Positions 1-64,000 of a DNA stretch of 64,000 bases are shown here, piece after piece. Numbering within the stretch: position 1 is the stretch's first letter; the number at the start of each line of letters is the position of its first letter. The stretch is from Octopus sinensis. Lineage: Eukaryota. The DNA lies in NCBI RefSeq assembly GCF_006345805.1, contig NC_042997.1:49166001-49230000 (forward strand). The letters run 5' to 3'. The notes beneath the pieces were generated by a model. It saw only the letters and a program-made list of their open reading frames with translations. It was not told where the DNA came from and did not search any database. The position numbers and the translations under genes were made by a program.

Positions 1-929
1 AAAACCCAGGTTATTCTTTAAAGCAACATTTAATATAAGATAATATGTGATCTTGAGATAGGTTTGATTACTATTTCTAGCAGGTCAGACTCCCAAACAG
101 GTCTCCCTTGCTGGCTTATGTACACATACAAATACACACACACACACACAGACACACACACATACATAAGATGTGTGGACATACACACATACATAAGACA
201 GAAAGGTGTGGGTTGAGGAAGATTTGGTTGCTATTTTTAGCATGTTTAGCTGCCAAGTAGTGATTCACTTGTTGACACATGCATGCATACACATACACAC
301 AATTTTAAGGTAGTAATTATTATTATTGGCAGATGAAACAGCAGAAGCCTTACACCAAAAGTTGGATACATTCCTGATAATCTGTTCTGATTAACTTCCA
401 AGCAATAAAATATTTTCAATCAATCTTTTATATTTTATCTTCTTTTAATTCATTTTAATGATCATCATTCATAATCATTACGAGCAGCAACTAGCCATAA
501 ATAACTACAGAAGCAACACTCAAATGGTTTGTAAGATGCATACACATGTATTTTGGGCATCCACCCATAGAAACCACACCAAAATAGACTATGGAACCTG
601 GTGCAGCCCCTGACCTTACCAGAACCAGTCAAGCCATCAAACCCATGTCAGCATGGAAAGTGGATGTTAAACGATGATCATGATATACACACACACAATT
701 TGATCCTATATTTGATCCTATATACACAATACAAGGTAATCCCCACAATCAAGAACCCTACATGGCATTATTGCAATTCTTTGTTAACCCAGGTCTGTCT
801 GTTCAACATGACCATGATCCCAGGGTCTCCAAGTTTTCGTCATCCCTTCTTTGTGTTTCCAGGCCATATGGTGAGGTATGATCTGGCTGCTGTAGACGCT
901 CACATAATTCATGTTATTCATATAGGATA

Positions 930-1228
930 GGACTCCCTTCAGTTATGAATGACCATGGATTGCACCTAGAAAGCTCCTCTTCCAAGTAAGTTTGCTTATG
1001 GAAGACCAACAGTCAGCTTTGCATACCAACCTCCCCTCTCCATGCCACCAATGTTATCCAAGGGAAAGGCCAATACAGCTTGGCACTAGTGATGTCGCAA
1101 CTCATTTCTATCAATGAGAGAACTGGAGCAACATGAAATAAAGTGCTTTGCTCAAAAACACAACACACAGTCCGGTCCAGCAATTGCATAATTGTGAGCC
1201 CAGTGCTCTAACCAATGAGCTATGTGCC
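930..1228 (-). mobile_element. tRNA-derived SINE, family B (degenerate)
   Basis: Similar along its length to 16585-16910. tRNA-like head at the right end (rc ...TGGTTAGAGCACTGGG). Confidence 0.7.
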
Positions 1229-1493
1229 TTTATGTTGTTGTTCAAGGGAATATAGAAATATAGTTTATGGAACTAGTTTGGTTGAAGAAGCCACCAAAGG
1301 AAAGGAAAGCAACCAGTCTAACTCCTCAATTGGTGCAAGTCAGTACCAGATTCTTTGTAAAGGTTTACAGTGTTTACATTGCAAAAGGCATTCACAGGAA
1401 AGCGATTATTTGTAGTAGTAGAAATTTCCTAACAATACATCAAAATTGTTTATACAACTAAAGTGTCTTACTCACATACATTATATATATATG

Positions 1494-1532
<39 letters not shown>

Positions 1533-1601
1533 TACATGTATGCATATATATATACATGTATACATATATATACATGTATACATAGATATACATTCGCTGT
1601 A

Positions 1602-2693
1602 TTTTGTCACGGAAAATATATCTCGCTTGTTGACAAATAGTGTATATCCACCTAGATCAGCTCGCAGAGCCATCTACTCAGACAGTGAAATGTTAACATT
1701 TCAGAATAGTTACCTCCTCATTGGTCACAGACACTAAGCAGATGACACTACAAGCTAAATTAAGAGATTAACTCTCTTGTGCTTTTCCAGTCATCGTATG
1801 GTGATCGGTAGCGCAATATGGTGACTCACAGTAAGTAAATTATGGAGGGGGAGCGCTAAGCAATGATAAGTGAAATTACAATGTTATTATCAGTCTAAAT
1901 ATGCTCAATGCATGTTCAAACTGGGGAACAAGCTACTCACCGTCTTTTGTCACGGAGAATATATCTCACTTGTTGACAAATAGTGTGCATACTCCTAGAT
2001 CAGCTTGCAGTACCACCTATCCAGACTGTGAGCTGTTAACATTTCAGAGCAGTTGTCTCCTCTTTGGTCACAGACACTAGGCAGGCAGCGCTAGGAGCTG
2101 ACTGACAAAATTACTTCTCTGATGCTTTTCCAGTCGTTGTATGGTGACAGGCAGAACTATATGGTGACTCAGCAGAAGGAAATTACAGAGTGGGGAGTGT
2201 TATGCAGTGCTAAGTGAAATTGCCCCCCATGCCGGTGGCCCATAGCACCACCCGTTTGTGGCCATTGCCAGCCTCGCCTGGCCCCCGTGCCGGTGCCACA
2301 TAAAAAGCACCATCCGATCGTGGCCATTGGCAGCCTTGCCTGGCCCCGTGCCAGTGGCACGTAAAAGCACCATCCGTTCGTGTCCGTTGCCAGCCTCGCT
2401 TGGCCCCCGTGCCAGTGGCACATAAAAAGCACCATCCGTCCGTGGCCATTTGCCAGCTCCATCTGGCACCTGTTCGGGTGGCACGTAAAAAGCACCCACT
2501 ACACTCACGGAGTGGTTGGCGTTAGGAAGGGCATCCAGCCATAGAAACACTGCCAGATCAGACTGGGCCTGATGCAGCCTTCTGGCTTCACAGACCCCAG
2601 GTGAACCGTCCAACCCATGCTAGCATGGAAAGCGGATGCTAAATGATGATGATGATTATCAGTTTGAATATGCTCAATACATGTTCAAACTGG
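1602..2693. repeat. Two diverged ~343-bp tandem units; the second is interrupted by a LINE-tail insertion
   Basis: 1602-1923 aligns with 1945-2221 plus 2656-2693. Both start TTTTGTCACGGA and end ATGTTCAAACTGG. Confidence 0.85.
2222..2656 (+). mobile_element. RTE-LINE/SINE 3' tail copy with ~4.5 internal ~60-bp repeats and (GAT)n tail
   Basis: Repeated GTGCCAGTGGCACGTAAAAAGCACC units, then GTGGTTGGCGTTAGGAAGGGCATCCAGC...CCATGCTAGCATGG...(GAT)n. Confidence 0.85.
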
Positions 2694-3395
2694 TTAGAGA
2701 ACAAAAGGTAGTATCCATGATCCTATATATTTTAGAGGGGTCCCAAGACTTGTAGGAGAAAAGGAAGGAGTTATCCTGAAATTAAAACTCTGACACAGAC
2801 ATTTGCAACAAAGTGAATTAAGATTAAGGCACCCAAGAACCAGATTCTTGTGTGCCTTTTAGCAGGATTCATGAAGAACTGGAAAAAATACAAGACATCT
2901 TGTCTAATACTCTAATAATCCTGCATATCCACCAATCTGGACTGGCATGTAATTTTACTGACTCAGCAAACTTGATCGAGCAGGATTTGAACCCAGAACA
3001 CAGAAGACTGAAACAAATACCACAAGGCATTTTGTCATGAAATCTATTTACACTGTTAATTCATGCATATTACTTTGCACAAGTTTTGCTTTAACACTTT
3101 AGTATTCAGGCCCAAATCGTTTTATGTTCAAACCAGCTAGATCTGGCATCTCACACCTAGCCTACAATGTCATTCTAAAAATAAAAAAACCTCATCACTG
3201 AAATCTCAAAGTTTCAAGATAATGCATGATTAATTCAAAGCAACATGAATAAATAATCAATGCACTTAACAGAGAAGTCAGAACACTAACGAGTTAGAAT
3301 AGCCTTCAGTTGACCACAATCCTTGAATGAAACTAGGGATGTTGAAACTCAGTAGAAACTTATCACACAGTACCTGTTGAAGGTGTGGTTGTGGA

Positions 3396-3663
3396 CATGG
3401 GCCTGGGAACAGAGGGTGTAGGGGGTGCACTTGCACTCTCTGAAATTCTTGTGGTGTGCAAAAATCAAAATTTGCACCCCTACTTACTTTTCTCAGATTT
3501 AGAAAACAGTGAGTAAAAGGTGATCTGTAAAAAGTACCTTGGATTAGGTTCCTTCTCAAAGAACAAAGAACATAAATAAATAAAACAAAAAACATGACCT
3601 TCTTTGTAAAACTTTTGGGGTCTAGGTTTGCACCCCTAAGCAAACTTCATTCCAGAGCCAGTG
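3396..3663. mobile_element. hAT-like non-autonomous element (MITE)
   Basis: 8-bp TSD GTTGTGGA at 3388-3395 and 3664-3671. Imperfect TIRs CATGGGCCTGGGAAC and rc CACTGGCTCTGGAATG. Confidence 0.7.
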
Positions 3664-4076
3664 GTTGTGGAAGGACTTTTAACCAGTTATTCTGGTTTAA
3701 TACCAGTAATTTGGCCCTAGGAACCTTTTAGCAGAGTTTACTCTGTTGCAAGCATTCTCACACAGTCTTAAGTCTGAGGTTAAAAAATTTAATATTTTGA
3801 AACTCTGCTGCTTCACGTTTTTTTCACAACTAAGGCATCAAAAGGAAAAACGATAACTCTCACAATACAAAAAAAAATCCAACAAATTATCTAAATCTAT
3901 AAAACTATTCCAAACCTAGAAAGAAAAAGGAATGTTTATAACAGAATTAAATTTATGCAATGCAAAGGTTTCTTTTATTTATATATGTATGCTTCCATGC
4001 TAGCATGGGTTGGACGGTTTGACAGTGGGCTGGCGAACCAGATGGCTGCACTAGGCTCCAGTCTTGATCTGGCAGA

Positions 4077-4322
4077 ATATATATATATATATATATACAT
4101 ATATATATTTACACACACATATATATACATACATATATGCATATACACATACATATATATATATATATATACATATACACATACATATATATATACATAT
4201 ATACATATACACATACATGTATACATATACACATACATACATATATATATATACATACATACATACATATATTCATACATACATACATACATACATATAT
4301 TCATACATACATATATATATAC

Positions 4323-4355
<33 letters not shown>

Positions 4356-4411
4356 CATACATACATACATACATATATTCATACATACATATATATATAT
4401 ATAGCGAGACA

Positions 4412-4475
<64 letters not shown>
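4077..4475. repeat. Compound (TA)n/(CATA)n/(GA)n microsatellite
   Basis: Read directly. It produces the YI/HT-rich pseudo-ORFs. Confidence 0.97.
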
Positions 4476-4479
<4 letters not shown>

Positions 4480-4688
4480 GTAATGGAGATAAACACAGTT
4501 AGGCTCAATATAAATATTGATATAATTTCACAGAGCACAAAAGATACAGAATAAAATAGGAAAACATGCAATTTTGTAACTCAAGAGTTGTTTCAGGAAG
4601 CCCAGATTTACATAGCAATCATAATAATCATACACTGTAGATGTGCAAAATGTCATGGATATGTAATTGGTAAACAGTCAAATGAAAA

Positions 4689-4772
4689 AGCTCAGTCGGT
4701 AGAGCATCAGACTTTTATACACTGACCTTGAAGGTTATCTGAGGGTCGCAGGTTCGAGTCCCTCTGCGGGTG
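4689..4772 (+). pseudogene. tRNA-Lys(TTT)-like sequence with a 19-nt intron, 5'-truncated
   Basis: AGCTCAGTCGGTAGAGCA TCAGA CT TTT A [4718-4736 intron] A TCTGA GGGTC ... GGTTCGAGTCC. The 5' acceptor strand is absent and the T-stem has two mismatches. Confidence 0.85.
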
Positions 4773-4987
4773 TATATTTGTTCTACCTGACTGGCCCTCG
4801 TGCCGATGGTACGTAAAAGCACCCACTACACTCTCAGAGCGGTTGGCATTAGGAAGGGCATCCAGCTGTAGAAATTCTGCCAGATCAGATTGGAGTCTGG
4901 TGCAGCCATCTGGTTCACCAGACTTCAGTCAAATCGTCTAACCCATGCTAGCATGGAAAGCAGACATTAAACAATGATGATGATGAA
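4689..4987 (+). mobile_element. tRNA-Lys-derived SINE (probably the octopus OK family) with an RTE-type tail
   Basis: tRNA-Lys(TTT)-like head at 4689-4772, then the family body (CACCCACTACACTC...GGAAGGGCATCCAGC...) and a (GAT)n tail. Confidence 0.8.
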
Positions 4988-5039
4988 GACATTACATTAT
5001 GTCCAGCAGCTACCATCATCCAGAGAAGACTGGAAAATA

Positions 5040-5077
<38 letters not shown>

Positions 5078-5084
5078 GGGGAGT

Positions 5085-5260
5085 TCACGAAAAAAAAAAC
5101 AAAAGACAAAGACAGGTGGTGTACAAAACAAACAGATGTATTAGTATAACAATCAGGAATAGAAAAAGTCTGTTACATTTTGAGCCTACGCTCCTCTACA
5201 GAGAGGGACACAGAGAAAAAAAAAGGAGAGAAAAAAATGCGTGTAGTGGCTACCGATCTA
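5085..5260 (-). mobile_element. PLE-like terminal fragment with a decayed hammerhead motif
   Basis: Homologous to 57176-57320. The rc reads CTGTAGAG GAGC GTAG GCTC AAAATGTA. Confidence 0.55.
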
Positions 5261-5495
5261 TCATATATATATATATATATATAAAATCTGAGCACCACAC
5301 ATCAGCTCAATGACCTTTTCCAGCTAGCACTTTTTCCAAATGTCCTGAAGAAGGGGTTTTCAACCAGAAATATAGAACTACAAGGTAAAACTGCAGCTTT
5401 GTTCTGTTTCCTTTTCCTTATGTATTTTACTTTGAACCTTCTTATATTGTTCCAACCTTACACAACAACTTTCTTTATATAAAATCATCATTATT

Positions 5496-5716
5496 CAATT
5501 GCAGCGTGGAAGGTGTTTATAAGCCATTTAAGAAACACACAAAAACTGACAAAACTCTGAAAATATTTTGACAAATTAAATTTAAATGTTGAAGTGAATC
5601 TAACAATTTTTGTGTGTTTCTTAAATGGCTTATAAACACCTTCCATGCTGCAATTGTTCTCGTTCCAGCACATGATCTCAGATCAGGTCACTTGCTATGC
5701 CAGTACATCTCCATTA
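5496..5716. mobile_element. Repeat with a ~50-bp near-perfect inverted duplication (PLE-like end)
   Basis: CAATTGCAGCGTGGAAGGTGTTTATAAGCCATTTAAGAAACACACAAAAA (from 5496) is repeated inverted, ending near 5657. Same family as 17439-17638. Confidence 0.7.
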
Positions 5717-6338
5717 TTATTCAACATCTCCATATTATGGTGCAGACATAGCTCTGTAGTTATCAAGTTTGCTTCCCAACAATATGGTTTGGAGGCCACT
5801 CCTGCTGTCTGGCCCCGCCGATGCAAAAGCATTCCATGGTAGTCCCATGCCAAACAAAGTCTTGTGAGCAGATTTGGCAGACAGAAACTGAAAGAAGCCC
5901 ATCAATAATATGTAGATATCAATATACATACATGTGTATGTATGAGTGTGTGTTTGTTTGATGAACTGCTTTGTCCTGACATCATGTTATTGCTGTAAAT
6001 GAACGTCATTCATTTCCTACATTCTACATAAAAAACATGTCTGGCCATAGAGGAATATTTACCTTGCTTGAAAACAAATAAAAGCTGGCAATAAAAGGGT
6101 ATCCAGCAGCAGAAAATCTGCCTCAACATATTCCATCTGATTCACCCTGTAAAAAAACATCCAGTACATTCTGTAAAATGGTTAGGATTGGGAAGGACAT
6201 CCAGTGGTACAAAGCATACCAAAGCAGACGTTAGAGCTTAACATAGCCCTTGGCCCATCAGTTCTTGTCAAACCATCCAACCCAAGCCAGCATTGAAGGC
6301 AGATGTTATATAATGATATATACATACATGCATACACA

Positions 6339-6741
6339 GGCAGGAGTGGCTGTGTGGTAAGTGGCTTGCTAACCAACCACATGGTTCCAGGTTCAGTCCC
6401 ACTGCGTGGCATCTTGGGCAAGTGTCTTCTGCTATAGCCCCAGGCCGACCAATGCCTTGTGAGTGGATTTGGTAGACGGAAACTGAAAGAAGCCTGTCGT
6501 ATATATGTAAATATATGTATTTTTATGTGTTTGTATCTGTGTTTACGTGATTGTCCCCCTAGCATTGCTTGACAACCGATGCTGGTGTGTTTACGTCCCT
6601 GTAACTTAGCAGTTCGGCAAAAGAGACCGATGGGCTTACAAAGAACGAGTCCAGGGATGGATTTCTTCAAATAAAACCCTTTAGGGCAGTGCTCCAGTAT
6701 GGCCGCAGTCAAATGACTGAAACGAGTAAAAGAATAAAAGA
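6339..6741 (+). mobile_element. tRNA-derived CORE-type SINE, family A (OR-like), full length
   Basis: A-box TGGCTGTGTGG, B-box GGTTCAGTCCC, CORE-like CTTGGGCAAGT, central microsatellite, tail GCTCCAGTATGGCCGCAGTCAAATGACTGAAAC(GAGTAAAA)n. Confidence 0.9.
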
Positions 6742-7024
6742 ATATATATATATTTGTACTGTGTGAAAGAAACTGTGGTATGAAAAACCTAAGTGAGCTA
6801 AAATGTAAATGAATGTTGGTAGAAGATTGAAACTAGAAGAGTGAAAAAATTATTTCAACAAATAACTATTAACATTACATGGATATTTTAAACCAACTTT
6901 TTGACAACTTTAATGACACATTCAGCTCTTGTCAGAAAAAAGGTCAGTGAGCCTGTCAGAATTTTGAAAACAGAATATAACAAACTCTCTTGTATACATG
7001 ACTGTATGTACTTGAGTGTATGCA

Positions 7025-7086
<62 letters not shown>

Positions 7087-7589
7087 TATATATATACACA
7101 TACATATATATACATATATATACATATATATATACATAGAGAGAGAGACAGACAGACAGACAGACATACGCACATATATCATCATCATCCTTTAACGTCC
7201 ATTTTCCATGCTGGCATGGGTTGGGAAGTTTGACCAGAGTTGGCAAGCCAGAGAGTTGCACCAGGTTCTAGTCTGATTTGGCTTGGTTTCTTACACACAC
7301 ACACACACACCACATACATGTATATATCATCATTTTACATCTAATTTCTATATTCAAAGTTAGTCCCCTCCTAGACAAGTCAGAGTTCAAGTCTCACTTG
7401 CACGTATCATTTTTTTTTAGCTTAGTTTTAAAAGCTTTCTCCAGGTACAGCAGCTGGCTCATGGCTAAGTAATTCTTCAAGTCATGGCACATGCAAGAAA
7501 GCATTGGCAGTGCCTCATCCCATCAGAAATCCACACTGCATCTAATCTAGAATAACTCTTGATCTAATCAATTGGGCTAGGGCTCTTTC

Positions 7590-8340
7590 AGTGACTGTCA
7601 TAACCTAATGACCTGGGAATTATTGTCGACTGCGATTTACATTGGACAAAAGACATTGCTAAAATTGCCAAGAAGGCTGAAGGTGTCTTGGCATCACTCA
7701 CCAAGTCCTTTGTGAGCCGCTCTCCGGCTATCTTATCTGCAGCTTTATATAGCTATGGTGCGACCTCACCTGGAATTTGCATCACTGGTCTGGAACCCCT
7801 ATCTTGCCCAGGATATTAATCGCCTGGAAACCGTTCAGAGACGTGCAACCAAGAGAACACCCGCCATCAGGCATTTGCCATATTCTGAACGCCTTACTTC
7901 CCTGGGCATGGACACATTGAAACTCCGACGTGTGGGAGCTGACTTGGCAGACACCCATAAAAAATTATTAACCATCTTACAAACAATAACTCTGAGCACC
8001 TTTTCAAACTCCACCTGTCTAACACCTGTGGACATGTTTACAAAGTCAGAAAACAGCACAGCTCCCATGACTTTAGGAAACATTTTTTCACACTGAGAGT
8101 TGCTGAAGCATGGAACAAACTGCCGGCATCAGTTGTTAGTTGTCGGAGCACTGCATCCTTCAAAACTTCCATGCTTCCTGAGATTCGCCAACACTACACC
8201 TGTTTTCTCCCCTCCATACACACGCAAGCATGTATCTGAGACATTTGTACATTACTGCATATGCTTTATACGCACTTTTCACAAGTTGTGGTGCACCTGA
8301 GCACTGTGTACAATAATTTCATTATTATTATTATTATTAT
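7590..8340 (+). mobile_element. 5'-truncated CR1-clade LINE (ORF2 C-terminus, frameshifted) with (ATT)n tail
   Basis: MVRPHLEFASLVWNPYLAQDINRLETVQRRATK...YSERL, then after a frameshift RKHFFTLRVAEAWNKLP. These are typical CR1 post-RT motifs. Confidence 0.92.
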
Positions 8341-8814
8341 TTATGGGTTTTTCTTCTTCTTTCAAATTTGCTTCCATTTCTTGCTGAGTGTCTTCCCGAC
8401 TCCTAGGGCAAAGAAACTCATAGTATACATTGGTAGGCCATTAAACTAAACTCACTAGTTCGTTCATTTTTTTTTTTTTTTTGATAGAAATAGTTAAATT
8501 ATAATACATGGGTAGTAATAGTTCTCACATAGTTCTCTTATTATTATTATTCTTATTATTATTATTAATCCATCAGCTTGTTGCTTCTGCAACTTCCTTT
8601 CTCTCTCTCATTCGTCTGCATTGTTCTTGTGGTTGTTGATCATGATACTGCTACAGCAGTAACTGAGTATGACACCCTCCACTACTACCTGAAACAACTG
8701 TGATCCACATTGCCCAAACAATGTATGTCTGGCAACACAGCTGAACGCCCAGCTGCTTTTTTTCTGCCTCGCATTTTGATACCAGCCAACCTGAACCTGC
8801 ATCCAGTCTGATGT

Positions 8815-9262
8815 TATTCTTCTTTTTTCTTTTACTTGTTTCAGTCATTTGACAGTGGCCATGCTGGAGCACTGCATTTAGTCAAACAAATCAACCCCAG
8901 GACTTATTCTTTGTAAGCCTAGTACTTATTCTATCAGTCTCTTTTGCTGAACCCTTAAGTTATGTAGACGTAAACACACCAACATCAGTTGTCAAGCGAT
9001 GGTGGGGGGGACAAACACAGATATACAAACATATACACATATACATATACACACACACCCACACACACCACACACACAACACTCAACACATATATTATAT
9101 ATATATATATAACCCACAACAGGCTTCTTCAGTTTTCGTTCACCAAACTGCAAATCCACTCACCAAGGCTTTCGTTGAGCCCGAGGCTATAGTGAAGACA
9201 CTTGCCCAACGTACCACGCAATGGGACTGAACCTGGAAACCAATGTGTTGGTAACAGCTACT
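8815..9262 (-). mobile_element. Family A SINE with an indel-rich 5' half
   Basis: Reverse complement of the family A consensus with many 1-bp indels. Confidence 0.85.
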
Positions 9263-9508
9263 TATTCATCAATTCCCTATTTTAAAATGATCAAAATTAA
9301 AATCTTTTATGAAAATCCTATATTAATATATACTCTACATAACAGTAAAGATATTTAAGTAAATACTTTCTTAGTTTCAAAATTAATTGAAACTATGTCT
9401 GCGTCTTCAACAGATAAATGGTAATAAAATGGTTAAGGTAACCGAAACCAAAACTTCATGTTAATGTTTCAAACACAAGCTTAATAATGGCAAAGGTATT
9501 ATCATTAA

Positions 9509-9729
9509 CCCTTTTGTTACTCTGTTTATTTTGAGATGTTCTGTGTTTCTTTCAATTATTTAAAATATAACAAAGAATTTAGTAAAATAATTTAGCTATC
9601 ATTAAGCTAGTGTTAGGAACATAAATTATGATTAAGGCTTGGTAGAAGATTTTCATTCAAAACTTATGAAAACAAGACATTTGCACTACAGAGCCAGAGC
9701 CGGTTTTGGCTGGGTTGGTATCGAAAGGG
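9509..9729. mobile_element. piggyBac-like MITE nested in a related older copy
   Basis: TTAA|CCCTTTTGTTAC...GTATCGAAAGGG|TTAA. Confidence 0.75.
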
Positions 9730-10170
9730 TTAAATTCATTATTTTAAAATCTAACTGGGATAGAGGCAGTGTATTTTAACAAAAGGATTAATCACTCTAT
9801 CAATATTACTACTATCAAACTTGTATATTTGGCCATTTTGTTGGCTCTACGAGAGTTGGTTCTCTCTTTTCTGTGCATTCTCCTCACACAGCAACCACTT
9901 ATAATAACACTTTCATAATGCTTTTTTTTTCATCCACAGTGAAACTGTTATTAATTTTAATTAATTAAAGCTCAAACTGCAATTAAGTGCAATTTTAATT
10001 GACTTCTACCTTGTCTAAATAAGTGAGGAAATTAGCTATTACTATTCAAGAAAGATCACAGACATTCGACTGAAAATATATGACAGCCCAGCTGATGGCT
10101 ATCGTTAACACATGCGTGTGTATGCATGTGTGTATATGTGTGCGATCATATGTAGATTTGTGTGTGTATT

Positions 10171-10768
10171 GAGAAATAGTAAAGTAATGTGTACATAGCC
10201 ATACCCACAAACCTGTACACTTTATCTCAACATACACCTCACTGCTAGCATAAATATTTAGGTTTATCTAAGAATAACTTGTGAGAAAATCACTTGGTCC
10301 TTTTTTTATGAAGAATCTCATAAACAGCCTCTGATTAAATCTCACCAAATTTTCTTGGAGAATTTATACATTTTTTTCCCTAATTCCTTCATATGAAATG
10401 GCATCAGTGTTTGCAGTTGCCTTAAGTTAACAAAATGTAGCATTACTGACCAAAATGATCAAGATTTTATGAGAATAGTAAAGTAATGTGTACTAGCCAT
10501 ACCCACAAACCGTACACTTTTATCCACAACATACCCTCACTGCTAGCATAAATATTAGGTTTATCTAAGAATAACTTGTGAGAAAATCACTTGGTCCTTT
10601 TTTTATGAAGAATCTCATAAACAGCCTCTGATTAAATCTCACCAAATTTTCTTGGAGAATTTATACATTTTTTTCCCTAATTCCTTCATATGAAATGGCA
10701 TCAGTGTTTGCAGTTGCCTTAAGTTAACAAAATGTAGCATTACTGACCAAAATGATCAAGATTTTTTA
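10171..10768. repeat. Near-identical ~298-bp tandem duplication of otherwise unique sequence
   Basis: 10171-10468 vs 10471-10768. Differences are mainly small indels near the start of the units. Confidence 0.92.
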
Positions 10769-11228
10769 TTCTGCAACAGTGATTTATTATATCTAATGAT
10801 AATTTAAGACATGATAACACTATAATTAAAAAAACATGAAATTAACATTTAGTGATAAGTTCAAATCCCACTTGGTAAGTGATCAACTCCATGTTAACTT
10901 GTTCACATACACTATTCTATAATGAAACAGTGCAGGCAAAGACAACTGGCTGAGAATACAGTTTTGCAATTAGGATGAAACAGGTCTTAGAATTGGTCCT
11001 GCTTGATGGCATCTCTAATAGATGTCTTGTACTATATAGCCCAAGTATTTGAAATTGTGTACATGGAAACTGTATGAAAGCCAGTCACATGGACTATAAC
11101 TGTAACTGACAGGTCAAGCTTTATCATGCATCATGTTGTCTGTTATTTTATTTTCTCCCCCACCCCTCTCTCTTTATATATATATATGTATGTATGTAGG
11201 TATGTATGCATGCATGTATATACACTTT

Positions 11229-11379
11229 ATCAAAAACCAACAAAAATATTACGAATACTGTTACTCCGAGTTTCACGTTCACGGTCGTTGGCCAGTTTGT
11301 TTCGAAACGAAACTGTCCAATGAACAGGAATGTGAAACTCTGAGTAACAATCTTAGTGATATATTTGATGGTTTTTAAT
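11229..11379. mobile_element. ~150-bp palindrome made of two head-to-head PLE-like ends with hammerhead-like arms
   Basis: TGTTACTCCGAGTTTCACGTTC vs GAATGTGAAACTCTGAGTAACA. The arms pair out to 11229/11379. Confidence 0.7.
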
Positions 11380-11757
11380 TTATGTGCTTATTCTGATGTG
11401 TATACATATATATACACACACTCTCGGAGTGGTTGGCGTTAAGAAGGGCATCCAGCTGTAGAAACTCTGTCAGGTCAGATTGGAGCCTGGTGCAGCCATC
11501 TAGCTCACCAGTACCAATTCAAACCGTCCAACCCATGCCAGCATGGAAAGCGGATGTTAAACGATGATGATGATATATCATCAAGTTGACTTGATGCAAT
11601 ATAAAACCAAAAAGGAAAAATTCAATTGTCACTAACTAATACTGTCTGAGGGTGCATGATAGCACATACATTGCTAGAAATAAGAGTCAAAGACCCTTAT
11701 AGCCACAAGCAGCACAAGTCTATGCACATAGATGATGGTTAACATGATGGCAAACAA

Positions 11758-11990
11758 GGTGGCAAACTGGCAAAAACGTTAGCATGCCGGGCAAAATGCG
11801 TAGCCGTATTTCGTCTGCCGTTACGTTCTGAGTTCAAATTCTGCCGAGGTTGACTTTGCCTTTCATCCTTTCAGGATCAATAAAATAAGTACCAGTTACG
11901 CACTGGGGTCGATATAATCGACTTAATCCATCTGTCTGTCCTTGTTTGTCTCCTCTGTGTTTAGCCCCTTGTGGGCAGTAAAGAAACAGA
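11758..11990 (+). mobile_element. tRNA-derived SINE, family C (Meta-like central domain)
   Basis: GAGTTCAAATTC B-box, CTTTGCCTTTCATCCTTTC...TAAAATAAGTACCAG domain, TSD TTAACATGATGGC at 11739-11751 and 11991-12003. Confidence 0.85.
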
Positions 11991-13090
11991 TTAACATGAT
12001 GGCGAAGATGATGATGAAGAAGAGGATGAAGAAAGGACGCTGTTGTTTAACCTCAGACCAAAACAGATCAAACAGACTTATGGCTGATGGGTAGTTGATC
12101 ACATAGCTAACTGCTACCCTCGGATCTTTTTTTTTAGATAATACCATGCAGCCCCACAAGTTGGGGGATCATAGTGGGGTACTGACATGTATTTCTTTGT
12201 ATTTTTATTTGAAGTGTAATGTAGAAGTCTGCACATTTTGTAGTGAGACATGCACATTTTGTGACATTGGGTGCAATACAGCCGTTTTGTTGACTGAGGA
12301 AGGCATACATTTTCTTTATATATGGGGTGCAGCAAGAAAGTCTGCACGTGCTGTACTGAAATATGCATGCATCTTTATCGCAGTGCAGTGTAAAGCCTGA
12401 GTGCATACTAAAACATGCATATTTCTTTACACTCTCAGAGTATGGAAGTCTACACATGTTGCTATCCAGACAAGATTGTTAAAGATGTTGCTGCTGTTTA
12501 ACTCCAAGTCATCCTTGATTGAGCTAACCAATAATCAAAGGTATTCCAGCCATGACCAACACAAGCCTTGAAGACTATATAGGACTTCAGTTTCTTGTGA
12601 GAATTTCCTTGTATAAGACAGGGGATCAGATATTTGAAGTTTAGCTGCTATTTCAAGCAGGTTAGATAATAGCATAGAGGTTCCATCATTTGCCTTGTCA
12701 AATGATTTTTCCTCTTCGTGTTTAACCCCAGACCAAACAGACCTATGATCTAAGTGACCCCAAGGATGACCACCCCATCATTTTAAAAGTATGTTGGGTA
12801 ACATTATTTAACGTTCTGTCTTCATACAAAGTGATAATGAATGCTTTGAAGTAAATTTGGCAGTTGTTTTCAGCAGGTCAAACAAGCACATAGCAACTTC
12901 ATTTGTATAAGTCCTCATAGTGACCACAGTATAAGCAAGTAAGCTTCACTTGGAGTGCAACAACTGTTGACCATTTAGTTCCACTAGAATGGAAGACCAA
13001 TACTGCACACTCTAATATGCAGCAATTAATAAATATTGCATGCAGTGTTAATGCAATGAGCCTGCAGAATTATTAGCACACCAGGCAAAA

Positions 13091-13305
13091 TGCTCTACTT
13101 TCTCTGTCATGGTCAATGCGATGACCACAAGCTACATACTTTCCTTCCAAACACTGTTGTAAACAGCAGAAGTGAGCGAGAATGCTAAAACTTAGTGCAC
13201 ATGCACAGCAGAGTTCAGGGTCAGTTTGTGCAAAGCAGCTTCACTCTGCATGCTTTAGCTCTTCATTACTGTGGCAATAGTCCGGATACTTATAGATCAG
13301 ACAGT
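13091..13305 (-). mobile_element. Mariner-like transposon 5' end (TIR plus transposase start)
   Basis: The rc begins GTCTGATCTATAAGTATCCGGACT (mariner-type TIR) and reaches ATGACAGAGAAAGTAGAG (MTEKVE) before truncation. Confidence 0.6.
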
Positions 13306-16105
13306 GTCTATTTATCAGAAAACTGAATGAGAGAACTGAGTTTCTAGAATGGTAGATCTGTGTGGATGGTGGTTGTGGGTGATTTGTATTGGTTTGTATA
13401 TGTAGTGGCTGAGTCTGTTGGAGTTTGCTGCAACAAAATAATGCTGCTCCTTATGTGTCCAAGTGATCTGTCATTATAAATATTTTTTTGCTTTGTTGCA
13501 TAAGTGACATGTCAGAGTGGATTCGTGTGCAGTCTATTATGTTCTCTGTAGCAATACGGGGAGAGAACAGGCAAGCTAGACAGCAACAAATAGAACACAC
13601 AGCTCATTTGTAATAGCTAACAGAGCAAGAAACACACGTATCGGATAAACAGTGACAAATAACAAATACTTTACAACAGATAGCTAATGACAGGTACACC
13701 ACATCACTACCAACAGATAGAACAATTAGAGAGGAACAGCTATGTGGCAACTGATACAGCAGATAGCTAACCACATATGCAACAAACAGCTCAACTAATA
13801 GCAGATCCCTCGTATAATAGCCAGTGATATATGACAGATTCAACAGATAGCTAATCACTGCACTTGAATAGATTAAGAGAATGATTAACAAGCGAGAATG
13901 AAGCAGCTAGCAACAAGTAAAATAGAAATAGCTAACTATTCTTTGGAAGAGTGACACAATAGATTAGCAAGTGACAAACAAGACAGATAGCAAGCAACAG
14001 ACAAAATACACACAAGATTGACTAATCGTAAAAATAAGTGGCAACTAATGGCATAGATAACACAATGTTTAAATAAATGTAACATTTTCTGCCTCTGACA
14101 TTAATCTAGATATTTTATTAACCATGAATAATAAAGCTTATAAAAGATACTAATAAAATGTATCAGGTCAAAAACCTACTTAAGTCTATCAAAGAAAGTA
14201 ACACCATAAAAATCTCTTATCATCATCATTATCATCATCATCTTTTACATCCAGTTTCCATGCTGGTATGGGTTAAATAGTTTGTCTGTCACACACTGAG
14301 TCAGTTCTTCTTCACAATGGCTGATCCCTAGATGGGTCAGATGACCATGTCTTTCTTATATTTACATGTGATTTCTATGCTTGGGTGCCCTTTCAAATAC
14401 CTTTTAACAGAGTCTACTGTGTGCATTGTACAATGACACGAACACTACTGAAGTAGCTGCTATAGTTATATTTTAAACATATTTATTGGGATTAGAATTA
14501 GTTGAATACAGAGCCGAAAGCATGACTGATAAAGCCCAGTAAAATTTCATGACACAACTATTCTTGTCTTCAGTAATTTCTACGAAAATTTAACAGTGGG
14601 ACACTAGTCCATGAAGATATCTAAAAACGAAAAAAGCCATGTGCTGGATGGAATAGAATAATAAAATGTAAACAATAAACCACTGAGCAAAGTCAAGTTC
14701 TGCTTGACTAAATATTTTCCCCTCTCTTTTGCAAAACATGCAAGGGGAACATTTGTAAAACAGCATTTAGTGAAAATGGTTAAGAACCATGCATGGTTTC
14801 TTTGTTACACGTGTATAAATTATTACTATAACTCACTATTACTGTGAGTGAACTTACAAACTGCATTGGATCATTCTAAAAACCAAAGCACATTAAGCAT
14901 GCAGTAAAAGTTTTGAGTGTAGTTGCATGTCCTGGGCCATCTTTCTTTCTCTGTTAAACACAGTACAGGAAGTTATAAAGTAATCAATGAAGGGAAGTAA
15001 AATAGTGTATCTTGAAGCAAAAAGGGTCTGCAATGTTAATTAGATCCTCATTTGAACCTATTTCTCTTGACATAGATATACATCCTCATGCAAAGCATAA
15101 ATATTATACTATCCATTTCTTATAATATTGAGCATTATACTAAGCAACAGAAACAAAGAATTCTGAAGAAAAATATCTTGTAATCATTTGCATTGAAATT
15201 ATGTTGAGCAGGGTGATGAATATTGATCACTTCTGGAGACAATCAGTGGCATCAAAGAGCAGTCTTGTGCTCCAATTTCACCATACAAATTTCATCAGGT
15301 GTGTTTGGATCTTTGTGTAGGGGAATTTATACCAAAGAGGAGAAATGTTTAGGTTGAGTTTAGGCAAATTTTTATAAAGTTATTGCCATGTGAAACCAGT
15401 AGTGCTTTCCTTGAAAAATATATTTGGTTGCAAGTAAGCAACTAATATTCTTGATTGTTAACATGTAGAAACATGAACCAACAAAAAAGCATCTATGCAA
15501 TTGCTCAACCCGCCAGAAATAACCACTAAATTTACCTGAAATCATGATCTATTGTCTTTAAAAAAAAAAGGACACACTGGATAATTTAACCCAAGATAAA
15601 CTGCACCATAAGAATAAAACAAACTGGATGGTGATTGTTAGAACCCTTTTGATCAAAGATCTATTTTGATCTTTGAAACAGGACTAACCTGTGGTTAAAC
15701 AACAATATATGGAAATCAGACCAGCAGCTTTCAATGCCATCTTATATTTGCTGGGTTTTTTTTTTTTTTAATTATTGGGTATATAGCTTTGAATTTGAGA
15801 AGCTACATTTCAACTGGTTATTAAAGACAATTTTGGTTTATGCCAGGAATGAGAAATTGTTTAAATGTACAAGAATGTACATGTACCTATGTGCATCTAT
15901 AACTACATCTTTAGTGTTGGTTCAAGCTCCTTATGCTCTGAGTTCAAATCCCACCAAAGTTAGCTTGCTTTTCATCATTCCCTTGTGTGCGTGGAGGGGA
16001 AGACTCAGTAAAATTAAGAACCCGTCAAGTATTGGTGTCAATATAATTAACTATGCCCTTCCCTACAAATTTCTAGCTTTTGTCAAATTGTCAAGTTATT
16101 ATTAC

Positions 16106-16141
<36 letters not shown>

Positions 16142-16584
16142 ACTACCACAATTATTACTATTTATTATTATATCCCTTTCATGGCTTTGCAAGTAATAAT
16201 ATAATAAAGGGGAAAGGGAAGTTCAGTTCAAGAGTTCCCCCAACTGCTCCATACAAAATATTAAAAAAATAAATAAAACACAATAATGAATGCCAAGCCA
16301 AAAGCAATAAATATTTTCCTTGAAGAACACTTAACTGTGAAGTCATTTATTTTCACTTATAATGAAGTATAAAAGGTAACAAGCAAACACAAAACAAAGC
16401 AAAACCATGTGAAAATAGTTATTCCATTATTCTTCTTTCTGTCACTGGTTTCAGACAATGAGCTGTGGCCATGCTGGGGCATCACTTTTAAGTGTTTTGT
16501 TGATCAAATCAACTTCAGTACTTAAAGTTTAGAACTTATTCTACTGGTGTCTTTTTCGCTAAATTGCTGAGATATGTGGATGTA

Positions 16585-16910
16585 AGGTAAAGACCCCCTT
16601 CAGTCATGAATGACCATGGAATTGCACCTAGAAAGTTCTCCTCTGAGGCAAGGTTGTTTATGGAAGACCAGCAGTCGCCCATGCATACCAGCCTCCCCTC
16701 TCCATGACATCGATGTCATCCCAAGGGAAAGGCAAAGACTGATACAGCTTGGCACCAGTGATGTTGCAACTCATTTCTACAGCTGAGTGAACTGAAGCAA
16801 CATCAAAATAAAGTGTCTTGCTCAAGAACACAACACAGCCCGGTCTGAGTATCGAACACACAACCTCATGATTGTGAAACTGATGCTCTAACCACTGAGC
16901 CATACACCTT
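16585..16910 (-). mobile_element. tRNA-derived SINE, family B
   Basis: The rc head reads TGGCTCAGTGGTTAGAGC...GTTCGATACTC, then CORE-like GTGTTCTTGAGCAAGACACTT. Related copies at 930-1228 and about 47500-47670. Confidence 0.85.
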
Positions 16911-16924
16911 CATGTGGATGCCAA

Positions 16925-17225
16925 TCATCATTATCATCATCATCGTTTAACGTCCACTTTCCGTGATGGCATGGGTTGGACGGTTTGTCTGAGGACTGGC
17001 GAGCCAGAAGGCTGCACCAGGCACCAATCTAATCTGGTAAAGTTTCTACAGTTGGAAACCCACCCTAATGCCAACCACTTTGAGACTGTAGTGGGGGCCT
17101 GTCAGGTGGTACTGGCATCAACCACGCGTGAATGGTGCTTTTTAACATGCCACTAGCATGGGAGCCAGTCTGGTGGGACTGGCATCGACCACGCTCAAAT
17201 GGTGCTTTTTACGTGCCACCAGCAT
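16925..17225 (-). mobile_element. RTE-LINE/SINE 3' tail copy
   Basis: (CAT)n followed by the rc of the GGCACGTAAAAAGCACC/GGCATCCAGC body. Confidence 0.8.
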
Positions 17226-17438
17226 GCCAATATCAGTTGTTAAAAGAAGGTGCATATACACACATGATAGACTTCTGAGCAGTTTTCATATAGCAAACTC
17301 GCACACGAAGCATCAGATAGCCAAGGGAAATAGATGACACTAGCCGAAAGTGCTCTACAATGGGACTGAACCTGAAACCATGTGGTTTGTACGCCAAAAT
17401 TCTTCAACCAAGGCTGTGTTTATTCAAAAAAAAAAACA

Positions 17439-17638
17439 TTACGGAGATGTACTTGCATAGCAAGGGACCTGATCTGAGATCGTGTATTGAAACTAAAACA
17501 ATTGCAGCATGGAAGGTGTTTATAAGCCATTTAAAAAACATACAAAAACTGTTAGATTCGTTACAACATTTAAATTTAATTAGTCAAAATATTTTTGTCG
17601 CTTTGAAACCATGACCTGTAGACTGACAAAATTCCATG
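17439..17638 (-). mobile_element. PLE-like terminal repeat (family of 5496-5716) with a decayed hammerhead-like fold
   Basis: Shares CAATTGCAGCATGGAAGGTGTTTATAAGCCATTT with the 5.5-kb copy. The rc of 17583-17630 reads TTTGTCA GTCTACA G GTCAT..GCGAC AAAA ATATT T TGAC. Confidence 0.5.
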
Positions 17639-18277
17639 CAAAAAAAAACCAGTTCTCTTCTTTCCATAATTCAGTCTTCTACAAAGTAACAGCTCATCAA
17701 GTTCCAAAGATTTTTAGAAGAGAGAAAGAGTGGGGGGTTGAGTAAGGAAGAGTTCATATAGCAGAATGCAACAGGAGAGGAAAGTATGTTTCAACACCAG
17801 CACAAACACCACAAAAAAAAAAGTCCTAAATTCTAGCAAGTCTTCAACTAGGCCATGATGACATTCCAATTTGATGTGGAGCAGTGATGTATTTATACAT
17901 TTATTTTATTATTTGTTAAGGTTTCTCTTGTTGTCAGTAAAATATTTTAATTGGTGAAAAAGCAGTCTGCTTTGACTTAAGTGAAATCACAAAGGAGCCT
18001 GAAATGTATTCTATAATTGATATACAATAAATGGATTTAGTGAGAACCGCCAAGGCAAATGGAAAATCAAACAAATAAATAAATGGATAAATTAGTAAGC
18101 TATATTTTAAGCAGTAAAAATTTACTAATGTATTTACACACAGATGGGATGACAATGATAGGGGTGGATAGTATAGTACCATGGAATATCAAGTCTGATT
18201 TTAACTAAGAGAATTTAACTGGAAACTCTAAAATGTTTAAGGATTAAATTTGGGGCCATTGAAAACTATACTCTCTT

Positions 18278-18635
18278 TTCTCTTTCTCTTTTACTTGTTT
18301 CAGTCATTTGACTGCAGCCATGCTGAAGCACCACCTTTAGTACATATTCTATTGATCTTTTTGCCGAACCGCTAAGTGACGGGGACGTAAACACACCAGC
18401 ATTGGTTGTCAAGCAATGCTAGGGGGACAAACACAGACACACAAACACACACATACATATATATACATATATACGACAGGCTTCTTTCAGTTTCCGTCTA
18501 CCAAATCCACTCACAAGGCATTGGTTGGCCCAGGGTTATAGCAGAAGACACTTGCCCAAGGTGCCACGCAGTGGGACTGAACCCGGAACCATGTGGTTGG
18601 TAAGCAAGCTACTTACCACACAGCCACTCCTGCGC
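18278..18635 (-). mobile_element. Family A SINE
   Basis: Reverse complement of the family A consensus with a small internal deletion. Confidence 0.9.
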
Positions 18636-18961
18636 TATAGTTTTTTTTTTTTTTTTTTACAGCCAGACATCTGACTAGGGAAATGAAGTGAAAATGAACC
18701 CTAGTTTTAATCCCTGACAAATCGCAATAAGCAGAGTTATGTTGTATTGTTGGAAGAACATTATAATGTCTGTGATTAAATAAGAACTCATAGGATCTGT
18801 AGTCAAATACTATGGCTTCATATAGCTACCTTGTAAAAGTTTGCCACACTAGTTTCCAAAAATATGCACTTAACTGTCTCCAACAAATCAATAGTTCATG
18901 GATTATTTGTCAAATCTATAACCTTATAAGTGTGTGTACGTGTGTGTGTGTGTGTGAGAGA

Positions 18962-18993
<32 letters not shown>

Positions 18994-19897
18994 AGAAAAG
19001 TATATATGCTGTTAATGTTTGCTCTCCAGAATCAATTAATTAGTTGTGTATGGATAGATCTTTGCATATACACTTAAATTTTTTATATTTATTTAAGAGA
19101 CTTGAAATTTTTTTAATGGTGCACCATAAGCAAGTGGAATATGCCTAGTCTACAATAAAAGGCTTTTTCCTCAAAATTTATCTTCATCTCACATACATGG
19201 CTGTGTGGTGTCACTACCCAGCACCTTGGGTAAATGTCCTTTATTACAGCCTCTGGCTGACTAATCTTGAGAAAGAATTTGGTAGATGGAAACCTTCCAC
19301 CCTTCCTGTACTGCTGCTAACCACATCATCCTTCCTGAGCCACTCCTATTTCTTTTACTGACCCCCACCATCACCAAACTGATATTTACAGATAACCATA
19401 CCTCCACCCTTGTTCACCATTCACTACCCTCACCTCATCCCCCATCTCTAATCATCTGTGGCCCTCCTCTCACACTCTTACATACTTATGCAAACACCCA
19501 CACCAATCTTCTGTCCAAATTCTTTCCCATCCTCATATTCTTGTCTCCTGAGAGACATATACTCTGAGACCCCATTCCTACCATTTTTATCTCACTTTCC
19601 AGCTGCTCTCACCTTTCTATAACAAAGTTGTTTTGGTTTTTTTTTAATTCACTCTTTATCTTCTTAGTTTCAGTCATTACACTGTGGCCATGCTGGGGCA
19701 CTACCTCGCTGGATTTAGTCAAACAAATCGACCCCAGTACTTTTCTTTTTTCCTAAGCCTGGTATTTATTATATCAGTCTTTTTCTGTCAAACCACTAAG
19801 TAATGAAGACACTAGTTGGGGACAAACACAAATACACACACACATACATAATACATACAGATATGTACACACACACACACTCTCTCTCCATATATAT

Positions 19898-20755
19898 GCA
19901 GGGTGCGGTGAATAAACTGTTGTCTAAATTACGCAAAAATGAAAATAACACTGACATCTCATTTTAACAAATAGATTTACCAAAATTACAAAAACATATC
20001 TTGAAGTACTAAAGAGTAAATTTATTCAATAAAATCGCCTTTGGCTTCAACCATGGCCCTCCAGATGACTTCGGAATCTTATCCAACTCTTCTGGATAAT
20101 TTCCTTGTTTAAGTTGATGAATGCTGCCGTAATCCTTGCCTTCTGTTCATCTTTGGTGGTACTAGGAGTTTTGTTGGTCTCTCACACAAGTGCATCCCAC
20201 ACATAATAATCAAGGGGTTGCAGTCAGTAGTGTTAGGTGGCCAGATGTTAGGGGTGATGAGGTCACAGAAATTGTCTGACAGCCATGACTGGGTTCTCCT
20301 GCTTGTATGGCATGGTGCAGAGTCCTGTTGCCAAACATAGGGTCTTCTAATAGCCACCCTCTTGATCCAGGGCAGCACTTGATGTAGGCCTTCATGTTGA
20401 GTCTGAGGCCGTGTGGGAAGATGAATGGAGGCATAATGTTACTATCACTAGTGATCATTCCAAACACCATGATGTTGACTGGATGTTTGATTTTTATCAC
20501 TCTCAATACTTGTCCTCAGATTAACACCCAAACACTGAAATATTTGTATTGGAGTTTCCGATACGGATGCCAAGTAGTACAGCATGTTCTTTCCAAATTT
20601 CCGGTAGCATGAATTGCGTCATTGTGCTGTTTGTCTCACAGATGGTGCCCAGCTGAACCTACTCTACTGTGTAGTCGACAAAATCAAAAACAAACAATGC
20701 ATATGCACAAAATTAAAAATATAATATTGCAACAGTTTACCCGTTGCACCCTCTG
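19898..20755 (-). mobile_element. Internally deleted Tc1/mariner transposon (DD37D/maT-like), transposase pseudogene
   Basis: TIR-like AGGGTGCGGTGAATAAACTGTTG and rc AGGGTGCAACGGGTAAACTGTTG. Fragments IMVFGMITSDSNIMPPFIF and VWQQDSAPCHTSRRTQSWL...WPPNTTDCNPL, with frameshifts. Confidence 0.88.
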
Positions 20756-20798
20756 TGTGTGTGTATGTATACACACAATTATATATACACACACATAT

Positions 20799-20866
<68 letters not shown>

Positions 20867-21687
20867 ATATGTATATAGATATATATATAACACATCTTTT
20901 CATTTCCCATCTACCAAATGCGCTTAAAAGGCTTTGGTTGGTCTGATGTACAAGGTGCCATACAGTGGAACTGAACCTGGAACTATGTAGGTGTGAAGCA
21001 AACTTTTTACCACAAAACCATGGCCATGCCTTATAATAAAATGTTTAAAATATTCTTTTGAGGGTATGGAAATTCAGTTTTCCTCTGGTGACAGTATTTC
21101 TAGAGCTGAGGAAGAGTTAGAGAAAGAATTAGAACTTGCAAAAATTCCAAGAATATAATCATCCAGTATAAAAATGTGTTGACAGTTTGTTATACAAACC
21201 ACATGCATACACCCACAATGAGAGAAGAATAATGTGGAGGGTGCATTTGAAGTATTTATCAGTAGTTTTGCTAAGTTGGGATGGGTCTTGATTAATAGAG
21301 ATAGTAAAATTAGCTAAAGAATTGGTAACCTAAGCATTTTATGTAGAAGTTTGTGTGAACCAGAAGATGCAGGGATGAGTCAGTTCATGTGTGTGAGATT
21401 TGGTGTCGGTGTAGGTGTATAAGAAAGTTTGTGTGTGAGAATGAATATCCTGGCATTTTTGTGCTCCTTAAAAAAATTTCAAGTTTCCTCAGCAATTAGT
21501 ATAAAAAATGTAAAACAAACAAACAGAAACTGAGCTTGGGTCGAGAGTGAATGTTAGCCCCCCCCCCCCACACACACACACACACCATTACACACATGTG
21601 TTTGTTTTACTCTCAATATTACAGGTAAAGCAAGTGACTGATGAAGATAAGTCAGAAAATTCAAGAACAAAATATTACAAAACTTAC

Positions 21688-21818
21688 CGAGCACCAATAG
21701 CAATATCCGAAATGGCATAGAAGTAAGAACGTAAAACCTGTGGATCTCCAAATACTTCATCTCGGAAAGTATTTATTCTGTTCAATGTAATCCTTATGTC
21801 AGTGGCAGTGACAAAATC
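21688..21818 (-). CDS. LAMC1: Internal exon of a laminin gamma-chain gene (C-terminal part of the LN/domain VI)
   Basis: Minus strand reads polypyrimidine ...ttctattttttccaaag|GAT...GCTCG|gtaagt. The 131 nt are open and translate [43 protein letters not shown](R). This matches the laminin gamma motif WVTATDIRxTLNRLNTFGDEVFxDPxVLKSYxYAISDxAVGxR better than netrin. Confidence 0.93.
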
Positions 21819-23083
21819 CTTTGGAAAAAATAGAAGATAAAAGAAAAGATTAATAAGAATTGGTTTCCTAAACTATTTTAAAAAATCATTAATCAAAGGA
21901 ATTAGGTTAGGTTAATGATTTAAACACAATACTTAAACTTATTTTATAAACACTGGAAAGATATTTGGTGGTACTGACAAAAAGCTTATTGTCAAGAGAT
22001 AAGAGGACAATCATGGACATGTGTTTCCATTTCACAGACATCATCAGAACATCACCTGTCCAACATTGTTTCCAATAGCCAAGGGATTCGGACATAAACA
22101 AAAAGAGTAGAACACATACATGGCCTTGGTAATTTGTAAAATTTAAGCAACGATGAATTAAGAGAAATGACTCCGAGTGGCCAGTGGCATGTATTTGAAC
22201 ATAACTACATCATCATCACCATTTAACATCCATTGTCCATGCTGGCATGGGTTGGACAGTTTGACCAGGGTTGGCCAACTGAAGAACTGCCCAGGTTTCA
22301 TGTGTTGTTTTAATATGGCTTCTACAGTTGGCTGCCCATCCTAACAACATCATCCACTTTACATAGTGTGCAAGGTGGCTTTTTACATGGAACTGCACAA
22401 GTGCTTTCACTTGGCACCATATCAGCGCTTTGACATGGCACCAACATCAGTGCTTTTTACGTGGCACCGACACAGGACTCTTTCAAGCCAATCCTCTTCA
22501 CCAAAGGGAGCAGCCTTAAATGCCATACAACATAAATTCATGATTTATTAAATTTATTAAAATTCCTCCACTGAAGCCTATCCAACACAGCCATATTTTT
22601 TTCTTCTCGTCACCCCCACTATCTTACCACCCAGTTTTTCTTCCACAATTCTTTCATCCAGAATGCTAATTATTTGAAGGTAATATACATCATCATCATC
22701 ATCATCATTTAACTAATTCAGCAAAGCAGAAGCTGTTATAGTTTCAATAGGATACACAACAAAAGTGTGTTTGTAGGGTCAGTGGTTGTAATATATTGAT
22801 GAGGGGCTGTTTATTTCATGCTTTATAAAGACTAAGCTTTCTCTTTACCCTCAGAATATACAATGTTGCAAATCTTTCTTCCTTCCTAAACTAACAAAAA
22901 AAAAAAAAAATGAGGTATCATCCCTATGAGATACGATGAGGTATAGCATATGTAGTGAATTTGTGAGGGTTTTCATTTGGACATAGCTTGAGAGAAAATA
23001 GCCAATTTCATAGAAACAAAGTAGAATATGAACTCATAACTTCTGTCCAAAAGCTGAGTACAGTCCACTTTATCTACTCAGAA

Positions 23084-23115
<32 letters not shown>

Positions 23116-24172
23116 CACAACAACAAGCAGTAGTAGTAGTAGTTATGTAACAAATAGGCAACAAACAGAGACAAAAGAACATTTTCAAATGACAAAATGA
23201 AACATTTTTCAAAGGCATAATCTTGATGTTGGATTTGAAATGTTACTGGTTTAACTTAGTTTATTGCCATTATCTTGTAAAATACAATAGAAGAATCTTT
23301 GCATAAGCAGCAGGTACACATATTGTTTGTAGACAAAAGAAAAAGGTGAAAAATATTATAGGAATTTTATAGTATATATAACACTGAAACAAGACAGACA
23401 TTATTCAAAATATAATTCATTTTTCTGAACAACTATGTTTTGTTCTTCTTTCAGGTAAAACTACATGCAGAGTTTAGATTTAAGTTGATAAAACTGTTGG
23501 AAGTGTAGATTAATATGGTTGGAGACACAAGCACAAAACAGTATGACCTAGGTTGTATTCAAGTCATTTCTGAGATATACAGATAAACAATATTCCTGTA
23601 TTGTGAACACTATGTATCAATGACAGAACAAAAAAAAATTTAATTAGTGAAGATGATGATTTATAGACTTCAAAAGCAAAGCAACCTTTAGTTATATATA
23701 CATGTTGTGTGAAGACAGTTAATACAAGGGAGATAATTATTTCTTGATAATATTTGGTGGGACTAAAAGTTTAAATTGGAAATTAAGGAAACTAAAGAAA
23801 GAGATGCATAGAATACAGATATTTAATTTCTTTTTTTTTTATTGCTTGCATATTACAAAGTCCTTAAAAATTCTAGGCAGTGATAATCATGCATAACACC
23901 ATTTCATTCTTTTTAGAAATCATCAGCATGACAAATTAGGGACTACATGTTTTAAGCAGTAGATCTTTCAACAATGAAATGAGACGATCTTAGTAGCATG
24001 ATAATAAAATAATAATCACTGTGGTGACATATCAAGATATATATTGTCTGCAATAATTGCAGTGAAAGGCAGGAACAAAAGCAAGAGTAATTATAAGCAG
24101 ACAAGAGTTGGAAATAACAGGTGTAAAGAGTTAAAAAAGGTCCTTCATATTATTTTTCTTACATGTGTAAAA

Positions 24173-24567
24173 TCTTTATATATAAAAGTGAAGTTGTGTG
24201 TCTGTCTCCTACGATTTGGATTCCTAACTACTCCCACATTTTGCGGTGCAGTTTAACCAAAATCGGGTATCTTATAGTCGTGATTCATATCGAGCCCTTC
24301 TGGGTATTAGCGCACATCTACGATGAGTCTATGATTTTAAAAAAAATTTACCATCAATTTTTCCCATTTTTAATGCATTTTTGGCATATATAAGGGAAGT
24401 AACTCACTAAAAATGTATTATTAAATCTCAGAACGTAAAAAGCTACAGTAATACCCCCCCTCTTTGTGGTTAGCCATATTGAGATGGCTATTACACTTTA
24501 CATCTCTAAAAATGCTTATATAGTTATTTCCCTTACAAACGCGAGCAACACCAGGCGATACTGCTAG
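24173..24567 (+). mobile_element. Non-autonomous Helitron
   Basis: A|TC start, subterminal GC hairpin, CTAG|T end, no TSD. Close copy at 35778-36176. Confidence 0.85.
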
Positions 24568-25699
24568 TATTTTATAAAGCGAAAGGAAGCTAAAAAAATC
24601 TATTGCCATCAATACTGAATTTTAATTAAAAATATTGCATCAGAAGAGCCACATGGCAATGTGATTACAATCAAGGGGAATTCTATCCTAGAATCTATAA
24701 GGCTTATAAATAATCCTTTTTTATTGTTTCTGTCATTGTCATATTGAATAATACTTAGCTAATTTTCAAGTAAGTTTTAATTATCAGAATAACCACCCTC
24801 TCCCCCCCTACACGATACGTACAATAGAGATAATCGACCCAACATATTTAGAAACATATTTCCAAGTTGTGAAACGTGAAAGTTCAATCTGGAGAAGAAA
24901 AGAATGATAGAAAGAAAGAAAGAGAAATATCTCCTTTACTTGACACGGGAAGAGAATAAATATGTAGAAAATGTCCTGAAGAATCTATCACCCAATGTAT
25001 ATTCCAGTTATTTATTAACAGCTGTTTTAGTAGTAGTAGTAGTAGTAGGAGGAGGAGGAAGAGGAGGAGGAGGAGGTGGTGGTGGTGGTGGTCACTGGAA
25101 CATAATAAACTGAAACATCAAAAAACCAGCAAATTCAAAATGTAAGATATTTCAGCAACAAGAGATAGCAATGAGTACCACTATGAAAAAGAAAAAAAAT
25201 CCCACTAAGTAGTTTTGATACCTGATTTGTGGTATTTCACTATATTTATGCAACTCATACCCGTGGGAAATCTATGAAAGACAAGCATTCCCATTCCCCT
25301 TCTTCCCCTAACCTATAATGGCCTTTACACTAAGCAAAAAGGAAAAAGAAAAAATTAGCCAAGATTTTCTATTAACAAAGATTATATGAATGATTGTATG
25401 TTTACCATTCTTAGTTCACAGCTGAAATAAAGTTTAATTGTGAAACTGTAACACAGTTTATATTAGAAAAATTCATTTTTTGCTTTTTATTTGTTTTCAA
25501 GATTATAGCCACTTGCAAAACTGAAATTTTAGTAATTTTTTAATACACACACATACGTTTGTGATAATGAGGTCAAACCAAATAGTAACATTTTGAAGTC
25601 CTTTAATATGTACATTTGAGGTCTGCATTAATATATCATAAGAAATGCATCCATTACATAAGACCTTCCTTAGTCAAAACATTTCAAAATATGAAACAA

Positions 25700-25758
<59 letters not shown>

Positions 25759-25769
25759 GTATATATAAG

Positions 25770-26178
25770 TTCAGTAAAATTTAGATTCAGTTGAATATGG
25801 TACTTAAGTCAAAGGAGCCAGAATTTAGTATGGTATTATCCATATAATTCAAAATAGGGTGATTACAATCAAAATAAGCAACAAGGATATCCAGAGGTAA
25901 TGCAGTACGATCGTTTCATTAAAATCAATGATAAGCAGTGTCTTCCTGTGAAAAAATATCAGTTACAACTATAATGTTGTCGATGAAACATGTCCTTGGT
26001 CTATCTACTTATCCCCTTTCTGATTTTGGTTAATAGAATAACTATACAAATGAATCCTTTGAATTTAACTAAATTCTATATTTTTATGCAGCTAAAGATT
26101 GCTCTACATTTTAAAACTGATGCAATATTTGCATTGTTCAATTAAATGGAGTCGCATGAAACAATCGTACTGCATTAC
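25770..26178. mobile_element. PLE-like fragment with inverted ends and a long-stem-II hammerhead remnant
   Basis: 23-bp IR at 25897-25919 and 26156-26178. 26086-26175 reads ATGCAG CTAAAGA ... GAAA CAATCG TA CTGCAT. Confidence 0.6.
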
Positions 26179-26188
26179 TTATTTTGAT

Positions 26189-26224
<36 letters not shown>

Positions 26225-26225
<1 letters not shown>

Positions 26226-26412
26226 CATCATCATCATCATCATTTAGCGTCCGTTCTCCATGCTAGCATGGGTTGGGCGGTTCAACTGGGGTCTGTGAAG
26301 CTGGAAGGCTTCATCAGGCCCAGTCAGATCTGGCAGTGTTTCTACGGCTGGATGCCCTTCCTAACGCCAACCACTCCGTGAGTGTAGTGGGTGCTTTTTA
26401 CGTGCCACCCGC
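26225..26412 (-). mobile_element. RTE-LINE/SINE 3' tail copy
   Basis: (CAT)n plus the rc body, ending GGTGCTTTTTACGTGCCAC. Confidence 0.85.
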
Positions 26413-26417
26413 ACAGT

Positions 26418-26622
26418 ACTCTCTTTTACTTGTTTCAGTCATTTGACTGCAGGCATGCTGGAGCACCGCCTTTAGTCGAGCAAATCAACCCCGGGACTTA
26501 TTCTTTGTAAGCCCAGTACTTATTCTATCAGTCTCTTTTGCCGAACCACTAAGTGACGGGGACGTAAACACACCAGCATCGGTTGTCAAGCAATGCTAGG
26601 GGGACAAACACAACACAAACAC

Positions 26623-26655
<33 letters not shown>

Positions 26656-26824
26656 CATATATACGACAGGCTTCTTTCAGTTTCCGTCTACCAAATCCAC
26701 TCACAAGGCATTGGTCGGCCCAGGGCTATAGCAGAAGAAACTTGCCCAAGATGCCACGCAGTGGGACTGAACCCGGAACAATGTGGTTGGTTAGCAAGCT
26801 ACTTACCACACAGCCACCCCTGCA

Positions 26825-26826
<2 letters not shown>
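26418..26826 (-). mobile_element. Family A SINE, full length
   Basis: Close to the rc consensus. Confidence 0.92.
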
Positions 26827-26860
<34 letters not shown>

Positions 26861-26862
<2 letters not shown>

Positions 26863-27350
26863 AGTCCAATCTCAAATTGTGGAGGGAACTTGTGGGACAA
26901 GTAGACCCAGGAAGACATGGGACAAAGTAGTGAAGGATGGTCTTTGAATGTTGGGCCTCACAGAAGTAATAACAAGTGAGCGAGACCTTTGGCAATATGT
27001 GATGCTTGAGAAGACCCATCAAGTCAGGTGAAACTGTTGTCCTGGGTGATGCCGGTATTATGTAAAATGCACCCTTCAAACATGGGGCCTCATGGAGGCA
27101 ATGATAAGTGACCAAGGCCCTTGGCAATATACTATGCTTATGAAGACCTGTCAGGCCAAGTGAGATTATAGTCATGGCTGATGCCAGTGTTACATAACCG
27201 GCACCCATGTTGGTAGCACATAAACAGCACCCATTACACTCTTGGAGTGGTTGGTGTTAAGAAGGTCATCCAACCATGCCAGATCAGATTGGAACCAGGA
27301 GCAGCTCCTTAGCTTCCAGTTTTCAGTCAAACCGTCCAACCCATGCCAAA
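26861..27350 (+). mobile_element. 5'-truncated RTE-clade LINE: ORF C-terminus plus 3' UTR
   Basis: 26861-27031 translates IVEGTCGTSRPRKTWDKVVKDGL*MLGL...RDLW (RTE GRPRKTW motif) and runs into the same tail as the (GAT)n family. Confidence 0.8.
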
Positions 27351-28399
27351 CCATCCAACCCATTTTCCGGAAAATGCATGTAGTACAAGCTATAAAGTGG
27401 TTTGCATTTGAAAAAGCATCCAGCCATACAACCCATGCCAAAGCAGACACTGGAGCATGATTCAGCCTTACACCAATCAGATCCATCAAACTGCAGTATG
27501 GTTATAATTTCTAGGTAATTTGGTGGCATACTATCCAAGGAGAAATCTTGCCTCATGCAAAATGAATCAAACCTATACACTAGTTTTTAAATGGCATCGA
27601 AGTTTACAGAGGCACTGCATTTTTCATTTATAGACATTCAAATTCACAGCTGTTTAAAGCAGAGTTAACAGATAACACTTCCTCATGTTCTGATTACAGT
27701 AATTCCACTATCAATGAACTTAAGAAAAAGGTCCAGGAAGAAAGGGAAAAAAAAACTAATAGAAATTGATAAAATATTTTAATTATAGTGTAAATTAAAT
27801 TGTTGATATAGCAGTAATGTTAAATAAAAAATATATCTCAGTTGTGAGCTCGTTAATAAAAGAGTGATGAAAGGAGTTGTGGTTTTACATGCATTGCTGC
27901 ATTTTCTATGTATGTTCTGTAAGTGCATGTATTTTTTTTTTAATTAATTAAATATCTATGCACCCTTCTGAATAAAGTTTTCTCAATTGCTATTTAATGG
28001 GAATAAGATATATGATACTGCTTGCAACATTTGAGAATTTCTTTAACACATAAATACACACCCCTATGCATATATATATATATACTGATGTGGAAAAGGT
28101 GGAGAATTATATAATTATTTTTTAATTTTTGTTTTCAAATTTAACATTATCTGTTTGCTTGGAGATAAAGTGTATTTAGGGCAAGTCATTTAGTTTGTGG
28201 AGCCCATCCCTCTGCAAGAAAGTCAATGGGAATTCAGCAATACCAGCAAATGAGACACTTATGCAATGCTCCTACTGCAGTTCTACAGTAGTTGCATCAC
28301 TTAATATCATCTAATTACAGCTATTTAAGAGCGAAGTATCTTCACTAGAGTCACAAAGCCGCATCAGTGCAGTGATACAAAACATTGATCATTCAGTTA

Positions 28400-28805
28400 T
28401 TACTCTTTACTCTTTTACTTGTTTCAGTCATTTGACTGCGGCCATGTTGGAGCATCGCCTTTAGTCGAGCAACTCAACCCCGGGACTTATTCTTTGTAAG
28501 CCCAGTACTTATTCTATCAGTGTCTTTTGCCGAACCGCTAAGTGACAGGGACGTAAACACACCAGCATCGGTTGTCAAGCAATGCTAGGGGGACAAACAC
28601 AGACACACACACACACACACACTTATATATATATACATATATATGACAGGCTTCTTTCAGTTTCCGTCTACCAAATCCACTCACAAGGCATTGGTCGGCC
28701 CGGGGCTATAGCAGAAGACACTTGCCCAAGATGCCACGCAGTGGGACTGAACCCGGAACCATGTGGTTGGTTAGCAAGCTACTTACCACACATCTACTCC
28801 TGCGC
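28400..28805 (-). mobile_element. Family A SINE, full length
   Basis: Close to the rc consensus. Confidence 0.92.
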
Positions 28806-29851
28806 TTAAAGCAGTTTGTTTACTTGTTTTTACAACCATTTTTTCCCACGTTAGTATACAAGATGGGCAGTCGAAATTGAAAATTCTCAATAAAGAGCCT
28901 CTTCTATCTTTTAGTTTTTACTTGTTTCAATCGTTGGTCTGCAGCCCATCCTGGGGCATTGCCTTGAAGGGTTTTAGTCCAAATAAATCAACCTCAGTAA
29001 CTTATTCTGTTCAAGAACTAATACTTATTATATTGGGTGTCTTTTGTGAACCCGTAAGTAACAAGAGTGTAACTAAACTAACACCAGTTATCAAACAGTG
29101 GTGGAGACAAACCCAGAATCAAAGACATACATGCATGTATACAAGATGGCATTCCACACAGTTTCTCTCTGTCAAACACACTCACAATACATTGGTCAGC
29201 TCAGGGCTGTAGCAGAAGACATTTGCCCAGGGTACTCATCATCATCATCATCATCATCATTTAACATCCATTTTCTATGCTGGCATAGTGAAACCGTGTG
29301 GTTGAAAAGCAAGCTTTGTAACCAAACAGCCTGCAACAAAGAAGCTGGATTTCCTGGATTTTCAATCTAAACCTTAAGAACTGGTTTAGAGTTAACAGTC
29401 AGAGGAAGACAGTGATTAGAACACAAATTCAATCAAAATTTAGAACAGGGTAAATGCTAAAGGGTTAAGTGATTAGAACAGTAATTAGAACACAAATTCA
29501 TAGAAAGCAAAAAGTCTAGAGTAGTATTTCTCATATGGGGTGGAATGGCTAGACTCCTGCCTGAAGTTACAAAGGGGCCTTGTAGAGGTTGAAAGGGAGT
29601 GAATGAATTGCACATTTAATAAAAAGAGAGGGTTTAGAACATTTTAAATGTGTCTAACATCATAAATAGAATTACAAGAATCACAAGAATGCAAACTTTC
29701 TTTTTCACATTAATAAAGAGAAGGAGAGGAGCAAGAAATTTCATTAATATTTGGGGATGTCCATATTGACTTTTACATCTGAAGTATGATACAAGATATA
29801 TGTAGATATATAATCACACAGAGAAACACTTGTGTATGTATGTGAGTATAT

Positions 29852-29886
<35 letters not shown>

Positions 29887-30214
29887 TCTAGCAAAAAAAT
29901 GTAAAATGCTTAATATGTCTCAGTTTATGAATTCTAAAAAGAATGAAATAGTGCCATATAAGATTACCATTGATACAAAATTTTAAGAACTTCAAGATAT
30001 GAGCACAAAGGAAAGTTCTTTGTGTGTATTCTATGCATCCTTTTTCTCATTCTTTAATTTCAATTTCGAACTTTTAATCCTGCCAAATATTATGAAGAAA
30101 TTAATATCTCCCTTGTATTAACTGTCCACTAGGTGATACAATGATTTAGAAAGAAGCAATTTAAAAAAGATGGAAACCAAGTACCATTCCAAAACCCAGC
30201 AAATGGTCTCTTAA

Positions 30215-30417
30215 CACTTGTATTCATATTACTCTAACAAATGTAATATTTTGTTCACATTATTTGAATTAATCATACATTATCTCATAGCTTCAAGGTT
30301 TTGAATATGTAACTATTTTTACAATGATGTTGTAGAATAGATGTGAGAGGGTAGATATGATCATAAAAAAAAGATAGAACATTTTGGCTGGAAATGGCCA
30401 GTTTAAATGCTAAAGGG
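30215..30417. mobile_element. piggyBac-like MITE, family 2
   Basis: Flanked by TTAA, right end AATGCTAAAGGG|TTAA. Relatives at about 3091-3290, 37763-37978, 38578-38775, 43710-43915 and 58690-59050. Confidence 0.7.
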
Positions 30418-31911
30418 TTAAGCATGTAGATATCCACAGATAACTAAAGCTAACAATGAAACAGGTTACCAAAGACACTGTTTCACAGCTTCAAACAAAG
30501 GATATTATTCTGATGACTAAATTTTGGCAAAATAGTTACCGTTCCCACTTTATGACTAAGTCATCAAACAGAATGAGACATCAAAAGAAATCGTATTCAA
30601 TTTGAATTTAGACAGACAAATACTTGAATTTACAGAACTACAAATGTATAAACATGCACAAGTTTTATGAAAACGTCTTGAAGTGTTGATGTGATGTGGG
30701 GTGGGGTGGGGTGTAAGCTGACCAAGAATAGAATTTTCCAGTGGTTAAGAGGTTTTTTGGGGTTTTTTTTATTAATAGCTATATTAAATTGAAAAATAGA
30801 ATTTAAGAAAAAAAGGGAGGAAATAATAATTCTGTAGGAATTTAAGAACTAAATTATAAAAAGTTATCTAAACAATAATTATTTCCATGATTTTTGAAGA
30901 ATGTTTTCAAAGTGTTATTTTAATCCCAAATTTAGTGAAATGTTTTTATTGTTTAAATTGTTTAAACAAAACAGCAGGAGAGATGAAGAAAACATGAATA
31001 ATATATTTGTTTAGGCATTGAATATTTTCCCATAAATGCAAACAAAATTGCCTTCAATTTTTTTTCCAGCAATATAACTAACAGACATGCTGCTAAGCAA
31101 ACACATGAAAATTCAAGAAAAATACCAAGAACGCAATAATCACTGCAAACTTTTTGGTACAATGCCAGTGATTTTAGAGAAAATGGGAATAGTTAATTTT
31201 TTTCAAACCCAGTACTTGACTGGTACTCTATTTTATCAACTAACTCCATGAGAATGGAAAGCAAAGCGGACCTCTTAAAATAAATACCACTAAGCATTTT
31301 GCCCAGTACACAAATGATTCTGCCAGCTCACTGACAGAGAGCTGAATGAATGTAAGAGGTTAAACGATGAAGAACATCATCATCCTCATCATTTTATGTC
31401 TATTTTCCATGCTGGCATGAGTTTGAGGGTTTGGCAGGATTCAGCAAGCTTCAGGGTACAAGGCTATGCTTAACTCCAGTGTCAGCTTTGGTATGGTTTC
31501 TATGGCTAGATGCCCTTCTTAACACTAGCTACCTTAAAGTATGTAGTGGGTGCATTTTTTTGTTCATGCCACCAGCACTAGTAAGGTTACCAATTAAATT
31601 GCAAGGCAGAAAGAGAACAAGAGAAAAGAAATAAGCTCCCGCTACTAAGTGAGCATTCATGGGCAGGGATGAGGCTTTATGCCAAGGCTAAGGTATAATG
31701 GAGGGACAAGCATAAGTATCTTGCATAGAGGGGATATATGGCTAGCATACATTATATAGAGGTGAGTCAGACTTGTTGGGAGGGGATAACAAGGGCAGTG
31801 ATGCCAGTACAAAGAAACAGAAGTAATAATTGAAAACAACCCTAGATGTGATATACTGTGTTGACATGAAGAGGGAAATACAAAAATCCTTTCACTTCTT
31901 TTATGTTTTTC

Positions 31912-32565
31912 GAGACAGGTGTGGCTGTGTGATAAGAGACAGGTGTGACTGTGTGATAATAAACAGGTGCGGCTGTGTGATAAGGCAGCGAGCTGGGCGA
32001 AATGCTTAGCGGTATTTCTGAGTTCAAATTCTGCCGAGGTCGACTTTGCCTTTCATCCTTTTGAGGTCGATAAATTAAGTACCAGTTATGCACTAGGGTC
32101 TGTGTAATCGACTTAATTCTTTTGTCCGTCCTTGTTTGTCTCCTCTATGTTTAGCCCCTTGTAGGCAATGAAGAAATAAGAAGCTTGCTTTCCAACCACA
32201 TGGTTTCAGGTTCAGTACTGCTGCATGGCACACCTTGGGGAAGTATCTTTTACTTTTTGATCAGCCTGAGGCTGATCAAAGCCTTGTGAGTGGATTTGGT
32301 AAACAGAAACTGAAAGAAGTCTGACATATATATATATGTTCATGCATTTGAGTTTCTGTCTGTCCCCCACCACCACTTGACAACTGGTGTTGGTGTGTTT
32401 ACACCACCATAATTTAGCAGTTTGGCAATAGAGACCAGTAGAATAAGAACTAGGCTTAAAGGAAAAAATAAGTACAGGGGTCAATTCATTCAACTAAAAG
32501 ACTCTTCAAGGCAGTGCCCCAGCATGGCCACAGCCTAATGACTGAAACGAGTAAAAGATAAAAGA
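31912..32565 (+). mobile_element. Family A-like SINE with a triplicated head and a nested family C SINE (31984-32180)
   Basis: (GAGACAGGTGTGGCTGTGTGATAA)x3, then the family C body, then the family A sequence resumes at AAGCTTGCTTTCCAACCACATGG. Confidence 0.8.
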
Positions 32566-32989
32566 TTATAAAAAACTTTTTTTTTCTTCAGCACTTTTAA
32601 AAAAATTTTTCAGTTGATAAACTGAAAGTGTTTTCTCAAGTTTATTAGAAAGAAAATATATTTGTTACAGGAAGCAGTCAACATTGAATGCTAAAAATGT
32701 CAAGAAATTTAAATATTTCCATTAATTATACTCAAAGGTGTCTAACAGGCAGTGTTGTTAGCACCTTGGACAAAATGCTTAGAGACATTTCTTCTGGATC
32801 TTTACAATCTGAGCTCAAATGCCACTGAGGTTGACTTTGCCTTTCAAACTTTCAGGGTCAATGATTAAGTACCAGTCGAACACTGGAGTCAATGTAATCA
32901 ACTAGCCTGCTCCACAAAAAATTCAGGCCTTGTGCCGATAGAATAAAGGATAAATCATACTTAAATATTAATGAGTTCTTTATTATGAA

Positions 32990-33803
32990 ATGAAATTGTA
33001 GTCGTGACCAATGTTGGTGCCATGTAACTAGCATTTGTGCCAGTGGCATGTACAAAGCACCTTTTGAGCGTTGGGCCTCACGGAAGCAAAGTGACTGATG
33101 CTAGTAGCATATAAAAAGCATCTTTCAAGTGCTGGGCCTTATGGAGGCAAATGACATTATGTCATGCTGGAGAAGAAGATCCATCAAGCCAAGTGAAATT
33201 GTACTTGCGGCAGACACTGGTGTCATGCAAATGGCACCCGTGCCAGTGGCACATGAAAGCACCCACTACACTCTTGGAGTGGTTGGCATTAGGAAGGGCA
33301 TCCAGCTGCGAAAATCATGCCTAATCAGACTAGAGTCTGGTACAGCTCCCCAGCTTGCCAGCCCTGGTCAAACCATCCAACCCATACCAGCATGGACAAT
33401 GGATGTTAAATGATGATGATGATGATAATGTGATAATATTTTTTATTGGCATCAGTCATTAAAATTATTGGTAACATTCTTAACAAAAAAAAAACAGAAA
33501 TACCGAGTACCATTTAGGTGTGATAGTTTGCAAGTAACTAGTTTGCCTGTGGCACGTAAAAAGCACCATCCGAATCGTGGCTGATGCCAGTGCCGCCTCG
33601 ACTGGCTTCCGTGCCAGTGGCACGTAAAATGCACTCACTACACTCACGGAGTGGTTGGCGTTAGGAAGGGCATCCAGCTGTAGAAACATTGCCAGATGAG
33701 ACTGGAGCCTGGTGCAGCCTTCTGGCTTCCCAGATCCCCGGTCGAACCGTCCAACCCATGCTAGCATGGAGAACGGACCTTAAACGATGATGATGATGAT
33801 GAT
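32990..33803 (+). mobile_element. Two RTE-LINE 3' tail copies (32990-33425 and 33545-33803)
   Basis: Both have GGAAGGGCATCCAGC bodies ending in (GAT)n. Confidence 0.85.
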
Positions 33804-35777
33804 GTACAAAGAGAACTTTAAATTTTCTCTTGATATTACCGTTTACTTTTTGGTTGATATTATTACAAGACAATATGAGATTGAAACTTGAACTCTTAAG
33901 AAAAATATAACTGAATATTGAAAATTTGAATTTCTGTGGGTAAACAAAATTAGTTTTGATTCAAGTTCCACTTTTAGTTCATGGAAATAACAAGAATCTC
34001 ATCAATTCCCTTTCTCAATTTCACTTCATGTAAACAACAAAGATTTTTATCAATTTAGTTTTGTGTGTGTATTGTTTCATCGGCTAGATTGAAAATCAAA
34101 CATAACAAGAGAATAAAAATGACAAAAAATTGTTTGCAATGGTTATCTCTGAAGAATTGAAATGCCTAGGAAATAAATTTTTTAGTTATTCAGAGTAATG
34201 TATCTTTAAGTCTCTAAGTCTACATTTATTTAGTAAATAAATAAAAAAATGCAGCAGATATTATGTAACAGTGATACATGGTTCTGTTTCAGCAAGACTT
34301 TTCATGCAGATCAGAGGGAAAAAAAAAAATTTACTTTTATTTTTCAACTTAAAGGAAGGAACAGATATGCAACATTTTTTTATGAAAATCAAAAGCCTGT
34401 CGACTTAGAGATGAGAGGAGAGAAAGAGAAAGGATGTGGAGATAAACCTAGCAGAGTAGTAACTATCACTAGTCTCTCTCTCTCTCTCTCTCTCATCAGA
34501 AATTAAGGCTTTGTTGTACAAGTCAACATAGAATGTTGAATTAGCAAATTTAACATTTGCATTAATTACAATGTAACATCAACTATTTCTTTATTTCTAA
34601 ATGGTGAATTAAAATTTTTCATTGGCCTCATTCTTTAAATTGTAAGGAAAGCCACAACCAGGTTTTCTAATATAGAAATTAGCATTGTAATGGAAGCTGT
34701 TCTTACTTGGTTTCAAAACCAGACAGCAGACTTTGTCCACCAAAAGTTTAACTACAAAAAAAAAGGAAATGGGTGGGGGGTTTGTTAATTTAGTAAAACA
34801 TCTGGCTTTCTACCATTTGAGCAGGAAATTTAAAATAAATATCACAATAACTTTTCGAAAATGCTTTCAAGTTCCCAAGAAAGAAATTACCATATTAATG
34901 CTATATGCCCTCTGCACAAAAAAGAAGATATGCATAACAGATCTCATAAATATGTACGCATAATATTGCCTGAGGACCGGAACTAAAGAAATTCTATCTG
35001 GCTCCAGATTATCTAAAACAAAACAGGCATTGGTAACAATAACACTGAAGTAATTATAAGGAAGTTTAATCTTTAAAGAAGTAGCCCAGAGTCTGTTAAC
35101 CCATTCAATACAAAAACAGCAAGGAAGCACAGAAGACTTTCCTCCCCAGCACATGCCTTAAAAAAATGCTAATGCTTTTCCTTAAACATTTTCGGTCAAC
35201 AGAGGTCCCATTCAAATATAACTAAAAAATTCCACATCATTGACAGGGCTTCAGTTCAATGAACCGTATACTTCAAGGTTTAAAATCATATCAACTGACG
35301 TTATAAAATAGGGATTTCAAATTTTGGCACAAGATCAACAATTTTGGGGCTGGGGTAAATCGACTGCATCAACCCCAGAACTCAAATGGTTCTTATTTTA
35401 TTGACTCTGAAAGGATGAAGGACAAAGATGACCTCGGAGGAATTTAAACTCAGAATGTGAAGACAGACAAAATGCTGCTAAGCATTTCACCCAGTGTGTT
35501 AACAATTCTGCCAGCTAGCAAAAATAGAATGGATTTTCTGAAAAATTAAGTTTGTGTTATTTTGTGCCTATTTACACAACAAGATTCACCATCATCCTTA
35601 TCACTTAATATCTATGTTTCATGCATGCATGAGTTGGACTATTTGATAGATCAAATGGGTCAAGAACTGCATCAAGCTCCAGTGTCTGCTTTGGAATGGT
35701 TTCTACTATTGGATGCTCTCTCTAATGCTAATCACTCTAAAGTATGTACTGGGTGCTTTTTTTCTTACCGTATAATA

Positions 35778-36176
35778 TCTTTATATATAAAAGTGAAGTT
35801 GTGTGTCTGTCTCCTACGATTTAGATTCCTAACTACTCCTACATTTTGCGGTGCAGTTTAACCAAATTCGGGTATCTTATAGTCGTGATTCATATCGAGC
35901 CCTTCTGGGTATTAGCGCGCATCTATGATGAGTCTACGATTTTAAAAATAATTTACCATCATTTTTTTCCATTTTAATGCATTTTTTCGCTATTATATAA
36001 GGGAAGTAACTCTCTAAAAATGTATTATTAAATCTCAGAACCTAAAAAGCTACAGTAACAACCCCCCCCCCTTTGTGGTTAGCCATATTGAGATAGCTAT
36101 TATACTTTACATCTCTAAAAATGCTTATATAGTTATTTCCCTTACAAACCCGAGCAACGCCGGGCGATACTGCTAA
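35778..36176 (+). mobile_element. Non-autonomous Helitron
   Basis: A|TC start, CCCGAGCAACGCCGGG hairpin, CTAA|T end. Copy of 24173-24567. Confidence 0.87.
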
Positions 36177-37081
36177 TTTCATATAATATAAATGATTAGC
36201 ATGTTCTCAATACACACACACATATTTGCCATTTGTAGCCTGGTTTTAGAATAGGTACCCCTTATCCCTGCATGCCATAAGAGGTCACTAAAAGCATTGG
36301 TGATAGGAAGAGCATCTTGTGAAATGCTCCAACACTAAACTTGCCGAGCCCAAACCAGAATAGAGATGCAAGCATAAAATGATGAGGAAGAGGAGAATAT
36401 TTTTCCTTTCAATACAACTGAACTAAAGGGAAAAGAAAGAAAAGGAAAAACTTAATTTTTCTAAAGGGGCTTCCAACACTTCAACCCACTTCTGGATCAC
36501 AGCTCCATAAAATATGGGAGTGCTGAAACCCATGGAAAGCGTTGAAAAGTTGTGCAAACTCAAACTTTCGAATTAAATATGGAAACATGCTACTTATAAC
36601 TGTGTCTTCTTCCATTGAAATTTTTGTAATATTCATTCATTCAAAATATATTTACCTTGACACGTAAGCAGGTGATTAAACAAGGTCATGTCATAAATGC
36701 TTCTACCTAAACTCAGCCACATGAGATATTTAAATAATATGAATATTATGATATGAAATCCTCACAGTGGTAATATGAACCTATCAGTATCATATCTGCT
36801 TTCCATGCTGGTATGGGTGGAATGGATCATTATTGACTCAGTCCTTTCTTATAGGGATCCACTGCTCTCATTAACTGGTGCTTTATGAGTAATTTGGCTT
36901 GGTTTCTACAGCTGGATGCTCTTCTTATTAACCACCACTTTACAGAATGAACTGGGTGCACTTTTTTGTAGGACCAACACCAGAGAAGTGTAGCGAAAGC
37001 ATACTTAATAAGCTTAGGCATGTACAATTGCTCAAGTGACCAAGGAAAAGGAAAGAAGGAAAGCAATGGTTTATATAAATT

Positions 37082-37286
37082 TCTCTTTTACTTGTTTCAG
37101 TCATTTGACTGTGGCCATGCTGGAGCACTGCCTTTAGTCGAGCAAATCGACCCCAGGAGTTATTCTTTGCAAGCCTAGTACTTATTCTATCGGTGTATTT
37201 TGCCGAACCGCTAAGTTACAGGGACTTAAACACACCAGCATCAGTTGTCAAGCGATGTGGGGGGGAGACAAACACAAACATACATA

Positions 37287-37320
<34 letters not shown>

Positions 37321-37484
37321 CGACGGGCTTCTTTCAGTTTCTGTCCACCAAATCCACCCACAAGGCTTTGGTCGGCACAAGGCCATTGTAGAAGACACTT
37401 GCCCAAGGTGCCACGCAGTGGGACTGAACCCGGAACTATGTGGTTGGTAAGCAAGCTACTTACCACACAGCCACTCCTGCGCCT
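37082..37484 (-). mobile_element. Family A SINE
   Basis: Matches the rc consensus. Confidence 0.9.
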
Positions 37485-37762
37485 GTGGGCAAACTGCAAC
37501 CTGCAAGACATTCTGAATGGCATACCTAATAAAAATTACCGCAAATATTTACAGTAGTCCAGCCCACCTGATAATAAACCGTGTCACATGTGGCTCATTT
37601 ATCAAAAACAAATTTCCTATACCTGGTTTATTATTTACCTTTTGATACATTGAACCAGCAAGAGTTAAGTATCTCTAGTAAACATCTTATTTAGAAATTA
37701 TTTAAAAACTAGCAGATCCTAAACCAATAATTAGTCAAATAATATTCTGACAACTAACCTAT

Positions 37763-37978
37763 TCCTTTAGCATTCAAATTACTCAATTAAATGTAATACT
37801 TAAGCATATTGATTTTAATTAATCATGCACTATCTCATAACTTCCACATTTTGATGACATGATTGTATATTTTTAGAATGACATTATAGAGTAGGTGTGA
37901 GAGACCAAATCTAGCTGATTTGAACATAAAACAGACAGAATATCTGAGTCCGGTATGGCTGGTTTAAATGCTAAAGGG
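37763..37978. mobile_element. piggyBac-like MITE, family 2
   Basis: CCTTTAGCATT ... AATGCTAAAGGG|TTAA inverted ends. Confidence 0.75.
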
Positions 37979-38049
37979 TTAACTAGCTGTAACTCTTTAA
38001 CTACTTAGTGTGTGTGTGTTCGAATATATATACATAGTACATACAACTA

Positions 38050-38547
38050 CCGTAAATCTTCGAGTATAGTCTACCCTTGAGTAAAATACACAGGGGACTT
38101 TTAGGGGGTTGTACCTCTGATAAACCTAAACCTTGTGTATAATATGCATCCTTTCTCTAAGCCAGCAGCACCTAATCGAACAAACACTTCCGCGTATGCG
38201 TAATACAATAATGATATTCTTAATTATTATATGGGAATGTAAATATGTTTGTAAATTGTTTTTGTTACATGTTATTCTGTGTTCTGAATACTTTTATTTT
38301 AATAAATGTTGCTTACTGCAAGTTATGGATGATATTTTTATGACTTCATTGCTTTCAGGCTTAGCTTCAGGTATTTTCGCGCCCGACAACACAAAATGCG
38401 TCTGAATAAACATTGCCGAACAGCAAATAGAGACTCGGACATTGCTTAGAAAATATTAATCATTTTTAACCTCGTATATAGTACGCACTAGGGATTTTCA
38501 CCTTTAAATTTTGGGAGGAAATGCGGATTATACTCAAGGATTTACGG
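38050..38547. mobile_element. pogo/Tc2-like MITE
   Basis: TA|CCGTAAATCTTCGAGTATAGTC ... GATTATACTCAAGGATTTACGG|TA: TIRs with a TA target duplication. Confidence 0.85.
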
Positions 38548-38804
38548 TATGTGTGTAGTATGCTTATTTATGTATACCTGTCAAATGTAATGCTTGCTTA
38601 TTCAGTTTTGAAATAATTATGCATTATCCTGTAGCTTTGAGATTTTGATGATGTGACAGTTTATTTTTAGAATGACATTGTAGGGTAGGTGGGAGAGGTC
38701 AGATCTGGCTGGTTTGAACACAAAACAGGTAGAATATTTTGGTCAGGTATGGTTGGTTTATATGATAAAAGGGTTAAATATGATTGCTGAAAACGGATTT
38801 CAGC

Positions 38805-39066
38805 TATATGCCAGCGCCGCCTTGACTGGCTTCTGTGCCGGTGGCACGTAAAAAGCACCAACCGATCGTGGTCGCTGCCAGCCTCCGGTGACACATAAAA
38901 AGCACCCACTACACTCACGGAATGGTTGGCGTTAGGAAGGGCATCCAGCTGTAGAAACACTGCCAGATCAGACTGGAGCCTGGTGCAGCCTCCTGGCTTC
39001 CCAAACCCCGGTCGAACCGTCCAACCCGTGCTAGCACAGAAAACGGACATTAAATGATGATGATGA
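38805..39066 (+). mobile_element. RTE-LINE/SINE 3' tail copy
   Basis: Family body with (GAT)n tail. Confidence 0.87.
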
Positions 39067-39657
39067 TTATCACTAGGCCTAAGGACACAACACAAACAAC
39101 ACGTGTTGAGAGAGTTTGAACTTACAGCCTTTTCAGTCAGGATTCTAGTAACCTAACTAATCAGACAATGCCGGCTTCACCATAGTAAATGAACAACTGA
39201 GAAAAATTTCAACGACAGAAGCAAAACAAAAAGGAACAAAGGACTAAGTAAAAATATAACAACAATAAAATCGAGAGCAAAATAGCACAGAAACCTAAAA
39301 CTGAAAGTACTAAAAACTGTAAATGCCATCAAGTGAGAATCTGGCTAATGGCAAATGTTATCAAGAATAATTAAGAATAATTAAACTGGTGAAAGTTATA
39401 CACACACAATCCCTCTCTCTCTCCTTCTCTCTCTCTCCTTCTCTCGTGTATACAATATGAGTGTGTATATGTATACACGTACATAAACACAATTAGTCTA
39501 ACATGCTCACTCACACACACACACATGTATATGCACACACATATACACGTACACATGTACTCACAATTGCACACACATAAAAGCACAATGTGTCAGAAAC
39601 ACCCGTGTATATACATTGGTTTATATATATAGACGTACATATGTACTAACACATATC

Positions 39658-39928
39658 GGTACTACTTAAGAAGAGTGGTCCCGGTGCGTGCACTCGCGCT
39701 AGCTAGTCGTGACTAGTCGATCCTTACTTTGTGTTTTTGTTTTATTTACTTTGTTTTAAAAAAAATTATTTACTTTGTTTTTGTGTTTTATTTACTTTGT
39801 TTTAAAAAAATTATTTATTTTGTGTTTTATTTACTTTGCTAGGTAGTCGTTGTAGGATCGACTAGTCACGACTAGCTAGCGCGGATGTGCGAGTACGCGC
39901 ACCGGGACCACTCTTCTTAAGTAGTACC
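39658..39928. mobile_element. CpG-rich MITE with ~67-75-bp TIRs (Merlin-like ends, superfamily tentative)
   Basis: GGTACTACTTAAGAAGAGTGGTCCCGGTGCG is perfectly inverted at the right end. Second IR block CGCGCTAGCTAGTCGTGACTAGTCGATCCT. T-rich core. Confidence 0.85.
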
Positions 39929-40517
39929 CGTTGGTGTATATATATAGAGGTGTACATATATGCACTAACACACATCTATGTATGCGTGTGTGTTTACTTA
40001 TTTACACACACACATACATGAATGTGCAAGTGGGTTTGTGTGAATAGGTTTCTGAAAAAAAAACTTTTGAGAGTTCCAAAGAGAGGGAGGGGGTGGGGGA
40101 CACTAGCAAAGGGGGGAAGGGAAGGGAGGCAACTGTGAGATAAGAACTGCCAAATCCAGATAAGTTTACACAATAATTACAAAGTTGATGCTGATGCTGA
40201 TGATGATGATGAAGAACTGGAAATTAAGCAAGGAATAAAAACTGGAAGAAAAGTAAAAACAACATCTTCGACATAAGAAAATAACAGTTGAAATAAAAGT
40301 GCAACTCTTGTCTTAGCATTTGTTCCCAATCTGGTTGGTGGCCAGTAATAAGAGAATAGATTTCTTTCACAACTCAGCTGGAATGAAATTTTAGGAAAGC
40401 AAGGAGCATGCGTGTGCGCGCGTGAACAGCGTGTGTGTGTGTGTCAGAGAGAGAGAGAGAATGTGTGTATGCTGATGTGTAATAGTATGTGCATGTGTGT
40501 GTGTGTTTGAATATATA

Positions 40518-40931
40518 TATTTCTTTACTACCCACAAGGAGCTAAACATAGAGGGGACAAACAAGGACAGACAAAGGGATTGAGTTGATTACATCGACCC
40601 CAGTGCGAAACTGGTACTTAATTTATCGACCCCGAAAGGATGAAAAGCAAAGTCGACCTCGGCGGAATTTGAACTCACAACGTAACGGCAGACGAAATAC
40701 CTATTTCTTTACTACCCACAAGGGGCTAAACACAGAGAGGACAAACAAGGACAGACAAACGGATTAAGTCGATTATATCGAGCCCAGTGTGCAACTGGTA
40801 CTTAATTTATCGACCCCGAAAGGATGAAAGGCAAAGTCGACCTCGGCGGAATTTGAACTCAGAACGTATCGGCAGACGAAATACCGCTAAGCATTTCACC
40901 CGGCGTGCTAACGTTTCTGCCAGCTCGGCGC
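40518..40931 (-). mobile_element. Family C SINE head-to-tail dimer
   Basis: Full copy 40931-40702 is followed by a copy lacking about 45 nt of 5' end. Confidence 0.9.
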
Positions 40932-41189
40932 TTTAGATTAACTAAATATTGTAAAACATTTATTCTGGTATCCTCACAGCTTCCTGTGAATCAACATTAG
41001 AAACTTACTTTAAAACAAAATTTTAAAATTTTCTAGTTTTTTTGCTTCTTTCTTCATTACTCCAGTGTCGTTACATCTCTCTCACTCTCTCTTCCTCCCC
41101 TTCTCTCTCTCCATCTTTGGGGGTAATATTGATATAGAGGCACAGTGTTAATGTAGACTGTGATGTTTACTTTGGCGTCAAGAGATGCT

Positions 41190-41320
41190 TTCTTATAATT
41201 GAGTAGAAGACCCGAGGAACACATGGGAAGAAGTGGCGAAGGCAGATCTCAAGAGGCGAAACACCACCAAGGAGATAACAAGGGGCGATAACAAGTGGTG
41301 ACACGCTATGCTAGGGGGGG
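41190..41320 (+). mobile_element. Degenerate RTE-LINE C-terminal fragment
   Basis: Translates RRPEEH/RPRNTWEEVAKADLK-like; similar to 26861-27031. Confidence 0.5.
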
Positions 41321-41346
41321 AAAAGCAAAACAATCACACTCATACA

Positions 41347-41743
41347 AGCAGGAGTGGCTGTGTGGTAAGTAGCTTGCTTACCAACCACATGGTTCCGGGT
41401 TCAGTCTCACTGCGTGGCACCTTGGGTAAGTGTCTTCCGCTATAGCCCCGGGCCGACCGAAGCCTTGTGACCGGATTTGGTAGATGGAAACTGAAAGAAG
41501 CCTGTCGTATATATGTATATATATGTGTTTGTATCTGTGTTTACGTGATTGTCCCCCCTAGCATTGGTTGACAACCAATGCTGGTATGTTTACGTCCCCG
41601 TCACTTAGCGGTTCGGCAAAAGAGACCGATAGAATAAGTACTGGGCTTACAAAGAATAAGTCCCGGAGTCGATTTGCTCGACTAAAGGCGGTGCTCCAGC
41701 ATGGCCGCAGTCAAATGACTGAAACAAGTAAAAGAGTAAAAGA
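41347..41743 (+). mobile_element. Family A SINE, full length
   Basis: Consensus-like, tail (GTAAAAGA)n. Confidence 0.92.
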
Positions 41744-42411
41744 GTATACAAGCAGGGAAAAATAGACATGATGACGATGATGATGATTGCATGGCAATGA
41801 GTGGTGTGATGTGGTGGTGAATGCGTGTGTATGTGAGAACATGCATATACATTAAGCTGAATAATTAACATAAATATCTTAATATAACATTCAACAACCA
41901 ATTTTCAAATGAGGCATCTAGTTTATTATACAAGGAGGACACGTAACAGGCTTTCTATGTTCATATAACACGAAATAGCTCAGGTATTATTTGTAACAAT
42001 CTTCAAAACATAAAATTGTGCATATGTGTGTACACACACATATTTGTGTACACACACATATTTGTGTACAAACAGACACAAATACATATAGATGTGTAGA
42101 TTTATAGATGAAAGCATTTCTAAAGTGGTTATGAGGTAAAGTTTGATACCACTGTGAAGTATCTAATTTTGGTCAAGGGTCTTTTATCTCTTTTTCCGCA
42201 TAACCCGGGGCTAAGCTAAAACCTTGAGAGTAAAATTCAATAGTCAGAAACTACACTTTTGGAGTGGTTGGCATTTGGAAGAGCATCCAACTGTAGAATC
42301 CATGCCAAATCAGATTGTAACTGGTGCAATGCCTCAGCTTACCAGTTTTCAGTCAAACCAACCAACGCATGCCAGCATGGAAAACAGATGTTAAATGATG
42401 ACAATGATTAC

Positions 42412-42479
<68 letters not shown>

Positions 42480-42481
<2 letters not shown>

Positions 42482-43142
42482 GAATTTATAGTATACAGTG
42501 CTCAGGTGAACTACAACTTATCAGAAAAAGTAGCTCACAGTGCATAAACAGTACATAGAATAATCAAAGGAAGTGAATAGTAGTAAGTCATTAAAAAGAA
42601 ACAGAATGGGGGCACCAGGTGTGTTGTTGGTGAATTTCAGGAAACATGGAAGTTTTGAACGTTGTAGTGTCCCAACAGCTAACAACTGATGCAGATAGTT
42701 TATTCCATTTATTCCATGCTTCAGCAATTCTGAGTGTGAAAAAGCGTTTCTGAAAGTCATGGATGGTGTTGTCCTTTTATAATTTTGTAAGCATGTCTAC
42801 AAGTGTCAGACATATGGAATTCAAAAAGGTGCCCAAGGCTGTTGTTGCAAAGATGAGGGATCATCTTGTGGGTGTCTACAAAGTCAGTTCCCAGATGTCA
42901 GAAATTTAATGTGTTCATGCTCAGGGAACCAAGAGATGTTCAGTGTATGGTAGATGCAAGACAGTGGGTCTTCGGTTGGTTGCATGTTTCTGAAAGGACA
43001 CTGGTATGCTGAAAAAGGCAGGGGTTCATGACTAGTGATACAAACCCATAATGTGGATGTACCATGGCCATATATAGCTTCAAATTGATAGCTGGAGATG
43101 GACTAACAAAGGTCTTACTGAGTGACGCTAAGACACCCTCAG
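42480..43142 (-). mobile_element. Degenerate CR1-clade LINE 3' fragment, related to 7590-8340
   Basis: GVLASLSKTFVSPSPAINLKLYMAMVHPH, plus a 3' UTR homologous to 8280-8320. Confidence 0.85.
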
Positions 43143-43540
43143 AGAACAGCATTTTGTTTTAGTTGCAGCTCTAAAAGGTGAAGCAGTGGCTTACAGCCTT
43201 TCTGGTGATACAAGTGAAGTGGGGTGGAGGCTGTAATTCAATGCAAATCAAATAATGAAGGGGACTTTGATGCTTACATCTTTCACAGATGTATATTTGC
43301 ATTTGCACAATTTCTGTCTAACAAATTCCGCAAATACGATATTGAGGAAACTGAGATTATAGAAGAAGCCACTCGCCCAAAGTGCCACATAGCAGGATTG
43401 AACCTGGATTTATGTAGTTACAAAGCAAACTTCTTAATCACACAGCCATGCTTGCATCCATCATGATAGTGTGAATACTGAAAGAATGAATGAATGAATA
43501 TTATGATAATTAAATGAAGGAATGATTACAGCTTATTATC

Positions 43541-43709
43541 ATTCTTAGAAGAATGAGAAGCCAGGTTCGAAATTTCCCCCAAGACACCTGATGAAGGCTG
43601 GATGGTATACCAGCCAAAATGCTGTGTTAACAACAAACAAGATGAGGACAAATATCCATCAAATGTAAATAATGTACATAATAACTCATCTCTTAAATAT
43701 AGAACTGTG
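43541..43709 (+). mobile_element. Solo PLE terminal repeat with hammerhead (GAAA mutated to AAAA)
   Basis: GACAC CTGATGA A GGCTGG ATGGTATA CCAGCC AAAA TGCT GTGTT at 43583-43628. Same family as 58441-58568. Confidence 0.8.
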
Positions 43710-44690
43710 TCAGCCATATCAGGCCAAAATATTCTACTTGTTTCATGTTCAAACTGACCAGATCAAACCTCTCACACCTATCCTATAATGCTATTCTAAA
43801 AATAAACATTTGCATCATTGAAATAGCAGAGCTGTGAGATAGTGTGTAATCAACTCAAAACAATGTGAATAAATAGGCATTACTTTTGACAGAGTAATCT
43901 GAATGCTAAAGGGTTAAGTCAAAAACTCATTAAGGAGCATTGGCCATTATCAACTCTTCACCACTGGGTTGCCTTTCTTTCCAAGGTCTTGGTTTTGAAT
44001 TGTCAGTGGTGCTCCTCTAACTTTGCTATTTTCTAGGCAGGGATGTTGGCCTTATGCAAACCCATTTTCATCTCTGGGAAAAGGAGCCCCATATGAGTCT
44101 AGTTTCTGTCCAGCATGAGATGTCCCCAGCCTGGAACTTGTACTCTGCTGTCATAACATTCAAGGTCACTGAGGCATACACACCACCACACCACAACAAG
44201 GATAGGCTCTTGTAAATTTTCTCTCCTTCTCTCTCACACACACATTCCAGAGGTGCAGAGTCCAAAAAGAAAGAAGCTATGTTACTTCTAGCCATACATT
44301 ATAAATAAGCTCTTTCTAAATTTTGTAGTTTAGTTACCAATGAGCCATAGGTGAAACAGAATATATTTTGTTGGACTAACAATTATGGATTATGTGCATG
44401 CACACACACACACACACACACACACAAGTAAAACAGAGGAAGATTATGAATTAAGAGGTAGACAAACAAATAAATATTTAAAGCTTGTAAAGAGAAAAGT
44501 AAAAGATTGAAAAAGCATGGAAAAATTATATGTAATAATAACAATGAAAGACTGTGTACAATGAAAATAAATACGCTAAATGAAAGGAACAGAAGTGGAT
44601 CCAGTGTTTCAGGATATACTCCAATATTAAAGAGGAGTATAAACAAAAAGAGAGGTTCAAGGAAAAGAAACAGAAATAATATTAAATTTA

Positions 44691-44741
<51 letters not shown>

Positions 44742-47278
44742 TATTGAGTGGGTTTAATATTCTATTTATTCCAGTATCTTGTTGCAGAGTAGATTTGCAA
44801 TGGGAACTGAAGATAGTTTAGGATTTGTTGTTGTTGTTCATGCTTTGTAACTCAAAATATAAATGAAAAACAAAATCCAAAAGCATAAAAAATTATTCAA
44901 AAGTTGTCACTAAAGCATTTTCATTGCAAGCCCCAAAAATACAACCCTCACCACTTTGTTTTTATCAAAAAACAAACCTGAAAGAAATGAGTTAATGATT
45001 GATAAAAGTGTGAAGCAGAGACATACACTCAAAGAAAGAAAATAAATTTTAATTCAAGGATTGCCACAAACAAGACACTATCAATATATGCCAAAAATAA
45101 GGGTGTATCCTCTCCCTAAAAAAAAAAAAGGAGGCAGGGTACAAAAAGAAAAAAAAAACATTAAAAAAACATCAACAACTGCCAAATGAAATCATACTTG
45201 CTACTGATTGAGACAAGTGAAGGCAGAGATAAACTCAAAAGAATGCCATTACAATTATAGACACATGAATTTTCAAACAACTCTTTTAACAATCTAGTGA
45301 GGCTGATAGGGTATGAGAACTGATGACTGACTGAACTGGAACATTTTCTTTCTCTCTTCTTGAGAGAGGACATTCAAAACAGCCAAATTAATCAAAAGAA
45401 TATGTGCTTAACTCTTTCAAATTTATAGCTGACAGTATGTGAGTGAAAATTTTTTATATCTGTTACTTCCCCAGTCTCAATCCCACCCATTGAGATAAAT
45501 CACCACAGCAAAAGGTTGGACTGACTCTTTTTGTTCAAGAAGCAAAAGCTTAAAAGCTGAGACCAAAATTTATAGCACAGACTTCCTATGTGTATCTAGA
45601 TTCTTTCAGGCAGCAGATAACAGTAAACAAGTTTTTCTTTGCTTTTTCAGGTATAATTTATTAATAGTATGTAGTGGAAATGGCACGAGTGAAAGTGGGA
45701 AGAAACAAATGATTTATGGAAAATAGTTTGATATTTTATTAAGAGTCCTGAGTTCAAATCTTATGAAAATAGATTTAAATTTGTCTTTTACAGCTCAATA
45801 GTCAATACAATAAATGACATGAATATATATGAATTGATTTAGATTTAATTACATTTTTAGCATTAAAGCCATGGATTAGATTTGTCAAAAATGAAACAGA
45901 ATCTTTATTTTTAATAAACAGCATCATCACTGTTAATATGAGTTGCAGAGTTAATCAAGATAATTAATTGGTATTGACATTTTACAACATATATCTGTGT
46001 TTCACTTTTTCATGTTCAAATTCCACCATGGTAGATTTAACCTATTGATGGTTGGTAGTGTAGTCCTTTTAATGTTACAGAAGTTAATGAAGTATAACCC
46101 TTCTGTTATTTAAAAAATGTACTAATTAAAGGAAACTCTGCTAAGTTACATAGCATTTCTTAATACTTTTTCCTCTAGTAAAACTCTTTAAATGCAACAA
46201 AGAGGAAATAAAAATGATCATTGGATATTAGAAGTAAAAAGTATTTCCAAGAAAAAGTTTAAACTGAAAAAGCTGATAAGACCCAACTAGATGAAAACAT
46301 TGATCCTTTGGGGGTTAGACCTTCAGGGTTTATAATTCAAAACCTGAATCAAAAGCTCAATTGCATCAACCTCACCAGTTTGCAGATGGGGTACTTACAA
46401 AGGTAATGTGAATCATGCTTCCCTTGCCATGTGAATTTTTAAAAGTATTTATTAAAAATATTTTATTATATATTTTAATTGTGGTATTGCCAATCATAGT
46501 CATTGGTCTCTTAAGTACTATATTTCTGACAATAAACTCATTTTATTTTCTCTCTCATCTTTCATTCTGCTGTGAATTAGGGCTTACAGAGTTATAACAT
46601 GATTTTCTTCCAAATCTAGAATTTGAAAATGACATTTCGACTGAGATGTCAAACATCTCTAGCATACAAGTTAGATATTTTTAATATGATAAAATGACAG
46701 CCATTTCTTTTACCCACTTGTTTTCATAATATTTCTGAAGAACTGACCCTTAGAAGTTACTCGTTTAGAAAAAAAATAATAATAATTTTATCTTACCTTC
46801 TTGCCCTAAATTACTAATTTTATCTTATCTTCGTGCCCTAAATCATCAAAGAATTTTGTTATGGTAAATTATTAAGAGGCTATAATTTGTGGAGAGAATG
46901 TATTAATTCTGTCTTCAAAAGAATTCAACAATTAACTGTAAGCGGTTTACCAATTCACTATCAGCTAAGAATAACATGTAACAATAACATGTCACAGGGA
47001 ATATAATAAATATTGATGTATGTATCAAATGTTAAGTGCAGTTGTTTAGCTGATGGGCATGATTTCCAGTTAAATGTAAGTGCTTGAAAAAAGCCATATA
47101 GGTGAACTGTTGTGACTAACAGCAACCAAGATGAAGACTGGTTCAAACTGAGTATTGCCAAGTTGTCACTTGTAAGTGACTATGACTTGCTGGCAAGTAC
47201 CATACTGTTTTAGGTGCCAATTTAGTCATAAACAGACATAAACACCTTCTCGGTCCTCTTGATATTGACCTAGTGGAA

Positions 47279-47470
47279 GGCAGCGAGCTGGTAGAAATGC
47301 TTAGTGATATTTTGTCTGTTTTTATGTTCTGAGTTCAAATTCCGCCGAGGTAGACTTTGCCTTTCTTCCTTTTGGGGTCAATAAGTTAAGTACCAGTTGC
47401 ATACTGAGGTTGATCTAATTGACTGCCCCCCCTCCCCAAAATTTTCAGGCCTTGTGCCTAGAGTAGAAAG
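47279..47470 (+). mobile_element. Family C-related SINE
   Basis: 18-bp TSD GATATTGACC(T/G)AGTGGAA at 47261-47278 and 47471-47488. Confidence 0.88.
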
Positions 47471-50400
47471 GATATTGACCGAGTGGAACAGCTGGAGGGA
47501 GAGGGGGCAGCACCAGCTGCACTAAGCTGATACTCATTTTCACCTGAGTATACAAGAGAAATGAAGTGTCTTGTTCAAGGACACTATGATCTCCCCAGTT
47601 CAAGAATTGAACCTACAACTTTGTGATCATGAAGCTAACACTGTAATCACCAGGCAATGTACATTCACAGTACAAGTACAGCTTTTTCATGCTTGCATGG
47701 ATTAGATGAATATGGAATATGTTATTTTCGAGGCACTGTTTTACAGCTGGATGCCATTCCTGAAACTAATCCATAACAGTTTTTCAGGAAAAGGGATCTG
47801 TAATTTCACATGGGTTTGAAGGTACAAAGTGACCAAAAAAGAATTGACAATACCATCATCATCTACTGTAACCTTTGTACAAGCAATCACAGAATCACAG
47901 ATGCAGTGTTCATCTACCAAATTTACTCAAAAGTAATTGGTCAGTCTCTGGCTATAGTCAAAGACACTTGCCCAAGGTACTGTGAAGAGGTACCAAACCC
48001 AAAATGTCAGGAAGCAAACTCAGCCATACAGCCATGTCTTATGAACTTTTTTTTTTTTTACAATCTGCACTAATGAACTGATTAAGGTTTCAGATAAGAT
48101 TTATTTATTAGTGAAAGAATATTCACGTTTAGGAAGTTGTTTATTCTTATCTTATTTTTTAAATATTTATTTTCCTAATTAGTCAGGTTCACATCTTACC
48201 TATATAAATAAACTAAAATTGTGAAAATATCAATACACAAAAAGTACTTTGTGGACAACCAGACAACCATAAAACTAGAGTACATAAGTTAATTTTGGCT
48301 CAAAAAGCAAAAAGCATATATGTGGTACAGAATAAATGACTTGATACAAGTGAAGGCAATTTGTGAAGTAATAACCCCATTAATAAAATTACTACATTTG
48401 ATAATCCAATGTGGGAATCACTAACTGGTCATTCACTTTCCAGAAATAGCAGCCAAATCTCTCTTTAATCATAGCCAATCATCTTTAAAATAATTAGGAA
48501 GGACACAATGGATAATGTAGTCCTAGATATGTCTGAAAATGAAAGTTGGTGTCATGACTGGACTGCTAGGAAGTATAAGTTTAGTCAAAGATGGCTGATC
48601 AGTAGTTCAACAACAACAACAACAGCAAATTTTATAAGTTAGTTTTATTTTCAAGTTAAGTTTCAGACTCTGCGAAGACAATATTTCTCTTATATCCAAC
48701 AAACGATAATAAATAGTACAGATTCCATTTCAGATGAATCAGCAGCGGAAGTGTTCCAGTAAAATTAATGAAGTATATTAATTGCCTAATTCCATCTAAA
48801 ACATACAAACATGAACAATGAACAATTTACAAACTCTTGGCTCATAGAAATAAATTCCTAGCACAAGCACAAAGCCAGAGATATAGTGAAGAATGTTGTA
48901 TTGTTGAAGAAATCGACTCAGTTTTTGACCCCAGTTTATCAAAACCAGGAGCTGAAACACAAGGTCAACCTCAACAGCATTTGAATTCTAAATATGAAGT
49001 GAAGGACTTGCAAAAAAGAAAAATGATAATATGTCAAATATTGAAGAATAAAAATTAAATCCTCTTCACTTAACTTTATTTTCATAAACCCTGTCACTTG
49101 TCAGAACTAGCATTACACTCTGGCTCACACATATATATACATATATATATACCAGCATGAACAACGAAAATATGACTATGATCATGATGATGATATATAT
49201 ATAAATGACAACAACGTTGATTACTGCTTCTAGTGTTTGGCTATCTCATACAGCACACATCAACACATGCTATTCACAATTTCATTTTATTACCTACAAA
49301 AGAGCTAATTTATAGAACAAGTTCAGAAAACTAAATATAAAAGGGTCTTTATCTACCAAAGAAACTATTTAATGACAGTGAATCAGGAAATGGTGGAAAA
49401 ACTCCATGTATCAATCTTCTAGATTTTAAACATGCTTTATTTAAACACATTGTACATAAATGCTTGGATATTAGATACACCCATTCCAAACTACTGAGAT
49501 TTTTTTTGTTTTTACAGAAATTATTTCTTAATACAGTGAATGAATTTTAGCAAAGCTGTAAAGTAAATAATGAAGATTTTCCTACATAAATACGGATATA
49601 TTAATTAATGTAGGAAATTAGAACAGCTAAGTGTGCTAGACCAAATTATTAATGGAATTCTAGACCATTCTGAGTTTTATGTTTCCAATTCCAAATGCTA
49701 TCAACCTTTCCCCTTGTCATAGGTTAATGAAATAAATAGCAATAATACTGGGATAAACGTTGAGCCAGGAGTGATAGTTTCATAAAACAGCTGAAGGAAT
49801 TTAGCACCAATGGCAATTTCAAAGAATAGCTAACTGAAAGAGCCTCGATAGTAACATTAACAAAGATATTTATGCAGTTGTAATGGTGAGACATTTCAAG
49901 GAAAATCGTTGTGGCAAATATTGTTGTAAGCAAGTCTTGCAAGCTTACCATAATTATTATCTTCAGCCACAGCAAATTCAAATATATGTAAGAAGCTGGT
50001 GAAGTAGAAAGTTAAGGAAAGGAAGAAAAAGTATAAGGGAGCAGAAAAATATATTAAAAAAAAAAGTGTGGAAGAGAAAGAAAAAATAAGATAGGAAAAA
50101 AGTGTTAAGAAAAATTGAAAAAAAATTAAGAAAAAGAAAAGGGATGGGAAAAATTAGGGAATGAAGAAAATTATGGGGGCACATGGAAGAAAAGAAGAAA
50201 TGAGGGGAGAAAGGAAGAACAGAAGAAAAAAAAAACATCTTGTCTTTTTATTCGCCCCAACCCTGATTTAGCGTATTTAGGACAACATTATCCAATGTGC
50301 TCTTTCATTTTTTATGGCTGCAGAGTAAGAGTGAAGGGAGATTTGGCAGTTATTTCTGCTAAGTCTAATAACCGTGTAATGGCTTACTTTAAGACTCAAG

Positions 50401-51381
50401 GAAGACCTAATGTTTTATTGAAAGTCAGCTAGTGAGTTTTCCAATGTGATGATAACGACTTTGAATAATTAGTTAAAGCTGTAATATCATAAATGACCAG
50501 GTCATACACAGAGAGCAAAGGGAGTTGATAAGGAAAACACAAGTGGCTACATACAAACAGATCTTCAAAATTAAAACCACATGTCGTATAATAAGAAAGG
50601 GGCAATTCATCTAAGTATCATACAAAAATACATCTTAATGCTACAGGAGGTAAGTTTAGATCCTGAGCTGAGCTTTAAAATAAAAAAAAAATAATAAATG
50701 ATACCAAAAAACAAACATTAACACTAAGTTTCAGGGGGTGGTTTCTTTCCTTTCTTTTTAAAAATGGCTACACTTGTAAATGAAAGGGCCTTCATCGCAC
50801 TTTCCAGTAGTAATTCCAACTTAAAATATACAGACCTTACTGTAAAGCTGTTATCGAATTCATATAATATAGTAGGACACCAGAAATAGAAATGAATGAG
50901 AAGCAGAAAAAAAATCTCTTAGTTTCATGAAAATATTTTGTCCTTTGATTGACATCAATGAGTGTGCATCACAAGCCAAAGAGAGTCATCTATGTGATAG
51001 CACATCCTGCTAGATATAGCAAAAAGAAGGACATTGGAAATGAGATCATACATACACTCATCATCATCATTTTTATGTTTATGTCATTATTTTTTTTTTT
51101 TTCTCTTTTCTGTGCTAACATGGGTTAAATGAAACTTGATGAGATATATTTTCTATGGCCAGATGCTTTTCCTGTTATCAATCCTTTCCTGCAGAACCTA
51201 TGGAATTTTTGTTTAACATTAGATATAAATAAAACTGTCACCCCTTGCTCAAGCAGTATTATTATGGATACACCAAAATGGCCTTCACATACACAATATA
51301 GATATATAAAAGCTTCCACTCAGTTTCTAAGTCCTATGACTGAAAACAGTATTCAAACACACACACACACATATATTTACA

Positions 51382-51394
<13 letters not shown>

Positions 51395-51416
<22 letters not shown>

Positions 51417-51792
51417 CTAAAGTTGTCTGTCTATGGCAGGTTTGGTAGCCTTCAACTAACACTATCCCCTCCGAGACCCTGCAGTGCAAGTTGACCAAAA
51501 TTGAGAGTATGATAGAAGAAGGCTTGCTCTTCCTTCTGTAGAAGAAAAAAATTCAAATCGGACCATGTTAATGCCAAAAATTATTTACATCAAAAAGGTG
51601 CTTTTTTTCTATGGAAATCCCCATTTTTTAAGATTTTTTGACTGCTGTGTCACCATTTTTCAGTGTATTTCAACCAGAAAAATGTTCACTTAAAGAGAAT
51701 AACAAGCTACATAATGCAAAATTTTTACTTTTCAAAAATTCAAATTCTAAAGAGTCGAAACAAACCTGAGCAACGCCGAGTGATACTGCTAG
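51395..51792 (+). mobile_element. Non-autonomous Helitron, second subfamily
   Basis: Start TATATAAAGCTAAAGTTGTCTGT and end CCTGAGCAACGCCGAGTGATACTGCTAG|T resemble the other two copies, but the interior differs. Confidence 0.78.
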
Positions 51793-52029
51793 TACATATA
51801 TATAACAGATGAAAATGGGTGATCATTGCTGCAATGTATGATTATGCATTTGCACAGGCAAGTCTGACATAAGTGTAGATGGTTCTGGTGAGAAGAAAAC
51901 TGGAACATGTATCATTGAGACTGACTCTGCATTCATCATTGTGTGGGGTGTATTCATGTAGGTGTGTAAGCATATGTGAGTGTATACATGTACATATAAA
52001 TGTGCAGATCTCATACTTAATACTTTTTT

Positions 52030-52520
52030 TTATTTTATTTTATTTTATTTCATCCAGTTTCAGCTCACGAGCTGTGGCCATGCTGGGGCACCGCCATTCG
52101 GTGTTGCTACATGATATTACTTCATGAATGCTTTTTAGCAACTGCCATTCGGTGCATGAGAGAGTTTGATGCAGCTGCCCTCATCTGCACCTCCTGCCAC
52201 GAAGTTGGTTCATCTGGGACACCTGACAGGAAGAGGTCCAGCTTTATTTTGAAGACACTTACATCCACCCCATGCAAGTCTCTCAGGTCCATCAAGAGGA
52301 TATTGAAGAGCTGTGGACCTCTGAAGCCCAGGCTATTGCAGTATCTTGTCATACATCTTGATGGCAAATTTGGAGTCCTTGGCACTATGCAGTGGTGCCC
52401 AGTTCTAGCATTTGTGTAACTCTCGATGCTAAAGTTTGGGACAAGTCCTTTCAGGATCTTCCAGATGTATATTATGGCATATCTTTCTCGCCTACGCTTT
52501 AAGGAATAGAGTCTTAATCT
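52030..52520 (-). mobile_element. 5'-truncated CR1/L2-group LINE, second family, (TAAAA)n tail
   Basis: LRLYSLKRRRERYAIIYIWKILKGLVPN...NSLGFRGPQLFNILLMDLR...FKIKLDLFLSGVPDEP...SNSL. Confidence 0.88.
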
Positions 52521-52905
52521 ATATATATATATGAGATTAAAAAATCCTGATAGATATCAATAAAGCACTTATTATTAAAAGAATCTGGTTAAATGTTCAA
52601 CCAGTAAATGTAAGTAGACTACAATCCCAGGTAAATCCTCATGCAAGACAGGTAAATCCAACAATCTTTTGGCAGAATTTATTTTATTTTAATTTATAAA
52701 ACAATTCCATTATCCAATGACATCACTACGAGTCAAATGAGGAATGTCTTAGGTTGAATTTGATTATTGAGGTGTTTGTTTTTGTTAGCGTTTATTAACT
52801 GCTAATTTTTTAAGATGTTCACTCAGAATTTCACTAATTTTGGATAACTTTGATAATGATATGTATTAACATAAGTTTTCAAGGATATTATCATTAATTT
52901 TAATG

Positions 52906-52969
<64 letters not shown>

Positions 52970-55271
52970 TATATATGTGTACATATATAAGTGTGTGCAT
53001 GTATGTGTGTGTGTGTGTTTGCTAATACAATTGAAATAATTTGGTTTTATGAGGTGAGATCTAAAAGATATGATTTTCTTTGAACAGATGGATAGATGGA
53101 CGGGTGGACAGCTGGATGCCCTTCCTCCCACCAACCCTCAATGATTTCATAATAAGGTCACATTTACCCCAAGGGTAGGAATGGTTTTCAGAAATGACAC
53201 TGCATATATAACAGTGCCATTCGTCTTCTAACTATCAATTGATGTCATGACAAGGGATACCAATACACACACACACAAATTCCAGATCTTGTGTCTAATG
53301 TAGAAAGGATTTACTATTAAGACAGTAGTATGTGATTTGAGGGCTTGAGCCTGAATGGTAATTTGATGGTAGCAGTGGTGGTAATAATGGTAACAATAAA
53401 AATATATGAAACAAGTACAATAAGAAGCTACAGAATTATAGGTCCAACACAAGACAATGCTAGGCTTGATAGCCAACTTCTGAGTGTTTGGGTAACAGGG
53501 AAGATGGGATTTGAGAGTTGATGGGAGAAGAAGAGTGGAATAAGAAAAGACCATTTCTTCAACAATTTTTTAATCTTGTCATACTTTTCTGGGGTTTTTT
53601 TTTTTGTCATTGCTGTTTTTGTTGTTGCCATGGTGAGAATTCTTCTGAAGAGGAAATGTGAGTGAAGGAAACGGAAATAGGAAACAGAACATCTGTGAAA
53701 TAAATACATATATAACATGGTTATAGTCCACTCCAAAAAGAAAACAAAAAACAATAATAATAATAATCAACTATAAATATAAAAAAAAGAAACTAAACCC
53801 TTAAACCTTATTCCTACTTCATAATAACCAACAAAAACTACACAAGAAGTGTTTGTAGACAATCATAATGTAGCTACAAAAGAAGAATGAATATAGGATT
53901 TGAGGAAACTGCCAATTACCAGAAAGTAGAATTCTAAGGAGACAAATTATTATTTCAAAAACACTGTAAATATACCAAGTTGGATATTTCCTTGAAAACA
54001 AGACTAGAAATGTAGGTATGTGATATTTTTTTATGAACACCATCAGATCTGCTTTAAAATGCAAGTTATGGACAGTTACAAATATTGTAGCCACTGGCAT
54101 GGATGTGTGGTAAAAAAGTTTGCCTCAACTTCATGGTTCCAGGTTCAATTCCACTGCATGGCACCTTAGGTAAGAATCTTCTACTATAACCCCAGGCCAA
54201 CTAAAGCCTTGTGAGTGGATTTGGTAGAAGGAAACTGAAAGAAGCGCATCATGTATATGTGTGTACATGTGTATGTATGTATGTATGTATGTATGTATAT
54301 ATATATATAAATGAATGTTTTTATATATAATGAACGTGAAATACAGGAAGGGACGAACACGGAACACAGACAAATCATTCGAAGCCTTCAATCTTCAGTC
54401 AGACACCGAATCATCATAGCAAATTTCATATATATATATGTATGTACGTATATGTGTGTGTGTTTGTATGTATGTATCATTATGTTTGTTCCCTATCACC
54501 ACTAGACAACCATAACTTAACAATTCAGCATAAAACACCTATGGAACAAGTACTCAGCATAATAATAAAAAAGAAATAGTACTAGGGTCAATTCATTCAA
54601 ATAAAACTCTTCAAGGTAGTGCCCCAGCATGACCACAATCTAATGACAAAGACAAGTAAATGATATCAGATATAAAACAACACAAACATTACATAAATAC
54701 ATTATTCCAATGAATAAAATGTTTATAGTAGTGATGTAAGCACTGTTGCTACTGTTGCTGCTGGTGCTGGTGGCGGCAGTAGTGGAAAGCTATCTTTTGT
54801 TGTTGTTGTTTTTTATAAAACATGTTTCAAACAGTTTGTCACATACATGGCTTTTTTGTTGTATTCATGGCTTGTGCTTTTATATTTATAACTATCTCAA
54901 TGACCTTTGTCAGCTGTTATGTAGATAGATGGTCAATATAATGCTGGATTGTTAATTTATGGTCGTCTAGTGGGTGATAGGGAACAAACATACCGATACA
55001 TACATACAGTACCCGGATTGTAAACTTCCTGTTCAAGGTATAAATTTGGGTAAGATATTTTGTGTGTGTGTGTTTGTATAACACACACATACACACACGT
55101 GTACATGCATATCCACATGCAAACGCATATGCATTAGATATGAATTAAAGGAACGCAAACACACACACACTACAAACACGTTAATTATTTTTCTGAAGGA
55201 TGCACAATTTTTTGCAAAACTTAGTCATGGAAAAGCAGTATGTATCAAGCATATCATCATTATTATTAATG

Positions 55272-55321
<50 letters not shown>

Positions 55322-55690
55322 GGGGAGAAACAGAAAGATGTTTGTATGTATGCATGTACACAGACTTGAAATGGTGGATAGAAATTAAACTATTACAATA
55401 TTTTCTTATTTAATGAGGAAAATGAGAAAAGAGTATGAAATAATTAACTTTCAGAAAATATATTTTCATCAGTAGATCAGATGAAGTCACAATCATATTG
55501 TACATAACTCACTCTACATGTATCAGTGTATATATATCACCATCATCATCCGACGTCTACCTTCCATGAGTTGGACAGTTTGACAGGATCTGGCTGCGCA
55601 AAAGACTGCACCAAGCTTCAGTGTCTGTTTTGGCATGGTTTTTACAGCTGGATGCCCTTCCCAACACCAACCGCCCTATAGAGAGGACTG

Positions 55691-55887
55691 GCTGTCCAAG
55701 AATTTGGACCTGGAGATATCCATTTCCAGCGACTTTGCAGGCCACCTCTCAGTGGTGTCGGGCGTCAACGAAGAGCCCTCGACTACAAGACAACCAAAGT
55801 TTTTTTTTCCCAAGTTCTGGGGTCTCCCACCCCTAAGCCCTAGACCATCACCCTTGCCTGTCTTGTTGCTTAACAACGACAACAACA
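55691..55887 (+). mobile_element. Short 5'-truncated non-LTR insertion with (CAA)n tail, inside an RTE-tail copy
   Basis: 11-bp TSD AGAGAGGACTG at 55680-55690 and 55888-55898. Tail AACAACGACAACAACA. Confidence 0.8.
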
Positions 55888-56962
55888 AGAGAGGACTGTG
55901 TGCTTTTTATGTGGCACCAGCACAAGCAAAGGTCAGTTCTGGCATGGTTTTTACAGTAGGATGTTCTTCCAAATGCCAACCACTTTACAGAATAAGTACA
56001 AGGTAAAATTACAACCTGCTTTTCTAGCAAGTTGATGCAGGTAGTTTATCCTGTCCTCCTCTGACTTTTAGTTCAGGCAATTGAAAAAAAACTGCATTAT
56101 TTATGGGATAACCCAATAACTTGCAAGACAAAGATCCTTTAAGAGGGAAGAGGGCATTGGAGGAGGTGATCTTGTGCCAAATGATGGAAGGTTGGAGTGT
56201 GACAGAGAAATAGAAACACAACTAAGTTATGAGTGTATGTGCATATCATACACACACACACACACACACACACTGCTGAACACTCCTGTATGTAGATACC
56301 TCGTCATTTTAATGTTGACTTTCAGTGCTTGCATGGGTCACATGGATGATTTCATTGAGGAAGATAAAAATTTTTCAATATCTACTTTAATCTTTTTTGC
56401 TACAGCCCCAGGCTAACCAAAGCCTTGTGAAAGAATTCAGCAGACAGAAGCTGTAGAAGCCCATCTAGCATGTGTGTGTGTGTGTGTGAGTGTTTGTGTC
56501 TTCTGGTCTTGACATAAGGACAGTTGTAAATGAGTGTCACTGACATACGAACAGTGTCATCGTTTCCAATAGTCTGTAAAAACATGTCCAGCCCCTAGTG
56601 GGAAATATAAACAGGTAAGGTTCAGGAACAAGAAGGGCCCACACAAGTAAGCATGGAAAAGACATTAAAACAATGAAGATGGTAAAAGTGCTGATTTGCA
56701 TTTATGCAGAGTATATTAGCACATTAGGTTTCCCAGTAAATTTCTACCAAAGCCTTTCTCAATTCACTTTTATTCAATATGCTGCATGAGCCAAGCACAC
56801 ATATCTAACTAACCACTATGTAGTACTAATTTCAACTCACTAATCCTTGATCTCAGTTAATTTGTCTGTAGTCAGAGTCTGCAGACATAGAACCATATTT
56901 TTGTTGGGATGAATAATAGTTCTAACTCTACCTACATTTTGCACATATATGTACAAATATAT

Positions 56963-57134
56963 AGGCGAGGGAGTGGCTGTGTGGTAAGTAGCTTGCATAC
57001 CAACCACATGGTTCTGGGCTCAGTCCCACAGCGTGGCACCTTGGGCAAGTGTCTTCTACTATAGCCTCGGGCCAACCAAAGCCGTGTGAGTGGATTTGGT
57101 AGACAGAAACTAAAAGAAGCCCATCGTATATATG

Positions 57135-57177
<43 letters not shown>

Positions 57178-57524
57178 CAGGAAGCTTTATAAAAATAGAC
57201 AAAAGACGAAGGCAGGTGGGAAACAAACAAACAATTGTATTAGTATGGCGCTCAGGAAATATAAATAAAACAAGTCTTTAACGTTTCGAGCCTATGCTCT
57301 TCAACAGAAAGATACACTGTGTCTCTGTTTGTCCCCCCTCAAAATCGCTTGACAACCGATGCAAGTGTGTTTACATTCCTGTAACTTAGCGGTTCGGCAA
57401 AAGAGCCCGATAGAATAAGTACTATGCTTACAAAGAATAAGTCCCGGGTCGAGTTGCTCGACTAAAGGCGGTGCTCCAGCAAGGCCACAATCAAATGACT
57501 GAAACAAGTAAAAGAGTAAAAGAG
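56963..57524 (+). mobile_element. Family A SINE with a PLE-like fragment in its central microsatellite
   Basis: Family A halves flank the foreign segment 57176-57320. Confidence 0.88.
57275..57312 (-). ncRNA. Minimal type I hammerhead-like motif, A6U core variant
   Basis: UCUUU CUGUUGA A GAGC AUAG GCUC GAAAC GUU^AAAGA: 5-bp stem I, 4-bp stem II, palindromic ACGU stem III. Confidence 0.6.
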
Positions 57525-58062
57525 ATATATCTCAATATAATTCTCTCTTGCTTAACAGAAAGTCACAAGATCTTTTGAAGAAAATCAAAAATTTTAAACT
57601 ATTACCTTCATGTCATTTTTAAATATCTAAATGAAAAATGTAGTTTTAGCCTTAACTACTGAATATTGCATTTGTACATCCAGTCAAGAGACAGTATTCT
57701 GTTTACTTCATTTTAATTCACCTATAAATCACATGATTTATGTGAGAAATATAAAACTACAAGAAATGGTGTGAGCATAAACCACTGGATGTAAGTTACT
57801 TGCATTCAACTTTCTATTAGCAATATTCCTGATACAGCCTCCTTGTTCTATGGTATAAATTTCCTGTTTTAAAGAGAGCTGAAGTAAAACCTTCCATCAA
57901 ACTTTCATGTTATGTTCCAACCACCATCTTAAAAAAATTCTTCAAGTTTTTACATAATCAACTGAAACAAAGTACAGTTCTATATTTAAGAGATGAGGAA
58001 TTATGTACGTTATTTACATTATTTACATTTGGTGGATATTTCTCCTCATCTTGGTTGTTGTT

Positions 58063-58109
58063 AACAACAACGTTTCGGCTGATATACCCTCCAGCCTTCA
58101 TCAGGTGTC
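58063..58109 (-). ncRNA. Minimal type I hammerhead ribozyme (PLE type)
   Basis: GACAC CUGAUGA A GGCUGG AGGGUAUA UCAGCC GAAAC GUU^GUUGUU. Intact core, one extra base in the stem I 3' strand. Confidence 0.78.
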
Positions 58110-58312
58110 TTGGGGAAATTTCGAACCTGGGATGAAGTTAAAATAATAGACAGAGAACACCACTGGAAAATACAAAAACGAAAAGAAGCAGCACATATGC
58201 TAGGACACAAGCAGACCGAGAGCAGATATGAGCAGCATATGGGAACTGGTATTAAGGAAGGATAGGAAAATATTAGATTTATAAGCCCTAAAATTCACTC
58301 CATAATTGCCCA

Positions 58313-58388
58313 CAGGCATATGGCGTAGTGGTTAAGAGCGCGGGCTACTAACCCCAAGATTCCGAGTTCGATTCCAGGCAGTGACCTG
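58313..58388 (+). promoter_or_regulatory. tRNA-like cassette with Pol III A and B boxes inside the PLE 3' region
   Basis: A-box TGGCGTAGTGG (58321), anticodon-like arm GGG CTACTAA CCC, B-box AGTTCGATTCC, ends CAGG/CCTG. Stems are too imperfect for a functional tRNA. Confidence 0.75.
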
Positions 58389-58463
58389 AATAATAATAAT
58401 AATAATAACAACAACATCGAAAAATACCTTAGGAATGAGAACCCAGGTTCAAAATTTCCCCAA

Positions 58464-58509
58464 GACACCTGATGAAGGCTGGAGGGTATATCAGCTGAAA
58501 TGTTGTATT
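58464..58509 (+). ncRNA. Minimal type I hammerhead ribozyme, CpG-decayed copy
   Basis: GACAC CTGATGA A GGCTGG..TCAGCT GAAAT GTT GTATT. Confidence 0.65.
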
Positions 58510-60615
58510 AATAACAGCTAAGACGAGGACAAATATCCATCAATTGTAAATAATGTAAATAATGTACATGAAACAAAGTAGTCGTGGAGGTAGTGATGAT
58601 GACAATGGTAAAGATCGCAATTGACTGTATTTTCAATAGAAATACAATAACAAAAGAGTTTAAAACGTTTATAAGTATTCTAACTTAATCATTTAACATT
58701 TAAACAGGCCATATCTGGCCCAAATATTCTGTTTTGTGCTCAGTCAGATCCAGCCTCTCACACCTACCCTACAATGTCGTTCTAAAAGTAAACAATGATA
58801 TCATCAAAATCACTGAGCTACAAGATAATGCATGATTAACTCTTTAACATTTAAACCAGCCAAAATAATCCACCTGTTTTATCTTCAAACTGGCCAGATC
58901 TGGCCTCTCACACTTAACCTACAATGTTCTTCTGAAAATAAACAATCACATCACTGAAATCTCAAAGCTACAAGAGAATGCACGACCAATTCAAATCAAT
59001 GTGAATAAATAAGCATTACATTTGATAGAGAAATCTAAATGCAAAAAGGTTTGAAGAATTTCAGAGACTAATCCTCAGTTAAAATACATTGTGTTTTAAG
59101 TGAATGGATGATAGTTTAAGAATTCAGATACACAGAGTATCAAGCACAAAGAATCAGGTCAATTAATTATCCTAATTACCCAAAAGATAATAAAAATATA
59201 GTTGCTTGATCATATAAACCAGTTATAAAAAATTAACTGAGTGTCCTATCTCTCACCTTCAAATGTTTTAATTATTTATTTATGAGAGGGTATTCATATA
59301 TTGACGAAGGCCAGCAGGTGGGAATTCAAATAAATTACTTAGAAGTTTTCCGTGTATTTTACCTCTAAAAATTATTAAAGGAATGGAAAATTAATTTCTT
59401 GGATAAAGTGAATTTATTATTTATTGAGAGGGAGAGTACTACTACTTCGTCATCATCATCCATCTTTCATGTTGGCATGGGCTGGACGATTTTCCAAGAT
59501 CTAGTAAGCCAGAGAACTGTGCCAAGCTGCACTATCTGCTTTGGCATGGTTTTATGAGTGGATGCCCTTCCTAATACCAACTACTTTACAGAGTGGACTG
59601 GGTGCTTTTTTGCATGGCAACAGCACTGGCGAGGTCACCAAGTAACTTACATGAAAGGATACCTCAGCTGAGAGGAGGAGAACAGGTAAAGAAGGAGGTA
59701 GTTTTGTGTCCAGTGATGAGAGGTCAGAGTATGACAAAGGAACAGAGACAAGTATTTTGCCGTAGAGGAAATACATGGTTACTCCAATGAGAGAGAGAGA
59801 GAGAGAAATGTTGGTGATGTGCCTGGACATACTCTCAAGGTACAAGGATGTGAATATAAATGGAATGGTAGCAGATTTCCCAGGGTGTGTGAGTGGGGAG
59901 TTCATGAAAGTGCAAAATATAGAACATCATTGAAACATCAAGATTGATAACTGACTTCAAGAGTGGAAAGAATCCCACAGCCATGTACCTTGTCCAAAAA
60001 GACAATGCCTGCTCTAAGGTTTGGCTTCAGGAACACCAAATCAGGAAATTAGTATCTCAATATAATAGTTATCAGTATTTCATAACATACATTTTACTTA
60101 GTACAAACAGTAAAAGAAATCAATTCCTCTCACATTTTGAAGGTGGTACTCCAGTATGGCTTTGGTTATGGTAAACTATGCAACCTTATGGGGAAGAATG
60201 CAGGGTTTCTATTCTGTTCTTCCTCCCCTGCATCTGAACAAAGTGAACTATCCTTAGCCTTGGATCTCTGGTCCAAGGATCTCTGACATGGTAGGAGTCA
60301 TACCAATATTTAAGTACTTTTCTGGGATAGCCAAATTTTATTTATTTATTTACACACAAACAGACTGACAGACACAGACATATATGTATGTTATCATCCT
60401 TTTAAAATCAACTTCACAGTGTTTTCATAGTCAGATGAGATTCAGTGAGGCAGATCTTCTACAGTTGGATGCTTCTCCTATCACCAACCAGCATCTGTTT
60501 CCAAGCAACAGTATCCCCCTCCCCCACTAGTCTGGACATGTTCTTCAGAAGACTTGCAAATAAACATTACTTCTTGTAGGAATGTAAAGTTTGTTTACAG
60601 TACCTACACGATGTA

Positions 60616-61002
60616 GGCACAGGAGTGGCTGTGTGGTAAGTAGCTTGCTAACCAACCACATGGTTCCGGGTTCAGTCCCACTGCGTGGCATCTTGGGCAA
60701 GTGTCTTCTGCTATAGCCCCGAGCCGACCAATGCCTTGTGAGTGGATTTGGTAGACGGAAACTGAAAGAAGCCTGTCATATATATATATATGTGTGTGTG
60801 TTTGTGTGTCTGTGTTTGTCCCCTAGCATTGCTTGACAACCGATGCTGGTGTGTTTACATCTCCATCACTTAGTGATTCGGCAAAAGTGACCGATAGAAT
60901 AAGTACTGGGCTTACGAAGAATAAGTCCCGGGGTCGATTTGCTCGACTAAAGACGGTGTTCCAGCATGGCCACAGTCAAATGACTGAAACAAAGTAAAAG
61001 AG
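60616..61002 (+). mobile_element. Family A SINE, full length
   Basis: Consensus-like. Confidence 0.92.
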
Positions 61003-61434
61003 ATGTCAAGACAAGGGAAAAAAAAAACTGGAAATAGGCTTCTCGTGTGTGTGTGGCCTATTTTCAGTTTCTGGGTACCAAAATCACGCTTTGGTCGGTG
61101 GAGCCATCACTGTAGTAAAAGACACCTACCTAAAGTACCATGCAGTGGAACTAAACACAAAACCACATGGTTGGGAAGGAAACTTCTTAACCGTACTGCT
61201 AAGTCACACACACACACACACACACACACACATGCATATACAAAGGTCTGGTTTAGCTGTATCAGACACAAGTCTTATCTTCTTGTAAAAATGCCACAAC
61301 AATGAAAGAGGTTAAACTAACAGCTTGATTCACTCAGTTAAATGTTTTGAAGTACATTAAGCTTACAACTGTACGTCTCCCTTCCTCTCTCTCTCTCATC
61401 TTCTAACACCAGACATCTTCAACAATTTAAAACT

Positions 61435-61985
61435 TACTCTTTTACTAGTTTCAGTCATTTGACTGCGGCCATGCTGGAGCACCGCCTTTAGTCGAGCAAC
61501 TCGACCCCGGGACTTATTCTTTTTGTAAGCCCAGTCTCTTTTTGTCGAACCGCCAAGTGACGAGGACGCAAACACACCAGCATCGGTTGTCAAGCAATGC
61601 TAGGGGGACAAACACAGACACACAAACACACACATACATATATATATATATATGTATGTGTAATAATGCCCTCTATATATAAATTAATATGTTCAATAAG
61701 AAAGAATTATTTTCGAAATTTTTCTCTTATGAGGTTTTTCACGCTATCTACCTGATAATTTCTTGTTAAGATTCCTTATTAAGAAGTTATCCTTAATTGT
61801 TAAATAATTATATATATATATATGACAGGCTTCTTTCAGTTTCCGTCTACCAAATCCACTCACAAGGCATTGGTCGGCCCGGGGCTATAGCAGAAGACAC
61901 TTGCCCAAGGTGCCACGCAGTGGGACTGAACCCGGAACCATGTGGTTGGTTAGCAAGCTACTTACCACACAGCCACTCCTGCGCC
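61435..61985 (-). mobile_element. Family A SINE with a ~150-bp insert in its microsatellite
   Basis: rc halves are separated by the AT-rich segment 61660-61808. Confidence 0.88.
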
Positions 61986-62872
61986 TTGTTTTATAATTAT
62001 ATATATATATGTATGTATGTATAAAAGCTAGGACCATTCCTTTTTGCCTATCCTTCTGTTCTACCCTTCATGACCATCACACAGTATTCAAGGGAATTAA
62101 GTCACACTGACACAAGTGATTGAGACTATAGAGCAAAAAACATGATCCCTTTGTATATATCTTATATTGTTTGCTAGGATAAACTTACAACCTACAAATT
62201 AATGTCTTTGAAGCTTCTTCCCTTTCCTCCCTTAGACTAATATTTCACAAATTCAGCTACGGTGACACTTTGACTCGCCAGTAACATTAGATATAAGGCT
62301 GACTTTATTTGGTCATGTATCAAATATTATTCATATTCATTAGAATACAGTGTGTAAGTAAGTAAGTAAGTATGGAATTTTCATAACTTTATCCATTTTG
62401 CAATTTTAAGCATTTATAATTTTATACTTATGTGCACGTATGGTTGTGTGGATTAAGAAATATCTTTCCCAGCCACATGGGTTTGGGTTCAGTCTCACTG
62501 AACAGCACCTTGGGTAAATGTCTTCTACTATAGCCCCTGGCAGATCAAAGCTTTCTGAGTGGATTTGGTAGACAGTGTGTGCGTGTGAGAGAGTGAGTGA
62601 GTGAGTGAGTGTGAGTGGTACTGTTTTGTTGCCTTGACATCAAATAATAATTGTAAATGAATGTCACTAACATACAAGTGATGTCCTTTATATGCTGTCT
62701 TCTGTGTCTGGCATGGGGAAATATTGCCTTACTCGGAAACAGGTGAAGGTTAATGACAGGAAGAGCATCTGGTTGTAGAAGTTCCACCTCAATAAATTCC
62801 ATTTGAGCCATGCAAGCATAGAAAACTGCACTTTAAAACAATGATGATAATTGTAACTGTAAGTTAATTATT

Positions 62873-63098
62873 TTCTATTGCCCACAGGGGGCTAAACATA
62901 GAGGGGACAAACAAGGATAGACAAAGGGATTAAGTCGATTACATCAACCCCAGTGCATACTGATACTTATTTATCGAACCCCAAAAGGATGTAAGGCAAA
63001 GTCGACCTTGGTGGAATTTGAACTCAGAACGTAACAGCAGACAAAATACTGCTAAGCATTTTGCCTGGTGTGCTAACCACTCTGCCAGCTCGCCGCCC
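62873..63098 (-). mobile_element. Family C SINE
   Basis: ~18-bp TSD AACTG(T/C)AAGTTA(A/G)TTATT at 62855-62872 and 63099-63116. Confidence 0.88.
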
Positions 63099-63632
63099 AA
63101 CTGCAAGTTAGTTATTGCATAGAATACTTCATGGTATTGACCATACCTGATGGCATAAAAGATGCACAGGCATATCAGGTGCATCCCAATTTCTGCAGCA
63201 AGAAATCAGGAAAAAATGTTCTTAGTGAATTTCTATTTCTCTTACTGTTGTTGCAGATTCCCATGACTCTCTGCCACTGCCCAATTCCATTCTTATGAAT
63301 TTGAATTGGGAGCTTGAGTCATAGTGACTCTTTCATTAGCTGATTCCACAACCACAGATGCCACCCCTCCCCTATGGAAGCATTGTAGTTACTCTCTTGA
63401 TAGAGCTTGCTGATCTTGACCATTGATCTTCCAGGATTCTTCCACTCAGCACCAATGTAAGAAGCACTGTTGGCTCAGTTGAGCTCTTCCACTACCTCTT
63501 CACAATCTGCAGTCCCAAGATTTCACCACATCCCAGTGCCAGAGTGGCTGAAAGGGTGCTAGGCCTTGCCAAAGGGCAGCCCATAACTATGCAAGCACAG
63601 TAGGCACTCTATAAGGTATTTGTAAAATACCT

Positions 63633-63865
63633 ATTTCTTTACTATGCACAAGGAGCTAAACACAGAGGGGACAAACAAGGACAGACAGACGGATTAAGTC
63701 GATTATATCGACCCCAATGCGTAACTGGTCCCTAATTTATCAACCCCAAAAGGATGAAAGGCAAAGTCGACCTCGGCGGAATTTGAACTCAGAACGTAAC
63801 GACAGACAAAATACGGCTACACATTTCGCCCGGTGTGCTAATATTTCTGCCAGTTCGCTGCCTTT
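63633..63865 (-). mobile_element. Family C SINE
   Basis: TSD TAAAATACCT at 63623-63632 and 63866-63875. Confidence 0.88.
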
Positions 63866-64000
63866 TAAAATACCTGCATAGCTTGAGCATTAAGGCATGT
63901 AAATTAGGCATAACCTTACATATAGAACCAAGGTTGATTTTTTTTTTTTTTAAATATCTTTTTGGGGAAATAAACGTGCATTTTATACTGTGCCATGAAT

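Follow-up and report, generated by a model that had tools for sequence, protein, structure and literature searches.

Architecture of the Locus

Within the window (the whole 64,000-nt stretch of Octopus sinensis DNA that was analysed), positions 57963–58580 hold what is best explained as a head-to-head insertion, truncated, that belongs to an autonomous Penelope/Poseidon family within the Penelope-like elements (PLEs). All of the parts that a preliminary description of this DNA had listed for the interval were found where it had placed them. They are enclosed, as proposed there, by one 12-bp TSD (TGAAACAAAGTA, plus strand), the left copy of which (57963–57974) is 100% identical to the right one (58569–58580). 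The left TSD is followed by an inverted, 5′-truncated second copy (57975–58131, minus strand), which corresponds to the pLTR from +129 to +278 of the unit and comprises a hammerhead with an intact core (about 58064–58109, minus strand) and a 28-nt tail (57975–58002, minus strand) of the class seen among the mapped 3′ ends. The inverted arm is about 90% identical to the direct arm at the opposite side of the insertion (58442–58568), and exceeds it by 28 nt, which represent the PLE 'tail'. At the inversion junction, a 4-nt microhomology (TGGG; 58128–58131, plus strand) is common to the arm and the ORF, in agreement with the earlier reading.

The plus strand then carries the last ~52 codons of an RT/GIY-YIG ORF (58128–58284), which are frameshifted by an 11-nt deletion near position 58210 and end with the stop codon at 58282–58284. 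A GIY-YIG-like C-terminus had been suggested for this segment, and similarity of 58128–58284 to PLE endonucleases had been named beforehand as the point on which the suggestion could fall. Such similarity was found: the region 58128–58253 aligns with the C-terminal end of the PLE protein P0001 at 17/24 identical positions, with an E-value of 2 × 10−10 for the pair (42 residues ahead of the frameshift), while Pfam alone returned no match for the 42-residue ORF tail.

The stop codon is followed by a 29-nt spacer (58285–58313, plus strand), the last 7 nt of which form, together with the first 5 nt of the adjoining cassette, a mini-palindrome that is the fold-back point of many copies. The tRNA-derived cassette itself (58314–58386, plus strand) is the main 5′ boundary of the family copies, and contains an A box (58321–58331, plus strand) and a B box (58366–58375, plus strand). 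The two boxes are at tRNA spacing. A tRNA-like A/B-box cassette had already been recognised at this location, and its first position needs correction, the tRNA +1 being 58314 rather than 58313. Further downstream lie an (AAT)n/(AAC)n tract of variable length (58389–58417, plus strand), which is a second zone rich in 5′ ends, and an ATG (58435–58437, plus strand; unit +122) that opens an 835-codon consensus frame where a pLTR precedes the body of the element.

A minimal type I hammerhead (58464–58509, plus strand), with a predicted cut after 58504, is located within the coding frame, and the remainder of the direct arm (58510–58568, plus strand) stops at the first 3′-end cluster, at about +245 of the unit. 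Based on inspection and on folding of the core and of stems I and II, both hammerheads fit the minimal PLE type as it is described in the main text of PMC4209133, and neither of them was called in the Rfam search. The direct-arm hammerhead of the window copy has two C-to-T changes, at 58496 and 58501. As noted previously, the stretch between the cassette and the cut is devoid of T4 runs: TTTT was not found from 58313 to 58510. A solo copy of the same family (43544–43708, plus strand; 87% identical) is also present in the window; it has no cassette, contains the hammerhead region, and ends with the tail.

Family Consensus and Encoded Protein

The family consensus, which was derived from 70 of the 101 long segments, has a single open frame. 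When permuted to the tRNA +1, the unit is 2658 nt long, with the ATG at +122, a frame of 835 codons and the hammerhead cut after +191. Its parts are arranged in the order cassette, (AAT)n, ATG, in-frame hammerhead, RT, GIY-YIG and stop codon, and 29 nt separate the latter from the next cassette. The start codon between the cassette and the hammerhead had been missed in the preliminary description; the assignment of the element to PLEs made there was confirmed upon rebuilding the full unit, which contains a single ORF with RT and C-terminal GIY-YIG. Pfam analysis of copy L058 gave an RVT_1 match (E-value, 3 × 10−10), and the GIY-YIG-type motifs of the consensus protein align with those of its homologs, although Pfam GIY-YIG reaches an E-value of only 0.23 on P0001.

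The homologs of the consensus protein are 760–1000 aa long and share 28–54% identity with it. The closest database relative is P0001 (54%), which likewise has an N-terminal extension through the hammerhead, and the Anolis protein P0006 (42%) is among the top homologs. No match was obtained when metagenome contigs were scanned with P0001, nor when alignment A1 was run against viral contigs. The other PLE families of the octopus genome are about 29% identical to the cassette-bearing one; it is from this distance, and from the best protein matches, that placement of the family in Poseidon is suggested.

According to the main text of PMC8557442, PLEs are defined by pLTRs that arise from partial tandems, an inverted truncated copy and a one-sided tail of 30–40 nt. 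The octopus family has partial-tandem pLTRs, an inverted 5′-truncated copy, a one-sided tail and a minimal hammerhead in the pLTR. The copies that extend upstream of the cassette are truncated at the 5′ side to graded extents, and RT and GIY-YIG motifs are encoded in them. Where a copy is long enough to include the ORF start, the sequence ahead of it is the element's 3′ end, i.e., the usual pLTR. Copies L272 and L274 are true tandems. At non-CpG sites, the copies diverge from the consensus by about 5–6%, and no intact copy was seen among them.

Origin of the Cassette and Its Place in the Family

The cassette was not called by either ARAGORN or Rfam (default or E ≤ 10). For comparison with genomic tRNAs, a set of 42 sequences from the same genome, covering 10 isotype/anticodon classes, was used. 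The cassette consensus best matches tRNA-Arg(TCT), with 47/73 letters and a score of 58.5 (the maximum in 300 shuffles was 42). tRNA-Cys and tRNA-Ala score close behind, hence the donor is not fixed by the 10 classes sampled. The octopus SINEs OR1 and OR2 are reportedly of Arg tRNA origin.

Both the A and B boxes of the cassette are intact and match the consensus, and the acceptor and T stems pair poorly. The RNA fold is weak (−13 kcal/mol). Neither the paired cloverleaf nor the downstream T-run of a tRNA gene was found, and no T4 is present downstream. The combination of retained boxes and a broken cloverleaf speaks for a role of the cassette as a Pol III promoter.

The ORF end, the cassette and the AAT tract were found together in all of the 40 scored matches (out of 3089 candidates in the 2.7-Gb genome; the window itself is one of the 40, and the others match at 88–91%), which substantiates the suggestion that the cassette is part of the family consensus. 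A secondary insertion of the cassette was also considered, and was ruled out because of this co-occurrence. In addition, contigs of 4/4 runs, labelled as four other organisms, span the ORF end and the cassette, and loose ends at 58307/58315 are found in the contigs of these runs.

5′ Ends of the Family Copies

Exact 22-mer counts amount to 697 at the ORF end, 759 just upstream of the cassette, 2764 inside the cassette, and 7954 after the AAT tract. The 697-count probe is located a further 145 nt upstream of the 759-count probe, and inverted arms were counted as matches. Since the cassette probe ends are CpG-prone, the step in counts at the cassette is, if anything, understated. For mapping of 5′ ends, a position-ordered pattern sample was used instead of an earlier cassette-only search, which was biased to the variant of the window. 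On contig 1, matches of the cassette probe other than the window itself were taken in positional order up to the 90th. Three segmental duplicates were dropped, and of the 87 copies that remained, two are the arms of one insertion.

In 68 of the 87 copies, the 5′ end falls within −22 to +17 of the cassette start (the ends placed at −13 to −22 stem mostly from fold-back junctions, which over-extend), while the other 19 copies continue into the ORF. By comparison, only 5/30 copies sampled with an ORF control probe end within 40 nt (Fisher p = 3 × 10−9). The expectation that many copies begin at the cassette was therefore borne out, and such a boundary fits a Pol III start. The 5′ ends are spread over about 12 nt rather than confined to a single base. 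Long copies share this boundary. The full-length copy L273, which spans unit positions 1–2936 as two aligned pieces, runs from +1 through the ORF and the second pLTR to the tail, with a short fold-back ahead of it, whereas L275 starts at +4 and L271 at about −6, and both extend into the ORF.

An inverted arm adjoins 41 of the 68 short copies, and fold-back junctions were identified by motif in 16 of the 68; thus, part of the pile-up may be due to a hot spot of fold-back. Moreover, in a downstream sample of 30 copies, 11 have their start in the AAT tract. The aligner places 5′ ends unreliably in this tract, and its calls there were checked again with another search. This second hot zone needs no promoter, which weakens the Pol III reading. 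The same observations would suit a cassette that is a SINE head, captured but idle with respect to Pol III, at which copies end either because a Pol II start coincides with it or because cDNA folds back or stalls at the mini-palindrome: inverted arms and fold-back junctions are frequent, the hot zone in the AAT tract is evidence that pile-ups can be created by local sequence, and the pLTR promoters known from PLEs are of the Pol II type (PMC2377424, main text). Such an origin of the boundary is, nevertheless, rather improbable, as 19 of the 27 short copies that adjoin no inverted arm also begin within −7 to +5, and stalling at an RNA fold predicts ends 3′ of the cassette and would have to take place at a fold that is weak. 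It also has to contend with the match of both boxes to the consensus, and leaves the depletion of T4 (see below) unexplained.

3′ Ends and Short Copies

The 3′ ends were mapped for 74 of the 87 copies. Only two of them fall within 6 nt of the predicted ribozyme cut, while 69 are located at least 30 nt past it, and two clusters are formed, at +240–256 and +269–292, roughly 55 and 87 nt downstream of the cut. The direct arm in the window ends at the first cluster, and the inverted arm and the solo copy end at the second. The preliminary description had proposed an RNA of ~190 nt, ending at the ribozyme cut, as a mobile unit. Because the 3′ ends avoid the cut, this RNA was not the template of the sampled copies. 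Nor does a cassette unit explain the solo end at 43544–43708, as had been supposed, since this copy has no cassette and extends about 87 nt past the cut. The tail signature is the same as that described in the main text of PMC11167929, and the 3′ ends of the octopus family therefore fit internal initiation on uncleaved RNA.

Short copies exceed the ORF-bearing ones by about 3.6 to 1. This excess, and the presence of TSDs of at least 8 nt in 5/21 plain short copies, would suit a separate PLE-dependent SINE or retrozyme, mobilised either as the ~190-nt RNA or as a short lineage of its own; the SINE-like repeats of Schistosoma do couple a Pol III promoter with a hammerhead (PMC6765202, main text). 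The linked variants of the octopus copies, however, do not separate the two classes. In a mixed, partly score-selected sample of 203 copies (107 short and 96 ORF-bearing), variants at +64, +160 and +229 define two lineages, both of which occur among short as well as ORF-bearing copies (p = 0.04, 0.39 and 0.31, respectively, for differences between the classes). Two of the seven variant sites differ between short and long copies at p = 0.03–0.04, uncorrected. A subfamily restricted to short copies, with diagnostic variants of its own as expected for an independent SINE, was sought among these 203 copies and not found, and none of the variants is confined to the short class. Divergence at non-CpG sites is 4.9% for short and 5.9% for ORF-bearing copies, and the inspected loci showed no short units in tandem arrays. 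The ends of the copies are not set by the ribozyme cut, as those of non-LTR retrozymes are, and the Anolis protein requires RNA that extends past its initiation site (main text of PMC11167929). A separate SINE or retrozyme is thus highly unlikely, and some of the short copies may have arisen by secondary copying.

Absence of T4 Runs

Runs of four T residues (T4) are known from vertebrates to terminate Pol III transcription, and the same is assumed here for the octopus. The sense strand of the consensus contains 30 A4 and 8 C4 runs, but not a single T4; G4 is absent as well. That the whole unit, and not only the part upstream of the cut, is free of T4 was missed in the preliminary description, and the absence holds in two independently built versions of the consensus. 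The number of T4 runs expected is 3.2 under the own codon usage of the frame (P = 0.016), 3.3–4.5 if codons are used as in three PLE ORFs that served as controls (P = 0.006–0.022), 4.5 under neutral Phe usage (P = 0.004), and 4.7 when the sequence is shuffled (P = 0.007). First- and second-order Markov nulls, both of which absorb the shortage of TT/TTT, gave P-values of 0.08 and 0.18, and TTT/TTC usage alone is not significant (p = 0.08–0.16). The Phe content of the protein is 2.4%, and it is equally low in 4/120 homologs, including P0001.

The other PLE families of the genome have 8–13 T4 runs per ORF at similar length and T content. The ratio of observed to expected T4 is 1.40 in 80 related loci taken from metagenome contigs, 1.08 in 37 loci with matched T content, and 0.15 in 30 decayed copies of the octopus family itself. 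Among stretches of the relatives of at least 1.5 kb, 1/55 is free of T4, while 14/55 are free of G4. The sole T4-free relative, L389, has no cassette and has a T-rich 3′ UTR, which means that a T4-free ORF can be produced by chance. The T4 gap is confined to one lineage and counts as one event.

A T4 run is present between the ORF end and the hammerhead in 16/18 relatives. Unlike in those 16, the 220 nt from the stop codon to the hammerhead in the octopus family contain no T-rich, intron-like stretch, and no promoter other than the cassette was found there. A search with a simple pattern for an A/B-box pair within 600 nt past the ORF found none in the 80 relatives, many of which are short-flanked, Rfam analysis of six relatives, including L389, gave no match, and ARAGORN at a lowered threshold returned only noise.

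Chance is invoked for the T4-free ORF by another possible account, according to which the cassette is a Pol III promoter for short RNAs only and the protein is obtained via Pol II read-through. In this case, the RNAs would extend from the cassette either a short way into the ORF or out into the DNA that flanks the copy, and would be copied by the element protein. The pile-up of 5′ ends is accounted for equally well, translation of an uncapped RNA is avoided, and both L389 and the Markov P-values of up to 0.18 leave room for chance. Even so, three long copies, the full-length L273 among them, begin at the cassette, T4 is missing across the whole unit, which is rare in the relatives, and no alternative promoter is left in the 220 nt between the stop codon and the hammerhead. 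Restriction of Pol III to short RNAs is therefore unlikely, although it deserves some weight.

Proposed Transcription and Copying of the Element

Taken together, the cassette is probably the element's own Pol III promoter, and the short copies are probably by-products of internal initiation of reverse transcription. Pol III would start a few bases ahead of the cassette in a copy in which a pLTR precedes the body, and could continue through the entire unit and enter the next pLTR. In its uncut form, this RNA, with its AUG 70 nt ahead of the cut, would act as both message and template. By analogy with the Poseidon element of Anolis, the element protein may begin to reverse-transcribe the RNA at an internal site, near +250 or +278. 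Initiation at the first pLTR–ORF junction would run off the 5′ end of the RNA and give SINE-like copies of 250–280 bp, while initiation at the second junction would give either 5′-truncated copies similar to that in the window or complete ones. Folding back at the mini-palindrome would account for the head-to-head inversions at the cassette start.

The Pol III reading is weakened by the fact that Pol III RNA is uncapped, which leaves the route of export and translation unexplained, and an out-of-frame AUG at +7 of the unit also counts against translation from such RNA. The AAT/AAC tract may resemble cap-independent viral leaders, and the unstructured (AAT/AAC)n leader would perhaps help translation of the uncapped RNA. 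A more far-reaching scenario, in which a captured tRNA-type promoter replaced a Pol II promoter and intron, all of the Pol III terminators were purged from a 2.5-kb gene, and the 835-residue protein is made from an uncapped RNA that also seeds thousands of SINE-like copies and offers a ready route for the birth of a SINE from inside its own partner element, is a serious possibility that we stop short of calling probable. The RNA data examined comprised three raw unstranded runs of another organism, of which about 6% was read, and one contig set; RNA depth on the full copy tracks copy number, with both strands equal, and no start is visible in these data.

As is well established, autonomous retroelements rely on Pol II for their transcription or are co-transcribed by Pol I, and Pol III heads mark non-coding SINEs. 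A PLE that drives a long coding RNA from a tRNA promoter would, if the proposed role of the cassette is right, represent natural translation of a Pol III transcript. The 5′ end of the RNA, along with both internal priming sites used by PLEs, would then be mapped directly on the genome by the pile-up of copy ends, and SINE-like stubs with PLE tails need not constitute a SINE family. If the cassette is merely a passenger, the family is a curious yet ordinary one among PLEs.

Comparison with Known Systems

A PLE with a tRNA-derived promoter was not found in the main texts searched, and no paper joining Penelope, hammerhead, Pol III and retrotransposon was retrieved. Such a promoter goes unmentioned in the main texts of PMC8557442, PMC13282606, PMC8967140, PMC4758252, PMC4824008, PMC3531059, PMC10886601 and PMC7229834. 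Repbase and Dfam entries, as well as supplements such as those of PMC4209133, PMC8557442 and PMC13282606, could contain the family.

The closest likeness is to the Poseidon element of Anolis carolinensis (PAc), as described in the main text of PMC11167929. PAc has a single ORF with RT and C-terminal GIY-YIG, which begins in the pLTR and overlaps the hammerhead, and its two internal starts of reverse transcription on an uncleaved RNA template give rise to a one-sided tail. The two differ in the distance from the AUG to the cut (70 nt in the octopus family and 26 nt in PAc) and in the position of the 3′ ends (+128 and +157 of the ORF versus 111–118 in PAc), and neither a tRNA cassette nor a Pol III promoter is mentioned for PAc in that text. 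In Drosophila virilis Penelope, the position held by the octopus cassette is occupied by a TATA-less, LINE-like internal promoter with a 75-nt intron on which expression depends (PMC2377424, main text), whereas the octopus family has tRNA A/B boxes and the AAT tract at this position, and no T-rich stretch.

Similar to the octopus unit, the Sm-alpha and Sj-alpha repeats of Schistosoma have a Pol III-type promoter followed by a hammerhead and form tandem units, but they are described in the main text of PMC6765202 as non-coding, non-autonomous and liberated by cleavage, while the octopus unit encodes an RT-endonuclease and has its ends off the cut. Metazoan non-LTR retrozymes are likewise small hammerhead units that PLEs may mobilise; they differ in being non-autonomous, and in having canonical hammerheads and tandem arrays (PMC7229834, main text). 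Helenus and Ajax resemble the octopus family in carrying the sequence of a small-RNA gene inside a terminal repeat, although these tRNA-bearing elements are non-autonomous and belong to LTR elements (PMC10886601, main text). The octopus SINEs OK, OR1 and OR2 (Ohshima and Okada, 1994) also have tRNA-derived heads; OR1 or OR2 are listed as CORE-SINEs in the main texts of PMC4758252 and PMC4824008, whereas the cassette of the PLE family leads straight to the AAT tract and the pLTR.

Homologs of the PLE-Encoded Protein and Possible Coding through the Hammerhead

Among the database homologs of the RT/GIY-YIG protein encoded by the main Penelope-like element (PLE) family, the closest relative is P0001 (54% identity), the source of which is an ENA contig of 2,758 nt. 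An N-terminus encoded by the hammerhead is common to P0001 and the main PLE family, and so is the lowest Phe content among the homologs compared. P0006, P0013, P0018, P0022, P0032, and P0036 have N-terminal extensions with ETS-type motifs, which resemble translated hammerhead cores. Based on these motifs, reading frames that run through the ribozyme may be widespread in the clade of these homologs.

At L290:3727, a locus covered by RNA reads from organism B, the reads diverge from the reference just 5' of the hammerhead, and do so into one consistent other sequence, a hint that another family may share this hammerhead end.

Younger PLE families are found in the host genome (G000; L322, L323, L326–L328, and L340), with intact RT/GIY-YIG ORFs of ~780 codons. 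Upstream of this ORF, they have an Asn/Gln-rich frame of 320–479 codons, and their 3' UTRs contain tandem repeats carrying TGACGTC motifs.

Other Repeats

The sequence at window 4687–4980 is probably a SINE copy. Its head, which scores 28.4 bits with the Rfam tRNA model, resembles tRNA-Lys(TTT) and is similar to genomic Lys tRNAs, with an insertion of ~20 nt located 3' of the anticodon. The head is followed by a repeat body, which leads into a (GAT)n tail. A putative octopus SINE, one copy of an abundant repeat that terminates in (TA)n, is located at window 57000–57130; the repeat also occurs in DNA flanking several loci. Locus L357 harbors six or more tRNA-Cys-like genes in a cluster within 3 kb.

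A long, imperfect inverted repeat with a weak match to MIR841 (window 5496–5656) is perhaps a MITE. Comparison of repeats within the window revealed three diverged tandem units of ~150 bp at 58692–59030, and a stretch resembling them (window 43711–43900) is located 3' of the solo end, the second, cassette-free copy of the main PLE family (window 43544–43708).
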